A stretch of 62,431 nucleotides of DNA from Bacteroidota bacterium (GTDB lineage Bacteria > Bacteroidota > Bacteroidia > Chitinophagales > JADIYW01): positions 1-62,431 of the forward strand of contig JBDKHK010000035.1 of NCBI GenBank assembly GCA_039797705.1, given 5' to 3'. This document shows positions 1 to 62,431 of the stretch, piece after piece. How positions within the stretch are numbered: the stretch's first letter is position 1; every line of letters begins with the position of its first letter. A program made the translations under genes and the position numbers. The notes under the pieces are model-generated. The model was not told the origin of the DNA. It did not search any database and saw nothing but the letters and a program-made list of their open reading frames with translations.

Positions 1-49
1 ATAACACAGCACAACTAAAATTTGTATTTTTGCTCCTAAATAATTAGAT

Positions 50-1117
50 ATGAAAAAATTGATTTTTACATTAATATGCGTATTATCCATATACCATATA
101 ACATTTGCTCAAGTAGAAAAACAAATAAAGGGAGAAGCTTTGTCCGCAGATGAAAAGAAAAAAATGGAAGACAGTCTCCAAGGTTGGAAATTTGGAGGCA
201 CAGGAAGCATTACATTTAATCAGGCTGGATTCAAAAATTGGGCAGCCGGTGGAACAAATGCCATTTCGTTCCTTTTTAATTTAAGAGCATACGCAGATTA
301 TAAAAAAGGAAAACACCTTTGGCAAAACTGGGTAGCCGCTGAATACGGAATCCAAATCTCTAAGGAAACCACGCCAAAAGTTGCTAAAAATGCAGACAGA
401 TGGGAGCTATTCAGTAAATATGGTTATAAGATTTATAAACCCTTATACATGGCTGCCTATGTTGATTTAAAATCTCAATTTAGTAAATCTTTCATTCAGA
501 GTGCTACTACCTCAAAGTTTGATTCCGTCATAGCAAAAGGCGGTTCTCCTATGTCTTTCGAAGCAGCCATAGGTTTGGATTATGCACCTAATAATAAATT
601 CTCTTTATTCTATTCTCCTTTAGCAGCAAAAATAGTATATGTTGGAGATAAAGCAATTGCCCAAACTGGTTTTTACGGAAACCCGATTACACCATTTTCC
701 CATCTCAAAAGAGAATTCGGTTCTGTATTAATAGCCCAATACAAGCAAACCTTCTGGAAACAAAACATCAGTATTTCTTCTGTTTTAAAAATATATAAAA
801 ATTATTTACGTGGAAATACACTTAGCTTAGACAGCTTAAATACACCAAGAGAATTAAGCGTTTCTGTTCGAGAATCTGCTCAACACTATAGAAGAAATTT
901 TGATATTGACTGGCAAACTACTATTGGTTTAAAAGTAAATAAATTTTTATCTGCGAATGTCTTTTGGCAAGTATTATATGACAATGATATGCCTATTAAA
1001 GATAGAAAATCTGGCGTTTATGGATATAAAGCACAATTTAGAGATATTATAGGAATAGGTTTGTCTTACAATCCAAACTTTTATAAAGAAAAAGGACACA
1101 AAGCAAAAAAAATATAA
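50..1117 (+). CDS. Secreted outer-membrane beta-barrel protein (DUF3078-like)
   Basis: 355-aa ORF with an N-terminal signal peptide (MKKLIFTLICVLSIYHITFAQ). Aromatic/Gly-rich alternating strand pattern, with a barrel-type end (...GLSYNPNF) plus a short Lys tail. A hairpin terminator follows. The family name is from recall only. Confidence 0.5.
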   Translation: MKKLIFTLICVLSIYHITFAQVEKQIKGEALSADEKKKMEDSLQGWKFGGTGSITFNQAGFKNWAAGGTNAISFLFNLRAYADYKKGKHLWQNWVAAEYGIQISKETTPKVAKNADRWELFSKYGYKIYKPLYMAAYVDLKSQFSKSFIQSATTSKFDSVIAKGGSPMSFEAAIGLDYAPNNKFSLFYSPLAAKIVYVGDKAIAQTGFYGNPITPFSHLKREFGSVLIAQYKQTFWKQNISISSVLKIYKNYLRGNTLSLDSLNTPRELSVSVRESAQHYRRNFDIDWQTTIGLKVNKFLSANVFWQVLYDNDMPIKDRKSGVYGYKAQFRDIIGIGLSYNPNFYKEKGHKAKKI

Positions 1118-1145
1118 CTAAATACTTCACTTATATAAATTAAAT

Positions 1146-1180
1146 AAACCGCAGCAATGTCTGCGGTTTATTTATTATTA
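1146..1180 (+). terminator. Rho-independent terminator
   Basis: Perfect 9-bp stem, aaaccgcag (1146-1154) with ctgcggttt (1161-1169), and a 6-nt loop. A T-rich tail follows. It lies 29 nt after the stop of the upstream ORF. Confidence 0.7.
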
Positions 1181-1264
1181 TTTTAGCCATTTTACAACTC
1201 TAAATAATTCTAAACGACTAACATTTTTTAACAATATAACAAAAGCCTATGAATGAAAGCATAG

Positions 1265-1272
1265 TACATTTG
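1265..1272 (+). promoter_or_regulatory. Bacteroidota-type -7 promoter box (TAnnTTTG)
   Basis: TACATTTG lies 24 nt upstream of the moxR ATG. The same motif class recurs upstream of many genes in this window. Confidence 0.35.
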
Positions 1273-1295
1273 CAATCAACTTCTAAATCTATAAA

Positions 1296-2288
1296 ATGGA
1301 ATCCATAGATATAAAAACATTAAACGAAAAAATACAACAAGACAGCGCTTTTTTGGAGTTGCTAAACATGGAAATTTCCAAATCTATCGTTGGACAAAAA
1401 TACATGGTGGAAAGATTGATGATTGCTTTATTAGCACAAGGGCATATTTTATTAGAAGGTGTTCCGGGTTTAGCGAAAACTTTAGCCATTAAATCTTTAT
1501 CAGATGCGATAGATACTAAATTCTCTCGCATTCAATTTACGCCGGATTTACTGCCGGCAGATATTTTAGGCACCATGATTTACAATCAAGCAAAAGGAAA
1601 TTTTGAAGTAAAAAAAGGACCTATCTTTTCTAATTTCGTTTTGGCAGATGAAATAAACCGTGCACCGGCAAAAGTACAAAGTGCTTTATTGCAAGCCATG
1701 CAAGAAAGAACCATTACCATAGGCGATACCTCTTTTAAATTAGAAGAACCATTTTTAGTAATGGCAACGCAAAATCCAATAGAACAAGAGGGTACTTATA
1801 ATTTGCCCGAAGCTCAGGTGGATCGTTTTATGCTCAAAGTAAAAATTGGCTATCCTGAGTTTGAAGACGAGCGACAAATCATGCGACAAAATGTAAGTGG
1901 AAAAAATCCAAACATAAATCCGGTTATTTCAGCTCAAACTATTTTACAAGCGCGCGACACCGTGCGCAAAGTGTATATGGATGAGAAAATAGAAAAATAT
2001 ATTCTCGATATTGTTTTTGCCACCCGTGAGCCTTCTAATTACAAAATTGACAACCTGAAACATTTAATTAGCTATGGAGGTTCCCCGCGTGCAAGTATCA
2101 GTTTGGCGTTAGCGTCTAAAGCGTATGCATTTATCAAGCGACGTGGATATGTTATCCCCGAAGACGTTCGTGCCATTGCACAGGATGTGTTGCGCCATCG
2201 CATCGGTATTACCTACGAAGCAGAAGCAGAAAACATTACCCAAGAACATATTATTGACACTATTCTAAATCGGGTAGAAGTTCCTTAG
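1296..2288 (+). CDS. MoxR-family AAA+ ATPase (first gene of the Bat aerotolerance operon)
   Basis: Walker A GVPGLAKT and Walker B VLADEINRA. The region MATQNPIEQEGTYNLPEAQVDRF is typical of MoxR/AAA_3. DUF58 and vWA genes follow. Confidence 0.9.
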   Translation: MESIDIKTLNEKIQQDSAFLELLNMEISKSIVGQKYMVERLMIALLAQGHILLEGVPGLAKTLAIKSLSDAIDTKFSRIQFTPDLLPADILGTMIYNQAKGNFEVKKGPIFSNFVLADEINRAPAKVQSALLQAMQERTITIGDTSFKLEEPFLVMATQNPIEQEGTYNLPEAQVDRFMLKVKIGYPEFEDERQIMRQNVSGKNPNINPVISAQTILQARDTVRKVYMDEKIEKYILDIVFATREPSNYKIDNLKHLISYGGSPRASISLALASKAYAFIKRRGYVIPEDVRAIAQDVLRHRIGITYEAEAENITQEHIIDTILNRVEVP

Positions 2289-2311
2289 GGTGAAAGTGAG
2301 GCTGAAAGTGA
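2289..2311. repeat. Left arm of the inverted repeat flanking the four-helix-bundle gene
   Basis: ggtgaaagtgaggctgaaagtga is the reverse complement of 2717-2739 at 22/23 positions. It is built from a roughly 12-nt unit, GTGAAAGTGAGG, repeated twice. It starts 1 nt after the moxR stop codon. Confidence 0.85.
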
Positions 2312-2312
2312 A

Positions 2313-2708
2313 TTGGGTTTTAAAATTTTTAAAGAATTAATAGAAAAAATGTTAGACGATTTTTCTGCATATATAAAATCAAATGAAATTTGGGATTTAA
2401 CATGGGAGGATACTAAAATTCTTCAAAATGATTTTAGAGGTAAAGAAATAGCTAAACAACTAATTCGTTCAGTAGGCTCCGTTTCTGCCAATATAGAAGA
2501 AAGATATGGTAGAGGATCTAAAAATGAATATCCTCATTTTTTAAGAATAGCACGTGGATCTGCTACAGAATCAAAAGGATGGTACAAAAAATCGAATCAA
2601 ATATTAGATAAGGATACTGTTGAAGTGCGAATTAATTTATTAAATGAAATAATTGAAATTTTGACAAAAACAATCTCAACACTTATAGCAAATTCAAAAC
2701 AAAAATAA
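2313..2708 (+). CDS. Four-helix-bundle protein (23S rRNA intervening-sequence protein / Avd-like family)
   Basis: The motif ...QLIRSVGSVSANIEERYGRGSKNEYPHFLRIARGSATES... matches the family pattern xSxxANIAEGxGRxSxKExxxFLxIAxGSxxE. Size is about 120-131 aa. The start is ambiguous (TTG at 2313 or ATG at 2349). Confidence 0.8.
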   Translation: MGFKIFKELIEKMLDDFSAYIKSNEIWDLTWEDTKILQNDFRGKEIAKQLIRSVGSVSANIEERYGRGSKNEYPHFLRIARGSATESKGWYKKSNQILDKDTVEVRINLLNEIIEILTKTISTLIANSKQK

Positions 2709-2716
2709 ATAATACA

Positions 2717-2747
2717 TCACTTTCACCCTCACTTTCACCTTCACTTT
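2717..2747. repeat. Right arm of the inverted repeat (plus one extra repeat unit)
   Basis: The sequence is tcactttcaccctcactttcaccttcacttt. Positions 2717-2739 pair with 2289-2311 at 22/23. The region ends 6 nt before the DUF58 ATG. Confidence 0.85.
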
Positions 2748-2753
2748 ATAACA

Positions 2754-3620
2754 ATGGAAGTATCAGAATTACTCAAAAAAGTACGGAAAATAGAAATCAA
2801 GACAAAGGGCTTGACAAATCATATTTTTTCCGGTGAGTATCATTCTGCGTTCAAAGGTCGAGGAATGTCTTTTTCTGAAGTTCGGGAATATCAATACGGC
2901 GATGATATACGCAATATCGATTGGAATGTTACCGCTCGTTTTGGTCATCCGTATGTGAAAATATTTGAAGAAGAACGAGAACTAACCATCATGCTTTTAA
3001 TTGATGTGAGTAAATCTTCTTTTATAGGAACACAAAATCAATTGAAGAATGAAACAATTGCTGAAATAGCTGGCGTATTGGCATTTTCAGCGATACAAAA
3101 CAATGATAAAGTAGGCGTATTGTTTTTCAGCGATAGCGTCGAAATGTTCATTCCTCCAAAAAAAGGCAAATCACATATTCTTCGCATCATTAGAGAGATA
3201 TTGAATTTTAATCCAAAGAGTAATAAAACCAATATTTCCGTTGCTTTAGAGAACTTTAGCAATATGGTAAAAAGAAAGAGTATTGCATTTGTTTTATCCG
3301 ATTTTATAGATGAAAATTATGCAGATGAATTGCGACATATTGCAAAAAAACACGATGTAATTGGAGTAAAAGTATATGACCAATTAGATATGGAACTTCC
3401 GAATATTGGATTACTGCAAGTTTGCGATGTAGAATCAGGAGATGCAAAATGGATAGACACAGCAGATAAACAAACACAAGCAACTTATAAAGAACGAGCA
3501 AATTTTTATGATAAAAATTTTGATCAAAGCTTTATGAAAGCCGGTGCAGATAAGTTGAAAATAAAAACAGAACAATCTTATGTTCATATATTGATGAATT
3601 TCTTTAAAAAACGCGCATAG
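2754..3620 (+). CDS. DUF58 domain protein (vWA-like; Bat operon)
   Basis: YQYGDDIRNIDWNVTAR signature of DUF58. It holds the position after MoxR, as in known MoxR-DUF58-vWA operons. Confidence 0.85.
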   Translation: MEVSELLKKVRKIEIKTKGLTNHIFSGEYHSAFKGRGMSFSEVREYQYGDDIRNIDWNVTARFGHPYVKIFEEERELTIMLLIDVSKSSFIGTQNQLKNETIAEIAGVLAFSAIQNNDKVGVLFFSDSVEMFIPPKKGKSHILRIIREILNFNPKSNKTNISVALENFSNMVKRKSIAFVLSDFIDENYADELRHIAKKHDVIGVKVYDQLDMELPNIGLLQVCDVESGDAKWIDTADKQTQATYKERANFYDKNFDQSFMKAGADKLKIKTEQSYVHILMNFFKKRA

Positions 3621-3632
3621 CGAAATTTGATA

Positions 3633-4619
3633 ATGAATCGTAACAAAGGAAATATTTTTTTATTGTTGAAATGCAAAAGCATTTTCAAATTCATTGTATT
3701 AATACTTACTTCCCAATACTTATTACTCAATACTGCTTTTGCTCAAACAGCCACCGCATCTACCAAACAAAAAGAATATGTAATTGGAGATTGGATACCG
3801 GTAGATTTATTTGTTTCCGGTGCCGTAAATAATAAAATTGTTTTTCCATCTTTAAAAGATTCTATTTCTGAAACCATAGAAGTAGCCAATTATACACCTA
3901 TTGATACTGTAAAAAAAGCAGGACAATATGAATACCATCAATTGGTCAATTTAATTGTATTTGATACTGGTCAAATTCAATTACCGCAATTTCAGTTTTT
4001 AGCAGATAACAACGGCAAGTTAGATACTTTCCTTACTGACCCAATAACTATTCGTGTAGCCGGCGTAAAAATTGACACCACAAAAGATATTAAAGACATT
4101 AAACAACCTTTAAAAATCCCTTACACCTTTCAGGAAATTTTACCTTATCTGATGGGTGTTTTATTGGCAATATTAATCATAGGATTAATTATTTGGATTA
4201 TAAAAAATAGAAAAAAGAAAGTTACGCCAATAGATGAAAAATATTTATTACCTCCGCATGTATGGGCGTTTAAAGAATTGGAAAAATTACATCAAGAAAA
4301 ATTATGGCAAACAGGAGATGTGAAAATATATTATTCACGCTTAACGGATATTGCCAGAAGTTATATTGAGCTTCGATATAAAATTCCGGCAATGGAACAA
4401 ACCACCGACGAGCTAATGTCGGCAATGCACAAAGGAGTGATGAAGCAATCCTTAAAGAAAGAGTTAAATGATGTTTTAGTATTGAGTGATTTTGTAAAAT
4501 TTGCCAAAGCTCAACCCGATTTTATGGAAAATGAAAACTCCTATAAAATCATTCATGATTTCATTGATAAAACAAAACAATTAGAAGAAGAGAAAAAAAC
4601 AGATAAAAAGAGTAGTTAA
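3633..4619 (+). CDS. Bat-operon membrane protein (BatD-like N-terminal domain, central TM helix, cytoplasmic helical tail)
   Basis: Signal/anchor sequence and a single strong TM helix (LPYLMGVLLAILIIGLIIWII followed by KNRKKK). It sits between DUF58 and batA. The ATG at 3633 is preferred over the TTG at 3627. Confidence 0.6.
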   Translation: MNRNKGNIFLLLKCKSIFKFIVLILTSQYLLLNTAFAQTATASTKQKEYVIGDWIPVDLFVSGAVNNKIVFPSLKDSISETIEVANYTPIDTVKKAGQYEYHQLVNLIVFDTGQIQLPQFQFLADNNGKLDTFLTDPITIRVAGVKIDTTKDIKDIKQPLKIPYTFQEILPYLMGVLLAILIIGLIIWIIKNRKKKVTPIDEKYLLPPHVWAFKELEKLHQEKLWQTGDVKIYYSRLTDIARSYIELRYKIPAMEQTTDELMSAMHKGVMKQSLKKELNDVLVLSDFVKFAKAQPDFMENENSYKIIHDFIDKTKQLEEEKKTDKKSS

Positions 4620-4679
4620 AATTATTTGTTAATAGTTGAATCCAATAACTAATAACTGATAAACAATAAATAATAACCA

Positions 4680-5687
4680 ATGGCTAAATTTCTACCATAC
4701 ACATTTGCGCATCCACCATACTTTTGGCTATTGCTGGCAGTGCCTTTGTTAGTGTATTGGTTTTATTACAAACGAACTTCTTATTATCCTACTTTCAACC
4801 TACCGCAACATGGGGGCGTTTTAACTCAGCAAGCAGGATTAAAAGTAAAATTATTGGCATTGCTTCCCTTGTTGAAAATTTTGGCTTTCGTTTTTATCGT
4901 TATAGCACTTGCCCGCCCACAAAGTGCGCTGTCTGAAAAAGAAATTTCTACACAAGGAATAGATATTGTTTTGTCATTAGATATTTCAGGCTCCATGCTC
5001 GCAAAAGATTTTGAACCCGACAGATTGGAAGCAGCAAAAAAAGTAGCCATGAATTTTATCAAAGAAAGACCAAATGACAGAATAGGCTTAGTAATTTTTT
5101 CGGGTGAAAGCTTTACGCAATGCCCAATTACGATAGACCATCAAGTGTTGTTGAATTTATTTAAAGACATCCACAGTGGAATGGTAGAAGACGGCACAGC
5201 TATCGGAATGGGATTGGCAACAGCCGTTGCCCGATTGAAAGAAAGTAAATCAAAAACTAAAGTCATTATTTTAATGACGGATGGCGTAAACAATACCGGA
5301 TATATTGACCCACATACAGCAATACAAATTGCTAAATCTTATGGAATACGTGTTTATACTATTGGAATTGGAAAAAATGGAATGGCACCGTATCCTGTAA
5401 CCGACCAAAACGGAAAGACTTTTTATCAAAATTTTCCAGTTCAAATAGACGAAGCATTGCTAAAAACCATTGCGAAAGAAACCGGCGGAAGTTATTACAG
5501 AGCAACCGGTAATTCCTCTTTAAAATCTATTTATAACACCATAGATAAATTAGAAAAAACAAAAATAAAAATCAATAACTATCATAGAAAAAGCGAACAC
5601 TTTCATGTATTTGCTTTTTTAGCAATGTTGTGTTTATTAACAGAATTTATTTTATCTAAAACATATTTAAAAACGATACTCAACTAA
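4680..5687 (+). CDS. batA: vWA-domain aerotolerance protein BatA
   Basis: N-terminal TM helices, vWA MIDAS motif DISGSM...MTDG, and a C-terminal TM helix. Its stop overlaps the batB ATG (TAATG). Confidence 0.85.
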   Translation: MAKFLPYTFAHPPYFWLLLAVPLLVYWFYYKRTSYYPTFNLPQHGGVLTQQAGLKVKLLALLPLLKILAFVFIVIALARPQSALSEKEISTQGIDIVLSLDISGSMLAKDFEPDRLEAAKKVAMNFIKERPNDRIGLVIFSGESFTQCPITIDHQVLLNLFKDIHSGMVEDGTAIGMGLATAVARLKESKSKTKVIILMTDGVNNTGYIDPHTAIQIAKSYGIRVYTIGIGKNGMAPYPVTDQNGKTFYQNFPVQIDEALLKTIAKETGGSYYRATGNSSLKSIYNTIDKLEKTKIKINNYHRKSEHFHVFAFLAMLCLLTEFILSKTYLKTILN

Positions 5688-6712
5688 TGCTACATTTTGA
5701 ACATAAGGAATATTTCTTTCTATTGTTATTGATACCTATCATAACAGGGTTATATTTCTATATTCAATTTCAAACACGCAAGCAATTAAATAAAATTGGC
5801 AATTTAGAATTAATTCGCCGATTAATGCCAGAAAGAAATGACCAAAAAAGTTTTGTAAAATTAATTGCATTAAATCTCATTTTATTCTTTTTGACAATTG
5901 CGTTAGCACAGCCACAAATGGGCACTAAAATGGAAAAAGTGCAACGCAAAGGAATTGACGTGGTAATTGCTTTAGATGTTTCGCGAAGCATGTTGTCGCA
6001 AGATGTTGCACCCTCTCGCTTAGAAAAATCTAAATTATTAATTCAAACTTTATTAAAAAAATTAGATGGCGACAGAATTGGTTTAGTCATTTTTGCAGGA
6101 AATGCCTACTTACAAATGCCACTAACGGTTGATTATTCTTCTTTGTTGTTGTATTTGCGTTCCATCACCACCAATTCTGTCCCTACGCAAGGAACCATTA
6201 TTTCAGATGCATTGGAAAAAGCAGAAGGAGCTTTTAAAGCAGCCGACAAAAAACATAAAGCCATTATCGTAATTACAGATGGAGAAGACCATGAAGAGAA
6301 CGCCATTGACAAAGCAGAATCCATTGCGTCTGACGGAACAAAAATATTTACAGTGGGCGTAGGAACGCCTAATGGCGGCACTATTCCGATATATGATGCC
6401 AATGGCCGTATTGCAGGAGAAAAGAAAGATGAAAAGGGGGAGGTGATTGTTTCTAAAATGAATCCCAATATGCTGCAAGCTTTGGCAAAAGGAGGCAATG
6501 GAAATTATTATTTATTAGACAACACGAAACAGGTAGCTGATTTTTTATCTAAAGACATTGGAAAAATTGAAACTAAAACGATTAACGATAAAGTATTTAC
6601 AGATTTTGTAGAACAATTTCAATATTTTTTAGCAGCTGCATTGTTGTTGTTATTACTCGATTTATTTGTAACTTACAGAAAACAATGGATGGATTTTAAA
6701 AATGAAAAATAA
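5687..6712 (+). CDS. batB: vWA-domain aerotolerance protein BatB
   Basis: Two N-terminal TM helices, MIDAS motif DVSRSM...ITDGED, and a C-terminal TM helix. It overlaps batC by 11 nt. Confidence 0.85.
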   Translation: MLHFEHKEYFFLLLLIPIITGLYFYIQFQTRKQLNKIGNLELIRRLMPERNDQKSFVKLIALNLILFFLTIALAQPQMGTKMEKVQRKGIDVVIALDVSRSMLSQDVAPSRLEKSKLLIQTLLKKLDGDRIGLVIFAGNAYLQMPLTVDYSSLLLYLRSITTNSVPTQGTIISDALEKAEGAFKAADKKHKAIIVITDGEDHEENAIDKAESIASDGTKIFTVGVGTPNGGTIPIYDANGRIAGEKKDEKGEVIVSKMNPNMLQALAKGGNGNYYLLDNTKQVADFLSKDIGKIETKTINDKVFTDFVEQFQYFLAAALLLLLLDLFVTYRKQWMDFKNEK

Positions 6713-7520
6713 GATACAACATATAAAACAATGGATGCAAAAAAACAAGAAAATTGTTTTTGTCTTATTTATATTGAAATTTTTAGTCCAGATTTCTATT
6801 CTTGGAATTGTAATGTTGACAACTGCAAAATGTAGTGCGCAAAGCACAAATAGCCTTTTGCGAGAGGGAAACAAAAATTATAATAAAGAAAAATACAACA
6901 ACGCTACCGAGAGTTATAGCAAAGCATTACAAAAAGCACCTCACGATGTGCGCGCCGCCTTCAACCAGGCAGATGCTTTATATAAGTTAAATGAATTGGA
7001 TAAATCCAAAGAGATGTTTGCCGCCGTTGCAAAAGCATCCACCAATACAGACATCCAATCCAAATCTTTTTATAATATTGGAAATATACATTATAAACAA
7101 GAAAAATGGGAAGAAAGCGTAAAAGCGTATAAAGAATCATTGAAACGCAATCCAAAAGATGAAGATGCCAAATATAATTTAATGATGGCAATGGACAAAA
7201 TAAAGAAGAATCAGAATAACCAAAACAAAGACGACAAGAAAGACAACAAAAAAGATAATAAGGATAACAAAGACAACAAACAACAAAATCAAAATAAACA
7301 GCAGGATAAGAATCAAGATAAACAGCAACAAAACCAACAACAGGGGCAAAACAATCAACAGCAGCAACCCAAACAAGGACAACAGCAACAGCCACAAATG
7401 AGCAAGGAAGAAGCTCAAAAACTATTAGATGCCATTGGTGCCGAAGAAAGTAAAGTACAACAAAAATTAACCAAAGAAAAAGGTCAACCGGCCAAAGGAA
7501 AAATCCAAAAAGATTGGTAA
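6702..7520 (+). CDS. batC: TPR-repeat protein BatC with a Q/N/K/D-rich low-complexity tail
   Basis: TM anchor and TPR repeats (FYNIGNIHYKQEKWEESVKAYKESLKRNPKDEDAKYNL). Operon position fits BatC. Confidence 0.7.
   Translation: MKNKIQHIKQWMQKNKKIVFVLFILKFLVQISILGIVMLTTAKCSAQSTNSLLREGNKNYNKEKYNNATESYSKALQKAPHDVRAAFNQADALYKLNELDKSKEMFAAVAKASTNTDIQSKSFYNIGNIHYKQEKWEESVKAYKESLKRNPKDEDAKYNLMMAMDKIKKNQNNQNKDDKKDNKKDNKDNKDNKQQNQNKQQDKNQDKQQQNQQQGQNNQQQQPKQGQQQQPQMSKEEAQKLLDAIGAEESKVQQKLTKEKGQPAKGKIQKDW
7203..7400 (+). repeat. Low-complexity coding repeat (AAC/AAA/CAA/GAC-rich) encoding the Q/N/K/D tract of BatC
   Basis: Encodes KKNQNNQNKDDKKDNKKDNKDNKDNKQQNQNKQQDKNQDKQQQNQQQGQNNQQQQPKQGQQQQPQ. It generates long spurious antisense ORFs. 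Confidence 0.8.
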
Positions 7521-7541
7521 TAGAAAAGTAAGATTTGATAG

Positions 7542-9422
7542 ATGAAATTTTTTTACAACAATAGTTTTCATGTTATTTCCAAAAATTCTGTTGGAGGTAA
7601 AATTGCATTATTACTTTTCATTTTTCATTTTTCATTTTTAACAATCTATGCCCAACGTTTTACGGCAACCGCAGAAACCAATCAAGTACCGCAAAACTAT
7701 TCTTTTGAAATTACCTATGCTGTTGAAAACGGAAATTTACAAAAATTTACACCACCCAATTTTGATGGATTTGAGGTAGGCGGTCCGGCGCAAAGTACTA
7801 ATGTTTCTATTATCAATGGGCGAGTGTCTAAGTCTGTTTCATATACTTACACCTTGCAACCACGCAAACAAGGCGACTTTATTATTGGGCCTGCTACCGC
7901 TGTTATCAATGGAAATGAAATGAAGTCGAATTCCATTTCTATTAAAGTAACCGCACCAGAAAAAAGGCAACAACAGCAATCTCAGCAAAACAATGACCCA
8001 TTCGATTATTTTCGAGATCGGCAACGCTCACAAGTAAGCGAAGACAATATTCGGGATATGGTGAAAAAAAACATGTTTGTTCGTGTTATTCCAAGCAAAA
8101 ATTCGCTTTATCAAGGCGATCAACTTTCACTTTCATACAAACTATATTTTCGAATTCAATACCAATCTCTGCAAGCAGTAAAAAACCCAAGCTATAATGG
8201 CTTTTTGAGTGAAGAATTCAAATTGCCCGAACTAAAACCCAATGCAGAACCACCGATTGAAGTGTACGAAGGGAAGAAATATTACACCATGGAATTCAAA
8301 CACGTTTCTTTATTTCCTACCAAATCAGGAAAGATTGCTATTGAACCAATAGAATTGCAAGGCTCCGTTTTAGTCGAAGTACCCGATCCAGATTTTGGTG
8401 GATTTTTCAGCACCCTACAACCGTATGATTATTCCTTTAAAAGCAATGCTATTGAATTGGATGTAAAACCATTACCAGAAAAAAACAAACCTGCTACTTT
8501 TAGTGGTGCTGTCGGAAAGTTTTCTTTTAAAGCAGAATATGATAAAACAAAATGTAGTGTGGGCGATCCCATCAACTTGAAACTAACCTATAATGGAACG
8601 GGGAATTTGAAATTAATTACGCCGCCCAAATTAATTTTTCCAGAAGAATTTGAAGCGTATGAACCCAAAACAAAAGATGATTATACGAATAATGGCAGTG
8701 TAGTTACAGGCTCTAAATCATTTCAATATACTTTAATTCCGCAAGATGGAGGTATCTATAAATTGCCTAAATATGAGTTTGCCTATTTTGATGTGGACAA
8801 AGGAGATTATGTGAAATTTACACTTCCAGAAACAACAATAGAAGTAAGTGGAAAAGCAAAAATCAGTCAAAATGTTATCAGTTTTTTCAAGAGAGAAAAA
8901 GAAGACAAGCCTAAAAGTATTTATGGCATCCAAACACAATATGCAAGCAATACTACTTTTGTAGGTAGCAATGGATTTTGGGCGCTGACAGCCGCACCTT
9001 TAATACTCCTTTTAATTGGTTTTCTTTTTAGAAGAAGAGAATATTCCGATGGCGAATTATTGTCGATGCGCAGAAAGAAAGCCAATAAAATTGCCTTGCG
9101 AAGAATGGCAACTGCCAAAAAATTATTGCAACAAAAAAATGAAAATGGATTTTATAATGAAATAATTCGGGCACTTTGGGAATATTTATCCGATAAATTA
9201 CTTATCCCTCCGAGTGAATTATCTAAAGACAATATTGCAGAGAAACTAAAAGCAAGGAATGTTTCGGTAGATAAAATAGAAGCACTTACGCATACATTAG
9301 ATACTTGCGAGCAATCTTTATTCTCCCCAATCGGAAAAGAAGATGCGATGCAGGAAACGTATAAAAAATCTATAGAATTAGTGATGGATTTTGAGGAACA
9401 ATTAAAACAGCAAACCACATGA
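7542..9422 (+). CDS. batD: BatD (oxygen-tolerance) protein
   Basis: 626 aa with a signal sequence and repeated beta-rich extracytoplasmic modules. A TM helix lies near FWALTAAPLILLLIGFLF and is followed by RRRE and a helical tail. An ATGA overlap joins it to batE. Confidence 0.75.
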   Translation: MKFFYNNSFHVISKNSVGGKIALLLFIFHFSFLTIYAQRFTATAETNQVPQNYSFEITYAVENGNLQKFTPPNFDGFEVGGPAQSTNVSIINGRVSKSVSYTYTLQPRKQGDFIIGPATAVINGNEMKSNSISIKVTAPEKRQQQQSQQNNDPFDYFRDRQRSQVSEDNIRDMVKKNMFVRVIPSKNSLYQGDQLSLSYKLYFRIQYQSLQAVKNPSYNGFLSEEFKLPELKPNAEPPIEVYEGKKYYTMEFKHVSLFPTKSGKIAIEPIELQGSVLVEVPDPDFGGFFSTLQPYDYSFKSNAIELDVKPLPEKNKPATFSGAVGKFSFKAEYDKTKCSVGDPINLKLTYNGTGNLKLITPPKLIFPEEFEAYEPKTKDDYTNNGSVVTGSKSFQYTLIPQDGGIYKLPKYEFAYFDVDKGDYVKFTLPETTIEVSGKAKISQNVISFFKREKEDKPKSIYGIQTQYASNTTFVGSNGFWALTAAPLILLLIGFLFRRREYSDGELLSMRRKKANKIALRRMATAKKLLQQKNENGFYNEIIRALWEYLSDKLLIPPSELSKDNIAEKLKARNVSVDKIEALTHTLDTCEQSLFSPIGKEDAMQETYKKSIELVMDFEEQLKQQTT

Positions 9423-10174
9423 AAACTATAGGACAAAAATGGATACTGTTTTTTGTGAGTTGCTTGTTTTTTATAGCAATGCAAGCACAAGACGTGAAAA
9501 CAATATTCCAAACAGCAAATACGTATTACAAAAATAAACAGTACGAAGAAGCCGAAAAAATGTATGCATTGTTATTGCAAAAAGAAAAAGGAAATGTCAA
9601 CGTTTTTTACAATTTAGGAAATACATATTTTCATTTGAATGATTTTCCAAAAGCAGTTTTATATTATGAGAAAGCATTAAAAATGCAACCAGACAATCAA
9701 CATATCTTGCACAACATAAAAGAAACCAATAATAAATTGTTTTCCAAAATGGAATTCAGCAAAGAGTTTTTTGTAACAAAGCAATTGAAAAATGTGGTGC
9801 AGTCTAAATCTGCTAATAAATGGAGTGTTTATATGTTGATTGCTTTATGGTTGGGCGTTATTGCTATCTGTATTCATTTTTTCTTTGGCAGAAAAAATAT
9901 ATTTCAATTTGGATTGCTTTCCTTAATTATTGCTGCAGTTTTTGCATGGCTCACATATCATACTTATTCGATAGAGCACCAACAAGACTATGCTATTATT
10001 TTACAGAAAAATGCCTTTATAAAAAGTGCGCCGGTAGAAAGTTTGAATAAAGCAGACTCCATTCAAACAGGGCTGAAAGTTCAAATCCTCGATTCCGATA
10101 AAAGCTGGTTGAAAGTAAAACTACCCAACGATAAAACGGGTTGGATAGAAAAAAAATCTCTTGGACTTATTTAA
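9419..10174 (+). CDS. batE: BatE (TPR + TM + C-terminal SH3-like domain)
   Basis: TPR repeats (YYKNKQYEEAEKMY..., FYNLGNTYFHLNDFPKAVLYYEKALKMQPDN), TM helices, and an SH3-like end (KSWLKVKLPNDKTGWIEKKSL). Confidence 0.7.
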   Translation: MKTIGQKWILFFVSCLFFIAMQAQDVKTIFQTANTYYKNKQYEEAEKMYALLLQKEKGNVNVFYNLGNTYFHLNDFPKAVLYYEKALKMQPDNQHILHNIKETNNKLFSKMEFSKEFFVTKQLKNVVQSKSANKWSVYMLIALWLGVIAICIHFFFGRKNIFQFGLLSLIIAAVFAWLTYHTYSIEHQQDYAIILQKNAFIKSAPVESLNKADSIQTGLKVQILDSDKSWLKVKLPNDKTGWIEKKSLGLI

Positions 10175-10234
10175 AAATTATTGCTATTCTCCCGATAGTA
10201 GAATCTCAAAATGGCGAAAATTTTATAAATAGAA

Positions 10235-10924
10235 TTAAAATGTAACACCTATCGTTATTGGTACATAATGCTTAATTGTAATTTCAGGTGTATTGGCATA
10301 CGTAGAAATAATATTTCCAGTATTGCTTAAATTCTGCACATCTACTTTGCGTTGTAAATGCTGCATTCGATAGCCAACCCCAAAATGTATCGCTAATTTT
10401 TTTCCAGCAGTAACATATCTCCCACCTATCATAAATTCACCAAATGCACCCGAATAGGTTCCTTTGTTGTAATATTTATTATAATAAGAATCAATATGTA
10501 CAGCACCACCAATCCTTTCGGAGAGAAACAGATTAAAATTCCCACTTAAAAAATATTGTCTCATTTCTATAAAAAAGGGAAAAGTGAAGTAAAAAAACCG
10601 AGTTCCAAAATATTCATTTGGTCTAAAATCCAAACCTACTCCACCACCTATAAAAAAATTAGGATTGATTAATGCACCATGCACCGTTCTAAAACTAACA
10701 GAGGGTTTGTCTATTTTTAAATTTCTTTTTACGGTATTTCCCGGAAATTTTTGAATTAAAGTTCCTGCCACATTTACAGATGTTCCTACTTCATTTATGG
10801 AAGAATATCGAGTAGTCTTCACGTTTTTTATAGAATCTAAGTCGAGTACTATGTCGTCATTATCTTGTGCTTGACTAAAGTATCCAAAAGTTACCGTAAA
10901 TAGAAACAGAAGCAAAAATCTCAT
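10235..10924 (-). CDS. Hypothetical secreted beta-barrel-like protein
   Basis: 229-aa ORF with a signal peptide (MRFLLLFLFTVTFGYFSQAQ). Gly/aromatic-rich strands, and the protein ends ...ITIGVTF. Confidence 0.45.
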   Translation of the reverse strand: MRFLLLFLFTVTFGYFSQAQDNDDIVLDLDSIKNVKTTRYSSINEVGTSVNVAGTLIQKFPGNTVKRNLKIDKPSVSFRTVHGALINPNFFIGGGVGLDFRPNEYFGTRFFYFTFPFFIEMRQYFLSGNFNLFLSERIGGAVHIDSYYNKYYNKGTYSGAFGEFMIGGRYVTAGKKLAIHFGVGYRMQHLQRKVDVQNLSNTGNIISTYANTPEITIKHYVPITIGVTF

Positions 10925-11039
10925 ACAGAATTTTTTATAAAATTACATGGATTTTGGCATATTTTGTTAATAATAACCAACAAGGTGTTCTTATTGTTTT
11001 TATCTATAGAAGCCTTATTTATTTTTCCTAATTTTAACC

Positions 11040-12512
11040 ATGCAAAAATCAAGATGGCTGATGTTGGTTTTTTTCTTTATTTATGTGCAACTATTTGCCC
11101 AAACTTTTGAATATTCATCGAATTGTAAAAATGCTTATCAAGGTATTTATAAATTAAAAATAAACGAAGGTTTGCAATGGATTGAATTGGAAAAGAAAGA
11201 AAATCCTAAAAATCTACTTCCTTATTTTATAGAAAACCATGCAGATTTTATTAAATTATTTATTAATGACAATAGAAGTTTATACGAATCCATTAAGCCT
11301 AAAATAGAAACCCGTTTAGAAAAATTAAAATATGGAGATGAAAAATCACCTTTCTTATTATATACACAAGCAGAAATTCATTTACAATGGGCATTTTGTA
11401 AAATAAAATTTGGAGAATATGTAAGTGCCGCTTTTGAAGTAAAAAAAGCCTATTCGTTATTATTAAACAATCAGAAAAAATTTCCAGATTTTAGCCCAAA
11501 TTTAAAAAGTATTGGTTTGCTCCATACTATATTTGGTGCTATCCCAGACAAATATAAATTTGCAGCAAAATTTTTAGGATTAAAAGGTTCTATCAACCAG
11601 GGAATAGAAGAAATAAATTCCGTTTTGCAAGAACCCTCGTTTCAGTTTAAAGAGGAAACCGTTATTATGTACACTTTGTTATTATTGCATTTGCAAAAAG
11701 ACAAAAAAGCATCTTGGAACATGATAGAAAAAACAAACATTCCATTAGAAGATAATTTACTCAATTATTTTGTGGCGGCAACGGTGGCAGACCACACCGG
11801 AAAGAATGAAGAAATGATTTACCTTCTTTCCAATAAACCAAGTGGCAGTGCTTATTATTCATTTCCCTACCTTGATTTTATGTACGGATATGCTAAATTA
11901 AACCGCTTGGATGTAGATGCCGATATTTATATAAAAAAATTTATTAGCGAAAATAAAGGTCGTTCCTATCAAAAGGAAGCCTATCGCAAACTTGCTTGGT
12001 ATTATTTGGTAAATGGCTATCCAGATTTGTATAAAAAATATATGCAACAAATTTTACAAATCAATGAAGCACCAACAGACGAAGATAAATCTGCACAAAA
12101 AGAAGCACTACAAAATATACTCCCCAATAAAGAATTACTAAAAGCACGCATCTTGAGTGATGGTTCTTATTTTGATAAAGCATTAGTAGTAATGAATAAT
12201 ATCAACCCAGAAAAAATTACGAACAGTAGAGATAAAATTGAGTATTATTACCGAAAAGCAAGAATTTATGATGAATTGAATAGAACCAATGACGCCATAA
12301 AAAACTATATGCTAACCATTGAAAAAGGAATTTATTCTAATTATTATTTTGCAGCTAATGCCTGCCTAAAACTGGCAATTATCTTTGAAGAACAAAATAA
12401 AAAAGCAAGTGCCATTCAATATTATAAAAAAGCCATTGCCTTAGATAAAGATGAATATGCCAATAGTATTGATGCAGAAGCAAAAGCTGGATTAAACAGA
12501 ATAGGCGGTTAG
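11040..12512 (+). CDS. Secreted TPR-like repeat protein, function unknown
   Basis: 490 aa with a signal peptide (MQKSRWLMLVFFFIYVQLFAQ). TPR-like helical repeats lie near the C-terminus (YYYRKARIYDELNRTNDAIKNY..., AIQYYKKAIALDKDE). Confidence 0.5.
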   Translation: MQKSRWLMLVFFFIYVQLFAQTFEYSSNCKNAYQGIYKLKINEGLQWIELEKKENPKNLLPYFIENHADFIKLFINDNRSLYESIKPKIETRLEKLKYGDEKSPFLLYTQAEIHLQWAFCKIKFGEYVSAAFEVKKAYSLLLNNQKKFPDFSPNLKSIGLLHTIFGAIPDKYKFAAKFLGLKGSINQGIEEINSVLQEPSFQFKEETVIMYTLLLLHLQKDKKASWNMIEKTNIPLEDNLLNYFVAATVADHTGKNEEMIYLLSNKPSGSAYYSFPYLDFMYGYAKLNRLDVDADIYIKKFISENKGRSYQKEAYRKLAWYYLVNGYPDLYKKYMQQILQINEAPTDEDKSAQKEALQNILPNKELLKARILSDGSYFDKALVVMNNINPEKITNSRDKIEYYYRKARIYDELNRTNDAIKNYMLTIEKGIYSNYYFAANACLKLAIIFEEQNKKASAIQYYKKAIALDKDEYANSIDAEAKAGLNRIGG

Positions 12513-12552
12513 GATTCTATTAAAATTTGTACCTTGTTTGCCAATTAATTAT

Positions 12553-13572
12553 ATGATAGTTCAGGAAAATATTTCTTTATTGCCCTTCAATACATTTGGT
12601 ATAGAGGTAAATGCAAAATATTTCTGTACTATATCATCAAAGGAAGAATTGCTTGAAACGATTGCAGCGATATCTCCTTCTCTCCATCCACCATTTTTTT
12701 TAGGAAGTGGTAGCAATGTTCTGTTGTGTAAGGATATTGATGGATGCGTTATCAAAAATGAAATTAAAGGAATAGAAATTGTAAATGAAGATAAAGAATG
12801 GGTATGGATAAAAAGTTTTTCGGGTACTATATGGCATGATTTGGTGTTGTATGGAATTGAAAATAATTTTGGAGGAATAGAAAATATGTCGTTGATTCCT
12901 GGAACAGTAGGTGCAGCACCTATTCAAAATATTGGAGCTTATGGCGTGGAATTAAAAGATACTTTTGTCGAGCTGGAAGCAATAGATATATCCACCGGAG
13001 AAACAAAAATTTTCTCCAAAGAAAAATGTCAATTTGGGTATCGAGATAGCATTTTTAAACGAATTGCAAAAGGAAAATATTTCATTTATTCCATAACTTT
13101 AAAATTATCCAAACAGCCTGTAGTGAATATGAGTTATGGCGATATTCATAAAGTATTGTTGCACCAACAAATCACTCAGCCAACCATAAAAGATATTAGC
13201 AACGCCATAATAGAAATACGACAAAGTAAATTGCCTGATCCCAAAATATTGGGAAACGCTGGAAGTTTTTTTAAAAATCCTGAAATATCCAGTGCAGAAT
13301 TGGAAAGATTGCAAGCTGTTTTTTCTGATATACCATATTATAAATTAAACAATGGAAAGGTAAAAATTCCTGCAGGTTGGTTGATAGAACAATGTGGGTG
13401 GAAAGGAAAACAAATTGGGCACACTGGCAACCATGCAAAGCAAGCATTGGTGATTGTAAACTACGGAAATGCAACTGGTAATGAAATTTGGGAACATGCT
13501 CAAAATGTCCAACAATCTATTCAACAGAAATTCGGTATTTTTATAGAAGCAGAAGTAAATATTATAAGGTAG
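12553..13572 (+). CDS. murB: UDP-N-acetylenolpyruvoylglucosamine reductase
   Basis: Strong similarity by eye to E. coli-type MurB: NTFGI, GSGSNVL, LIPGTVGAAPIQNIGAYGVEL, CQFGYRDSIFK, KLPDPKILGNAGSFFKNP, AGWLIEQCGWKG. ATG at 12553 is preferred (the ORF track starts at TTG 12538). Confidence 0.93.
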   Translation: MIVQENISLLPFNTFGIEVNAKYFCTISSKEELLETIAAISPSLHPPFFLGSGSNVLLCKDIDGCVIKNEIKGIEIVNEDKEWVWIKSFSGTIWHDLVLYGIENNFGGIENMSLIPGTVGAAPIQNIGAYGVELKDTFVELEAIDISTGETKIFSKEKCQFGYRDSIFKRIAKGKYFIYSITLKLSKQPVVNMSYGDIHKVLLHQQITQPTIKDISNAIIEIRQSKLPDPKILGNAGSFFKNPEISSAELERLQAVFSDIPYYKLNNGKVKIPAGWLIEQCGWKGKQIGHTGNHAKQALVIVNYGNATGNEIWEHAQNVQQSIQQKFGIFIEAEVNIIR

Positions 13573-13649
13573 GCGGATCAAATATCATTATCAAAAAAGC
13601 AATCAGTTCTTTAGTTTCTTTTTTTTGGCAATGAGTGTAATTTAAATCT

Positions 13650-14798
13650 TTACAACCAAATATTAATGAGTGAGCCAGTATTTTCCTGTGTATTTTTAGA
13701 AAGAATAGCAGTATCATTTGTCCAAACAATCGTTTGCCCATCAGAACCTATATTCCATAAATCTCCACGTAGAAACACATTTACACCATTTTTTATATTG
13801 GCTGTTTTAGCTCGTTTTGTCATAGCATATTTTAACCACGCCATCTGTTCGGTAATTTTTCCAAAATCATTTTTATCCACGTCAGCAGGTGTTTTGCCAC
13901 CTACATATCCATTCCAATAAATATCCCAAGAATTATTACCTGCAACAAATGCCGGAACTGCCAAAATAGCTACTTGCTTTTGCTGTAATGCTGTATAATT
14001 TTCAGGATTCCAAGCATCACCACCAATCAATATTCCTAAATTTCCTGCTATTGTTTTATAAATCGGTAAATCCTTTGATGCTGCATTTGCGGTAAAAGAT
14101 TTTTCAGAGGAAACGGTATATGTCTTTTTTATTAATGGCGAAAGTGCTTTGCCATTTTTATTATATACCACGGAAACATTGAATAATTTTCCGGATGAAT
14201 GAATCGTCAGTATTCCATTTTTTATTTCAGGTTCTGGCAAAACAATTGAGCCAGCAACGATTGTTATTTTAAATTGTTGAGCTAATTTAGAAAATGTATT
14301 TTGATAAATAACACACATGCTATTTGCTTTCATACGAAAAATGGCATCCTTTTGTTTGTCTGTACCTTTGGCACTTAAATACGCATTTCCATAACTCCAT
14401 AAATTGGAAAACACTATGCGTTGCAGGGCATCTGTAATAGAAGTGTCTTTATACATTTCTTTCTTCTCATTGGCAGCCACCAACCAGGTTCCCAAATATT
14501 CGGGCAGTACTACAATCGTGGAATCGTTGAGTAATTTTTTTCGTTGTGCAAAACTTAGGTAATACTCCAACATATTATAAAAAGCTTGCTCCGAAGAAAA
14601 ATCATGCGTGTGTACATAAGGTGAAAGTGCCAACAAATTACCACGTCCATTATCAGTTCCAAAAGATTCTACATCACTCAAAACATAACGCGGATAAATA
14701 TCGTTGATAGAGGTAATTCTATCCTTGCGTGACCAAATAATATAACTCGTAATGATTAAAAACAACAACCCCAAAAAACCATATAGTATCTTCTTCAT
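13650..14798 (-). CDS. Membrane-anchored carbon-nitrogen-hydrolase-like protein (catalytic Cys position is Gly)
   Basis: N-terminal TM anchor. VVLPEYLG (Glu motif) and GNLGILIGGDAWNPE align to the nitrilase-superfamily G..IC.D..FPE motif, with C replaced by G. Family assignment is by motif only. Confidence 0.4.
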   Translation of the reverse strand: MKKILYGFLGLLFLIITSYIIWSRKDRITSINDIYPRYVLSDVESFGTDNGRGNLLALSPYVHTHDFSSEQAFYNMLEYYLSFAQRKKLLNDSTIVVLPEYLGTWLVAANEKKEMYKDTSITDALQRIVFSNLWSYGNAYLSAKGTDKQKDAIFRMKANSMCVIYQNTFSKLAQQFKITIVAGSIVLPEPEIKNGILTIHSSGKLFNVSVVYNKNGKALSPLIKKTYTVSSEKSFTANAASKDLPIYKTIAGNLGILIGGDAWNPENYTALQQKQVAILAVPAFVAGNNSWDIYWNGYVGGKTPADVDKNDFGKITEQMAWLKYAMTKRAKTANIKNGVNVFLRGDLWNIGSDGQTIVWTNDTAILSKNTQENTGSLINIWL

Positions 14799-14843
14799 TC
14801 CTCAAAAATACAAATAAAGACTAAAATTCGTTTTCTTTGTTTA

Positions 14844-16697
14844 ATGAAGTCAAAAACAGCTTTCTTGTTTCTTGTTATACTGTACCTGATTTCTTTCAGT
14901 TATTATAAAAATTATCGTTCTTTTTTGCAAGGTGGAGGCGATGCGTGGGGGTATTATGCCTATCTGCCCGCTGCTTTTACCTACCATGATTTAGATAATT
15001 TACAATCAACCATTTCCAAGCGAGCCACCTACAATCCATCCAGCGTCAGGAAAACAGAAAATGGCTATTTGCAAATTGAAGAAGCACATGCATTTCATCA
15101 ACATACTATTATAAAATACACGTATGGAGTTGCTTTACTCAATGTTCCTTTTTTCTTTTTGGCAGATGTTTTTTGCAAAGTAAGTCAGTTATATGCAGCA
15201 GATGCTTATACGTTGCCCTATAATTTATTGATTGGAATGGGAACACTCTTTTACACTCTTTTAGGATGGTGGTTGATATGGAAAATTATCCGAAGATATT
15301 TTTCAGATGCTATTGCGGCTATTGTATTAATAACAATTGGATTAGGCACAAATCTATATTTTTTCTCCGTTTTAAATTTAGGCATGTCGCATCCCTATTT
15401 ATTTGCATTGTATGCACTTTGTTTGTATGCCACCGATACTTTTTATCGAACCTTGAAATTAAAATATGCAGCGCTTATTGGATTTGCTTGTGGGATGATT
15501 ACAATTATTCGTCCTAATGAAATGATTGTATTGTTGTTTCCTTTGCTGTGGAATGTATTTTCGTGGAACACATTCAAGGATAGAATAAAATTTATATTTT
15601 CCCATACACCTAAGTTTTTATTTGCAGCAATAATATTTATTGTCTGTTTACTTCCTCAATTAATTTATTGGAAATTATTAAGTGGTCAATTTATTTTTTA
15701 TAGTTACACCAATGAAACGTTTGATTTTTTGCATCCACATTTAAAAAATGGTTTATTGGGTTTTGCCAATGGTTGGTTGTCTTACACACCTATTATGTTT
15801 TTTGCCGTTGCAGGATTATTTTTATTACCTAAATATTTCAAACAATCGGCTTTAGCTTCCTATCTGTTTTTACCTGTTTTTATTTATATCATTTACAGCT
15901 GGTGGTGCTGGCAATATATTAATGGTTTTGGCTCCCGCCCGATGATAGATACGTATCCAATTTGGACATTTCCATTTGCTGTATTTTTAGTTTTTATTCA
16001 AAAAAGATTTTATGTAAAAATTTTATCTTTTATAACAATGGCATTCTTTGTTTTTTTAAATTTATTTCAAACTTGGCAATTTAGCGAAGGTTGGATTTGG
16101 ACAGAAGACAGCAATTGGGCATATTATAAAACTATCTTTTTAAAAACCTCCAGTACTTATGAAGCACACGTAACTTATGATTGCGGAGAAACCCAGCCCG
16201 ACACTAACAATCTTAAAAAGACAGGTATTTTAAAAACGCTACTGTTTGATGATACTATTACAACACAACCAAATAATTGGATACGTATAGATGGTAGAAA
16301 TGCCGTAGAAGTTCGCAATGGTTATTCGCCGTCTATTCACTTAACAGTAGGAGCAACGGGTATTGCTCCACAAGATTATATTAAAATTTCTTGTTGGGCA
16401 TATTGTCCGGAATTGGAATACGACCATTATAAACAAGCTATTTTAGTAGCAGAATTTAAACATAATAATAAATCTATACGCTGGCGAAGTGTGCGACTGC
16501 AAACTAAAATCGGAAATAATTCGCACAAAATATTAGAGATTGGAAAAACGCATCAATGGCAAAAAATATGGTTTTTTGTTAAAGTTCCGCATCGTTTTAA
16601 AGAAAAGACAGATGAGCTCAATGTTTTTGTTTGGAACATGAGTTCAACACCAATCCTTATAGATGAATTGCAAGTGGAATGGTGGAAAAAGAAATAG
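14844..16697 (+). CDS. Polytopic integral membrane protein, GT-C-like (possible glycosyltransferase), with a C-terminal soluble domain
   Basis: 617 aa with about 11-13 hydrophobic helices in the first ~430 aa. The first loop carries GGGDAWGYYAYLP. A soluble tail of about 180 aa follows. The function is not established. Confidence 0.4.
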   Translation: MKSKTAFLFLVILYLISFSYYKNYRSFLQGGGDAWGYYAYLPAAFTYHDLDNLQSTISKRATYNPSSVRKTENGYLQIEEAHAFHQHTIIKYTYGVALLNVPFFFLADVFCKVSQLYAADAYTLPYNLLIGMGTLFYTLLGWWLIWKIIRRYFSDAIAAIVLITIGLGTNLYFFSVLNLGMSHPYLFALYALCLYATDTFYRTLKLKYAALIGFACGMITIIRPNEMIVLLFPLLWNVFSWNTFKDRIKFIFSHTPKFLFAAIIFIVCLLPQLIYWKLLSGQFIFYSYTNETFDFLHPHLKNGLLGFANGWLSYTPIMFFAVAGLFLLPKYFKQSALASYLFLPVFIYIIYSWWCWQYINGFGSRPMIDTYPIWTFPFAVFLVFIQKRFYVKILSFITMAFFVFLNLFQTWQFSEGWIWTEDSNWAYYKTIFLKTSSTYEAHVTYDCGETQPDTNNLKKTGILKTLLFDDTITTQPNNWIRIDGRNAVEVRNGYSPSIHLTVGATGIAPQDYIKISCWAYCPELEYDHYKQAILVAEFKHNNKSIRWRSVRLQTKIGNNSHKILEIGKTHQWQKIWFFVKVPHRFKEKTDELNVFVWNMSSTPILIDELQVEWWKKK

Positions 16698-16709
16698 ATT
16701 TTTTATTAT

Positions 16710-18305
16710 CTATAAGGTTGTTGCTTCTGCAACTTTTGCATGATGATCGTAATCAGTAGTATAATGCAATCCACGACTTTCCTTTCGCAACATAGCACTT
16801 CGTGTAATCAGATAGCCGATTGTAATCATGTTTCGCAATTCTAATAATTGAGGCGAAATGGTGGTAGTATCGTATAATTCTTCAGTTTCTTTAAATAGTA
16901 AATACAATCGCTCTTGCGCCCGTTTCAAACGCCCATTGTTGCGCACAATACCAACATAATTACTCATAATATCTTTTAACTCTCGGATGCTTTGAGTGAT
17001 GATAACCATTTCCTTTGGATGTGTTGTTCCATCTGCATTCCATTCAGGAAATTTCTCATCAGGAAATTGGATAGATGGCAACAGATGGCAAACATCTTCG
17101 TGAATGCGATGGGCAAATACAACGGCTTCCAACAGGGAATTACTTGCCAAACGATTGGCACCGTGCAAGCCGGTATTGCTACATTCTCCACAAGCGTATA
17201 AATTTTTTATGGAAGTTCTGCCATATTCATCTACGTCAATACCGCCACAAGCATAATGTGCTGCGGGCACTACCGGAATCATATCTTTGAACACATCAAT
17301 TCCAATAGATTTACATTTCTCATAAATATTGGGAAAATGATGTAAGAAATTATCTTTATCCATGTGGCGGCAATCCAAGTACATGTGATCATCGCCACTC
17401 TTTTTCATTTCATTGTCTATGGCACGTGCTACAATATCACGAGGGGCAAGAGAGCCTCGTTTGTCGTAATTTGCCATTAAATCATCTCCATTTTTGGTGC
17501 GCAAAATAGCGCCGTCGCCACGCACTGCTTCTGTTATTAAAAAATTTGGACTTACGCCCGGCTCGTATAAAGCTGTCGGGTGAAATTGAACAAATTCCAT
17601 ATTGCCCACTCTTCCTTTTGCTCGATATACCATCGCCACACCATCGCCAGTTGCAATATTTGGATTGGTGGTAGCGCGATAAACTTGACCAAATCCACCA
17701 GTAGCTAATAACACTATTTTACTTTCAATTTTTTCAATTTGATTGGTCTCGCGGTTTAATACATACGCACCATAGCATTGAATATTTGGCGTAACACGTG
17801 TAATGATTCTTCCAAAATGATGCTGTGTAATTAAATCTATAACAAAATGATGTTGGGATATTTCGATGTTTTTGGTTTGATGTACTTTTTCTAATAAAGC
17901 ACGCTCAATCTCCCAGCCAGTAATGTCTTTATAGTGCAATACTCTAAATTCTGAGTGACCCCCTTCTTTTCCTAATTTATAATCGCCCGCATCTCCTTTG
18001 TCAAAATTGGTTCCCCAATTAATGAGTTCATCTACACGCTGTCTGCCTTCACGAACGACAATATCTACTATTTTTTCATCGCACAATCCATCTCCTGCAA
18101 TTAGGGTGTCTTGGATATGTTTTTCAAAATTATCTTTTTCAAAATCGGTTACAACGGCAATACCGCCTTGCGCATATTTAGTATTACATTCATCTTCGTT
18201 CGCTTTGGTAAGGATAAGAATTTTTTTATCTGGAAATCGTTGTGCTGTTTTCAAGGCAAAACTCAATCCTGCTATGCCTGAGCCAATAACTAAAATATCT
18301 GTCAT
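16710..18305 (-). CDS. nadB: L-aspartate oxidase
   Basis: N-terminal FAD fold VIGSGIAGLS; QGGIA; HPTAL; EAVRGDGAIL; ACGECSNTGLHGANRLASNSLLE; C-terminal ESRGLHY. Confidence 0.92.
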   Translation of the reverse strand: MTDILVIGSGIAGLSFALKTAQRFPDKKILILTKANEDECNTKYAQGGIAVVTDFEKDNFEKHIQDTLIAGDGLCDEKIVDIVVREGRQRVDELINWGTNFDKGDAGDYKLGKEGGHSEFRVLHYKDITGWEIERALLEKVHQTKNIEISQHHFVIDLITQHHFGRIITRVTPNIQCYGAYVLNRETNQIEKIESKIVLLATGGFGQVYRATTNPNIATGDGVAMVYRAKGRVGNMEFVQFHPTALYEPGVSPNFLITEAVRGDGAILRTKNGDDLMANYDKRGSLAPRDIVARAIDNEMKKSGDDHMYLDCRHMDKDNFLHHFPNIYEKCKSIGIDVFKDMIPVVPAAHYACGGIDVDEYGRTSIKNLYACGECSNTGLHGANRLASNSLLEAVVFAHRIHEDVCHLLPSIQFPDEKFPEWNADGTTHPKEMVIITQSIRELKDIMSNYVGIVRNNGRLKRAQERLYLLFKETEELYDTTTISPQLLELRNMITIGYLITRSAMLRKESRGLHYTTDYDHHAKVAEATTL

Positions 18306-18363
18306 GGTGCAAATTTAGTATTTAGTAGTGAGTAATAAGTAATTAGATGAATGAATTTTCAAC

Positions 18364-18371
18364 TACATTTG
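18364..18371 (+). promoter_or_regulatory. -7 promoter box (TAnnTTTG)
   Basis: TACATTTG lies 22 nt upstream of the deoC ATG. Confidence 0.35.
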
Positions 18372-18393
18372 TATATATAAATCATTTTGGATT

Positions 18394-19053
18394 ATGCAAC
18401 TCTCAAAATATATTGACCACACTTTATTAAAAGCGACGGCAACAGAAGCAGACATTATTCAACTTTGTAAGGAGGCAATAGAATATGATTTTTATGCTGT
18501 TTGTGTGAATAGTTGCTATGTAACATTCTGCAAAAATTTATTGCAAGATAGTACTATAAAAATTGCTAGTGTGGTTGGTTTCCCTTTGGGGGCAATGCAG
18601 ACGGACTCAAAAATTTTTGAAGCTACACAAGCCATCAAAAACGGTGCAGATGAAATTGATATGGTTATCAATATCGGGTTATTAAAAAGTGAAAAATATG
18701 ATTTAGTAGAACAAGAAATTAAACAAATAAAAGAAGCGATTGGAAACAAAATTTTGAAAGTAATTATTGAAACTTGTTACTTGACAGATGAAGAGAAAAA
18801 AATCGCTACTCGATTAACCATAAATGCAGGAGCCGATTTTGTAAAAACTTCTACCGGATTTGGAACAGGTGGTGCTACTTTAGAAGATATTGCATTGATG
18901 AAATCTATTACTTCAAACAATATACAAATAAAAGCAAGTGGAGGTATTCGCAATTTTGCAAGTGCCCAACAATATATTGACTTAGGCGTAACAAGAATTG
19001 GAACCAGCAACGGCATTGCTATCCTAAATGGTAAAACTGCCGATGGTTATTGA
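18394..19053 (+). CDS. deoC: Deoxyribose-phosphate aldolase
   Basis: IDHTLLK; ADEIDMVINIG; KVIIETCYL; the Schiff-base Lys context DFVKTSTGF; KASGGIR. Confidence 0.9.
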   Translation: MQLSKYIDHTLLKATATEADIIQLCKEAIEYDFYAVCVNSCYVTFCKNLLQDSTIKIASVVGFPLGAMQTDSKIFEATQAIKNGADEIDMVINIGLLKSEKYDLVEQEIKQIKEAIGNKILKVIIETCYLTDEEKKIATRLTINAGADFVKTSTGFGTGGATLEDIALMKSITSNNIQIKASGGIRNFASAQQYIDLGVTRIGTSNGIAILNGKTADGY

Positions 19054-19109
19054 TAAGTAAGCGTATTCTTAGCAGCTCTTGGGCAGTGTAATCGAAAACA
19101 AATTGAACA

Positions 19110-19139
19110 AAATATTTGGATATTAATATCCAAATATTT
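19110..19139. terminator. Perfect 30-nt AT-rich palindrome between convergent deoC and the M16 peptidase gene (putative bidirectional terminator)
   Basis: The palindrome is aaatatttggata-ttaa-tatccaaatattt. Its right arm is the last 5 codons plus the stop of the minus-strand peptidase gene. Confidence 0.45.
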
Positions 19140-22071
19140 CTTCTAAAGTGTATTTTCGGACCTTTCCATATTTTTCCAATTCATTCCATTTTATTTTTTT
19201 ATCATCTCCAATTAAACAAATACTATAAGGTTTTTTGGAGAAAGATTTTTGATGAAATGCATTTAAATCATTGAACGTGAATTTATCTAATAATTGATAA
19301 GTTTTTTCTCGTGTATCGTAATTGATGCCGTATCGTTGGGCGGTTAAATATGTAAATAATATTTGTTGTTTTAAGATGCGAGAAGTAGAATAATTATTTT
19401 TTAAAGCATTTTTAGTTATTTCAAATAATTTCTCTGAATAAGGCAAAGTGTCTAATAGTTCCTGCATCCCGATAATGGCATCATTCATTTTGTCTGCTTG
19501 GCAACCAATGTATGCTTTTATATTATTCGGTTCGCCCTTTTTGTAAGCAATTCCATAATTAGCGAAAGTAGAATAAGCTAATGCTTTAGATTCTCGGATT
19601 GTTTGGAATACGACTCCTGACATTCCTCCTCCGTAATACTCATTGAATAAATTAATGATTGGAATATTGACTACATTAAAATTATCTGAATTTCTATTCC
19701 ATGTAATTTCTGTTTGCACCATATCGTAATTGGCAAAATTTATTTCTTTCGTAGTTGTTTTTCGGAATGAAAATGGATATGAATCAGGAAGTACACGAGT
19801 GGGGAGCACTCCTTTGTGGCGAACGGAAAGAATGGATAAAAGTTCTTGTTTATTTAATGGCCCGTAATACAGAATTTTATGTGGATATTTTGTGAGGTTT
19901 TTCACCATTTTCACCAATTCTTCCGCTCTTAATTCTTTTAATTCCTTATCAGAAAGTTGGTAGTTAAAAGGGTTTTTGGTGCCATACGTTGAAATATAAG
20001 ACAATCCTTTCATAATCGCATATTTGTTGGATTTTTCGTTGTTTCTGGACTGGATATAATCATTAATAAAAGCTACTAATTTGTTTTGATCGGGTTGGCA
20101 ATTTAATAGTAGGTTTTCTATTAAATCAAGTGATTTTATAAAGTTATCATTTAATCCATCTATTTGAATATAGGTGGAACGTTGACCACTATTTGTTGTG
20201 AAATTTGTAGCTAGTTTATAAAATTCTTTATTTATTTCTTCTGAAGAATAACGATCAGTCCCTAGGTATTTCAGGTACTCTAGGGCAATGGGTAGTTTTT
20301 TTAGATTATTGCTACCCATATCAAAATAACAATATAAAGAGAAGAGTTGATTGTTTTTATTTGGTGTAACAAATACGGGTACTTTATTCAACATTCCTTT
20401 GTCTATATCTTTTTGAAAGTTTAAGAATACTGGTTTTATTTCCGCTGGTTTCATGCTTGCGATTTGTTGTACGAAGCCAGATTGTGCATTTCTGTTTACT
20501 TCTACTTCATGGATAAGTGGTTTGTTTACTTTTATTACCGTGGTGTCTTTTCCGGCTTTTTTATAAACAACAACATAATTATTGAGAAACCATTTATTGG
20601 CAAAAGCTATAATATCTCCTTTATTATAATTTTTAATTTCATTGTAAAAATCTAAATCGTCTTTCCAGCTTACGTCTTTAATAAAATCATCTAACAAAGC
20701 GTTGGCTCTATCTTGATTTTTTTCCATGTTTTGCATTTGTTCTTTTTCAAAATTATTCTTCACCGCCTGCAATAAGCTTTCATCAAAATTTCCTTTTTTA
20801 ATATTTTCAATTTGCTGTAATAAAAGGGTTTTTACTTCTGCCAGTGTCTGTCCTTCTTTGGGCTTGGCATCCATTTCATAGATGCTGTAATCTTTCATGG
20901 ATTGAACATAGCCTGTTGCTTCTAATACTTTTTGTTTTTTTACTAAATTAATATCTATCAAGCCTGCAGTTCCATTGGCTAAAAGTCTGTCTGTAACTTG
21001 CAATAATCCGGTTTCTTTAGAGTTTTCGCCAGGCATACGAAATGCTAAGCTTACCCATTCATCCTTGGGGCCTATTACTGTTTTTTCTATCGGCGCAGTG
21101 ATGTCGGCTTCTTTGGGCCCGACATAAGGAGGAACTATTTTGGATTCAAATTTTCCGAATTGTTCGTCCACCAAAGCGATGACAGAATCAGGATTATAAT
21201 CGCCCACTAACACCATGCACATATTGTTAGGCACATAATAGGTATCGTAATATTTTCGTATTTCTTTTAAAGAGGGATTTTTTAAATGTTCAATAGTACC
21301 AATGGTAGTTTGTTGGCCATAATTGTGTGTTGGAAATAAACTTGCCATCAATACTTCATTTACTTTCCATTCATCATTGTCCAAAGAGCGATTTTTTTCT
21401 TCATAAACGGCTTCTAATTCTGTATGAAACAATCGAAATACTGGATAGCGAAAGCGTTCTGATTCTATTGTTAGCCAGCGTTCTATTTGGTTGGTTGGAA
21501 TGTCGTTTACATATACAGTTTGTTCTACCCATGTAAAAGCATTGGTTCCTTTTGCTCCAATGGTGCTCATCATTTTGTCGTATTCATTAGCGATAGAAAA
21601 TTTTGCCGCAACGCCACTTACGGAGTCTATTTTTGCATAAATTAATGTTCGTTGTGTTTCATCTGTTGTGGAATTATATTGTTCATATAAATCATCAATT
21701 TTATCTATCAATGGTTTTTCTTTATTCCAATCTAAAGTGCCGAATTTATCGGTTCCTTTGAATAACATGTGCTCTAAATAATGCGCCAGTCCGGTATGAT
21801 TGGCGGGGTCCGTATTGCTCCCTGCTTTTGTAGCAATCATAGTTTGCAAACGTGGTTCATCTTTATTGACACTCATAATAACGGTGAATCCATTTTTTAA
21901 TGTATAAAAACGAACTTTATATGGATCATTCGTGATATATCTATAAGCATATTTGCCACTATTATCTGTTTGCCACTCATGCGATGCGGCTGAAGCGATG
22001 GATTGTATTGCTAATAAAGCACAAAAAATGCTAAGAATTTTTTTCATATCATTTATTTTATTAAAATTCAA
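19123..22071 (-). CDS. M16-family (insulinase/pitrilysin-like) zinc peptidase, secreted
   Basis: 982 aa with a signal peptide and the inverted zinc motif HxxEH (HYLEHMLFKGT). The two-lobed length is typical of Bacteroidota M16 proteins. Confidence 0.85.
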   Translation of the reverse strand: MNFNKINDMKKILSIFCALLAIQSIASAASHEWQTDNSGKYAYRYITNDPYKVRFYTLKNGFTVIMSVNKDEPRLQTMIATKAGSNTDPANHTGLAHYLEHMLFKGTDKFGTLDWNKEKPLIDKIDDLYEQYNSTTDETQRTLIYAKIDSVSGVAAKFSIANEYDKMMSTIGAKGTNAFTWVEQTVYVNDIPTNQIERWLTIESERFRYPVFRLFHTELEAVYEEKNRSLDNDEWKVNEVLMASLFPTHNYGQQTTIGTIEHLKNPSLKEIRKYYDTYYVPNNMCMVLVGDYNPDSVIALVDEQFGKFESKIVPPYVGPKEADITAPIEKTVIGPKDEWVSLAFRMPGENSKETGLLQVTDRLLANGTAGLIDINLVKKQKVLEATGYVQSMKDYSIYEMDAKPKEGQTLAEVKTLLLQQIENIKKGNFDESLLQAVKNNFEKEQMQNMEKNQDRANALLDDFIKDVSWKDDLDFYNEIKNYNKGDIIAFANKWFLNNYVVVYKKAGKDTTVIKVNKPLIHEVEVNRNAQSGFVQQIASMKPAEIKPVFLNFQKDIDKGMLNKVPVFVTPNKNNQLFSLYCYFDMGSNNLKKLPIALEYLKYLGTDRYSSEEINKEFYKLATNFTTNSGQRSTYIQIDGLNDNFIKSLDLIENLLLNCQPDQNKLVAFINDYIQSRNNEKSNKYAIMKGLSYISTYGTKNPFNYQLSDKELKELRAEELVKMVKNLTKYPHKILYYGPLNKQELLSILSVRHKGVLPTRVLPDSYPFSFRKTTTKEINFANYDMVQTEITWNRNSDNFNVVNIPIINLFNEYYGGGMSGVVFQTIRESKALAYSTFANYGIAYKKGEPNNIKAYIGCQADKMNDAIIGMQELLDTLPYSEKLFEITKNALKNNYSTSRILKQQILFTYLTAQRYGINYDTREKTYQLLDKFTFNDLNAFHQKSFSKKPYSICLIGDDKKIKWNELEKYGKVRKYTLEEIFGY

Positions 22072-22113
22072 AAATTATTTTCTAAAAGTAAAGAAATTCA
22101 TGGAATTACCGTG

Positions 22114-23301
22114 TTATTTTAGAATTTCTACTTGATTTTCTTTATCGGCTATAATTTGAGGGGTCCCTTTAAATTCACCTATTTTTCCTTTTATACAAAT
22201 TGTTTTTCCTTGCAAATATTCTTCTGGTTTATAGGAGAAATTTTCTCTGTCTTGTCCAAAAATCATAATAGTAAAGGTTTGTTCTGGATATTTTTTATCT
22301 AAATTAATATAAGTAGGGTTGCTTTTTCCGTTTTCTACATACTTTGTGCTCACTACTTTGCCACATACACAGGTTTCTTTTCCAATATAATCTTTTGCTT
22401 GAAGGGAATTTATTTTCCCCTTCCCATAGTTTTCAAAAAAACGTGTTTCCTCTTTCTGTTGTTTTAAAAAAGTAGTATCAAAATCGGCTATGTTTTTCAT
22501 GGCTTCCAGTTTGTTTTCTAAGCTATCCGGAAGGTTTGGGAAAAAATCAATACCTGTTAGTTTTTCAATGCTATCAATCGAAACGGAGTGTTTTTCTAAT
22601 TCAAATGGAACGTCTTTATTTGGATATAAGAATGCAATGGCCTTATATTCGGGTGGGTAATAATCTAATACGATTTTATAGATATATGCAGGAATAGAGA
22701 CTTTAAAAGAGCCTTGTTGAATTTTTGGTAAGCTATCGTTTAATACAGGTCCGGTAACAACGATTAATTCGGAATTATCTATCGCCCATTCGCGTACTTT
22801 CATTTCCAATCTGTTCCACGTTTTTTGATTGAGTCCAGGGTTTTGAGGAATAATATTGGAATAATAGTAGGATTCACTTAGTGCTGGTTTGCTCCATTTA
22901 AAATCAGCCGAGGCCGCCATGTGTCCTCTGTCGTAGCCACTGTTCCAATAGTCTGCAGAGTCAGACATATTAGAGGTTATTTTCGGATCAACACGAAAGT
23001 CGTTCGTGCGTGTTTGGTTTCCGTATAAAATATCTTTTGGAATAACGTGTACCACATAATTAGGTACTCGATGTTGGGGATTATAACTGGAAATGAAAGC
23101 AAGGTGTTTGGTTAATTGTTCTCCAGGAATGGGCGCAGCAATTCCTACTGAGTCCAATAATTTTTCAATGTATAGAAGCTTCGAGTGTTCTAGATCTTTT
23201 ATTGCATCCTCTTGAGAATTAATAGTTGAAAAATATTGAGCAAATCCTATAATAGGACACAGTAAAAATACCCATATAAACTGTTTGCTTGCTCTAATCA
23301 T
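22114..23301 (-). CDS. Secreted DNA/RNA non-specific endonuclease (NucA/EndoG family) with an extra C-terminal beta-rich domain
   Basis: Signal peptide and the beta-beta-alpha-Me active site DRGHMAA. The last ~100 aa (GKETCVCGKVVSTKYVENGK...KGKIGEFKGTPQI) look OB-fold-like. Confidence 0.8.
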   Translation of the reverse strand: MIRASKQFIWVFLLCPIIGFAQYFSTINSQEDAIKDLEHSKLLYIEKLLDSVGIAAPIPGEQLTKHLAFISSYNPQHRVPNYVVHVIPKDILYGNQTRTNDFRVDPKITSNMSDSADYWNSGYDRGHMAASADFKWSKPALSESYYYSNIIPQNPGLNQKTWNRLEMKVREWAIDNSELIVVTGPVLNDSLPKIQQGSFKVSIPAYIYKIVLDYYPPEYKAIAFLYPNKDVPFELEKHSVSIDSIEKLTGIDFFPNLPDSLENKLEAMKNIADFDTTFLKQQKEETRFFENYGKGKINSLQAKDYIGKETCVCGKVVSTKYVENGKSNPTYINLDKKYPEQTFTIMIFGQDRENFSYKPEEYLQGKTICIKGKIGEFKGTPQIIADKENQVEILK

Positions 23302-23317
23302 CTTGTAAAGATAAAAT

Positions 23318-23350
23318 AAAAAACGAGCCGTTTTTAGCAGCTCGTTTTTT
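23318..23350 (-). terminator. Rho-independent terminator after the acyl-CoA ligase genes
   Basis: Stem aaaacgagc (23320-23328) with gctcgtttt (23340-23348), an 11-nt loop, and flanking A and T runs. It lies between the ligase stop (23368) and the nuclease start (23301). Confidence 0.6.
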
Positions 23351-23367
23351 GATAGGGATTGTTTTTT

Positions 23368-25131
23368 TTAATCGTTATAGATAGCATCTATCTCTTTGCT
23401 GTATTTTTCGTTAATTACTTTGCGCTTTAACTTCATAGTGGGTGTTAATTCACTAGTTTCCGGAGTCCATTCGCTTGTTAGTAATTTGAATTTTTTAATT
23501 TGTTCAATATGACTAAAATTTGGGTTTGTTTCGTCCACAATGCTTTGGAATTTAGCAATTACTTTTGGATTCACCACCAAATCTGCTCTATCTTTAAAGG
23601 TTACTCCATGCTCAGTTGCCCATTGCTCTAAAGTTGGAAAAGTAGGAACTATCAGTGCTGAAACGAATTTTTTGCTTTCGCCTACTACCATAATTTGTTC
23701 TACGAAGAAGTTTTCGCGGAACATGCTTTCTATTGGTGCTGGAGCAACATATTTACCGCCAGATGTTTTTAATAATTCTTTCTTACGGTCTGTTATTTTC
23801 AAAAATTTATTACCAGCATGATTAGTTACAAAAGTACCTACGTCACCCGTACTGAACCAACCGTCTTCTGTTAATACTTCTAGTGTTTTTTCGGGTTCTT
23901 TGTAATATCCCATCATAATATTGGGACCTTTTGCCAAAATCTCTCCGTCTTCAGCAATTTTAACTTCTACATCTTTGATAGGCATACCTACTGTTCCTAA
24001 CATTGCTCCTCCTTCTGCAAATCGGTTAAATGTAATTACTGGAGAAGTTTCTGTCAGTCCATATCCTTCGCGAATTGGAATACCAGCAGCAGAGAATACA
24101 CGAGCCATTTTTAATGGGCAAGCGGCAGAACCCGTTACGATTCCCATGATTCTACCTCCTAATCCTTCTCTCCATTTGGAAAAAATTAATTTATCTGCAA
24201 TTTTGAACATGAAAGATGGCTTTTGGTCGTAATCGTATTGATCTGCCATTTCCAATGCCCAAAAGAATAGTTTCTTTTTAATTCCTGTTAATGCCAATCC
24301 TTTATTTACGATGCCTTCATATACTTTTTCCAATAATCTTGGTACAGTGGTGAAAAAGTGTGGACGCACTGTGCCTAATTTATCTTTTAAGGTGTCAATA
24401 TCTGAATAATAAACATTTACACCAGCATATTGATAGGTGTAAATGACCATTCGTTCGAAAATATGACAAAGTGGTAAAAAGCTTAATGAAACATGTCCGG
24501 CTTCCACGGGCAGTTCGGCACGAACGGTAACTACATTAGACATAATATTGCTATGTGATAACATTACTCCTTTTGGGGTTCCAGTTGTTCCGGAGGTGTA
24601 TATTAATGTAGCTAATGAATCTGGAGTGATTGTATCAGAAATTGCTTTTATTTGAGCCACATCTCCACCTTCTCCTAATTTTATGATTTCTTCATAATTT
24701 TTTGCTCCTTCTATTTCATCAAACGTATAGATGTCTATTAACCCAGGAACAGTTGCTTTCAGGTTTTTTACTTTTTCATACAATTTCGCATCTGAAACAA
24801 TACATATTCTTGCTTCTGAGTGATTAAGAATATACTCATAATCTTTGGTGCTGATAGTTGGATATAATGGAACATTGATAGCTCCAATTTGACCAATTCC
24901 TTGGTCGCAGATATTCCATTCTGTTCGATTGGCAGAGGTGACAACAGCAACTTTGTCTCCCTTTTGAATGCCGAGTTTTAATAATCCTAAACTTAAATTA
25001 TTAGAAAGCGTTATCAATTCGTCTGTACTGGCTTTCCACCATTCACCGTTTTTTATACTGGCAATGGCCACTTGCTGTGGGTGTTTTTCTTTTTGATAAT
25101 GTAATACATCAAATAATCTTGTAACTTCCAT
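23368..25131 (-). CDS. Long-chain fatty-acid--CoA ligase (AMP-dependent synthetase), copy 1
   Basis: AMP-binding motif IYTSGTTGTPKGVMLSH; GYGLTETSP; TGDVG; C-terminal TPTMKLKR. Confidence 0.85.
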   Translation of the reverse strand: MEVTRLFDVLHYQKEKHPQQVAIASIKNGEWWKASTDELITLSNNLSLGLLKLGIQKGDKVAVVTSANRTEWNICDQGIGQIGAINVPLYPTISTKDYEYILNHSEARICIVSDAKLYEKVKNLKATVPGLIDIYTFDEIEGAKNYEEIIKLGEGGDVAQIKAISDTITPDSLATLIYTSGTTGTPKGVMLSHSNIMSNVVTVRAELPVEAGHVSLSFLPLCHIFERMVIYTYQYAGVNVYYSDIDTLKDKLGTVRPHFFTTVPRLLEKVYEGIVNKGLALTGIKKKLFFWALEMADQYDYDQKPSFMFKIADKLIFSKWREGLGGRIMGIVTGSAACPLKMARVFSAAGIPIREGYGLTETSPVITFNRFAEGGAMLGTVGMPIKDVEVKIAEDGEILAKGPNIMMGYYKEPEKTLEVLTEDGWFSTGDVGTFVTNHAGNKFLKITDRKKELLKTSGGKYVAPAPIESMFRENFFVEQIMVVGESKKFVSALIVPTFPTLEQWATEHGVTFKDRADLVVNPKVIAKFQSIVDETNPNFSHIEQIKKFKLLTSEWTPETSELTPTMKLKRKVINEKYSKEIDAIYND

Positions 25132-25138
25132 TTCTTTC

Positions 25139-26911
25139 TTACTTTTTATGATAAATTGAGTCTATTTGTTTAATATATTTTTCCTTAATAACTTTTCTAC
25201 GAAGTTTTAAAGTAGCAGTTAACATCCCATTTTCTACAGTCCATTCATCGTTCAATAATTCTATCTGCTTTACCTGTTCCACTTTGCCAAAGTTAACATT
25301 TAATTCTATAATTATATCTTTGAATAACTGTTTTATCTCTTGTTTAGCTATTAAAGCATCATTGGTAGTTTCGCTTATGCCATTCTTAAAACACCATTCT
25401 TTTAAATTATCAAAATTAGGTATTATAAAAGCTGAAATAAATTTCTCGCCATCACCCACCAGGGCAACTTGGTCGATATAAATAGATTCTTTTAATTTAT
25501 TTTCAATGGGTGATGGTGCTACATATTTTCCGCCAGATGTTTTGAAAAGTTCTTTTTTACGGTCGGTAATTTTTAGGAAACCATCTTCCGTAAATTTGCC
25601 TATATCGCCTGTTAATAGCCATCCTTCATTATTAAATACTTTTTGGGTTTCTTCTATATTTTTATAATAACCCATCATTACATTAGGCGCTTTCACGAGT
25701 ATTTCTCCGTCTTCTTCTATTTTTATTTGTACGCTTGGTAATGGTTTTCCTACGCTACCTGCACGAAAATCTGCTGTACGTAAGGGTACTACACTTACAA
25801 CGGGCGAACATTCGGTAAGTCCGTAGCCCTCCAATACAGGTATTTGGGCATTGGTGAAAATAGTTGCCAGTCTTGGTTGAAGCGGAGCAGAGCCACAAAT
25901 AATAGCCTTAATTCTTCCGCCCAAGGCCTCTCTCCATTTGCTAAATACTAATTTATTGGCTAAAGCTAAATTGATAGATTGGATTGGATTTTTAGGTTTT
26001 CCTAATTCTATATTCTGCGCCTGCTGTATCGACCAAAAGAAAAGTTGTTTTTTTATGCCAGTTAAAGCCAGTCCCTTTTTGATGATTTTTTCATAAACGC
26101 GCTCTAATAACCTTGGAACGGTTGCAAAATAATGAGGCCTTATATCTTGTAAATGTTCAGAAATGGTTTCTAGTCCATCCGCAAAATAAACAGAAACGCC
26201 TGCGGCAAAATAGACATAATTTATAGTGCGTTCAAACACGTGACTTAAGGGCAAAAAACTTAATACAATTTCTCTTGGTTGCAATGGAATGACCATCAAA
26301 CAGTCTTTTACATTGGTAACTATATTTTGATGGGAAAGCATTACTCCCTTTGGAATACCCGTCGTTCCCGAAGTATAAATGATAGTAGCCAAATCCGTTG
26401 GCAAAATTGATTGTTTTATAGTATTTAATTTCTGTTGAAACTCGATTTCATCTGTCAATAATTCTTTCCAATTCGTTACATTATCTACCACATCAAAACT
26501 ATATACCCCTTTCAGGCTTGGGATATTTGGAATTATTTGAGATATTTTTCGATACATTAATTTATCCGAAACAAAAACATACTTTATCTCTGCATGATTG
26601 AAAATAAACTCATATTCTTTGCTGCTGATGGTAGGATAAACAGGAATATCCACTACTCCGATTTGCAAACAAGCCAAATCTGTAAAATGCCATTCCGGAC
26701 GGTTGGAAGTCGAGATAATAGCAACGGTATCTCCTTTTTGTAATCCTAATTTTAAGAGCCCTTGACTGAGTTGATTAGCAGTAGCAACAAAATCCTGTGT
26801 GGAATAATGTGTCCATTCTTTTTTGTCTTCTCTTCTGGATAAGCATTTATCCAGCGGAGCAACACTTAACTGATTTTCTATTATATCAAAAATTCGGGTA
26901 TAGGACACCAT
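25139..26911 (-). CDS. Long-chain fatty-acid--CoA ligase (AMP-dependent synthetase), copy 2 (tandem paralog)
   Basis: IYTSGTTGIPKGVMLSH; GYGLTECSP; TGDIG; TATLKLRR. By eye it is collinear with the adjacent gene at about half identity. A 7-nt spacer separates them. Confidence 0.85.
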   Translation of the reverse strand: MVSYTRIFDIIENQLSVAPLDKCLSRREDKKEWTHYSTQDFVATANQLSQGLLKLGLQKGDTVAIISTSNRPEWHFTDLACLQIGVVDIPVYPTISSKEYEFIFNHAEIKYVFVSDKLMYRKISQIIPNIPSLKGVYSFDVVDNVTNWKELLTDEIEFQQKLNTIKQSILPTDLATIIYTSGTTGIPKGVMLSHQNIVTNVKDCLMVIPLQPREIVLSFLPLSHVFERTINYVYFAAGVSVYFADGLETISEHLQDIRPHYFATVPRLLERVYEKIIKKGLALTGIKKQLFFWSIQQAQNIELGKPKNPIQSINLALANKLVFSKWREALGGRIKAIICGSAPLQPRLATIFTNAQIPVLEGYGLTECSPVVSVVPLRTADFRAGSVGKPLPSVQIKIEEDGEILVKAPNVMMGYYKNIEETQKVFNNEGWLLTGDIGKFTEDGFLKITDRKKELFKTSGGKYVAPSPIENKLKESIYIDQVALVGDGEKFISAFIIPNFDNLKEWCFKNGISETTNDALIAKQEIKQLFKDIIIELNVNFGKVEQVKQIELLNDEWTVENGMLTATLKLRRKVIKEKYIKQIDSIYHKK

Positions 26912-27084
26912 TCTCTAAAAAAAGTGAATTTCAAATTTAAACAATATTTTTTGATAAATAAAACAGAGAATAGATAGACCTAGCAAGTTTTTTAAAACCG
27001 ACCAAGTCTATTCACCTTGAGATATAAAAACACTTGATGGTTTTAAAATATTTACTATTTTTGATATAATAAAACCCTTTCTTC

Positions 27085-28551
27085 ATGAGAAATACAAAAT
27101 CACTAAGGATATTGGTGTGTACAGCGTTAGCAATTGTGTTTATTAACGCTTGTACAAAGACAGAAAGTAACACTGTTCAACTTAATAAAGAAACTTCGAC
27201 CGCAAGAAAAGGAAATAATGCGGATGAAAAGACTTTGGAATATTATGCAAACCTGCTATCACCTACAAGAGATATTACTAACTTTAGTAAAATGAGAAAT
27301 ACTTTACCACCAAAGCCTGTTTTAAGATACGGCGGCGGTGGTGGAAGAGACTCTTCAGATTGTTATACATTACCACCTTGTAATGGAATAACCTTTCCCT
27401 TGTACCCGGGCTGGTCGTGTGATGTAAGACCAGCAACAGATACTTTTTATAATGTAATTAGTTATTATGGACGTTATGGTTCTGACCCAAGACAACAGTA
27501 TTATGTTTATTCTCCTCATTTTTATCCTGGACAGGAAGGCCCTAATTCACCAATAGTTGTGCTGGTACATGGCTGTGCATGGTTTATGGGACCAAATCCT
27601 GACGAAGTATATGGATAGAATCTTGGTTTTACACAAAATACAGGAGATAATCTGGTAAAAAATTTATTGGATAATGGATATATAGTAGTTTCTTTATTGT
27701 ACAGGCTTGTGCAATATGGGAAAGATAATACGGAAATAACAAGCAATACAACAACATGGCAAACCCAAATAGACGATATAGATGCCGCCATTCAACATAT
27801 AAAAACAAATTTTCCCGGATGTTTGGGGTTGAATGCCAACAGCATACAGGTATTAGGCGAGAGTGCGGGCGGACATTTAGCATTAATGTGGGCTTACTCA
27901 AAAAACACCATTTCTAGCAGTTATATAAAATCGGTAGTTTCTTGTTACGCACCAACAAATATGCAGCAATTTGGAGATGTTACAAGAAATAATCCGCTAA
28001 AGTATAATTGCGGAGCACCATACCTTGACATTTGCTTAAATCTTTTACCCTATGTGCCTCACTACTTACTTGTTCATACAGCAAATACTATGGATATATA
28101 TAACACATACAGTCCTATGATGTGTGTACCGGGTGTGTCTTGCTTTTTGGGCAGCAACACACTACAAAATGATTTTAGGGTAATAGATTCTTCATATAAT
28201 ATTTTACAAAGTGCTGTTGCAACAGTAATAACTAATCCAAGTTCTAATGTCACATTAGGCACATATAGTCCAAAAAATGCTTTAAACTCAAGTAGAGTAA
28301 TACCAACCTATATACTACATGGCAACAATGACTTAATAGTGCCCTACAATAAAGCTACTGCAGGAATGAAAACCGCTCTGACCAATACAGGCGGATTAAT
28401 AGATTCAATTAACACAACAGGTATTATCAGTTATAATTTTAATCAAAATAATAAGCATTTGATACAAACTGTACCGGGTGCAAATCATGGTTGGGCTGGT
28501 TTAAGTTCAGGAAATTTGGACAATATACGGCATAATATCATTTATGGTTAA
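27085..28551 (+). pseudogene. Lipoprotein alpha/beta-hydrolase (esterase/lipase-like) interrupted by one in-frame TAG at 27616-27618
   Basis: ORFs 27085-27618 and 27667-28551 are in the same frame with one stop between them. The first part carries a lipobox (VFINAC) and an oxyanion-hole-like VLVHGCAW. The second part carries the nucleophile elbow GESAGG, Asp in HGNNDLIVP and His in GANHGW. Confidence 0.6.
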
Positions 28552-28587
28552 ATGGGCACAAATAGCAACAACATAAATATCTTATAC

Positions 28588-29448
28588 ATGAAAAATTTAT
28601 TTTATCTCTTATTCAGTCTTGTAATTCTATTGAGCTGTGAGCACGAAAAGAATACAACACCAACCAATAAACTGGAAGGCAAACCCAAAACCTTAGAAAT
28701 AACGGCAAGCAATGGCGACGGAAATCATTTGCTGTATTATATTTATGATACTGCGAGCGGTGTATTTTACGGTTTGGTAAGCGATAGTCTGCAAATTACT
28801 GTTTCCGACAAAGCAGACAATATAGTAAAGGTGCGCATTGCAGCCCTTTCCTCTAATCCTGCTTTTAACGCAACGATATTGTATAAAGTTTATATGTCCG
28901 ATGATGACCGTATTGAAACCATAACCAAAGTAGATACTATTGCTGCGGAAGAAACAGCAGCCTATACCATGCATTACGAAAGCAATGCAGTAGATACTTT
29001 TACGGATGTGCAACCCTCTAATTTATTTGCAAATAACATTACTAATTATAACTATCAGTATGACGGCAACAACTATACCAAGCAAAAATTATTGTGGTAT
29101 TCTTTAGACCTTGTATTAGGAATCCGTTCCGCAGAAGACAGCATAACCTATACTTATACCACTTTGCCAAATAATAATTTTGTTCCGATGCAGATACCTT
29201 ATTTATCCGCAGGCTATGCCATAACAGGGAGTGTGGAGAATAACCTGCTGTTGTATGCTTTGGCACTAAAAGGCTATACGGTTTTCAGAAAAAATACTTA
29301 TCTGATACAGTCTTTAATCTCTGCTCATTATAACAGAACAATAAATTACCATTACACCTTAAACAGCCTTAACCAAGTATCAGAACTGTCTTTTTCCGCT
29401 ACCGGCGATGCGGTAATATTTAATAGTTATAAACTGACATATTATTAA
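28588..29448 (+). CDS. Hypothetical lipoprotein (paralog of 58150-58962)
   Basis: Lipobox MKNLFYLLFSLVILLSC. The alternative ATG at 28552 abuts the upstream stop. It is collinear with the 58150 protein (NYQYDGNNYTK vs HFEYTNGNCTK; C-terminal ...SYKLTYY vs ...SYQSMTYF). Confidence 0.55.
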   Translation: MKNLFYLLFSLVILLSCEHEKNTTPTNKLEGKPKTLEITASNGDGNHLLYYIYDTASGVFYGLVSDSLQITVSDKADNIVKVRIAALSSNPAFNATILYKVYMSDDDRIETITKVDTIAAEETAAYTMHYESNAVDTFTDVQPSNLFANNITNYNYQYDGNNYTKQKLLWYSLDLVLGIRSAEDSITYTYTTLPNNNFVPMQIPYLSAGYAITGSVENNLLLYALALKGYTVFRKNTYLIQSLISAHYNRTINYHYTLNSLNQVSELSFSATGDAVIFNSYKLTYY

Positions 29449-29547
29449 AATAAAAAAAATATTTTATATAACCCTGTTTTATACTTTTATGTGGAGCAAT
29501 GGACATTTTTGTAGATAACTTCACTTCTATAATCCTCTCTCAAAAAG

Positions 29548-29555
29548 TATCTTTG
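29548..29555 (+). promoter_or_regulatory. -7 promoter box (TAnnTTTG)
   Basis: TATCTTTG ends only 7 nt before the helicase ATG. This implies a leaderless or near-leaderless mRNA if the box is used. Confidence 0.3.
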
Positions 29556-29562
29556 TGCGACC

Positions 29563-31884
29563 ATGCGCGAATTATCCGAATTAAATGAGGCACAATTAAA
29601 TGCCGTTACCACCATAAACGGCCCAGTAATGATTATTGCTGGCCCAGGTTCGGGCAAAACCCGTGTATTGACTTATCGCATTGCTTACATGTTGCAGAAT
29701 GGAGTAGATTCCTTTCGGATAATGGCACTTACTTTTACCAACAAAGCATCTGCCGAAATGCGTGAGCGTATTTCTCATATCGTTGGTAATGAAGCCCGTA
29801 ACTTGTACATGGGCACATTTCACTCGGTGTTTGCCCGCATTCTGCGGGCAGAAGCACACCGCTTGGGCTATCCTAATAATTTTACCATTTATGACCCAGA
29901 TGACTGCAAAAGTTTATTAAAAAGTATTATAAAAGAAGAGGGATTAAACGATAAATTATATAAACCAGCTACTGTTTTCTACAGAATATCTGCCGCCAAA
30001 AATGCATTAATCAATGCTCAAAAATACGCAATAGATATAGACTTGGTTTCGGATGACGAAAGCAGTGGACGACCAAAAATAAAAGAACTGTTTGCAAAAT
30101 ATCAAGATAGATGTTTTAAAGCAGGAGCAATGGATTTTGATGATTTATTGTTGAAAATGCATGAGTTAATCACCAAATTTCCCGATGTGTTACACAAATT
30201 GCAAAACCGATTTGAATATTTTATGATAGATGAGTTTCAGGATACCAATGAGGCTCAATATAAAATAGTAAAATTGCTGTCTGCCAAAAATGAAAATGTA
30301 TGCGTAGTAGGCGATGATGCACAAAGTATTTATGCTTTTCGTGGAGCAACTATCGAAAATATCTTAAATTTTGAACGCGATTATCCTGATTTAAAAGTGT
30401 TTAAATTGGAGCAAAATTATCGCTCGACAGAACATATTGTAAACGCCGCCAATGAAATTATTGGTAACAACAAAAGTCAATTAGCCAAACAAATATGGAC
30501 AGAAAATAAAGGTGGCGAAAGAATAAAAGTATATCAAACCGCCAGCGATACCGACGAAGCACGCATTGTGGCAGATACTATTTTCAACCAAAAAATGAGG
30601 CAACATTTGCGTCATTCCGAATTTGCCATTTTGTATCGTACCAATGCGCAATCTCGTTCTTTTGAGGAAGCGTTGCGAAAATTAAATATTCCATATAAAA
30701 TTTATGGCGGACTTTCTTTCTATCAACGAAAAGAAATAAAAGATTTTATTGCTTATTTAAGAGTAGTGGTCAATCCTAATGATGAGGAAGCATTAAAGCG
30801 CATTATTAATTATCCCGCCCGTGGCATTGGAAACACGAGTATCGATAGGCTGATAGTAACAGCAAACGAGCATGATTTGCCACTTTGGCATGTGGTAGAA
30901 AAACCGGAAATTATAATAGATATGCAAGGACGAGGTAAGCAATCTATCCGAGATTTTAGCATTATGATTAAAAGTTTTAGGGCGATGCTTTCTTCGAAGA
31001 ATGCGTATGAAATTGCAGAATATATAGGCAAACAAACAGGCATTATTCAGGAATTATATAAAGACAAAACAGCAGAAGGAATTTCTCGTTTTGAAAATAT
31101 TCAAGAATTATTGAATGGGATAAAAGAATATACCGTTGGTGAAAAACAGGAATATGAAGAAGATGAAGTGCGCCCAGAAAATGATTTGGCAGCTTACCTT
31201 CAGCAGATTTCTTTGCTCACCGATATGGACGACAGTAAAGATGAAAACAAGGAAAAAGTAAAGCTAATGACCATTCATGCCGCTAAAGGATTGGAGTTTA
31301 CCAGTGTATTTGTGGTAGGCTTGGAAGAGAATTTATTCCCGTCCATTATGTCGATGAATACAAGAGAAGAACTGGAAGAAGAACGCCGTTTATTTTATGT
31401 TGCCGTTACGCGTTCCAAAAAATTACTTACGCTTTCTTATGCTTTAACACGCTATAAATTTGGTCAATTAAACTATGGAGAACCCAGCCGTTTTATTGAT
31501 GAAATTACCGATGAGAATAAACAGTTTTTTGGGCAAAAAGAACCTGCAACATCCAAACAGACAGCATCTTTTGGTGGGAATAATGAATCTTCTAAATGGT
31601 ATATGAATAAGCAATATCAGAAAAAAGAAGAAGCGCCCAAGCCAACCATTGAGCCTCCAAAAAATTTAACCAAAATTACTAAAGCAACCAATGGGAGTGC
31701 CATCCTTTCTACCGATTTAAAGTCTTTGGCGGTAGGCATGCAAGTGCTGCATGAAAAATTTGACAAAGGAAAAGTAATGGCGGTGGAAGGGATTGGTGAA
31801 AATAAAATCGCTACCATATTTTTTGATGGAATAGGCAATAAGAAAATCATGTTGAAATTTGCTAAATTGCAAATAGTAGAATAA
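29563..31884 (+). CDS. ATP-dependent DNA helicase, UvrD/PcrA/Rep family
   Basis: Walker A AGPGSGKT; motif II DEFQDT; VGDDAQSIYAFRGA; QNYRS; TIHAAKGLEF; VAVTRS. The C-terminal small beta domain is KGKVMAVEG...IFFDGIGNKKIML. Confidence 0.9.
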   Translation: MRELSELNEAQLNAVTTINGPVMIIAGPGSGKTRVLTYRIAYMLQNGVDSFRIMALTFTNKASAEMRERISHIVGNEARNLYMGTFHSVFARILRAEAHRLGYPNNFTIYDPDDCKSLLKSIIKEEGLNDKLYKPATVFYRISAAKNALINAQKYAIDIDLVSDDESSGRPKIKELFAKYQDRCFKAGAMDFDDLLLKMHELITKFPDVLHKLQNRFEYFMIDEFQDTNEAQYKIVKLLSAKNENVCVVGDDAQSIYAFRGATIENILNFERDYPDLKVFKLEQNYRSTEHIVNAANEIIGNNKSQLAKQIWTENKGGERIKVYQTASDTDEARIVADTIFNQKMRQHLRHSEFAILYRTNAQSRSFEEALRKLNIPYKIYGGLSFYQRKEIKDFIAYLRVVVNPNDEEALKRIINYPARGIGNTSIDRLIVTANEHDLPLWHVVEKPEIIIDMQGRGKQSIRDFSIMIKSFRAMLSSKNAYEIAEYIGKQTGIIQELYKDKTAEGISRFENIQELLNGIKEYTVGEKQEYEEDEVRPENDLAAYLQQISLLTDMDDSKDENKEKVKLMTIHAAKGLEFTSVFVVGLEENLFPSIMSMNTREELEEERRLFYVAVTRSKKLLTLSYALTRYKFGQLNYGEPSRFIDEITDENKQFFGQKEPATSKQTASFGGNNESSKWYMNKQYQKKEEAPKPTIEPPKNLTKITKATNGSAILSTDLKSLAVGMQVLHEKFDKGKVMAVEGIGENKIATIFFDGIGNKKIMLKFAKLQIVE

Positions 31885-31908
31885 GATTTCTTAGAGAAAA
31901 TCAATTGA

Positions 31909-32970
31909 ATGAACAATAATGAAAACACAAACACCATCCAAGAAGAGTGGTATTGGATAGACTATCTTAGGGTTTTTGCCACCTTTGGTGTTATATTATT
32001 GCATACAGCAGCTCCTTTAGCTAACCAATATGGAATAGTTTCTAATTATGACTGGTGGATAGGAAATATTTATAATAGTATTACTCGGTTTTGCGTTCCT
32101 GTCTTTTTAATGATTTCTGGGGCTCTTATTTTTTCAAAAACATATAATTCCACTAATGATTTTTTAAAAAAAAGAGTATCCAAAATAATAGTTCCTTTTC
32201 TGTTTTGGAGCATGATATATATTGCCCGAGGAATATTTTTTAAATTTCGCAGTGGTGAAGATATAACGATAATAGATGTATTAAAATTTATTTTCCTAAA
32301 ACTTGTAACTGGTGCAAGTGTTCATTTATGGTATGTATATTTAATTATTGGGCTTTATTTATTTTTTCCCATCATCGGAAAATGGATACACGGGAGTTCA
32401 CTTCGAGACATAAGATACTTTATTATTATTTGGATAATTACGATTTTTGTACAATTACCTTTTATAAATAGCTATTTTCCAAAGATAAATCTGCTTTATT
32501 TTTCAGGATATATCGGCTATCCTATCTTAGGTTATTTTCTTAGTAAAACGAATGGTTCATTTTGGAAAAAAAATGGCTTCCAATTGTTGTTTTTTCTAAT
32601 TGGAAGTTTAATTACCATATTAGGAGCATACTTTATGGCAATACAAAAAACAGGAAAATACCAGTCTTTTTATGGCTACCTAACTCCAAATGTTTTACTA
32701 ACATCTATTGCCATTTTTTTACTGTTCAAAAACCGTCTGTCATTTAAATCCAATCCACCTGCACTTCTCCTCTTTTTTAGTAAATATAGCTACGGTATCT
32801 ATTTGGTTCATCTTTTAGTTTTATGGATATTAAGAATGGTTGGAGTTTCTCAAAATTTTATCAACCCAATTATTGGAATCCCGATGACCAGTTTGTGGTG
32901 TTTAGTTTTTTCTGCTTTAATTATTTGGACGGTTAATAAGATGCCCATGGGAAAATACATTTCAGGATAA
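31909..32970 (+). CDS. Acyltransferase family 3 membrane protein
   Basis: About 10 TM helices. The N-terminal WIDYLRVFATFGVILLH motif is typical of acyltransferase_3. Confidence 0.7.
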   Translation: MNNNENTNTIQEEWYWIDYLRVFATFGVILLHTAAPLANQYGIVSNYDWWIGNIYNSITRFCVPVFLMISGALIFSKTYNSTNDFLKKRVSKIIVPFLFWSMIYIARGIFFKFRSGEDITIIDVLKFIFLKLVTGASVHLWYVYLIIGLYLFFPIIGKWIHGSSLRDIRYFIIIWIITIFVQLPFINSYFPKINLLYFSGYIGYPILGYFLSKTNGSFWKKNGFQLLFFLIGSLITILGAYFMAIQKTGKYQSFYGYLTPNVLLTSIAIFLLFKNRLSFKSNPPALLLFFSKYSYGIYLVHLLVLWILRMVGVSQNFINPIIGIPMTSLWCLVFSALIIWTVNKMPMGKYISG

Positions 32971-33016
32971 AACACTCTATTTTAACAGGTAATATCTGCT
33001 GATATTTATTGTATTT

Positions 33017-34900
33017 TTGCGAGAAGTGAAGAGAACGCTGTTTTTATATATCATTATTCATCTTAGTTTCCTTTCGTTTGGACAAATTCAAATTACGAAA
33101 CCTAATCCTAAGTTATTTTTTGATGCTAAATATGTAACGTTAGAAAACCCAATACCTCGCCGTCCGGATTCTATCATTGCTACCGTGCATCGTTTTGCTA
33201 CCATTGAAAGACAATTTGTACCCTATTATGATTTAGGAAATAATGGAACAGCCTATTATTCTCTGATGTTTACACACCATAACCCTATAGGTTTCAAACA
33301 CGGTTTTAATTCTTTTGATTTATACTTTATTCAACCCAATAAAGTAAAATATTATAATACAAAAACACCCTACACAAACCTTGATTTTGTTTTTGGGGGA
33401 AAAGAAGAGGTAATGGGAGGAGCAGAATTTGCTATTAATATAAAACCTAATGCAAGTATCGCTTTCGACTATCATAGAAATAATTTTAAAGGAAGAAGTC
33501 AAAATCAATTATCTATTCATAATCTTTTTTCCATACAAAGCGCTTTTCAGAGTAAAAATAAACGATATGAATTAAACGCTGCCTTTATTTATAATGGCAT
33601 AAAAAATCAGGAAAATGGAGGATGGGCGCAAACAGATGCTTTTACCAATCCATTTTACAAAAATAATAAACGATTTATAAACGTTCATTTGAGCAACGCC
33701 CTAAATAAATGGAGCGAACGCAATTTTAATTTCTCTGAACAAATTAATTTGGGCAAAAAAACAGAAGTACAAATTAATGATTCTACCAAACGAAAGATTG
33801 TAGTACAACCAAAATTTGCCATAGTGCACAATTTTGAATTTTCTGACTGGAAATTTCGATATAAGGATTTTGTAAAAGACTCTGCATTTTATCCAAGGTT
33901 ATTATACAATACAGATTCAACAGATGATTACACCAAAACATGGAAATTAAGCAATGGTATTTATTTTAAAAATCTTCAAAACGATACACTGCCTAAAAAA
34001 TTTCTATTTACTGCCGGAATGCAATATAGCTTAATTAGGTATCGACAACGTTTTACCGACCAGCTCCTTCATGACATACAATTAAAAGCAAAAATTTATA
34101 ATCAAGCAGATTCTGCCTTCTTTGGTTATTCTGTAGATGCTACCGTTGATATTGCTCCTAAGTACATTGGGGATTTTGAAGTAAATTTTTTAGGAAAATT
34201 AAATTTTAAAAAAGATATTTCTATTGGTATAAATGGCAATATTTCACTGGCTTCGCCTTCCCAAAAAGAGGAATTTTATTATGGCAATCACTACACTTAC
34301 ACTAATTCTTTCAAAAAAATATTTCAAGTCAAAACAGAAGCTAATTTTATATGGCGAAAACAATTATTATTTGCATCCATACAAGATTATTTGATTCATC
34401 ATTATATATACAATGACACCGCTTCTATTCCACAGCAATACAACAAACCATTGAATGTATTGGTAGTAAAATTGCAAAAAGATTTTAATACAAAACACAT
34501 TTATTCAGGAACAGAATTATATGTACAATGGGTTTCTAATAATAATATTGTACGTTTGCCCGTTTTTGCCATGAAGCAAACTTTGTATTACAAAGGAGGG
34601 TGGATTTCGGGAAAATTAAATGCCTATTTAGGGTTTGATATTATGTACAATACCAACTTTAAAGGCAATGCATACAATCCTTCATTGGCGGTGTTCTATC
34701 AGCAAAACAACCAACCACTAAAATTTTATCCTGTAATGGATTTATTCTTTAGCTTGCGCGTTCGTTTTACTAATATTTTCTTGCGGGTAGAACATGTAAA
34801 CCAAGGAATGTTTAAACAAAAAGGAATATATACTGCACCTAATTACGGATATTTAGACAGAACATTCCGTGTGGGTGTTAAATGGCAATTTTACGATTAA
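33017..34900 (+). CDS. Large outer-membrane beta-barrel protein (putative porin family)
   Basis: 627 aa with a signal peptide (…LSFLSFGQ). Rich in Tyr/Asn/Phe strands, and ends ...FRVGVKWQFYD. The start is TTG 33017 or GTG 33026, overlapping a TATTTTTG box (33012-33019). Confidence 0.45.
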   Translation: MREVKRTLFLYIIIHLSFLSFGQIQITKPNPKLFFDAKYVTLENPIPRRPDSIIATVHRFATIERQFVPYYDLGNNGTAYYSLMFTHHNPIGFKHGFNSFDLYFIQPNKVKYYNTKTPYTNLDFVFGGKEEVMGGAEFAINIKPNASIAFDYHRNNFKGRSQNQLSIHNLFSIQSAFQSKNKRYELNAAFIYNGIKNQENGGWAQTDAFTNPFYKNNKRFINVHLSNALNKWSERNFNFSEQINLGKKTEVQINDSTKRKIVVQPKFAIVHNFEFSDWKFRYKDFVKDSAFYPRLLYNTDSTDDYTKTWKLSNGIYFKNLQNDTLPKKFLFTAGMQYSLIRYRQRFTDQLLHDIQLKAKIYNQADSAFFGYSVDATVDIAPKYIGDFEVNFLGKLNFKKDISIGINGNISLASPSQKEEFYYGNHYTYTNSFKKIFQVKTEANFIWRKQLLFASIQDYLIHHYIYNDTASIPQQYNKPLNVLVVKLQKDFNTKHIYSGTELYVQWVSNNNIVRLPVFAMKQTLYYKGGWISGKLNAYLGFDIMYNTNFKGNAYNPSLAVFYQQNNQPLKFYPVMDLFFSLRVRFTNIFLRVEHVNQGMFKQKGIYTAPNYGYLDRTFRVGVKWQFYD

Positions 34901-34904
34901 AAAA

Positions 34905-36089
34905 ATGAAAAAAATATTATTTCTTACACCCACTTTACCATATCCACCCGTTAGCGGTGGCGTAATAAAATCGTTTAAAGTTGTTCAATATTTAAGCACA
35001 CAATACGAACTGACAGTTGCTTGTTTATTAAAGAATGAAGACCCACAATATGTTGATGAATTTCTAACAGTTGTAAATCTATCAGATTTTATTGCCGAAG
35101 AATGTAATACTCCGCGTACTGCAAAAAACTTCCTTTTATCCAATTTACAAGGCGTTCCACTAAATCTATATCGCAATAAATCTGCCACATTTAAAGCAAA
35201 AATCGAAAATATTATTCATCAATATGAAGTAGTATTTTGCGACCATTATGTGATGTTTCAATACATTCCAAAAAATTATAAAGGAAAAATTATTTTACAT
35301 GAACACAATTGTGAGTATTTAATCTGGAAGCGTTTTGCAGGGATTGAAACCAATAAATTAAAAAAAATAGCTTTGCTCAATCAGGCATCACGTATTAAAC
35401 AGTACGAACAACAAATTTGTGATAGAGCTTCCATCGTTTTAGCAGCTCCAAATGATACCGATGAATTAGTAAAAATTGGTGCAGACAAATCGAAATTTAT
35501 CGAAACTTATCACCTCGGTGATGATGCCTTACTCCAGCTTCCCAATCTTGAGTATGACCAAACGGAGTTAGCATTGCTGTATGTAGGAACACTGAGTTGG
35601 GAAGCAAATATTGATGGATTGGTCTGGTTTTATCAAGAAGCATGGCAAGACATAAAAAAACAATTTCCTGAAATAAAACTATACATCATCGGAAAACATC
35701 CTGATAACAGAATAAAAGAAATAGCAGCAAAAGACACCGCTATCATTCTTACCGGATTTGTAGAAGATATAGAGCCCTATTTCCAACGTTCGAGAATATT
35801 TATTACACCGCTTCGTTTTGGTAGTGGCATAAAAGTAAAAGTGGTGAATGCCTTATACAGAGGTATTCCTTGTGTAACCACTTCAATTGGAGTGGAGGGC
35901 TTGAAAGCAGTCAATGGTAAACATCTTTTCTATAAAGACACCGCAGAAGATTACGTAGCAGCCATTTCCGTTTTGCTCACCAACATAGAACTGTGGCATA
36001 TATTCCGAGACAACTCCAGAGCTTTAGCTCAGCAATATTATACTTGGGATTATGTGCTGGAAAATATTAAAATAGCAATTGAAAAATAG
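34905..36089 (+). CDS. Glycosyltransferase family 4 (GT-B fold)
   Basis: MKKILFLTPTLPYPPVSGG N-terminus and a C-terminal GT1 motif FITPLRFGSGIKVKVVNALYRGIPCVTT. ATG at 34905 is preferred over GTG at 34869. Confidence 0.8.
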   Translation: MKKILFLTPTLPYPPVSGGVIKSFKVVQYLSTQYELTVACLLKNEDPQYVDEFLTVVNLSDFIAEECNTPRTAKNFLLSNLQGVPLNLYRNKSATFKAKIENIIHQYEVVFCDHYVMFQYIPKNYKGKIILHEHNCEYLIWKRFAGIETNKLKKIALLNQASRIKQYEQQICDRASIVLAAPNDTDELVKIGADKSKFIETYHLGDDALLQLPNLEYDQTELALLYVGTLSWEANIDGLVWFYQEAWQDIKKQFPEIKLYIIGKHPDNRIKEIAAKDTAIILTGFVEDIEPYFQRSRIFITPLRFGSGIKVKVVNALYRGIPCVTTSIGVEGLKAVNGKHLFYKDTAEDYVAAISVLLTNIELWHIFRDNSRALAQQYYTWDYVLENIKIAIEK

Positions 36090-36629
36090 CTATTTATATT
36101 TGATATAGAAGGAGCCTCGACATCGTAAAGTCTTAGTGGCTCCAGAAACAAATTCGTTATTCACATCAAAACTTCCCTTCACTTCCTTTGCTGCGATATT
36201 GTGTTCAGAAATAATAATCTTACCGTGTGGCATCACAAAAATTCTTCGAACGCCATTAATAACCTTAATGATTCCGAACTCTGCCGATGTTATGCCGGGT
36301 GGTGTTAATTCTGTCAAGTATGTTCCAGGAGCAGAACTATATGTTTTAAACCCCACAAGTCCTGCCAATTTATTTCCATCCATTTCAATACCTGCAACCC
36401 CCAAACTGTCATCTACCAAACTATTCAAAGTGTCTATCGCTGTGATGTTCATCACAAAGGAAGTATCTCCAGTTACAATAATTTGAAACTTGTTTAAAGT
36501 AGTATTACTGGTATCTACTCCTATAACGCCACCAGGATTAGGAATTGCCTTGTTTCCTACACTGCAAGCAGAAATAACCGTTGCAATAAAAGCAATAAAC
36601 AAGAAATTATAGATAGAGCGAGTTTTCAT
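36090..36629 (-). CDS. Hypothetical lipoprotein
   Basis: 179 aa with lipobox FIATVISAC. Its stop abuts the GT4 stop (convergent genes, 0-nt gap). Confidence 0.5.
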   Translation of the reverse strand: MKTRSIYNFLFIAFIATVISACSVGNKAIPNPGGVIGVDTSNTTLNKFQIIVTGDTSFVMNITAIDTLNSLVDDSLGVAGIEMDGNKLAGLVGFKTYSSAPGTYLTELTPPGITSAEFGIIKVINGVRRIFVMPHGKIIISEHNIAAKEVKGSFDVNNEFVSGATKTLRCRGSFYIKYK

Positions 36630-36710
36630 TTATCGCCTTAAAGATAATAGAATTTCTTTATTTCAAGGATTATTTAAGAATTTTAAGAAATAGATTGTCT
36701 TTTAATTCCT

Positions 36711-36718
36711 TACTTTTG
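36711..36718 (+). promoter_or_regulatory. -7 promoter box (TAnnTTTG)
   Basis: TACTTTTG lies 12 nt upstream of the gldA ATG. Confidence 0.35.
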
Positions 36719-36730
36719 TGAGATAATTAT

Positions 36731-37651
36731 ATGTCTGTTTCTGTTTTAAATTTATCTAAAAAATATGCCCAGCAAAAAGCGGTGGACAATATTTCTTTTG
36801 AAGTAAAGAAAGGAGAGATATTGGGTTTTTTAGGTCCAAATGGAGCCGGAAAATCTACGACCATGAAGATGCTGACCTGCTATTTGCCTCCAAGTAGTGG
36901 CACGGCTTCTATTGATGGGATGGATATTATTCAACAGCCTTTGGAGGTGCGCCGAAAAATTGGTTATTTGCCTGAAAATAACCCACTATATTACGATATG
37001 TATGTGAAGGAATTTTTAGAATTTGCATATCGCATTTACGGACAACAATCCTCCAACAAAATACAGCAAACAATAAAAGAAACCATTGATTTGGTAGGAT
37101 TGGGATTGGAACAACATAAAAAAATAGGACAACTTTCCAAAGGATACAAACAACGAGTCGGAATAGCGCAAGCACTTATTCATCAGCCAGAAGTGTTGAT
37201 TTTAGATGAACCAACTTCAGGATTAGACCCTAATCAATTAGCAGATATTCGCAATTTAATAAAGGAATTAGGAAAAGAAAAAACCATTATTTTTTCTACA
37301 CATATCATGCAAGAAGTACAAGCCGTGTGCGACAGAGTAATAATTATCAATAAAGGAAAAATTGTAGCGAATGAAAAACCCGACAACTTGCAAAATTTAT
37401 TAAGCAAGGAAGTATTGATAGAGGTAGAATTTGAAAAAGCAATTTTACAAAATGATTTACAACAAATCAGCAACGTATATTCTATTGAGCAACTAACCTC
37501 TACACATTTTGTATTACACGGAAAAGACAGCACACAATTGAGAAAAGATATTTTTGCTTATGCTGTTAGTAAAAACAACCCTTTGCTGACTTTGAAACAA
37601 GAAAGCAAAAGTTTGGAAGATATTTTTCATCAATTAACACAACAGAAATAA
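36731..37651 (+). CDS. gldA: Gliding-motility-associated ABC transporter ATP-binding protein GldA
   Basis: Walker A GPNGAGKST, signature LSKGYKQR and Walker B LILDEPT. It is directly followed by gldF-like and gldG-like genes. Confidence 0.8.
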   Translation: MSVSVLNLSKKYAQQKAVDNISFEVKKGEILGFLGPNGAGKSTTMKMLTCYLPPSSGTASIDGMDIIQQPLEVRRKIGYLPENNPLYYDMYVKEFLEFAYRIYGQQSSNKIQQTIKETIDLVGLGLEQHKKIGQLSKGYKQRVGIAQALIHQPEVLILDEPTSGLDPNQLADIRNLIKELGKEKTIIFSTHIMQEVQAVCDRVIIINKGKIVANEKPDNLQNLLSKEVLIEVEFEKAILQNDLQQISNVYSIEQLTSTHFVLHGKDSTQLRKDIFAYAVSKNNPLLTLKQESKSLEDIFHQLTQQK

Positions 37652-37656
37652 GCAGC

Positions 37657-38385
37657 ATGAAAGCCATTTTAAAAAAAGAAATCAACCTGCTGTTTTCCTC
37701 GCTGATTGCCTATATCAGCATGGCGGTTTTCTTTGTGGTGTTGTCATTAAATTTGTTTGTATTTCAAGGAAATATTCTCGATAGCAATTATGCCACTTTA
37801 GATACATTTTTCACCCTCACACCTTGGATTTTAATTTTCTTGATTCCCGCAATCACCATGCGCACGTTTGCAGATGAAAAACAAAGCGGTACTTTAGAAT
37901 TTTTGACCACTAAGCCTGTAACCGATTTACAAATTGTATTGGGGAAATATTTAGCAGCATTATTCTTGTGGACATTTACATTTATTCCAACTTTAATATA
38001 TTTTATCGCTATAAAAAAACTAAGTTTAGCAGAAGCACCTATTGATAGTGGCGCTACTTACGGAAGTTATATCGGATTGTATTTTTTAGGAGCAGTATTT
38101 GTTGCCATTGGAGTATTTGCATCTGCTATTACCAATAATCAAATTGTGGCATTTTTAGTGGGCGTTTTTTTATGTTATTTAATGTATGATGCATTTTTTA
38201 GAATTAGTTCTTTAGATATTTTTCAAGGAAAATTAGATTATTTTATCCAATCTATCGGGCTCAATGCACATTATGATTCTATCAGCCGCGGCGTAGTGGA
38301 CACCAGAGATATTATCTATTTTTTGAGTGTAATAAGTTTATTTTTAATCGGAACAAGAACAGCTTTAGAAAGCAGAAAATGGTAG
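37657..38385 (+). CDS. gldF: Gliding-motility-associated ABC transporter permease GldF
   Basis: 242 aa with 6 TM helices (ABC-2 type). It sits between gldA and gldG. Confidence 0.75.
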   Translation: MKAILKKEINLLFSSLIAYISMAVFFVVLSLNLFVFQGNILDSNYATLDTFFTLTPWILIFLIPAITMRTFADEKQSGTLEFLTTKPVTDLQIVLGKYLAALFLWTFTFIPTLIYFIAIKKLSLAEAPIDSGATYGSYIGLYFLGAVFVAIGVFASAITNNQIVAFLVGVFLCYLMYDAFFRISSLDIFQGKLDYFIQSIGLNAHYDSISRGVVDTRDIIYFLSVISLFLIGTRTALESRKW

Positions 38386-38395
38386 AAAACATAAA

Positions 38396-40093
38396 ATGAA
38401 AAATCATTATTTCATACAATCTATAAAAGTGCTTGCTATCAGTTTGCTGATAATCATTGGAGTTAATGTAGTATCCAATTTTTTTTATCACCGCTTTGAT
38501 TTAACAGAAGAAAAAAGATATACACTTACCACTTCTACTAAAAAATTATTGAATGGCTTAGACAATAAAATTGAAGTCGAAGTTTATTTAACCGGAAAAG
38601 ATTTACCCGCCGGTGTTCGTATTTTACAAAATGAAACCAGAGAAATGTTACAGGAGTTTCGCAATAACTCCAAAGGCTTAGTTACTTTTCATTTTTTTGA
38701 TTACAACAGTATAAAAGACCAAAAAAAGCGCGAAGAATTTCAAATGGAATTGGTGAAAAAAGGACTCCGCCCAACCAATTTAGAAGTAAAATCCAATAGC
38801 GGATTTATGGAAAAATTAGTATTTCCCGGTGCCATTATCAAAGCAAATGGACGTGAAATTCCAGTCCAAATATTAGAAAATCAATTCTCCGTAGGAGCAC
38901 AAGGTTCATTAAACAATTCTATCAGTTTTTTAGAATATAAATTGGCAAATTCTATTGATAAAATCATTCGAGCGCATCCTCCAAAAATTGCCTTTTTACA
39001 AGGTGATGGTGAATTAGGAGTACAACCATTGCAAGAATTTCTAAAAGCATTAGCACATCAAAATTTTATTATTGACAAAGTAGAATTAAGCCAAGATAAA
39101 TTATTGAATAGCAATATTGATGTGATGATAATCGCAAAACCTCAACATCCGTTGAGTGATAAAGAGAAATTTTTGATTGACCAATATATCATGAATGGCG
39201 GAAAAGTATTATGGTTGTTGGACAATGTAATGGCGGATTTAGACAGCTTTAAATTAGCACCAAGTATCCTAGCAATTCCACGCGATTTGAATTTAGATGA
39301 TTTACTATTCCGTTATGGCGTACGGGCAGAACATAATTTAGTTTTAGATTTATATTGTAGCCAAATTCCAATTATTGAAAGCATAGGCGGCAATCCACAA
39401 CCAAAATTATTCCCATGGGTTTTTTATCCAATTGCTATCAATAAAAACAACCATCCAATCGTTAAAAACCTTGACCCAGTTTCATTCAAATTTGCCAGTT
39501 CTTTAGATACACTGGCTAATCCCGATGTGAAGAAAACCATTCTTCTCTCCACGTCTGACTATACAAGAGTACAGCCTACTCCGTTTCAAATTTACTTAGA
39601 AGGCGCCAAGCAAAAACCCAATCCTTATTTATTTAATCAAAAAAATATTCCATTGGCAGTTTTATTAGAAGGATATTTTACTTCTTTATACAAAAATCAA
39701 TTTACAGAAGATTTCCAAAAATTACTGGCAACACAACAAATCCCTTTTAAACCTAAAAGTATAAACAATAAAATGATTGTAGTGGCAGACGGCGATATTG
39801 CCTCCAACGATTTTGATGCTAATAATGTTCCCTTAGCCTTAGGTTATGATAAATACTCCCGACAAGTTTTTGCCAATAAAGATTTTTTACTGAACTGTGT
39901 GGAATATTTAGTAGATGATAATAACTTGATTGAAGCCCGAAACCGAGAAGTAAAAATGCGTTTGTTAGACAAAGCAAAAGTATTGGAACAAAAAGGCAAA
40001 TGGCAATTAATCACCTTTGTAGTTCCTTTGTTATTCACCTTAATTTTTGGATTAATTTATCAATTTCAAAGAAAGAAAAAATACGCTCGCTAA
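38396..40093 (+). CDS. gldG: Gliding-associated ABC transporter component GldG
   Basis: 565 aa with N- and C-terminal TM anchors flanking a large extracytoplasmic domain. It is in the gldAFG context. Confidence 0.75.
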   Translation: MKNHYFIQSIKVLAISLLIIIGVNVVSNFFYHRFDLTEEKRYTLTTSTKKLLNGLDNKIEVEVYLTGKDLPAGVRILQNETREMLQEFRNNSKGLVTFHFFDYNSIKDQKKREEFQMELVKKGLRPTNLEVKSNSGFMEKLVFPGAIIKANGREIPVQILENQFSVGAQGSLNNSISFLEYKLANSIDKIIRAHPPKIAFLQGDGELGVQPLQEFLKALAHQNFIIDKVELSQDKLLNSNIDVMIIAKPQHPLSDKEKFLIDQYIMNGGKVLWLLDNVMADLDSFKLAPSILAIPRDLNLDDLLFRYGVRAEHNLVLDLYCSQIPIIESIGGNPQPKLFPWVFYPIAINKNNHPIVKNLDPVSFKFASSLDTLANPDVKKTILLSTSDYTRVQPTPFQIYLEGAKQKPNPYLFNQKNIPLAVLLEGYFTSLYKNQFTEDFQKLLATQQIPFKPKSINNKMIVVADGDIASNDFDANNVPLALGYDKYSRQVFANKDFLLNCVEYLVDDNNLIEARNREVKMRLLDKAKVLEQKGKWQLITFVVPLLFTLIFGLIYQFQRKKKYAR

Positions 40094-40142
40094 AATTCCA
40101 TTTTTTTAAAGCTACGATCTCCTGTTTTTAAAATGTATTTTT

Positions 40143-40150
40143 TATCTTTG
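40143..40150 (+). promoter_or_regulatory. -7 promoter box (TAnnTTTG)
   Basis: TATCTTTG lies about 130 nt upstream of the first acyl-CoA dehydrogenase ATG. This implies a leader of about 125 nt if the box is used. Confidence 0.3.
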
Positions 40151-40281
40151 ATAGCAACCGCTCTTTGTCATAAACAAAAGATAATTAATTACTCATGCTT
40201 TTATATTTAAAAGAGATTTAAAAAAGGATTAAAACAAATATCCTATTTTTCTAAAACTGAACTATTCAATAATTTTTTATA

Positions 40282-41613
40282 ATGAAAGATACTAAAAACA
40301 AAAATCGAAACAAGCAAACAGATCCTCTTGCAACTTCCTTTGGTCTTCTCAATCAAGTATTAGATTCTAAAATTGGAAAAGCATTGAATTTGCGTAAACT
40401 TTCTGAACAACTAGTATATCAAGGTACTGTAAACGGAATGAAAGTAGCTGGAGGAGCCTCCAGAATTTTTAAAGGTTCTGGTAAAAAAGGAGAACGACTG
40501 GATACCCAACAGCCTACGGATTTATTTGACTTAAACTACAATGACGAGCAACAAATGATTCGTGATACTTTGTTGCAGTTTGCTACTCAAATGCGTACAG
40601 TCGCTCAAGAAACAGACGACAACATGACCATCTCAGAGGAAATTTGGAATGGATTTAATGAACTTCAATTAGCTTACATGCAAGTACCCGAATCTATGGG
40701 CGGCATGATAAAAGAACGCTCTACTGTTACTCAAATGATGATGGTAGAAACCTTAGCGTATGGCGACTTAGGTCAGGCATTAGCATTGTTCTCTCGCCAC
40801 AGTGTTCTAAACGCCATTATGCAATGGGGAACACAAGCACAACAAGAAGAATTGGTTCCTATCTTTTTGTCCGAAACACCCGAATTAGCAACCATCGCTG
40901 TCAATGAACCCAATCCATTATTTTCTCCTTTTGATTTGCAAACTACCGCTTTCCGCGAAGGAGATAAATTTATTTTAAAAGGCAAAAAAAATATCGTTCC
41001 ACTTGCAGCAAAATCTGCCTTCTTCTTAGTAGCAGCAAAAACTCCTGATAAAGGACCTCAACTATTTATTGTGGACAGAAACACGGCGGGTATTACCGTT
41101 TCAACAGACCGCGCCATGGGACTTAGTTGCGCAGAATTAGCCGAAATAGAATTAAACAATGTAGAAGTAGATGCTTCCGCACAATTAGGCGGAGATGAAG
41201 GCATTAAATACAACGAATTTGTAAATTATTGCAAACTTGGATGGTGTGCTTTAGCAGTAGGATGCGCCCAATCTATATTAGATTATGTAATTCCTTATTG
41301 TAATGAACGTCAAGCTTTTGGCGAACCTATCAGCCACAGACAATCTGTTGCATTTATGATTGCCGATATCAAAATAGAATTAGACAGTATGCGCATCTTA
41401 ACACAACGTGCTGCCGCTAAAGCAGAGCAAGGTTTAGATTTCGAACGCGAAGCATATTTGGCTCACGTAATGTGCAGCGATAAATCTATGCAAATAGCTA
41501 GCAACGGCGTACAATTATTAGGAGGTCACGGATTCATCCGCGATTACCCAGTAGAACGCTGGTACCGTGATTTACGGGCAGCTTCTATTGCATACAATGG
41601 TTTACATCTTTAA
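40282..41613 (+). CDS. Acyl-CoA dehydrogenase-family protein, degenerate (no catalytic Glu, no TEPxxGSD FAD motif), with an ~80-aa N-terminal extension
   Basis: The ACAD fold is recognisable (GGHGFIRDYPVERWYRDLRA). The protein ends ...SIAYNGLHL where ACADs have IYEGTxEIQ. The mid-domain reads VNEPNPLFSPFD instead of TEPxxGSD. Confidence 0.75.
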   Translation: MKDTKNKNRNKQTDPLATSFGLLNQVLDSKIGKALNLRKLSEQLVYQGTVNGMKVAGGASRIFKGSGKKGERLDTQQPTDLFDLNYNDEQQMIRDTLLQFATQMRTVAQETDDNMTISEEIWNGFNELQLAYMQVPESMGGMIKERSTVTQMMMVETLAYGDLGQALALFSRHSVLNAIMQWGTQAQQEELVPIFLSETPELATIAVNEPNPLFSPFDLQTTAFREGDKFILKGKKNIVPLAAKSAFFLVAAKTPDKGPQLFIVDRNTAGITVSTDRAMGLSCAELAEIELNNVEVDASAQLGGDEGIKYNEFVNYCKLGWCALAVGCAQSILDYVIPYCNERQAFGEPISHRQSVAFMIADIKIELDSMRILTQRAAAKAEQGLDFEREAYLAHVMCSDKSMQIASNGVQLLGGHGFIRDYPVERWYRDLRAASIAYNGLHL

Positions 41614-41636
41614 TCAACTTTTAGAAAATTATAAAT

Positions 41637-42836
41637 ATGAATCTCGAAATACCCAAAAAATATAACGGCGTAAAAAACGCTGCGCTCATGGCGGCAAAAA
41701 CAGTTTTTCGTCCTATCTCCCGTAAATACGATGTAGAAGAACATGCTTATCCCAAAGAATTGGACTTATTAGCAGCAGGATTAAATGGACTAAATGATGG
41801 CTCCGGCGGTGCTATCGGCGGTGCAAGCTCTAAAAGTGACGACTCTCCTGAAGGAACAGTACGCAACGGTGGTAATATGGCAAACTGCATCAACATCCAA
41901 GCAATGTGCTATGGTGACGTTGGATTATTATTAACTATTCCTCGCCAGGGCTTAGGGAATGCTGCCATTTCTGCAGTAGCAAACACAGAGCAAAAAGAAC
42001 GCTTCAATAAATTGTGGGCAGCTATGGCTATCACAGAACCTGGCTGCGGCTCCGACTCTTCCGCCATTACTACTACCGCCCGAAAAGAAGGCGATTATTA
42101 TGTATTAAATGGAGAAAAAATTTTCATCACTTGCGGAGAGCGTGCCGATGTAATTGTGGTGTGGGCTACTTTAGATAAATCTATTGGAAAATCAGCGATT
42201 AAATCTTTTGTAGTAGAAAATAATTCTCCCGGAATGGATCTTATCCGTGTAGAAAAAAAATTGGGAATCCGTGCTTCTGATACTGCCGCTATCGTTTTTA
42301 CAGATTGCAAAGTTCCTGCTGCAAACTTATTAGGGAGTCCTGATATTGACATCAAAAAAGGATTTGGTGGTGTAATGGAAACATTTGACAATACCAGGCC
42401 TTTCGTAGCATCTATGGCAAATGGCGTGGCAGAAGCTGCCTTAGAACGAACGAAGGAAATTTTAGCCGACCAAGTAAATTTAGACTATCAAACACCTATT
42501 AATAATGTAAAAGCAGCAGAAGCAGAATTGTACCGAATGGAAGCAGAGCATGAAGCCGCCCGCTTGCTTACGTTACGCGCGGCGTGGATGGCGGACAACA
42601 GAAAACCAAATTCTTTGGAAGCATCTATTTGTAAAGCAAAAGCAGGCCGTATCACCACTGCACTTACATTGAAATGCGTGGAACTTTGTGGAAGCTTAGG
42701 ATATTCTTATAAAGAATTATTGGAAAAATGGTCTCGCGATTCTAAAATTCTAGATATTTTTGAAGGAACACAACAAATTCAACAATTGATTATTGCTCGT
42801 CGTTTATTAAAAAAATCATCCACAGAATTAAAATAA
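41637..42836 (+). CDS. Acyl-CoA dehydrogenase (canonical motifs intact)
   Basis: AITEPGCGSDSSAI (FAD/substrate motif); GIRASDTAAIVF; catalytic-base context ILDIFEGTQQIQQLIIAR. Confidence 0.85.
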   Translation: MNLEIPKKYNGVKNAALMAAKTVFRPISRKYDVEEHAYPKELDLLAAGLNGLNDGSGGAIGGASSKSDDSPEGTVRNGGNMANCINIQAMCYGDVGLLLTIPRQGLGNAAISAVANTEQKERFNKLWAAMAITEPGCGSDSSAITTTARKEGDYYVLNGEKIFITCGERADVIVVWATLDKSIGKSAIKSFVVENNSPGMDLIRVEKKLGIRASDTAAIVFTDCKVPAANLLGSPDIDIKKGFGGVMETFDNTRPFVASMANGVAEAALERTKEILADQVNLDYQTPINNVKAAEAELYRMEAEHEAARLLTLRAAWMADNRKPNSLEASICKAKAGRITTALTLKCVELCGSLGYSYKELLEKWSRDSKILDIFEGTQQIQQLIIARRLLKKSSTELK

Positions 42837-42840
42837 TAAT

Positions 42841-44661
42841 ATGTCAATACGAGATAAGCGCGTTGTTACTATTCCTGAGATCATCACAAAACTGCCAGCA
42901 GTTGTAAGAGCTTTACCAAAAATACTAACAGCAGTTTATTACAATTTCACCATTTCTCCCTCCACTAAAGCATCCATAACGGATTTATGGTTAAATACAG
43001 TAAATAAATATCCTAACCGTCCATGTGTTTTATATCAAGATAAAAAATGGACATATCAGGAATTTAATGCTTGGATAAACAGATTGGCAAATCAATTTAC
43101 GGAAATGGGCTTTCGCAAAGGGGATGTGGTTGCCGTGCTTTTAGAAAACCGACCTGAGTTATTAGCAATTTCTATGGCAATGGCTAAAATTGGTGGTATT
43201 GCAGCATTAGTCAACACTTCTCAAAAGCATAAATCGTTGGCACATAGTTTTAATTTAGCCAAGCCCAAAGCCGTTCTGATTGGTGCAGAGCTTTGGGAAA
43301 ATTACAGTGAAATTAGAACAGAAGTAGATCATAAAGCTTCCGTTGTTTATTTAGTTGCACATGATAAAATAGAACTTCCAAAAGTTCGTGGGATAAAAAA
43401 ATTCGATCGGGAAGCAAAAAAATTCTCCTTTATAGAACCAAGACCTTCAGAAGCCATTTATGCGCACGATCCATTTGTATATATCTATACTTCTGGAACT
43501 ACCGGCATGCCAAAGGCATCTGTATTTAGTCACGGCAGATGGATAAAGGCATATAGTGCATTTGGATTAGCCAGTATCCGATTAGAACCAGAAGATGTAT
43601 TGTATGTCCCCTTGCCATTTTTCCATGCTACTGCTATGGTGGTATGTTGGTCATCAGTAGTAGCAGGTGGTGCTTCTGTTGTAATAAAACCAAAATTCAG
43701 CGTATCAGAATTTTGGAATGACGTAGAGAAATACCAAGTAACAGGCTTTGGTTATGTAGGTGAAATGTGCAAGTATTTATTAAATGCCCCTCCGCATCCA
43801 AAAGAGAAAAACAATACACTGACCAAAATGATTGGCAATGGATTGCGTCCCGAAATTTGGAGTATTTTTAAGGAACGATTTGGCATTGAACAAGTGTCGG
43901 AGTTTTATGCATCCAGTGAAGGAAATATCGCCTTTTTTAATGTATTCAACCTCGACAATACAATGGGTTTTTCTATTGCGGGATATGCCATTGTAGAATA
44001 TGATAAAGAGAACGAACGGCCAGTGCGCGACCGAAAAGGGTTTATGAAAAAAGTACAAACGCACGGCACTGGTTTGCTTTTGGGAGAAATCAGCGATCGC
44101 TACCCTTTTGATGGATATACAGAAAAAGGACAGACAGAAAAAGTTATATTTCGAGATGTATTTAAAAAAGGAGATGCGTGGTTTAATTCTGGTGATTTAG
44201 TGCGTGATCTTGGGTTTTCTCACACTCAATTTGTGGATAGATTGGGCGATACTTTCCGTTGGAAAGGAGAGAATGTTTCCACCACAGAAGTGGAGGGAAT
44301 TATCACGAGATTTCCTGGTATATCCGAAAATATTGTATATGGTGTAGAAATTCCGGGATGCAGCGGACGTGCGGGAATGGTGAATTTAATTTTAGAGATT
44401 CCCATCAAAGATTTTGATTTAGATGGTTTTTATACTTATTTGAGTAAGGAATTACCTCCGTATGCGGTACCACGTTTTATTCGTATTTCACCAACTACAG
44501 AAATTACCGGCACGTTCAAATACAAGAAAAGTCATTTGCAGGAAGCCGGCTACGACCCAAGCAAAACCGGAAAAGAGGTATTTGCTTTAATCCATAAAAA
44601 ATACAATCGCATTACTGCTAAAATTTTCAAAGATATTAATTGCGGTACTTATTCTTTTTAA
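42841..44661 (+). CDS. FATP-type (very-)long-chain acyl-CoA synthetase
   Basis: AMP motif YIYTSGTTGMPKA; FATP-family signature DRLGDTFRWKGENVST. It starts 4 nt after the preceding gene. Confidence 0.8.
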   Translation: MSIRDKRVVTIPEIITKLPAVVRALPKILTAVYYNFTISPSTKASITDLWLNTVNKYPNRPCVLYQDKKWTYQEFNAWINRLANQFTEMGFRKGDVVAVLLENRPELLAISMAMAKIGGIAALVNTSQKHKSLAHSFNLAKPKAVLIGAELWENYSEIRTEVDHKASVVYLVAHDKIELPKVRGIKKFDREAKKFSFIEPRPSEAIYAHDPFVYIYTSGTTGMPKASVFSHGRWIKAYSAFGLASIRLEPEDVLYVPLPFFHATAMVVCWSSVVAGGASVVIKPKFSVSEFWNDVEKYQVTGFGYVGEMCKYLLNAPPHPKEKNNTLTKMIGNGLRPEIWSIFKERFGIEQVSEFYASSEGNIAFFNVFNLDNTMGFSIAGYAIVEYDKENERPVRDRKGFMKKVQTHGTGLLLGEISDRYPFDGYTEKGQTEKVIFRDVFKKGDAWFNSGDLVRDLGFSHTQFVDRLGDTFRWKGENVSTTEVEGIITRFPGISENIVYGVEIPGCSGRAGMVNLILEIPIKDFDLDGFYTYLSKELPPYAVPRFIRISPTTEITGTFKYKKSHLQEAGYDPSKTGKEVFALIHKKYNRITAKIFKDINCGTYSF

Positions 44662-44671
44662 TACGAATAAA

Positions 44672-46156
44672 TTACCGCATTTCTATTAGTTTCTGCACCA
44701 CTTCATACAATACATACGTGTCTGTATAACAATAATCTTGCAGCTGTTGCAGTTTAGTCGGTATTTCTTCTGGATGATTCCAATAAAATAATTCATTATA
44801 TACTGCCATTGCTTCTTCTCCATTTTTCACCTTCCCATTGGAATATTCATCTTTTCCCAATAATACATTTCCAATTACTTTTAATGAAAAACTTCCTTCT
44901 TGTTTTGGGTGATAATAGTATAATTCTTTAAATGGAATTTCTATATCTACTATGCGATTAATGCGCTCAAGTATGGCTTCTTTGTATAGAGGAAAATCGT
45001 TGGTGAGTTTAAATAAAATTCCTTTTTCTAATAAAGTATTAAACACTAAAATTTGACCTGCGTTTTCTGTAGCTTCTAAAAAATGCTCTATAAAATTTTG
45101 CCTGTCATCTTTGCCAATAGGAGAAATATAACTGGTGTGTTGTAAAGGGGCATTTTCACTTTCTTTATAATGCAAAGAATATAAAAAAGGAATTCTGTCG
45201 TAAGGACGAGTGTTTTCAAACAAAGGAATAGCAGGCTGGAAAGCTTCTATGTCGAAATAGTATAACGGATATTGAATAGCATCTACAAAATCTTTCAGCT
45301 TATCTTGAACAATATGTGTTTTATTATTTTTAAAACTTTGAATAATAATTCTTCGTCGCTCATTCAATTCGTCTATATTATCCATTTCATCCATCGTAGT
45401 GATGCCTTGCTCAACAAAAATATTTTTTTCCTGCATCGAAACTCCGGGAAGATACCAAATTGAATTTTTTGAAATATTTTTCCAGCAATATCCTGTAAAA
45501 TCACAGGGATAGGGCTTGGTGCAATGCGGCCCAACGGGTACCTCTGGGATGGTATTTTTGCTCAGTGTTTCAATAGCATTCTCAATGGTTTGTTCTACAA
45601 AAGGAATCCGTTCTTTTATGGCATCTAAAACAGACGTTTTTTTTAAAAATTCCTCCACTTTTAGGGTGCCATCATATAAGTAATCATTATTGATATTTAC
45701 AATAGAAAAATCCTCTAAAGGCAAACCGCTTTTTGTAATAATATGATATTGAATTGCAGCATCTAATAAATAAGTATTCGAAATTCGAAAAGAGCTTTTT
45801 ACTTCGTAAGCATACCATTTTCCATCTTTGTATTCCAATATATCTAATGCTACGAGAATCCCATTGTGCCTAAATGCAGCTTCATATATTACTGGGAATT
45901 GTTGCTGTATTAATAATTTAGTGGCAGCAACCGATTCGTCATAACTGAATGGATTGGGCGGTGAGCAATCCTTGCCACCGGGAAATAATTGATGGGCTAA
46001 TCTCCCTACACGATGACCTCTATCAAATCGTTGTTGCTGGGCCGTAGAAGGCTTATCGCGTAAATTGTAAAAATTCTTATATAAATAGAGTGATTTAGAG
46101 CATTGAATACTTCGAATTAGGGTGGATTTACTTAAACTGTTTTTTTTATTGCTCAT
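44672..46156 (-). CDS. DUF2779-type protein: Cas4/RecB-like PD-(D/E)xK nuclease with Cys cluster, fused to a DEDD-like exonuclease-like domain
   Basis: The N-terminus LSKSTLIRSIQCSKSLYLY is typical of DUF2779. D...EVK...QY motifs are present (ALDILEY..YAYEVKSS..AAIQYHI). The Cys cluster is HCTKPYPCDFTGYCW. The second half carries YYFDIEAF and a C-terminal YCYTDTYVLY. Confidence 0.65.
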   Translation of the reverse strand: MSNKKNSLSKSTLIRSIQCSKSLYLYKNFYNLRDKPSTAQQQRFDRGHRVGRLAHQLFPGGKDCSPPNPFSYDESVAATKLLIQQQFPVIYEAAFRHNGILVALDILEYKDGKWYAYEVKSSFRISNTYLLDAAIQYHIITKSGLPLEDFSIVNINNDYLYDGTLKVEEFLKKTSVLDAIKERIPFVEQTIENAIETLSKNTIPEVPVGPHCTKPYPCDFTGYCWKNISKNSIWYLPGVSMQEKNIFVEQGITTMDEMDNIDELNERRRIIIQSFKNNKTHIVQDKLKDFVDAIQYPLYYFDIEAFQPAIPLFENTRPYDRIPFLYSLHYKESENAPLQHTSYISPIGKDDRQNFIEHFLEATENAGQILVFNTLLEKGILFKLTNDFPLYKEAILERINRIVDIEIPFKELYYYHPKQEGSFSLKVIGNVLLGKDEYSNGKVKNGEEAMAVYNELFYWNHPEEIPTKLQQLQDYCYTDTYVLYEVVQKLIEMR

Positions 46157-46188
46157 TATATTTTTACTAATTATTGAACTCGATTTCT

Positions 46189-46196
46189 TATCTTTG
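46189..46196 (+). promoter_or_regulatory. -7 promoter box (TAnnTTTG)
   Basis: TATCTTTG lies 65 nt upstream of the ATG at 46262. Confidence 0.3.
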
Positions 46197-46261
46197 ATAT
46201 ATTAACAAATAAAGTGCGGCATTTGCAACTTTTAATATAGCTAATCAAAAAAAATTATCGC

Positions 46262-47203
46262 ATGAAACTAACAAAAATTACACTCATTTTTTTGTTCTTT
46301 TTTATGACTTCTTCTGCCTTTGCTCAAAAAGGCGGTAGCATTAGTGTTGGAGTTACTCCTGGGTTGTCGTATATGCTGGCGCAAAACACGTTTTATTTAG
46401 CAGGAAATAGCAAACAATTAAATTATCGACCAAAATTTAGCTATCATGCTTTTATTCAAGGGGGTTATAATTTTAAAGAACAGCATGGTATTGTGGCCTT
46501 TGCGAATTTCTGCGCAGAGGGGCAGCGTTATCAAGATGATTTTAAATGGAAAAAATATCCAGCATTAATAGGAACGCATCAAAAAAATGTAGATTTCAAA
46601 TACATGGGTTTTGGAGTATTATATCGTTTTGCACCATTATTGCGTGGGCAAAAAGACCATGTTTTAGTAAAAGACGATAATTTCCATTGGAGAATGAAAT
46701 TATTAGTAGGTTTTGAAACAGACTTTTTATTACAAGCAGGAATGACCTATAAGGTAACGCCTCCAGGTGGAACAGCAACGCAAATCGGTTATCCCGTTGA
46801 CCCTTCCATAGGTGGTTATCCAGCCTATTCCCCTAACCAAAGCAGCGATTATAAATCCTACTTTAAAACGATACAAGGTGTTGGCGTATTGCGTTATGGA
46901 TTTGATTACATCTTCAACAACCACATGTATATGGGAGTTGCCTTAGAAGCAAAATTTGGATTAAATGACATTAATGCAAAATCATATCGAATTCACCCTG
47001 AATACAAAAAATCAAAAAATTATTTCTTAGGATTGAATTTGGAAATTGGATATAATTTTCAAAAAGCTAAAACTAAAGAAGCGGCAAAAAAAACCGCCAA
47101 AAAAGCAGAAACGATTCAACAAAAACCAAAAATTAATGGAATAGATATGAATAAAAGAGTGGATGAGGTAGATAAAGCCACCAAGAAAATGTATAAAAAA
47201 TAA
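46262..47203 (+). CDS. Outer-membrane beta-barrel protein with a 47-aa Lys-rich C-terminal extension
   Basis: Signal peptide (…SSAFAQ). A beta-signal-like LNLEIGYNF is followed by QKAKTKEAAKKTAKKAETIQQKPK...KKMYKK. Confidence 0.5.
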   Translation: MKLTKITLIFLFFFMTSSAFAQKGGSISVGVTPGLSYMLAQNTFYLAGNSKQLNYRPKFSYHAFIQGGYNFKEQHGIVAFANFCAEGQRYQDDFKWKKYPALIGTHQKNVDFKYMGFGVLYRFAPLLRGQKDHVLVKDDNFHWRMKLLVGFETDFLLQAGMTYKVTPPGGTATQIGYPVDPSIGGYPAYSPNQSSDYKSYFKTIQGVGVLRYGFDYIFNNHMYMGVALEAKFGLNDINAKSYRIHPEYKKSKNYFLGLNLEIGYNFQKAKTKEAAKKTAKKAETIQQKPKINGIDMNKRVDEVDKATKKMYKK

Positions 47204-47209
47204 AATTTG

Positions 47210-47488
47210 TTATTTACAAATGGCTCTATATTTTACCACTACAGTATCATTTATTGTAGTGGTTTTTTCTTTCATACGGTTTAAATAATTACACCAATCT
47301 GTACGTTCTGTAGTAAGATACCATTGCTCATATTGTAAGTTATAATGCGTAGTATCTGAATTTTTAATGGTGTCAATTCTCAATATACAATCGATACAAC
47401 CATTTTTACCTTTGTTTAAATCTGTTCCATATTTTTTACAAGAGATTGCAACAGATAACACGAGAAATATAAAAATCCAATTTTTCAT
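47210..47488 (-). CDS. Small Cys-containing lipoprotein, function unknown
   Basis: Lipobox MKNWIFIFLVLSVAISC. Five further Cys residues, including CIDC. ATG at 47488 is preferred over the upstream start at 47518. Confidence 0.45.
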   Translation of the reverse strand: MKNWIFIFLVLSVAISCKKYGTDLNKGKNGCIDCILRIDTIKNSDTTHYNLQYEQWYLTTERTDWCNYLNRMKEKTTTINDTVVVKYRAICK

Positions 47489-47586
47489 AATAAGCAAATT
47501 TACTAATAAATATAGCAAATGCTGAATTTAAATAGAGCTCACACAAATTCATCTTGTTTTACTAACTTCGCAACAATATTTTCAGA

Positions 47587-49038
47587 TTGAGTACTATCAA
47601 GAAATTAGCCACCGATACTGCTGCTTATGGTGTAAGCAGCATCTTAGCACGCCTTATTAATTTTTTGTTTGGCTTCCTGATTATCAAATACATTACACAA
47701 GCAGAATTTGGAACTTTTACAAATTTTTATGCCTATGCAGGATTTATCCAAGTCGTATTGACGCACGGCATGGAAACAGCTTATTTTCGTTTTGTCAATA
47801 AAGAAGAAAGCAAAGAGAAAGCATTTTCAATTACGTTTTATTCTATTTTACTGGTGGTCTTGTTTTTTATTCTTTTGGTTTATATTTTCCAACAATCTAT
47901 TGCAAGTTATGTAAAAGAACCAACACTGTATGTGAAATTCTTTATTTGGATGATGGCTTTCGATACACTTGCAGCTATTCCATTTGCTTCCCTCCGAAAA
48001 CAAGGACGGCCTATTTTATTTGCAGCCTTAAAAGTATTAAATATACTGGCATTCATTGCGTTTAATATTTTGTTTTTTATGATACTGCCTTTGTTTCATT
48101 ATACAACAGATTTAACTAAAGTATCTTATATTTTTATTGCTAATATTTTTGCAAGCATCCTAACTTTTTTATTCTTGTTGAAACAATTCAATCAGCTGCA
48201 TTTTTCTTTTGATACAAAACTCTATAAAAAAATGATAGTGTATGCCATGCCTATTATGTTAGTAGGTTTTGCCGGAATGATAAATGAAGTATTAGACAGA
48301 ATTATTATGACCCGATTATTACCTTATGATGACATCACCAACAAGGAACAATTAGGGATTTACGGATTTAATTATAAGTTTGCAATGTTGGTGACCATGT
48401 TTTTACAAGCCTATCGCTATGCCGCTGAACCTATTTTTTTTCGACATGCCGAAAAATCAGACAGTAAAGCTGTTTTGGCAGATACCATGAAATATTATAC
48501 GATTAGTGTTTGCATTATATTTTTATCTATTGTACTGTTTTTGCCTCTCATTCAATATCTTTTTGCTTTATATTCCCCAAAATCAGTAGATTATTTTGTA
48601 GGCGCCGACATTATTCCTATTTTATTAATGGCAAACATCTGTTTAGGAATATATTTTAATATTTCTACTTGGTATAAAATTACCGACAAAACCTATGTCG
48701 GTGCCATAATTGCCATTGTAGGCGCCATAATAACCTTTGTAATGAATGTTATCTTAGTTCCCAAAATTGGATACCACGGCGGAGCTTGGGCAACCTTAAC
48801 TTGTTATGTTTCTATGGTTATTATCGGATACGCAACAGAGCAAAAATATTATCCTATTCCGTACAATTACAAACGTATCTTATTTTATTTAGCGTCAGCA
48901 TTATTCCTCTATTTACTTTTAAAATTTGTAGTATTGCCACTCCAATTTCATTTATTGGTCAATACAACAATAGCATTCCTTTTTTTATCATTATATATTT
49001 TCACTGCTTATTTTTTAGAAAGAAAAAATAAAGCCTAA
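47587..49038 (+). CDS. Polysaccharide/LPS biosynthesis flippase (MOP/Wzx-like)
   Basis: 483 aa with about 14 TM helices. The N-terminus is KKLATDTAAYGVSSILARLINFLF. TTG start. It lies in the conserved flippase-dut neighbourhood of Bacteroidota. Confidence 0.7.
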   Translation: MSTIKKLATDTAAYGVSSILARLINFLFGFLIIKYITQAEFGTFTNFYAYAGFIQVVLTHGMETAYFRFVNKEESKEKAFSITFYSILLVVLFFILLVYIFQQSIASYVKEPTLYVKFFIWMMAFDTLAAIPFASLRKQGRPILFAALKVLNILAFIAFNILFFMILPLFHYTTDLTKVSYIFIANIFASILTFLFLLKQFNQLHFSFDTKLYKKMIVYAMPIMLVGFAGMINEVLDRIIMTRLLPYDDITNKEQLGIYGFNYKFAMLVTMFLQAYRYAAEPIFFRHAEKSDSKAVLADTMKYYTISVCIIFLSIVLFLPLIQYLFALYSPKSVDYFVGADIIPILLMANICLGIYFNISTWYKITDKTYVGAIIAIVGAIITFVMNVILVPKIGYHGGAWATLTCYVSMVIIGYATEQKYYPIPYNYKRILFYLASALFLYLLLKFVVLPLQFHLLVNTTIAFLFLSLYIFTAYFLERKNKA

Positions 49039-49050
49039 ATAAAAACTCAC

Positions 49051-49058
49051 TATATTTG
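49051..49058 (+). promoter_or_regulatory. -7 promoter box (TAnnTTTG)
   Basis: TATATTTG lies 70 nt upstream of the dut ATG. Confidence 0.3.
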
Positions 49059-49127
49059 TATAGTAGTTGGATGTATCATGTTTGCTAAGTCTTAATATAT
49101 CTCTTTCAACACTTATATCGAATAAAT

Positions 49128-49562
49128 ATGAAATTAAAAATCGTAAATACATCGGATAATCCGCTTCCACAATATGAAACGGCAGGCTCTGCAGGCGTAG
49201 ATTTGCGGGCAAAACTGCAAGAACCCGTCCTGTTAAAGCCATTACAACGAGCATTAATACCAACGGGGTTGCACATTGAGCTTCCCGAGGGATACGAAGC
49301 ACAAGTGAGACCACGAAGCGGATTGGCATTAAAAAAAGGGGTTACCGTATTAAATTCACCCGGCACGATTGATTCAGATTATCGCGGCGAAATAAAAATT
49401 ATCCTGATAAATTTATCTAACGAAACAACTATCATCAATACAGGTGAAAGAATCGCACAAATGATTGTTACTAAATTTGAACGAGTCACCTTTAAGGAAG
49501 TAGATGAATTAAACGATACAGATAGAGGCGAAGGAGGATTTGGTCACACCGGTGTTAAATAA
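49128..49562 (+). CDS. dut: dUTP diphosphatase
   Basis: All five dUTPase motifs are present: [39 protein letters not shown]. Confidence 0.93.
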
Positions 49563-49675
49563 AACTTGCTAAAAAAAGTTAATTCTATTTTTATTCTTGA
49601 ATATGGAATCTAAAAATAGCTAACTTAGAAAAGTAGGAATAATTCTTGCAGATTACTCAATTATAAGATTCAGCA

Positions 49676-51454
49676 TTGAAACAAAAATTCATCACTCATC
49701 CATTTATACTATTAGTACTTATACTATTAGCACATCCTCCCATTTTTGCCAAAAAAAATAAAAAAAATAAAAAAGAAGCCACTACGGGTTCTGCTATTCT
49801 TACAAAAAAGGAGGTAGAACAACAATCCCTCTTTATTAGCGGCATGCAAGCTTATATTTTAGGAAATTCACAAGAAGCCATTACCAAATTCAATGAAGTG
49901 TTGAAAATGAATCCTAAAAATGATGCAGCCATGTATGAGCTTGCAAAAATTGCTTTTGAATCGGGTAATATGGATAAAGCAATGGAGTACGCCAAAAATG
50001 CCATAAAACTTAACCCGACCAACGAGTATTATTATCAATATTTAGCAGAAGCAAAAGGAGAAAAACAAGACTACGAAGGAGCATCAAAAGTATATGAAAC
50101 ACTTATAAAACTACAACCTAAAGAATATGAATATTATTATGATTGGGCATATATGCTATCAAAAGCAGGAAAATACAAAGAGGCTATTGATGTGTATAAT
50201 CAATTAGAACAAAAAACAGGTGTTCAAGAAGAACTAATCTTGCAAAAACAACCACTCTATATAAAATTAGGTAAAATTGAAGATGGCGTAAAAGACATAG
50301 AAAAATTAGCAAAATTAGATCCATCAGATACTCGCTACCTTAGATTGATTGGTGAAATATACCAATCTAATCAATTATACGACAAGGCAATAGAAACCTA
50401 TAACCGAATTTTGACAATGGATGCCAATAACGCCAGTGCATTATTATCATTAGCAGAAGTGTATCAAAAAAAAGGAAACGAAAAAATGCATGATGAATAT
50501 CTTTCCAAAGTATTTAGTAATAAAACGATAGATATAGATACCAAAATTGCAGTTTTTATTCCATACATAGAAAAAATGATAAAAGATTCTACCCTTCAAA
50601 AAGAAGTAATGAATATGGCTAATATGATTGTGGCTGCACACCCTGGCGATGTGAAAGCTATTACCGCAAAAGCCGATGTATTGTATAACTCAGGAAAGAA
50701 AAAAGAAGCCCAGGCAGCATACAGTCAAGCCATTAGAAGCAATAATGATATTCCTAACACTGTCTGGTTGCAATTATACATATTAGATGCAGAATTGGAA
50801 GAATATGACAGCCTAATTGTACATACTACCATTGGAATAGAAAAATCACCCAAAGACCAATTTGGTTATTTTTATCAAGCAGTTGCTCAACAGCAAATGA
50901 AAAACAACAAAGCTGCATCGAATGTTTTACTAAAAGCATTTGAAGTGCAACGCAATATAGATGAAAATAAATCCTTCTATGCACCTCAATTAAAATTGCA
51001 AATGCTTACCACCTTAGGCGATGTATCTTATGAACTTAAAAATTATGACCGCTCCGACAGTAGCTATGAAGCAGCGTTGGAAATAGACCCAAACAATGCA
51101 ACCGTTTTAAATAATTATGCATATTACTTATCTGAAAGAGATGATAAATTAGAAAAAGCAGAACGCATGAGCAAAAAATCAAATCTATTAGTGGATAATA
51201 ATTCAGCTTTTTTAGATACGTATGCATGGATTATGTTTAAACTAAAAAAATACGATGATGCTTTGGATTGGATAGAACAAGCATTGGCATTGCCAGATGC
51301 AATAGGACGACCAGATTTATTAAATCATTACGGAGATATTTTATTTAAACTCGGACAATCCGATAAAGCCGTGGAACAATGGGAAAAATCCTTGCAAAAT
51401 GGAGGTGAAAAATCACTCTTAGAAATCAAAATAAAAAATAGAAAAATTAATTAA
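49676..51454 (+). CDS. TPR-repeat protein
   Basis: 592 aa with a TTG start and a signal/anchor sequence, then KKNKKNKKE. Many TPR units (e.g. AMYELAKIAFESGNMDKAMEYAKNAIKLNPTN; NNYAYYLSERDDKLEKAERMSKKS). Confidence 0.7.
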   Translation: MKQKFITHPFILLVLILLAHPPIFAKKNKKNKKEATTGSAILTKKEVEQQSLFISGMQAYILGNSQEAITKFNEVLKMNPKNDAAMYELAKIAFESGNMDKAMEYAKNAIKLNPTNEYYYQYLAEAKGEKQDYEGASKVYETLIKLQPKEYEYYYDWAYMLSKAGKYKEAIDVYNQLEQKTGVQEELILQKQPLYIKLGKIEDGVKDIEKLAKLDPSDTRYLRLIGEIYQSNQLYDKAIETYNRILTMDANNASALLSLAEVYQKKGNEKMHDEYLSKVFSNKTIDIDTKIAVFIPYIEKMIKDSTLQKEVMNMANMIVAAHPGDVKAITAKADVLYNSGKKKEAQAAYSQAIRSNNDIPNTVWLQLYILDAELEEYDSLIVHTTIGIEKSPKDQFGYFYQAVAQQQMKNNKAASNVLLKAFEVQRNIDENKSFYAPQLKLQMLTTLGDVSYELKNYDRSDSSYEAALEIDPNNATVLNNYAYYLSERDDKLEKAERMSKKSNLLVDNNSAFLDTYAWIMFKLKKYDDALDWIEQALALPDAIGRPDLLNHYGDILFKLGQSDKAVEQWEKSLQNGGEKSLLEIKIKNRKIN

Positions 51455-51498
51455 GTTTGGGACATCCATTTTCGAATAAAAACCATGTGTTAAGTAGA

Positions 51499-52308
51499 AT
51501 GGCAGTAATGCCTATATTCTATGTCATTCTAATTTTTACTACCCTCTCCTGTCATCATACAAAAAACGTTTCTAAATCAAGTAAAACAACAACAACCGCT
51601 CCTTCCTCCGCACAGCCCCCCATACAAAACTTTCAAAAAGCAGATGAAAAAGCAGAAGCATTATTGAAACAATTAAATCAAAATATTATTACTTTTAATG
51701 AACTCGCCATTAAACTAAAAACCAAAATAAATTCCTCCGAAATAAATCAAAGTTTTACAACTAACATCCGTTGGAAAAAAAATGAAAAAATTTGGCTGTC
51801 TATGTCTATTATTGGCATCGAAGGAGCACGCGTATTGATTACTAAAGACAGTATCAAGATTATGGATAAAATCAATAATAGATATATTCTAAAACCAATT
51901 TCATACATCAGCCAAAAAGCATTGGTTCATCTTAGCTTTTCGGATATTGAAAGTATTTTATTAGGACAGCTCTTTTTTACAGATACTACAAAAGCAAAAT
52001 ATGTTGAAAATGTAACTAATATTACTATTAACGCTGATGGGTTAAGGTATCTTACCAATATAGTATTTGATAAAATTACCAAAAATCCAACTTCTATCTT
52101 TATTACAGATAAGCAAAATGAACAAACGATAGAGGCGCAATACACTAATTATCAGCAACAACTCGGAAAGCAATTTCCGATGGATAGAGAGCTAAAAATG
52201 AAATCTGATTCCAGATTTTTTGAAATGAGTGCAAAAATTCAGAATATTGAAATAAAACAAAACTTAGAATACCCATTTTCTATAAATCCATCTTATAAAT
52301 TTGAATAA
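51499..52308 (+). CDS. DUF4292-like lipoprotein (LolB-like fold)
   Basis: Lipobox MAVMPIFYVILIFTTLSC. It holds the position between the TPR protein and the EnvC-like protein that I recall as conserved in Bacteroidota. The family name is from recall. Confidence 0.5.
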   Translation: MAVMPIFYVILIFTTLSCHHTKNVSKSSKTTTTAPSSAQPPIQNFQKADEKAEALLKQLNQNIITFNELAIKLKTKINSSEINQSFTTNIRWKKNEKIWLSMSIIGIEGARVLITKDSIKIMDKINNRYILKPISYISQKALVHLSFSDIESILLGQLFFTDTTKAKYVENVTNITINADGLRYLTNIVFDKITKNPTSIFITDKQNEQTIEAQYTNYQQQLGKQFPMDRELKMKSDSRFFEMSAKIQNIEIKQNLEYPFSINPSYKFE

Positions 52309-53692
52309 TTATAAAAACATAGCAAGTAAATTTCTTTCTTTTCCTTTAAAGAAAGAGCAATTCGTATGGATAGCATTGGGAATGTTTCTGCTTACTAATT
52401 TTTCGATGTTGGCTCAAGACAAGAAAGCAACCTTACAAGCTAAAAAGAAAAAACTACTCGATGAAATAGCCTTCACCCAGAAATCATTAGACAAAACAAA
52501 AGCATCTAAAGATGCTACTTTAGCCGATTTACAAGCATTATCCAGGCAGATAGAACTTCGACAAAAACTTATCAAAGAAGTAGAAGGAGAAATAGGAGAT
52601 TATACTGTTAAAATCAATCAAAATATTGACTCTTTAAAACAAAAAGAAGAACAATTAAACAGATTAAAAAAAGAATACGCAGAGGCCATCGTCAGAACCT
52701 ATAAAACACAACGATTTGCAGATAAATTATTATTTGTTGTAAATGCAAATTCTTTTTCAGAAGCATTGCGCCGCGTCAACTACTTGCGCAAATACGCAAC
52801 ATTTAGACAGCAACAAGCTACTGAAATTCTTGATAAAAAATCGGACATCAGCACGCAAATAGTAAAAATTGACACAAAGAAAAAAACAAAAGAACAACTC
52901 TTGCACGGACAAGTAAAAGAAAAGGAGCAACTTAATAAAACTGTTACACAAAAAAATACGGTTGTCAAAACATTAAAACAAAAAGAACAACAACTGCAAT
53001 CCAATATTTCCAAAAAACAGGCAGAAGCCCAAAAATTAGATGCACAAATTGAAGCCATTATTAAAAAAGAAATCGAAATGGCACGATTAGCAGAAGAAAA
53101 ACGCCGAAAAGAAGAAGAAGCTAAAATAACAGCAGCAGAAACAGCCAAAAAGAAAGCAGCAGAAGAGGCCGTCAAAAAAGCAAAAGAAGCTGGTAAAGTA
53201 CCATCCAAAGAAGACATTGCCACTATTAATAAAAAAATAGAACCCGTTGTAATAGGGGAAACTCCAGAGTATAAACTATTATCTTCCAACTTTTATGGAA
53301 ACAAAGGGAAACTTCCTTGGCCAGTGGAAAAAGGATTCATTAGCAAAGGATTTGGAACCTATATCGTGCCCGGCACTACTATTAAAATGGACAATAATGG
53401 CATCGATATCCGAAGCGATGCCAATACCAGTGTGCGCAGTGTTTTTGAAGGGAAAGTAGTCGGTATCCTTAGCAATCCAACTTTTAAAAATGCTGTAATT
53501 ATCAGCCATGGTGAATATTTTACTGTCTATTCAAAACTTACCTCTGTAAATATTTCCAAAGGACAAAAAGTTTCCACCAAACAAGTCATTGGTACTGCTT
53601 TTACCGATGAAGAAGACATCACAGAAGTACACATGGAAATTTGGAAAGGCTCCTCAAAACTTAATCCTGCCGATTGGATTTCCAGAAAATAA
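52301..53692 (+). CDS. EnvC-like murein hydrolase activator (coiled coil + degenerate LytM/M23 domain)
   Basis: Long K/E/Q-rich coiled coil. The C-terminal M23 fold has its metal ligands replaced (NNGIDI instead of HxGIDI; EVHMEIW instead of HLHFE), as in non-catalytic EnvC/NlpD. Confidence 0.75.
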   Translation: MNNYKNIASKFLSFPLKKEQFVWIALGMFLLTNFSMLAQDKKATLQAKKKKLLDEIAFTQKSLDKTKASKDATLADLQALSRQIELRQKLIKEVEGEIGDYTVKINQNIDSLKQKEEQLNRLKKEYAEAIVRTYKTQRFADKLLFVVNANSFSEALRRVNYLRKYATFRQQQATEILDKKSDISTQIVKIDTKKKTKEQLLHGQVKEKEQLNKTVTQKNTVVKTLKQKEQQLQSNISKKQAEAQKLDAQIEAIIKKEIEMARLAEEKRRKEEEAKITAAETAKKKAAEEAVKKAKEAGKVPSKEDIATINKKIEPVVIGETPEYKLLSSNFYGNKGKLPWPVEKGFISKGFGTYIVPGTTIKMDNNGIDIRSDANTSVRSVFEGKVVGILSNPTFKNAVIISHGEYFTVYSKLTSVNISKGQKVSTKQVIGTAFTDEEDITEVHMEIWKGSSKLNPADWISRK

Positions 53693-53700
53693 AATTAGGT

Positions 53701-54288
53701 ATGTATAAGCTCACAGCGATACCATGCAAGCAAACTAACTCTTTACGGATTGCTGGATTATTATTCATTATTTTTTTTATGATTTCCTGTCAGGAAAATG
53801 ATATTACCAAAGTAAAAGCCATGTTCAACGAAGCCAATGTAAATGTTGAAGTGGCAGATAGCGTAAAATTTATTTACAAAGAAGGCGCCTATATTCGTGC
53901 AATTGTAACAGGGAAAACCATAAAAAGATACACAAATACCCAAAATAAATTAGAATTTCCAGACGGATTAGTCGTGAAATTTTATGACCAACTCACCCTT
54001 ATTTCTGTCCTAAAAGCAGACTATGCCGAAAACGATGACGCAACCCAAAGTATAAAAATAAGTGGCAATGTGTATATGGAAAATTCAAAAAATGAAATTA
54101 TGGAAACACAAGAATTGACATGGGAAATGAGAACAAAAAGAATAAACACCGACAAGCCCATAAAAATTCGCACACCCGATAATATTATATCAGGCATTGG
54201 CTTTGATTCAGACGAAGATTTTTCAAATTATACCATCCGAAAAGTAAGCGGAGTAGTAGCAGTAGATGACAACAAAGGCTTCAAATAA
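53701..54288 (+). CDS. lptC: LptC-like LPS export periplasmic protein
   Basis: N-terminal anchor/lipobox (LLFIIFFMISC) and an OstA-like beta-jellyroll pattern of about 190 aa. ATG at 53701 is preferred over the upstream TTG at 53674. Confidence 0.55.
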   Translation: MYKLTAIPCKQTNSLRIAGLLFIIFFMISCQENDITKVKAMFNEANVNVEVADSVKFIYKEGAYIRAIVTGKTIKRYTNTQNKLEFPDGLVVKFYDQLTLISVLKADYAENDDATQSIKISGNVYMENSKNEIMETQELTWEMRTKRINTDKPIKIRTPDNIISGIGFDSDEDFSNYTIRKVSGVVAVDDNKGFK

Positions 54289-54295
54289 TGAAATA

Positions 54296-54454
54296 ATGCG
54301 CTGGGGATTATTAGCTATAATAACCTTAATAGTATTAATTATACGAATAGTACAACAGGGCTTTTTTCAAGGAAAAAATTGGATTTTATATACCATACTA
54401 ACCCTCAGTGTAGGCTTTATAAGTCATCACCTGCGCAACAACCATACATCCTAA
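54296..54454 (+). CDS. Possible 52-aa two-TM small membrane protein
   Basis: MRWGLLAIITLIVLIIRIVQQGFFQGKNWILYTILTLSVGFISHHLRNNHTS. It fills the lptC-CNNM gap on the same strand, starting 8 nt after the lptC stop. No homology evidence. Confidence 0.3.
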   Translation: MRWGLLAIITLIVLIIRIVQQGFFQGKNWILYTILTLSVGFISHHLRNNHTS

Positions 54455-54481
54455 TAGGTAAATTACTATCTTTACAACAGC

Positions 54482-55744
54482 ATGGGCACTACCATTTTTC
54501 TGATAATTCTTACATTGATATTTTCTGCTATTTTTTCAGGAATAGAAATTGCATTCTTATCCGCCAATAAATTAAAAATAGAACTCAGCTATCAACGTGG
54601 CACTTTGTCTGGAAAAGTAATGAATGACTACATTAAAAACCCATCCAAATTTATTGTCACCACACTACTCGGAAACAATATTGCTCTTATTTCATTTGGT
54701 ATCTTGTTTGCCTCCTTATTAGAACCTTATTTGGCAGAATTTATTAGTTCACCATTGTGGATTTTAGCTATTCAAACCATCATTTCTACCACGGTAATTT
54801 TATTTTTAGGAGAATTTATCCCAAAGGTTTTATTTAAAGTATTTGCAGATTCTATTTTACCCATAATGTCCATCCCATTCAAAATAATTGATTGGGTGCT
54901 AATGCCTGGAGTTGTTTTTATCACATGGCTATCCTCCCTATTTTTTAAAATAAGCGGAATAGAAGTTTCAGAACGAGACATCAAATTTTCTTCGGTTGAT
55001 TTAGAAAAATTCATAAAAGAACACCACCAATCCGACAGTGAAGAAGAAGAAGAAGTGGACACAGAATTATTTGAAAATGCACTTTTTCTAAAAAAATTAA
55101 GAGTAAGAGATTGCATGATTCCGCGCCGAGAAATAACCGCTATTGATATAAATGATTCTGTGGAGGAACTTAAAGACATGATTATAAAATCATACCACTC
55201 CCGTATTTTGATTTATGAAGACTCTATAGATAAAATAGTTGGATATATCCATCATTTTGATTTACATAAAAAACCCAAAGACATTCGCTCTATTTTGATT
55301 CCTATTAAAATAGTTCCCGAAACCATGCAATTACAAAAATTAATGAATGAATTTATTAAATCAAACAAAAGCATTGCATGGGTGGTAAATGAATACGGAG
55401 GTACTGCCGGCGTAATAACATTAGAAGATATTTTAGAAGAAATATTTGGTGAAATAGAAGATGAATACGATAAAGTAGTATTAGTAGGCAATCAATTGTC
55501 CAAAAATGAATTCATTCTATCCGGAAGATTGGAGATAGATCGCATCAACGAAGAACACCACCTCGATTTGCCCGAAGGCGATTATGACACCCTCTCAGGA
55601 TTTATAATAGACCACCACGAAACCATTCCAGAGCAAAACGAAATCATAGAAATTGGCAAATATAGTTTCAAAATCTTAGATGTTTCAGACACTAAAATAG
55701 AAACTGTAAAATTGATAATCAACGAACCTGCTGATAATCAATAA
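54482..55744 (+). CDS. CNNM/hemolysin-family protein (DUF21 TM domain + CBS pair + CorC_HlyC; GldE/CorC-like)
   Basis: Four N-terminal TM helices (GIEIAFLSAN...), a CBS pair region, and a C-terminal transporter-associated domain (DTLSGFIIDHHETIPEQNEIIEIGKYSFKILD). Confidence 0.85.
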   Translation: MGTTIFLIILTLIFSAIFSGIEIAFLSANKLKIELSYQRGTLSGKVMNDYIKNPSKFIVTTLLGNNIALISFGILFASLLEPYLAEFISSPLWILAIQTIISTTVILFLGEFIPKVLFKVFADSILPIMSIPFKIIDWVLMPGVVFITWLSSLFFKISGIEVSERDIKFSSVDLEKFIKEHHQSDSEEEEEVDTELFENALFLKKLRVRDCMIPRREITAIDINDSVEELKDMIIKSYHSRILIYEDSIDKIVGYIHHFDLHKKPKDIRSILIPIKIVPETMQLQKLMNEFIKSNKSIAWVVNEYGGTAGVITLEDILEEIFGEIEDEYDKVVLVGNQLSKNEFILSGRLEIDRINEEHHLDLPEGDYDTLSGFIIDHHETIPEQNEIIEIGKYSFKILDVSDTKIETVKLIINEPADNQ

Positions 55745-55841
55745 AATAAACATAATTTGCACCCATCAGTCTAATTTTGTGAAATAATACAATTATTTCA
55801 TTCTCAAAACGGTGCATTTTCAAAAATTCAAATTAATTCCA

Positions 55842-55849
55842 TATCTTTG
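55842..55849 (+). promoter_or_regulatory. -7 promoter box (TAnnTTTG)
   Basis: TATCTTTG lies 25 nt upstream of the ATG at 55875. Confidence 0.35.
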
Positions 55850-55874
55850 CACACTTTAAAAACTGAAATTTAGT

Positions 55875-58049
55875 ATGGCAATCATTGGAAAAATCAGACA
55901 ACGCTCGTGGATATTGGTAGGCTTTATAGCAATCGCATTAATCATTTTCATAGCAGAAGCTGCATTAGAAAGAAATTCATTATTTGGTGGAGGTGGCGAT
56001 AAAAATTCTGTAGGACAAATTGGAGGCTCTTCCGTCTCTGCTCAAGAATTTAGCACCAAAGTAACTAATTATGAAGAAGCTCTAAAAATGCTCAACCCTG
56101 GCATTCAGCTAAACGACCAAACACAATCTCAAATTCAAGAAGAAGTATGGAACTCCATCGCTTCAGAACGCCTATTGAGCGATTCTTATAAATCATTAGG
56201 ATTAAATATTTCGGAAGCAGAAATGGGCGAACTGATGTGGGGAGCACAACCACACCCATTAGCACAACGTTTCTTAATGAAAATTCGAGAAGTAAGCCCA
56301 GATATTATTAACCAACAAACAGGACAATTAAATCAGGGAAAAATCCGTGAATTTATTACCAATATTGACAAAATAGACAAACAAAACAATACCAACTTCC
56401 GTGAAATGTTGGGACGCATCGAAGAACTCATAAAAGACGACCAAATAAAGCAAAAATATGCATCATTAGTCGCACAGTCTTTTTATATGCCTACTTTTAT
56501 GGCAAAAGAAATTGTCAATGCTGGCAGAAGCGCTAAAATAGATTTCGTAAGCGTACCTTATTCTTCTTTACCAGATGATAAATACAAAGTATCGGATGAT
56601 GAAATTAACCAATACTTGAAAGCTAATAAAACAAAATTTGAACAAACAGCAGCACGTATCGTAGATATAGTATCTTTTGACATTCTTCCATCGGCAGAAG
56701 ATACAGTACAAGCAATACAAAAAATTAATAAATTACGAGAAGAATTCGTAGCAGCAGCTCCCAAAGACTCTGCCTTTATTGCCCGTAATTCTCAACAAGG
56801 TACAAATACAGAATATTTATCCAAAGAAGATTTATTGAGAAACCAACGCAGCAATGCAGACAATATTCTCTCTTTACCAGTAGGAACACTTACAAATGTT
56901 TATGAAGAAGGTTCTTATTATGTATTTACAAAAATTATGGATAGACGCACAGCACCAGATAGCGTTCGTGCAGCACACATCTTATTATCAGAAGGAAAAA
57001 AGACAGACGACGAAATAAAAGCAGCGAATGTATTAGCAGATAGCTTAATTAAAGTTATTCAATCTAACACAAAAACATTTGGACAAGTAGCTGCAGAAAG
57101 CTCTTTAGACAAAGGCTCTGCAGAAAAAGGAGGTGATTTAGGCTATTTTACGCGCGGTCAAATGGTGAAAGAATTCAATGATAAAGTATTCTATAGCAAC
57201 ATGACACCCGGGCAAATTGTAAAAGTTCAAACAAATTACGGATTGCATATCATCTTACTAATAGATGCAAAACATCCACAAGCAGTAACCAAATTTGCTG
57301 ACTTTGTAGTAGAATTAGCCCCAAGCAGCGAAACAGAAAAAATAGCTTATGATAAAGCAGCAGATTTCTTACAAAAAAACCAAACGCCTGCTGAATTTGA
57401 TAAGGCTGCTAAATCAGAAAATTTAGTAAAAAATATTCAACTTACACAAAATATGGTGGATGTTCCACAAGTAGGCTCCGCCCGCAAGTTGGTACAATGG
57501 GCTTTTCAACAAGATAAACCAGGCGTAATCAGTGATTTTGATAACGAAACAAAATACATGATTGCAAAACTGAATAAAGTAATACCAAAAGGATTGCCCA
57601 AAGCAGAAGATGTACGCGAAGAAATATCTGCCCTTGTTAGAGATGAGAAAAAAGGTAAAGACTTAGTAAAAGAATTAAATGCAGCAGCAGCCGGCACAAC
57701 AGACCTAAGAGCAATTGCTGCAAAAGTAAAAGATGCTACCGTTACAGATACTGCCACGGTTAGATTTTCATCAACCTTTGTACCGAACGCAGGCAATGAA
57801 CCCGCTTTAGTGGGAACAGCTTTCGGTCTGCCAGCAGGAAAAACATCAAAAGCAGTAGCCGGCGAAAAAATAGCGTTTATCGTTCAACCAAAATCAGTAG
57901 AAGAAAACGCACCAGACGTAGCTCAGGATATCAATGGCTTAAAACAACAAATGCAAAGTATGTATATCAGCCGTTTAAACTTCCAAGGTATTTTTAATTC
58001 AATACTTAAAAATGCTAACGTAACAGATACCCGTTATAAATTCTATTAA
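55875..58049 (+). CDS. PpiD-like periplasmic chaperone / parvulin-type peptidyl-prolyl isomerase
   Basis: N-terminal anchor (MAIIGKIRQRSWILVGFIAIALIIF, typical of PpiD), a SurA-N-like region, and a parvulin domain (VRAAHILL...GGDLGYFTRGQMVKEFNDKVF...GLHIILL). Confidence 0.75.
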   Translation: MAIIGKIRQRSWILVGFIAIALIIFIAEAALERNSLFGGGGDKNSVGQIGGSSVSAQEFSTKVTNYEEALKMLNPGIQLNDQTQSQIQEEVWNSIASERLLSDSYKSLGLNISEAEMGELMWGAQPHPLAQRFLMKIREVSPDIINQQTGQLNQGKIREFITNIDKIDKQNNTNFREMLGRIEELIKDDQIKQKYASLVAQSFYMPTFMAKEIVNAGRSAKIDFVSVPYSSLPDDKYKVSDDEINQYLKANKTKFEQTAARIVDIVSFDILPSAEDTVQAIQKINKLREEFVAAAPKDSAFIARNSQQGTNTEYLSKEDLLRNQRSNADNILSLPVGTLTNVYEEGSYYVFTKIMDRRTAPDSVRAAHILLSEGKKTDDEIKAANVLADSLIKVIQSNTKTFGQVAAESSLDKGSAEKGGDLGYFTRGQMVKEFNDKVFYSNMTPGQIVKVQTNYGLHIILLIDAKHPQAVTKFADFVVELAPSSETEKIAYDKAADFLQKNQTPAEFDKAAKSENLVKNIQLTQNMVDVPQVGSARKLVQWAFQQDKPGVISDFDNETKYMIAKLNKVIPKGLPKAEDVREEISALVRDEKKGKDLVKELNAAAAGTTDLRAIAAKVKDATVTDTATVRFSSTFVPNAGNEPALVGTAFGLPAGKTSKAVAGEKIAFIVQPKSVEENAPDVAQDINGLKQQMQSMYISRLNFQGIFNSILKNANVTDTRYKFY

Positions 58050-58073
58050 CAACAACTTTTATCCTATATATTT

Positions 58074-58107
58074 AAAAGCAGAAATTTTAATTTCTGCTTT
58101 TTTTATT
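58074..58107 (+). terminator. Rho-independent terminator
   Basis: Stem of 12 perfect bp, aaagcagaaatt / aatttctgcttt, with a 2-nt loop. A T7 run follows. It lies 25 nt after the PpiD-like stop. Confidence 0.75.
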
Positions 58108-58149
58108 TATCTTTAAATAAATCTGCATTTTTAACCTAAATAGATAAAA

Positions 58150-58962
58150 ATGAAAAAACACTTTTATTTTTTACTGCTTGCAATGGTTGCAATGGTATCT
58201 TGCAAAAAAGAAGAAAAACTTTCGTATTTATTTGAAGGGAAAATAAGAACAATTACGGATGCGCGTAATGCTGCCGCACCATCTACTTTTTTCTGCTTCT
58301 ATGATTCTATTACTCAAAAGCTCTCCAGAATTGAAATGACTTATGATACCACCAAAGCAACTAGAGATGGCGTATTTGTTATAACATATCAAGATGATTT
58401 TGTTTATATAAATAAGAACCTAAAAATAAAAGTAAATCAACTGCAAATCTTAGAAATGTTCAGTGTTGACACGACAAGTCACACGGATTACTCTATGTTA
58501 AAGGTATATTTGACAGGAAACAAAGTAGATTCTATATATGAACCAGGAGTGTTGTTGGCAAACTCAAATATTCGTAGCAATCATTTTGAATATACAAATG
58601 GAAATTGTACTAAACTAACCATGTCGTGGGATTCTAACTCTTTATTTATTCCCAACGGACGACTTAAAGACACCTTGAATTTTACCTTTACAAACTCTAA
58701 AAATAAAAATCAGGCTTGGTATCAAATTCCAAATATGTTGGTTACAGTAGGCTTTACCAATGTAACTGCTTTTCTTTTACAAATGGCAGGATATCACATG
58801 CTTCCTGTAAATAATAATTTAATTGATAGCTTTACCAATAGAAATTCAACAACTAAATATTCTTATGAATTTTTTGACAATCAAAATATTAAAAAAGTAA
58901 CTATGGAAAAAACAGAAGGAGCTGTTAAAACGACCAGCTACCAATCCATGACTTACTTTTAG
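58150..58962 (+). CDS. Hypothetical lipoprotein (paralog of 28588-29448)
   Basis: Lipobox LLLAMVAMVSC. Collinear motif similarity to the 28588 protein (see that entry). Confidence 0.5.
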   Translation: MKKHFYFLLLAMVAMVSCKKEEKLSYLFEGKIRTITDARNAAAPSTFFCFYDSITQKLSRIEMTYDTTKATRDGVFVITYQDDFVYINKNLKIKVNQLQILEMFSVDTTSHTDYSMLKVYLTGNKVDSIYEPGVLLANSNIRSNHFEYTNGNCTKLTMSWDSNSLFIPNGRLKDTLNFTFTNSKNKNQAWYQIPNMLVTVGFTNVTAFLLQMAGYHMLPVNNNLIDSFTNRNSTTKYSYEFFDNQNIKKVTMEKTEGAVKTTSYQSMTYF

Positions 58963-59059
58963 GAATACCAATACTTTATTTTTTAAAATAATTAAATACT
59001 AATAAACAGAAAACTAATTTTCTGTTCTGCGTGTTAGATAAGTACATTTCAATAATATT

Positions 59060-59569
59060 ATGACAGAACAACTCATCAATAAAGTAGCGCAAAGCGGATT
59101 AATCACTTTGGATTTAGAAACATTTTTTCCTCAGCAAGAGATGGTGGCTATTGACATAAAAGATTTTTTATTTCGTGGATTGTTATTAAAAGAATTGGAG
59201 TTTAGAAATGCATTAAAGCAACAAGATTGGAGTTTTTATCACAATAAAACGGTGGCTGTTTTTTGCAGTACAGATGCCATCTTACCGCAATGGGCTTTTA
59301 TGTTAGTTGCCTCTTATTTACAACCACACACCGAACATATATATTTTGGAACAACGGAAGAAGTGGTACAAAAATTGTTCTTACAAAATGTAAAAGCACT
59401 CGATGCTTCTCCATATAAAGACGAAAAAATTGTTATAAAAGGATGTGGTACCAAAACAGTAACAGGCGAAGCTTATTTGGAAATTACCAAAAAATTACAA
59501 CCGGTGGTAAAATCGTTGATGTTTGGTGAGCCATGTTCTACCGTACCGATTTACAAAAACAAAGCATAA
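59060..59569 (+). CDS. DUF2480-like protein
   Basis: 169 aa. The N-terminus INKVAQSGLITLDLETFFP matches my recollection of the DUF2480 family. No signal peptide. Confidence 0.5.
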   Translation: MTEQLINKVAQSGLITLDLETFFPQQEMVAIDIKDFLFRGLLLKELEFRNALKQQDWSFYHNKTVAVFCSTDAILPQWAFMLVASYLQPHTEHIYFGTTEEVVQKLFLQNVKALDASPYKDEKIVIKGCGTKTVTGEAYLEITKKLQPVVKSLMFGEPCSTVPIYKNKA

Positions 59570-59604
59570 ATACATTTCTAAAATCAAAAAGAATTAAGCA
59601 TTTT

Positions 59605-60534
59605 ATGAAACAAAAAACGATATTTTTTATTACAGGAATTTTATCCTTTGCCGCTATTCTTTTATTTATAAGAGCATCTACAGATAGTGCAGACAAATAT
59701 TTTCCGTTTGTAAAGAAGAGCGCTAAAGAAGAAAATTTAGCCTTGCCTTTGCAAAATGCTTTTGCCGTAAAATTCCCCAATAGTATTTCCTTTGCAGGCG
59801 AAAGTGTACCTTTGGATGACCCCGAAGTGCGCGAACGATTAGATAGAGAACTAACCGTAAATTCTTACTGGCAATCTTCTACTATTATTATGCTGAAAAG
59901 AGCCAATCGTTTTTTCCCTATCATAGAAAAAATATTAAAAGAAGACAGCGTTCCTGATGATTTTAAATACTTGTGCTTGGCAGAAAGTGGATTAGATAAT
60001 GTTGTTTCATCCGCTGGCGCAGCAGGGTTTTGGCAGTTTATGAAAGCAACAGCAGAACAACATGGATTATTGGTAAACACAGAGATAGATGAGCGTTATA
60101 ATTTAGAAAAAGCTACACACATGGCTGGTGATTATTTAAAGAAAGCTAAAGAAAAATCAGGCTCTTGGACGGCGGCAGCTGCTTCTTATAACATGGGAAT
60201 TGCGGGATTAAACAAACAACAAACCTTACAAGGTGAACAAGAATATTATCATCTTTGGTTAAATACAGAAACCAGCCGATATGTACAACGAATTATTGCA
60301 CTAAAAATCATTCATCAACATCAAAAAGATTATGGGTTTTATCTAACAAAAGACGATTTATATCCAGAATTAAAATATACTACACAACAAGTTTCGGGCA
60401 ATGTAAATTGGATAAGTTTCGCCCAACAAAATAATATCAGTTATAAATTATTGCGTATTTATAATCCATGGATTCGAGATTATAATCTAATTAATAAGGA
60501 GAAAAAAACGTATGAAGTTAAAATTCCAGCATAA
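59605..60534 (+). CDS. Lytic transglycosylase (SLT domain), membrane-anchored
   Basis: TM anchor MKQKTIFFITGILSFAAILLFI. Catalytic Glu context CLAESGLDNVVSSAGAAGFWQFM, and AASYNMG. ATG at 59605 is preferred over the overlapping upstream start. Confidence 0.75.
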   Translation: MKQKTIFFITGILSFAAILLFIRASTDSADKYFPFVKKSAKEENLALPLQNAFAVKFPNSISFAGESVPLDDPEVRERLDRELTVNSYWQSSTIIMLKRANRFFPIIEKILKEDSVPDDFKYLCLAESGLDNVVSSAGAAGFWQFMKATAEQHGLLVNTEIDERYNLEKATHMAGDYLKKAKEKSGSWTAAAASYNMGIAGLNKQQTLQGEQEYYHLWLNTETSRYVQRIIALKIIHQHQKDYGFYLTKDDLYPELKYTTQQVSGNVNWISFAQQNNISYKLLRIYNPWIRDYNLINKEKKTYEVKIPA

Positions 60535-60557
60535 TTTTTTTGAAATTTTCTTTAGCA

Positions 60558-61685
60558 TTAATTAAAATATCGCCGCAGCTTCATAAAAGGTTTTTCTATT
60601 AGCTCGTAGCAAATGAAAGAACAAATTAGCAATGCAGTAATAGAAATAATGAATATTGCTATCGGTTGTTTTATATGAATACCAAAACAAATTTTAATAG
60701 AAAAATCAATCACAATTTGATTAAGAACATATAAACTGTAAGTTGCTTTTCCTAAATAATTCAACTGCTTTTGGTCTAATTTTAAAATAGAATTTTTATC
60801 AAACGCTAAATTATAAATAATGACCGCACAACACGGAATTACAATTATGTGCTTTAAAAAAATAACATGCTGATTAGGTATTACAGCAATTAAAAATGGA
60901 ACAATTAAGCATACCCATTGGGTAGATTTTTTGACTAAAAAAAGATGTGTTTTTTGAAACCTGCTTTCTTCTAAATGCAAGAAATAATAAGCGATGATAC
61001 CTCCAAAAGCAAAAGCTCCAAACCGAGTATAATCCAAAAATTTGGCGATATTAGTAAGCGTTTCATTTTGATTGTGATAGTAAAAATTACCCACCAAAAC
61101 GAACCCTATTAACAACAAGCAATAGAACACATAAACACCATAGAATGTATTCAAATATTTCTTAGTTCCATACAGTATTATTGGCCATAGAATATAAAAT
61201 TGCTCCTCCGCACCTATTGACCAAAAATTAGAAATATGAGGTATATTTTTATCTATAGCATGCGCCCAATTAGGTATCATAAAAAAATAATACCTCGCAC
61301 GTTCTGTGAGTTCTGAACACAACTCCAGGCTACTAATATCAGGATTTAAGCAGGCTTTTCGATATAGAAAATACATACCCAATACGGCTAAATAATACAT
61401 CGGTAAAATTCTAAATGCTCTGCGTAAATAAAATCGCTTGAAGCGTACTACTCCATTTTTTTCTTTATCAATCAATAAAATATAGGTAATCAAAAAACCA
61501 CTCAATACAAAAAAAGCAGTCATAAAAATTTGCCCTAATTGCACCGCAGCTAATAAACCTAATCCCTCATACTCCAAAGTGTTCGTTACATTGAGTGTAT
61601 ATAAAACATAAAAATGCACCAATGTAACATACATTGCCATTATGCCTCGCAAAGCATCTAAATGTTTAAATTCACTTTTTATCAT
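60558..61685 (-). CDS. Acyltransferase family 3 membrane protein
   Basis: 375 aa with about 10 TM helices. The N-terminus is HLDALRGIMAMYVTLVHF. Confidence 0.7.
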   Translation of the reverse strand: MIKSEFKHLDALRGIMAMYVTLVHFYVLYTLNVTNTLEYEGLGLLAAVQLGQIFMTAFFVLSGFLITYILLIDKEKNGVVRFKRFYLRRAFRILPMYYLAVLGMYFLYRKACLNPDISSLELCSELTERARYYFFMIPNWAHAIDKNIPHISNFWSIGAEEQFYILWPIILYGTKKYLNTFYGVYVFYCLLLIGFVLVGNFYYHNQNETLTNIAKFLDYTRFGAFAFGGIIAYYFLHLEESRFQKTHLFLVKKSTQWVCLIVPFLIAVIPNQHVIFLKHIIVIPCCAVIIYNLAFDKNSILKLDQKQLNYLGKATYSLYVLNQIVIDFSIKICFGIHIKQPIAIFIISITALLICSFICYELIEKPFMKLRRYFN

Positions 61686-62394
61686 TTACAGAATTGCGCA
61701 CTAAATAATAATATGGACAATCTTTTACAAACTCGTAATGATAGCCATAAGTATATGGATTTTTTATAAAGGTATGCCACGTGGCATCATTGTTTAAACT
61801 TGGGCTATAATTTATACAATTATTTACTAAGATAAAATCTGGCTTGTGGTATTCTAAAATGGTACTGAATGGTATATCTTTAGTTTTATCAAACATGGTA
61901 TTAATCTCTTTGAAGTTATTGGGCAAAAACCCTATGAAGTAATGAATGTCTGCAAAAAACATGTATTGCTTATTTTTGTCTAAATGCATGTTTTTAATAT
62001 GTTCTAATGCCTTTCGGGAGCACATATTATTTTTATCATGATCGGTAAGGAAAAAAGAAAAATACTTAGAAGAGGAGAGAAATGGAATAAAAACAAGTGC
62101 TAATACTAGCAAATATTTGTTTGAATTTAAAAAGGAAAATTGCCGAACAAATATGCTAAAGAGCAAAGCCAAAGGAACAATAAACAAAAAGTAATTTAGC
62201 AAAATATAATGCTCTCGCGGAAAAATAACGATAGATGAAATGAAAGTAGGCAACCCCCAAATCATTAGCATAATTAAAAAAAATACCTGTGATTTTAATG
62301 ATTGTAAAAAAGATTGACGTATATTTTTAAAAAATAATAATACAATAGAGAATAAAAAAACAGATACAGAGCCCGCAAAATACATTTTATTCAT
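61672..62394 (-). CDS. Hypothetical membrane protein
   Basis: 240 aa with 4 N-terminal TM helices and then a soluble region. It overlaps the downstream acyltransferase gene by 14 nt (same operon). Confidence 0.4.
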   Translation of the reverse strand: MNKMYFAGSVSVFLFSIVLLFFKNIRQSFLQSLKSQVFFLIMLMIWGLPTFISSIVIFPREHYILLNYFLFIVPLALLFSIFVRQFSFLNSNKYLLVLALVFIPFLSSSKYFSFFLTDHDKNNMCSRKALEHIKNMHLDKNKQYMFFADIHYFIGFLPNNFKEINTMFDKTKDIPFSTILEYHKPDFILVNNCINYSPSLNNDATWHTFIKNPYTYGYHYEFVKDCPYYYLVRNSVNDKK

Positions 62395-62431
62395 TCCGAA
62401 TAAATAAGGAGATATAATAGCTAAATTTTTG

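Follow-up and report, generated by a model that had tools for sequence, protein, structure and literature searches.

Four-helix-bundle (4HB) proteins encoded in intervening sequences (IVSs) have been known since the 1990s (1993), and thousands of genes now carry the annotation 'four helix bundle protein'. To our knowledge, IVS proteins have no known function outside DGRs, and we know of no mobility enzyme in the family. The Correia/NEMIS elements of Neisseria and the ERIC/IRU elements of enterobacteria are inter-genic or inter-cistronic sequences whose terminal repeats fold in mRNA, with processing by RNase III or RNase E proposed or shown; they are gene-free, occur in many near-identical copies, and are accompanied by target-site duplications. 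The ORF-bearing IVSs in the 23S rRNA of Leptospira and Coxiella burnetii (S23p / 23S_rRNA_IVP) encode the same protein family as the element described here. In Coxiella, a 28-bp terminal stem that is cut mid-stem by RNase III encloses the S23p ORF (PMC4990558). The DGR protein Avd forms a pentamer that binds RNA stem-loops, and the sequences flanking the template repeat (TR) in DGR RNAs pair with each other (10.1101/2023.10.23.563531); a pentamer is also known for 2gsc (PMC4990558).

The element described here lies between moxR and DUF58 in a Bat operon of a Bacteroidota bacterium, within a 62,431-nt stretch of DNA that was analysed as a whole and is referred to as the 62-kb window. Like the 23S rRNA IVSs, it holds an ORF of about 120 aa inside a terminal complementary stem of about 24-28 bp, totals about 430-460 nt, is part of a host transcript, has a lower G+C content than its host, and occurs in ORF-less and ORF-bearing forms at equivalent sites (PMC4990558). 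In contrast to those IVSs, its host RNA is a protein-coding operon rather than an rRNA helix, and its arms are tandem arrays of 6-8-nt units. The dN/dS values among orthologues (0.04-0.31) show the signature of purifying selection on its protein, whereas the Coxiella ORF is decaying. Excision by RNase III is established for the 23S rRNA IVSs, whereas the cassette is known here from sequence and assembled RNA contigs.

Other systems share some of these characteristics. Like integron cassettes, the element is small, single-gene, promoterless, co-oriented and apparently expressed from an upstream promoter; an imperfect inverted repeat is part of the cassette, and serial arrangement is possible (three cassettes stand in series at locus L117). 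Unlike integron cassettes, it has no integrase, attI or single 3' attC, its gene is flanked by repeats on both sides, and cassettes of this type are scattered among housekeeping operons. Its protein has the fold of Avd, a pentamer binding an RNA stem-loop encoded beside its own gene, and its predicted long-range duplex, formed by sequences that flank an intervening segment, resembles that of DGR RNA; however, it stands among moxR, DUF58 and bat genes and has no reverse transcriptase, template or variable repeat. The ORF-less hairpins of our survey resemble Correia/NEMIS and ERIC/IRU elements, whereas the cassette differs from them in its tandem-array arms, its locus-specific sequence and the lack of any duplication seen. 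With respect to MITEs and terminal inverted repeats, no boundary duplication is visible and one copy lies in the 62 kb searched. No description of the architecture (arms plus gene in operons) was found in the searched literature.

The cassette between moxR and DUF58

Table 1. Coordinates of the cassette and its operon context in the 62-kb window.
Feature	Position	Strand	Remarks
Terminator-like hairpin of gene upstream of operon	1141-1174		
Candidate Bacteroidota-type -7 promoter box of moxR/bat operon	1265..1272	+	TAcaTTTG; pattern scan
moxR (AAA_3 ATPase), upstream host cistron	1296..2288	+	PF07726, E 1e-64; TAG stop 2286-2288
5' arm	2287..2311	+	Four tandem hexamers AGGGTG AAAGTG AGGCTG AAAGTG, then A; 48% G+C
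AT-rich leader	2312..2348	+	13.5% G+C; from 5' arm to cassette-gene ATG
Four-helix-bundle protein gene, 119 aa	2349..2708	+	PF05635 / TIGR02436; 28% G+C
3' arm	2717..2747	+	Five TCACYY hexamers: TCACTT TCACCC TCACTT TCACCT TCACTT, then T
DUF58 (vWA-like), downstream host cistron	2754..3620	+	PF01882, E 1e-77
BatA/BatB junction	5684..5690	+	1-nt overlap; cassette-free in window

The initial annotation had described arms complementary at 22 of 23 positions, set tightly between the two host cistrons, and this geometry is confirmed (Table 1). The repeat 2289-2311 / 2717-2739 (23 nt, 96% complementary) is the sole inverted repeat of such quality that the 62-kb window contains with arms at most 800 nt apart; the arms also match in a second register (2293-2311 / 2729-2747, 19 nt), at 89% complementarity. 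The left arm directly follows the moxR stop, overlapping it by 2 nt in one register, and 6 nt separate the end of the right array from the DUF58 ATG. The repeat unit had been given as roughly 12 nt, and 12-nt direct repeats do occur (2287-2298/2299-2310 and 2717-2728/2729-2740), but the underlying period is 6 nt. With at most one mismatch, GTGAAAGTGAGG is found three times, always inside the arms, versus 0.12 expected, and the arm hexamers RRGTGA / TCACYY are absent elsewhere in the window, which also contains no further copies of the arm motif and no further 4HB ORFs. Repeat analysis of the window revealed no long direct repeats around the cassette, and an Rfam scan of the window matched no family.

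An origin of the inverted repeat by chance or by faulty assembly is already refuted, and we give this reading practically no credence. The arms are indeed of low complexity, and public assemblies tend to break at such arrays; against this stand the motif statistics within the window, recovery of the same sequence in independent metagenome assemblies, and orthologous arms across many genomes. In the DNA runs that contain the window, where raw reads barely cover the locus, contigs are identical and have no joints, and neither cassette-lacking nor unit-number variants were found.

The cassette gene almost certainly starts at ATG 2349 rather than at TTG 2313, because its homologues are all 119-121 aa long and begin ML(D/E)DF. 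Its GC3 is 12.5%, versus 25-32% in the adjoining genes. Assignment to the 4HB family, originally made from a signature in the ORF, is borne out by PF05635 (E 1e-14; 55.1 bits, cut-off 33.8), TIGR02436 (67.7 bits, cut-off 24), an AlphaFold2 model and structural matches, and the RS.GS..ANI.EG.GR ... GS..E motif is present in the alignment. The monomer model (pLDDT 92.7) has helices at residues 6-25, 29-50, 61-84 and 88-118. Its best structural matches in Foldseek are 2rld and 2gsc (TM 0.80-0.88), which a profile search likewise retrieves, followed by the DGR Avd structures 4dwl and 8ube (TM 0.7-0.8); the NCBIfam Avd model NF033474 does not match the window protein. Residue 52 is Arg in the window protein but Gly in at least 90% of relatives.

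Apart from the candidate promoter box of the operon, a pattern scan found no other -7 box on the same strand between 1266 and 3700, so the cassette is considered to lack a promoter of its own; nor does the cassette contain a sense-strand Bacteroidota -7 box or a terminator-like site. The RNA data consist of assembled metatranscriptome contigs only. Contigs spanning the arms (2065-2629, 2159-2419 and 2510-2803) place the arms on the same transcripts as the flanking genes, and no processed or joined RNA form is visible in assembled RNA contigs crossing both arms. RNA contigs end at 2306 and 2750 in too few cases to allow interpretation. Further along the operon, the overlaps first annotated as 1, 11 and 4 nt are confirmed (at 5687, 6702/6712 and 9419/9422), and the remaining junctions have gaps of 6, 60 and 21 nt.

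The long stem proposed for the two arms is stable in silico: the arm duplex has a predicted energy of -38.8 kcal/mol, compared with a mean of -15.1 and a minimum of -25.6 for shuffles, and arm pair probabilities are about 1.0 when folded in a 501-nt context.

Cassettes across the family and at other junctions

A survey of 155 loci from many phyla covered two distant subfamilies, the second about 34% identical to that of the window. The flank inverted-repeat score has a median of 14 in the window's subfamily, versus 8 in controls (p = 3e-22; 51/78 scoring at least 12), and a median of 15, again versus 8, in the other (p = 6e-18; 55/75 scoring at least 12). Searching relatives for arm-flanked 4HB genes, a check suggested in the initial annotation, yielded locus-matched inverted arrays of 6-8-nt units in both subfamilies, and at each locus the 5' arm pairs best, or nearly so, with the 3' arm of that same locus. 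The dominant unit period in family arrays is 7. Unit cores are subfamily-specific (G[GT]GA or GTT), unit number differs among strains with identical protein, and 5' arrays may greatly exceed their 3' partners in length. Among loci whose two neighbours share an orientation, the cassette follows it in ratios of 59:4 and 46:1 (105:5 overall), and its GC3 is below that of host genes in 72/75 and 65/70 loci. The architecture is family-wide, with arms matched per locus and the cassette oriented with its host operon.

The window's protein subfamily also resides in acyl-CoA dehydrogenase/HMGL, thioredoxin/DsbD, ABC-2 permease, xanthine-dehydrogenase-subunit and cas-gene operons. The same design, with CACNAAG units, is found around the gene of GxxExxY (TIGR04256), an unrelated small PD-(D/E)xK-like protein. 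In Bacteroidota loci, 19% of moxR-DUF58 spacers are spanned by ORF-less tandem-unit hairpins, as are 14% of the other co-directional spacers that measure 50-300 nt. Solo arrays occur as well. The tandem-unit arm, AT-rich gene and inverted arm form a fixed module that is present in housekeeping operons across phyla and leaves hairpin or solo-array relics. No rRNA adjoins 20 related cassettes with ORF-free flanks.

The absence of a nearby mobility enzyme had been remarked on from the start, and the Pfam-scanned genes at 1296-10174 indeed include no recombinase, reverse transcriptase or integrase; the same holds for neighbouring genes at orthologous loci, the upstream gene included. Recent transposition was considered and rejected: the exact proteins P0003, P0005, P0007, P0032 and P0057 are each found in one context only.

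At moxR-DUF58, the cassette is present in at least 23 genomes from several Bacteroidota orders. Arms accompany 20 of 23 of these cassettes, at median distances of 8.5 nt from the stop to the 5' arm and 7.5 nt from the 3' arm to the ATG, and their unit sequence varies between lineages. Arms have been lost at L122, L132 and, weakly, L113; some cassettes are thus without arms, which are therefore not indispensable. Distances between cassette proteins follow those of MoxR and DUF58 (r = 0.81-0.82, Mantel p <= 0.0005), showing at the level of sequence that the cassette is old at this junction and vertically inherited with the operon. The initial proposal of an inserted, possibly mobile module therefore stands in part: the arms and ORF form a discrete unit with insertions elsewhere, but arrival at moxR-DUF58 was not recent. 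Its prediction that removing the cassette would restore a tight junction is not borne out by ORF-less relatives outside Bacteroidales, which mostly have spacers of 45-140 nt. Several of these spacers are themselves tandem-unit hairpins; a reading of ORF-less moxR-DUF58 hairpins as simple relics of the cassette of the window's subfamily is unsupported as it stands, their units being mostly GTT-type or AT-rich and not G[GT]GA.

Filled, empty and relic sites are all seen at BatA-BatB, a neighbouring junction of the same operon type. This junction measures -8 to +32 nt in 45/63 loci and 470-512 nt in four loci (four genomes), where it contains 4HB cassettes of two subfamilies; the empty-site comparison thus gives the pattern expected of insertion, a tight junction empty in most relatives and filled in four genomes. 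By sequence comparison, the filled sites derive from two independent insertions, in which cassettes entered as units. The 3' end of the L039 cassette aligns with the 75-nt spacer of L007, which, as judged from this alignment, is demonstrably a deletion relic of a cassette belonging to another subfamily than the window's.

Possible origins and functions of the cassette

We lean, cautiously, toward reading the window element as an operon-borne, IVS-type gene cassette whose arms pair in the transcript to loop the gene out. A promoterless and terminatorless 4HB gene, bracketed by two self-complementary short-unit arrays, would occupy the intercistronic spacer and be read from the operon promoter. 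In the polycistronic RNA, the G+C-richer arms would zip into a helix of about 24 bp, looping out the AT-rich gene and bringing the moxR stop and the DUF58 start together again; the flanking cistrons would then remain coupled, and termination on moxR would require the ribosome to open the stem base, freeing the DUF58 start region. By analogy with the 23S rRNA IVSs and their proteins of the same family, the arm helix would be a plausible RNase III substrate. Because each protein subfamily has its own unit core, the repeat units of the arms are probably recognised by the 4HB protein encoded between them, although such cores could stem instead from common descent of arms plus ORF. Arm complementarity may persist partly through DNA-level template switching between the arms, besides RNA selection.

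Several observations count against this model, among them the armless cassettes at moxR-DUF58, the lack of processed or joined forms among the assembled RNA contigs, and the restriction of each exact protein to one context. Long 5' arrays are left unexplained by pairing alone. Mismatches within arms on the sense strand, pooled over two surveys, comprise 110 G.U and 142 A.C, and this lack of a G.U excess counts against a sense-RNA helix because selection on such a helix predicts one; the wobble result agrees equally with DNA-level homogenisation or fast array turnover. It would also suit a mobile element acting at the DNA level, in which the arms serve as terminal inverted repeats or hairpin ends and the RNA stem is incidental, an explanation that we regard as rather unlikely. 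Arms and ORF do move jointly, with units specific to the subfamily, into unrelated operons and phyla, the tight BatA-BatB junction received two independent insertions, GxxExxY represents unrelated cargo with its own arm vocabulary, and the ORF-less hairpins and solo arrays resemble MITE-type derivatives. However, the 105:5 co-orientation and the arms hugging stop and start codons suggest that transcription or translation imposes constraints. Cassette boundaries show no target-site duplication, identical copies in different contexts were not seen, and variable-length tandem arrays of 6-8-nt units hardly resemble the terminal inverted repeats of the classical kind. The 4HB fold, moreover, has no catalytic activity known to us. 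Arm recognition in a DNA element could fall to the encoded protein or to a host or trans-acting recombinase.

It is improbable that a host regulatory or processing hairpin came first and captured the small ORF in its loop later. The frequency of ORF-less tandem-unit hairpins, both at moxR-DUF58 and in other co-directional spacers, is what this order of events has in its favour, but unit cores track protein subfamily rather than host or junction, armed cassettes occupy a junction that in its ground state is hairpin-free, its genes overlapping or standing a few nucleotides apart, and at least one short spacer is, on alignment, demonstrably a cassette deletion relic. Vertical co-inheritance with moxR and DUF58 across orders, purifying selection on the protein, and the presence of cassettes at two different Bat-operon junctions might together suggest that the MoxR/Bat system has domesticated the protein as an accessory or regulatory subunit, with the inverted repeat as an expression signal. 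We hold little expectation of this, since the same protein subfamily is found in unrelated operons and the cassette is absent from 75/75 sampled Bacteroidota moxR-DUF58 junctions; the 4HB gene is not a core gene of the Bat/MoxR operon.

The favoured reading of an operon-borne, IVS-type cassette might be extended, though doubtfully, to the proposal that 4HB (TIGR02436) and GxxExxY (TIGR04256) genes with their cognate arrays are unrecognised autonomous cassettes, in which recognition of the repeated arm units by their own small multimeric protein would promote maintenance, RNA processing or insertion. Such cassettes would insert into intercistronic junctions and rRNA helices without a classical transposase, integrase or reverse transcriptase and, if this is true, the IVS protein would finally have a function.

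The cassette architecture turns a vague annotation into a testable system (e.g., arm binding, stem coupling versus RNase III cutting, and the route of insertion), and would account for some of the peculiar repetitive hairpin spacers that separate co-transcribed genes in Bacteroidota. For annotators, 4HB genes would be operon passengers rather than functional partners, for example of cas genes, with which an 'association' has been reported (PMC3936711). A G-rich 5' arm was also considered as a mark of polarity relative to the ORF; this reading was dropped because the 5' arm of an inverted repeat reads alike on both strands, and G-richness is a property of palindrome type only.

Anatomy and expression of the moxR-DUF58 cassette

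The gene enclosed between moxR and DUF58, which lie 465 nt apart, matches the profiles PF05635 and TIGR02436, and its 119-aa product belongs to this four-helix-bundle (4HB) family. AlphaFold2 predicts a four-helix bundle with high confidence (pLDDT 92.7); the structures closest to this model are BT_0352 (2rld) and XCC0516 (2gsc), with the DGR accessory protein Avd coming next. Because all homologues are 119-121 aa long and begin with ML(D/E)DF, the start is assigned to ATG 2349 and not to TTG 2313. Values of dN/dS among near orthologues (0.04-0.31) indicate a functional protein that has been passed on with the operon. Within the most conserved motif, the window protein has Arg at residue 52 (2502-2504; EERYGRG), a position that is Gly (EEGYGRG) in at least 90% of aligned relatives. 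The window, AT-rich at 33.6% G+C, derives from an uncultured member of the Bacteroidota, is detected in activated-sludge and wastewater metagenomes, and has Chitinophagales/Saprospirales MAGs as its nearest genomes.

Features of the window and of compared genomic or metagenomic loci (L-numbers)
Feature	Locus	Coordinates	Strand	Remark
moxR	window	1296-2288	+	AAA_3
5' arm	window	2287-2311
4HB gene	window	2349-2708
3' arm	window	2717-2747
DUF58	window	2754-3620	+	downstream host cistron
Gene between DUF58 and BatA	window	3627-4619		330 aa
TPR (BatC-like) gene	window	6702-7520
GxxExxY cassette	L118	684-1079		one junction 5' of 4HB cassette, same operon
GxxExxY cassette	L124	796-1191		one junction 5' of 4HB cassette, same operon
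Three 4HB cassettes in series	L117	1048-3268		1048-1434, 2489-2848, 2909-3268
4HB cassette	L216	1501-1899		immediately 5' of tmRNA gene
tmRNA gene	L216	1971-2342		RF00023
S15 ribosomal-protein leader	L233	290-347		RF03161
4HB cassette	L233	731-1171		3' of S15 leader
Solo array in BatA-BatB spacer	L073	8029-8071		(ATTACGA)x4
moxR-DUF58 gap ORF	L059	4984-5402		Tenacibaculum aiptasiae
moxR-DUF58 gap ORF	L065	4987-5421		Rikenella microfusus

Complementarity between 2289-2311 and 2717-2739, claimed in the initial annotation, holds at 22 of 23 positions, and the arms also pair in a second register (2293-2311 with 2729-2747). The left arm consists of four RRGTGA-type hexamers and the right arm of five TCACYY hexamers. 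The 12-mer GTGAAAGTGAGG has three matches in the 62-kb window, all inside the arms, against 0.12 expected, and the window holds no further inverted repeat of equal quality with arms at most 800 nt apart. The arm helix predicted in silico comprises 24 bp with a single C.C mismatch at -38.8 kcal/mol (shuffled arms: mean -15.1, best -25.6 kcal/mol); folded within a 501-nt transcript, a check that the annotation had recommended, the arms have predicted pair probabilities of ~1.0.

In a pattern scan of 1266-3700, the sole sense-strand Bacteroidota-type -7 box (TAnnTTTG) lies 23 nt 5' of moxR, and no terminator-like sites were found in the cassette. Wastewater metatranscriptome contigs cross each arm without interruption: two connect moxR to the 4HB gene over the left arm (2065-2629, 2159-2419) and one connects the 4HB gene to DUF58 over the right arm (2510-2803). 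These contigs, which are assembled at low depth and could have carried-over DNA as a source, indicate that the 4HB gene is co-transcribed with the operon; on cleavage they are silent.

Cassette architecture across the family

Further arm-flanked 4HB ORFs, which the initial annotation had proposed seeking in relatives, occur in two subfamilies. The flank score was defined as the best ungapped inverted repeat that the 150-nt flanks on the two sides of a gene can form. Subfamily 1, to which the window protein belongs, was surveyed in 78 genes from Bacteroidota, Ignavibacteria, Chloroflexota, Armatimonadota and others, and its median score is 14 versus 8 for 247 further ORFs from those loci (p = 3e-22). 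For subfamily 2, which is ~34% identical and found in many more phyla, the median is 15 versus 8 (p = 6e-18). In the subfamily-1 survey, control ORFs with outlying scores are mostly cassette neighbours or additional cassettes. Two of these outliers are GxxExxY proteins (TIGR04256, PD-(D/E)xK-like) in intercistronic cassettes of like design; across 72 metagenomic loci (within L273-L352) the GxxExxY flank score is 11 versus 8 (p = 1e-11), and the arms are CAC[ACT]AAG / CTT[AGT]GTG arrays.

In both 4HB subfamilies the arms are almost always arrays of 6-8-nt units, with a period of 7 in 31/51 (subfamily 1) and 33/55 (subfamily 2) loci and a median of 3-4.5 units (maximum 12-19). In comparisons against the arms of every other locus, a 5' arm matches best or nearly best with the 3' arm of its own gene; the match is therefore locus-specific, exceeding a common vocabulary. 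Arm lengths differ by whole units between strains with an identical 4HB protein, so the arrays turn over fast. Many independent public contigs (L265-L272) begin ~70 nt 5' of the same 4HB gene, at points inside its 5' array. Such arrays interrupt assemblies, and cassette contexts are thus under-represented in short-read metagenomes.

Cassettes with co-directional neighbours point the same way in 59/63 (subfamily 1) and 46/47 (subfamily 2) cases. In 72/75 and 65/70 loci the 4HB gene has a lower GC3 (third-position G+C) than the host genes, with a median deficit of 12-13 points; in the window it is 12.5% versus 25-32%. This low GC3 (loci L097-L256 and the window) persists even in cassettes with a long vertical inheritance. 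Among individual settings, the S15 leader upstream of the L233 cassette suggests that an rpsO-type operon may be its host, and the first of the serial L117 cassettes encodes a divergent 4HB subfamily with its own CGAATGT/CGAATAT-type arms.

Insertion, inheritance and decay

Related MAGs encode ~70%-identical 4HB proteins at the equivalent position, and the order moxR-4HB-DUF58 was found in 21 of 80 species-level genomes from the subfamily search. Among these carriers are Chitinophagales, Flavobacteriales and other Bacteroidia with MoxR proteins only 70-77% identical to that of the window. Across 19 such loci, 4HB distances track those of MoxR (r = 0.81) and DUF58 (r = 0.82; Mantel p <= 0.0005). 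The cassette at this junction is old. Of 23 loci, 20 have arms; the median distance from the moxR stop to the 5' arm is 8.5 nt, and that from the 3' arm to the DUF58 ATG is 7.5 nt. The unit varies by lineage (GTGAAA, GGGACGA, GGGGACA and others); since the site is orthologous, both arms have changed in concert.

No 4HB gene was present at any of 75 Bacteroidota moxR-DUF58 junctions that were sampled separately. The expectation that removing the cassette would recreate a tight junction agrees with the gene-less Bacteroidales of this sample (-56 to about +20 nt) and fails for Flavobacteriia, whose spacers are mostly 45-140 nt, several being hairpins with tandem-unit arms. The gaps in L059 and L065 hold unrelated small ORFs of about 125-147 aa, and an inverted repeat was detected at neither.

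Beyond the moxR junction, subfamily 1 occupies spacers of unrelated operons, for example acyl-CoA dehydrogenase/HMGL, thioredoxin/DsbD, ABC-2 permeases, xanthine-dehydrogenase subunits, Cas6/Cas1 and BatA/BatB. A G[GT]GA core is repeated in 31/51 subfamily-1 arms (shuffles: mean 9.5, maximum 17) and GTT in just 4/51, whereas GTT is repeated in 41/55 subfamily-2 arms (shuffle mean 13.6) and GNGA in just 1/55. The unit core tracks the protein subfamily, and the arms belong to the cassette.

At BatA-BatB, the window has a 1-nt overlap and 45/63 relatives have a spacing of -8 to +32 nt; four genomes have inserts of 470-512 nt. Three of these are subfamily-1 cassettes with GGGACGA-type arms, and in the fourth (L039) the 4HB gene is of another subfamily and the arms are of the GGTTGAA type. 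In another Lutibacter genome (L007), a 75-nt spacer aligns to the last codons and 3' arm of the L039 cassette and is thus a deletion relic. Other spacers are hairpins without an ORF, or solo arrays; the L073 array, which has no complementary partner, may be a one-armed relic. As a series, these junctions show that such cassettes have inserted, persisted and decayed. Tandem-unit hairpins span about 14-19% of 50-300-nt co-directional spacers in the sampled Bacteroidota loci.

Proposed working and relation to known systems

Anatomy, co-orientation, locus-specific arm complementarity and selection on the protein are demonstrated. The arms are proposed to pair in the operon transcript, which would loop out the AT-rich 4HB gene and reunite the flanking stop and start codons; the insertion would then leave the host cistrons coupled. 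A ribosome ending at 2286-2288 would melt the stem base and free the region before the DUF58 start. In Coxiella, the 23S rRNA intervening sequence (IVS), an rRNA-borne element of the 4HB protein family, has a 28-bp stem that RNase III cuts mid-stem (PMC4990558), which is how such rRNA-borne elements are removed, and by analogy the 24-bp arm helix would be a plausible RNase III substrate. The 4HB protein may itself bind the repeated units, as suggested by the subfamily-specific core, the pentameric solved relatives and Avd, which binds an RNA stem-loop adjoining its own gene (10.1101/2023.10.23.563531).

Arm mismatches have no excess of G.U over A.C (49 vs 59 and 61 vs 83 in two surveys), and some 5' arrays are far longer than their partner 3' arrays, both of which argue against an RNA-only explanation. 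The arms are probably kept matched in part by DNA-level processes, for example slippage and template switching from one arm to the other, and they may also act at the DNA level in insertion.

The working was likened to that of an ORF-containing IVS, but the cassette does not have the rRNA location that defines the IVS. A part of a DGR was rejected: there is no match to the Avd model and no reverse transcriptase, and the earlier claim that none adjoins the cassette was borne out among Pfam-scanned neighbouring genes. An integron cassette and a core Bat gene were likewise rejected. Prior papers have seen 4HB genes among cas genes (PMC3936711) and within CPR rRNA insertions; in the literature searched, flanking tandem-unit inverted arrays and cassette behaviour of 4HB genes were not found described. 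The part likeliest to be new is the generalisation of the cassette architecture to the whole 4HB family.

Elsewhere in the operon, the protein encoded between DUF58 and BatA has a hydrophobic N-terminal segment and no match in Pfam or NCBIfam, and its gene is kept at the equivalent position in three orthologous loci (L086, L092, L096). The TPR (BatC-like) protein carries a long, low-complexity C-terminal tail rich in K/D/N/Q (…NKDDKKDNKKDNKDNKDNKQQNQNKQQ…QQQPQ).
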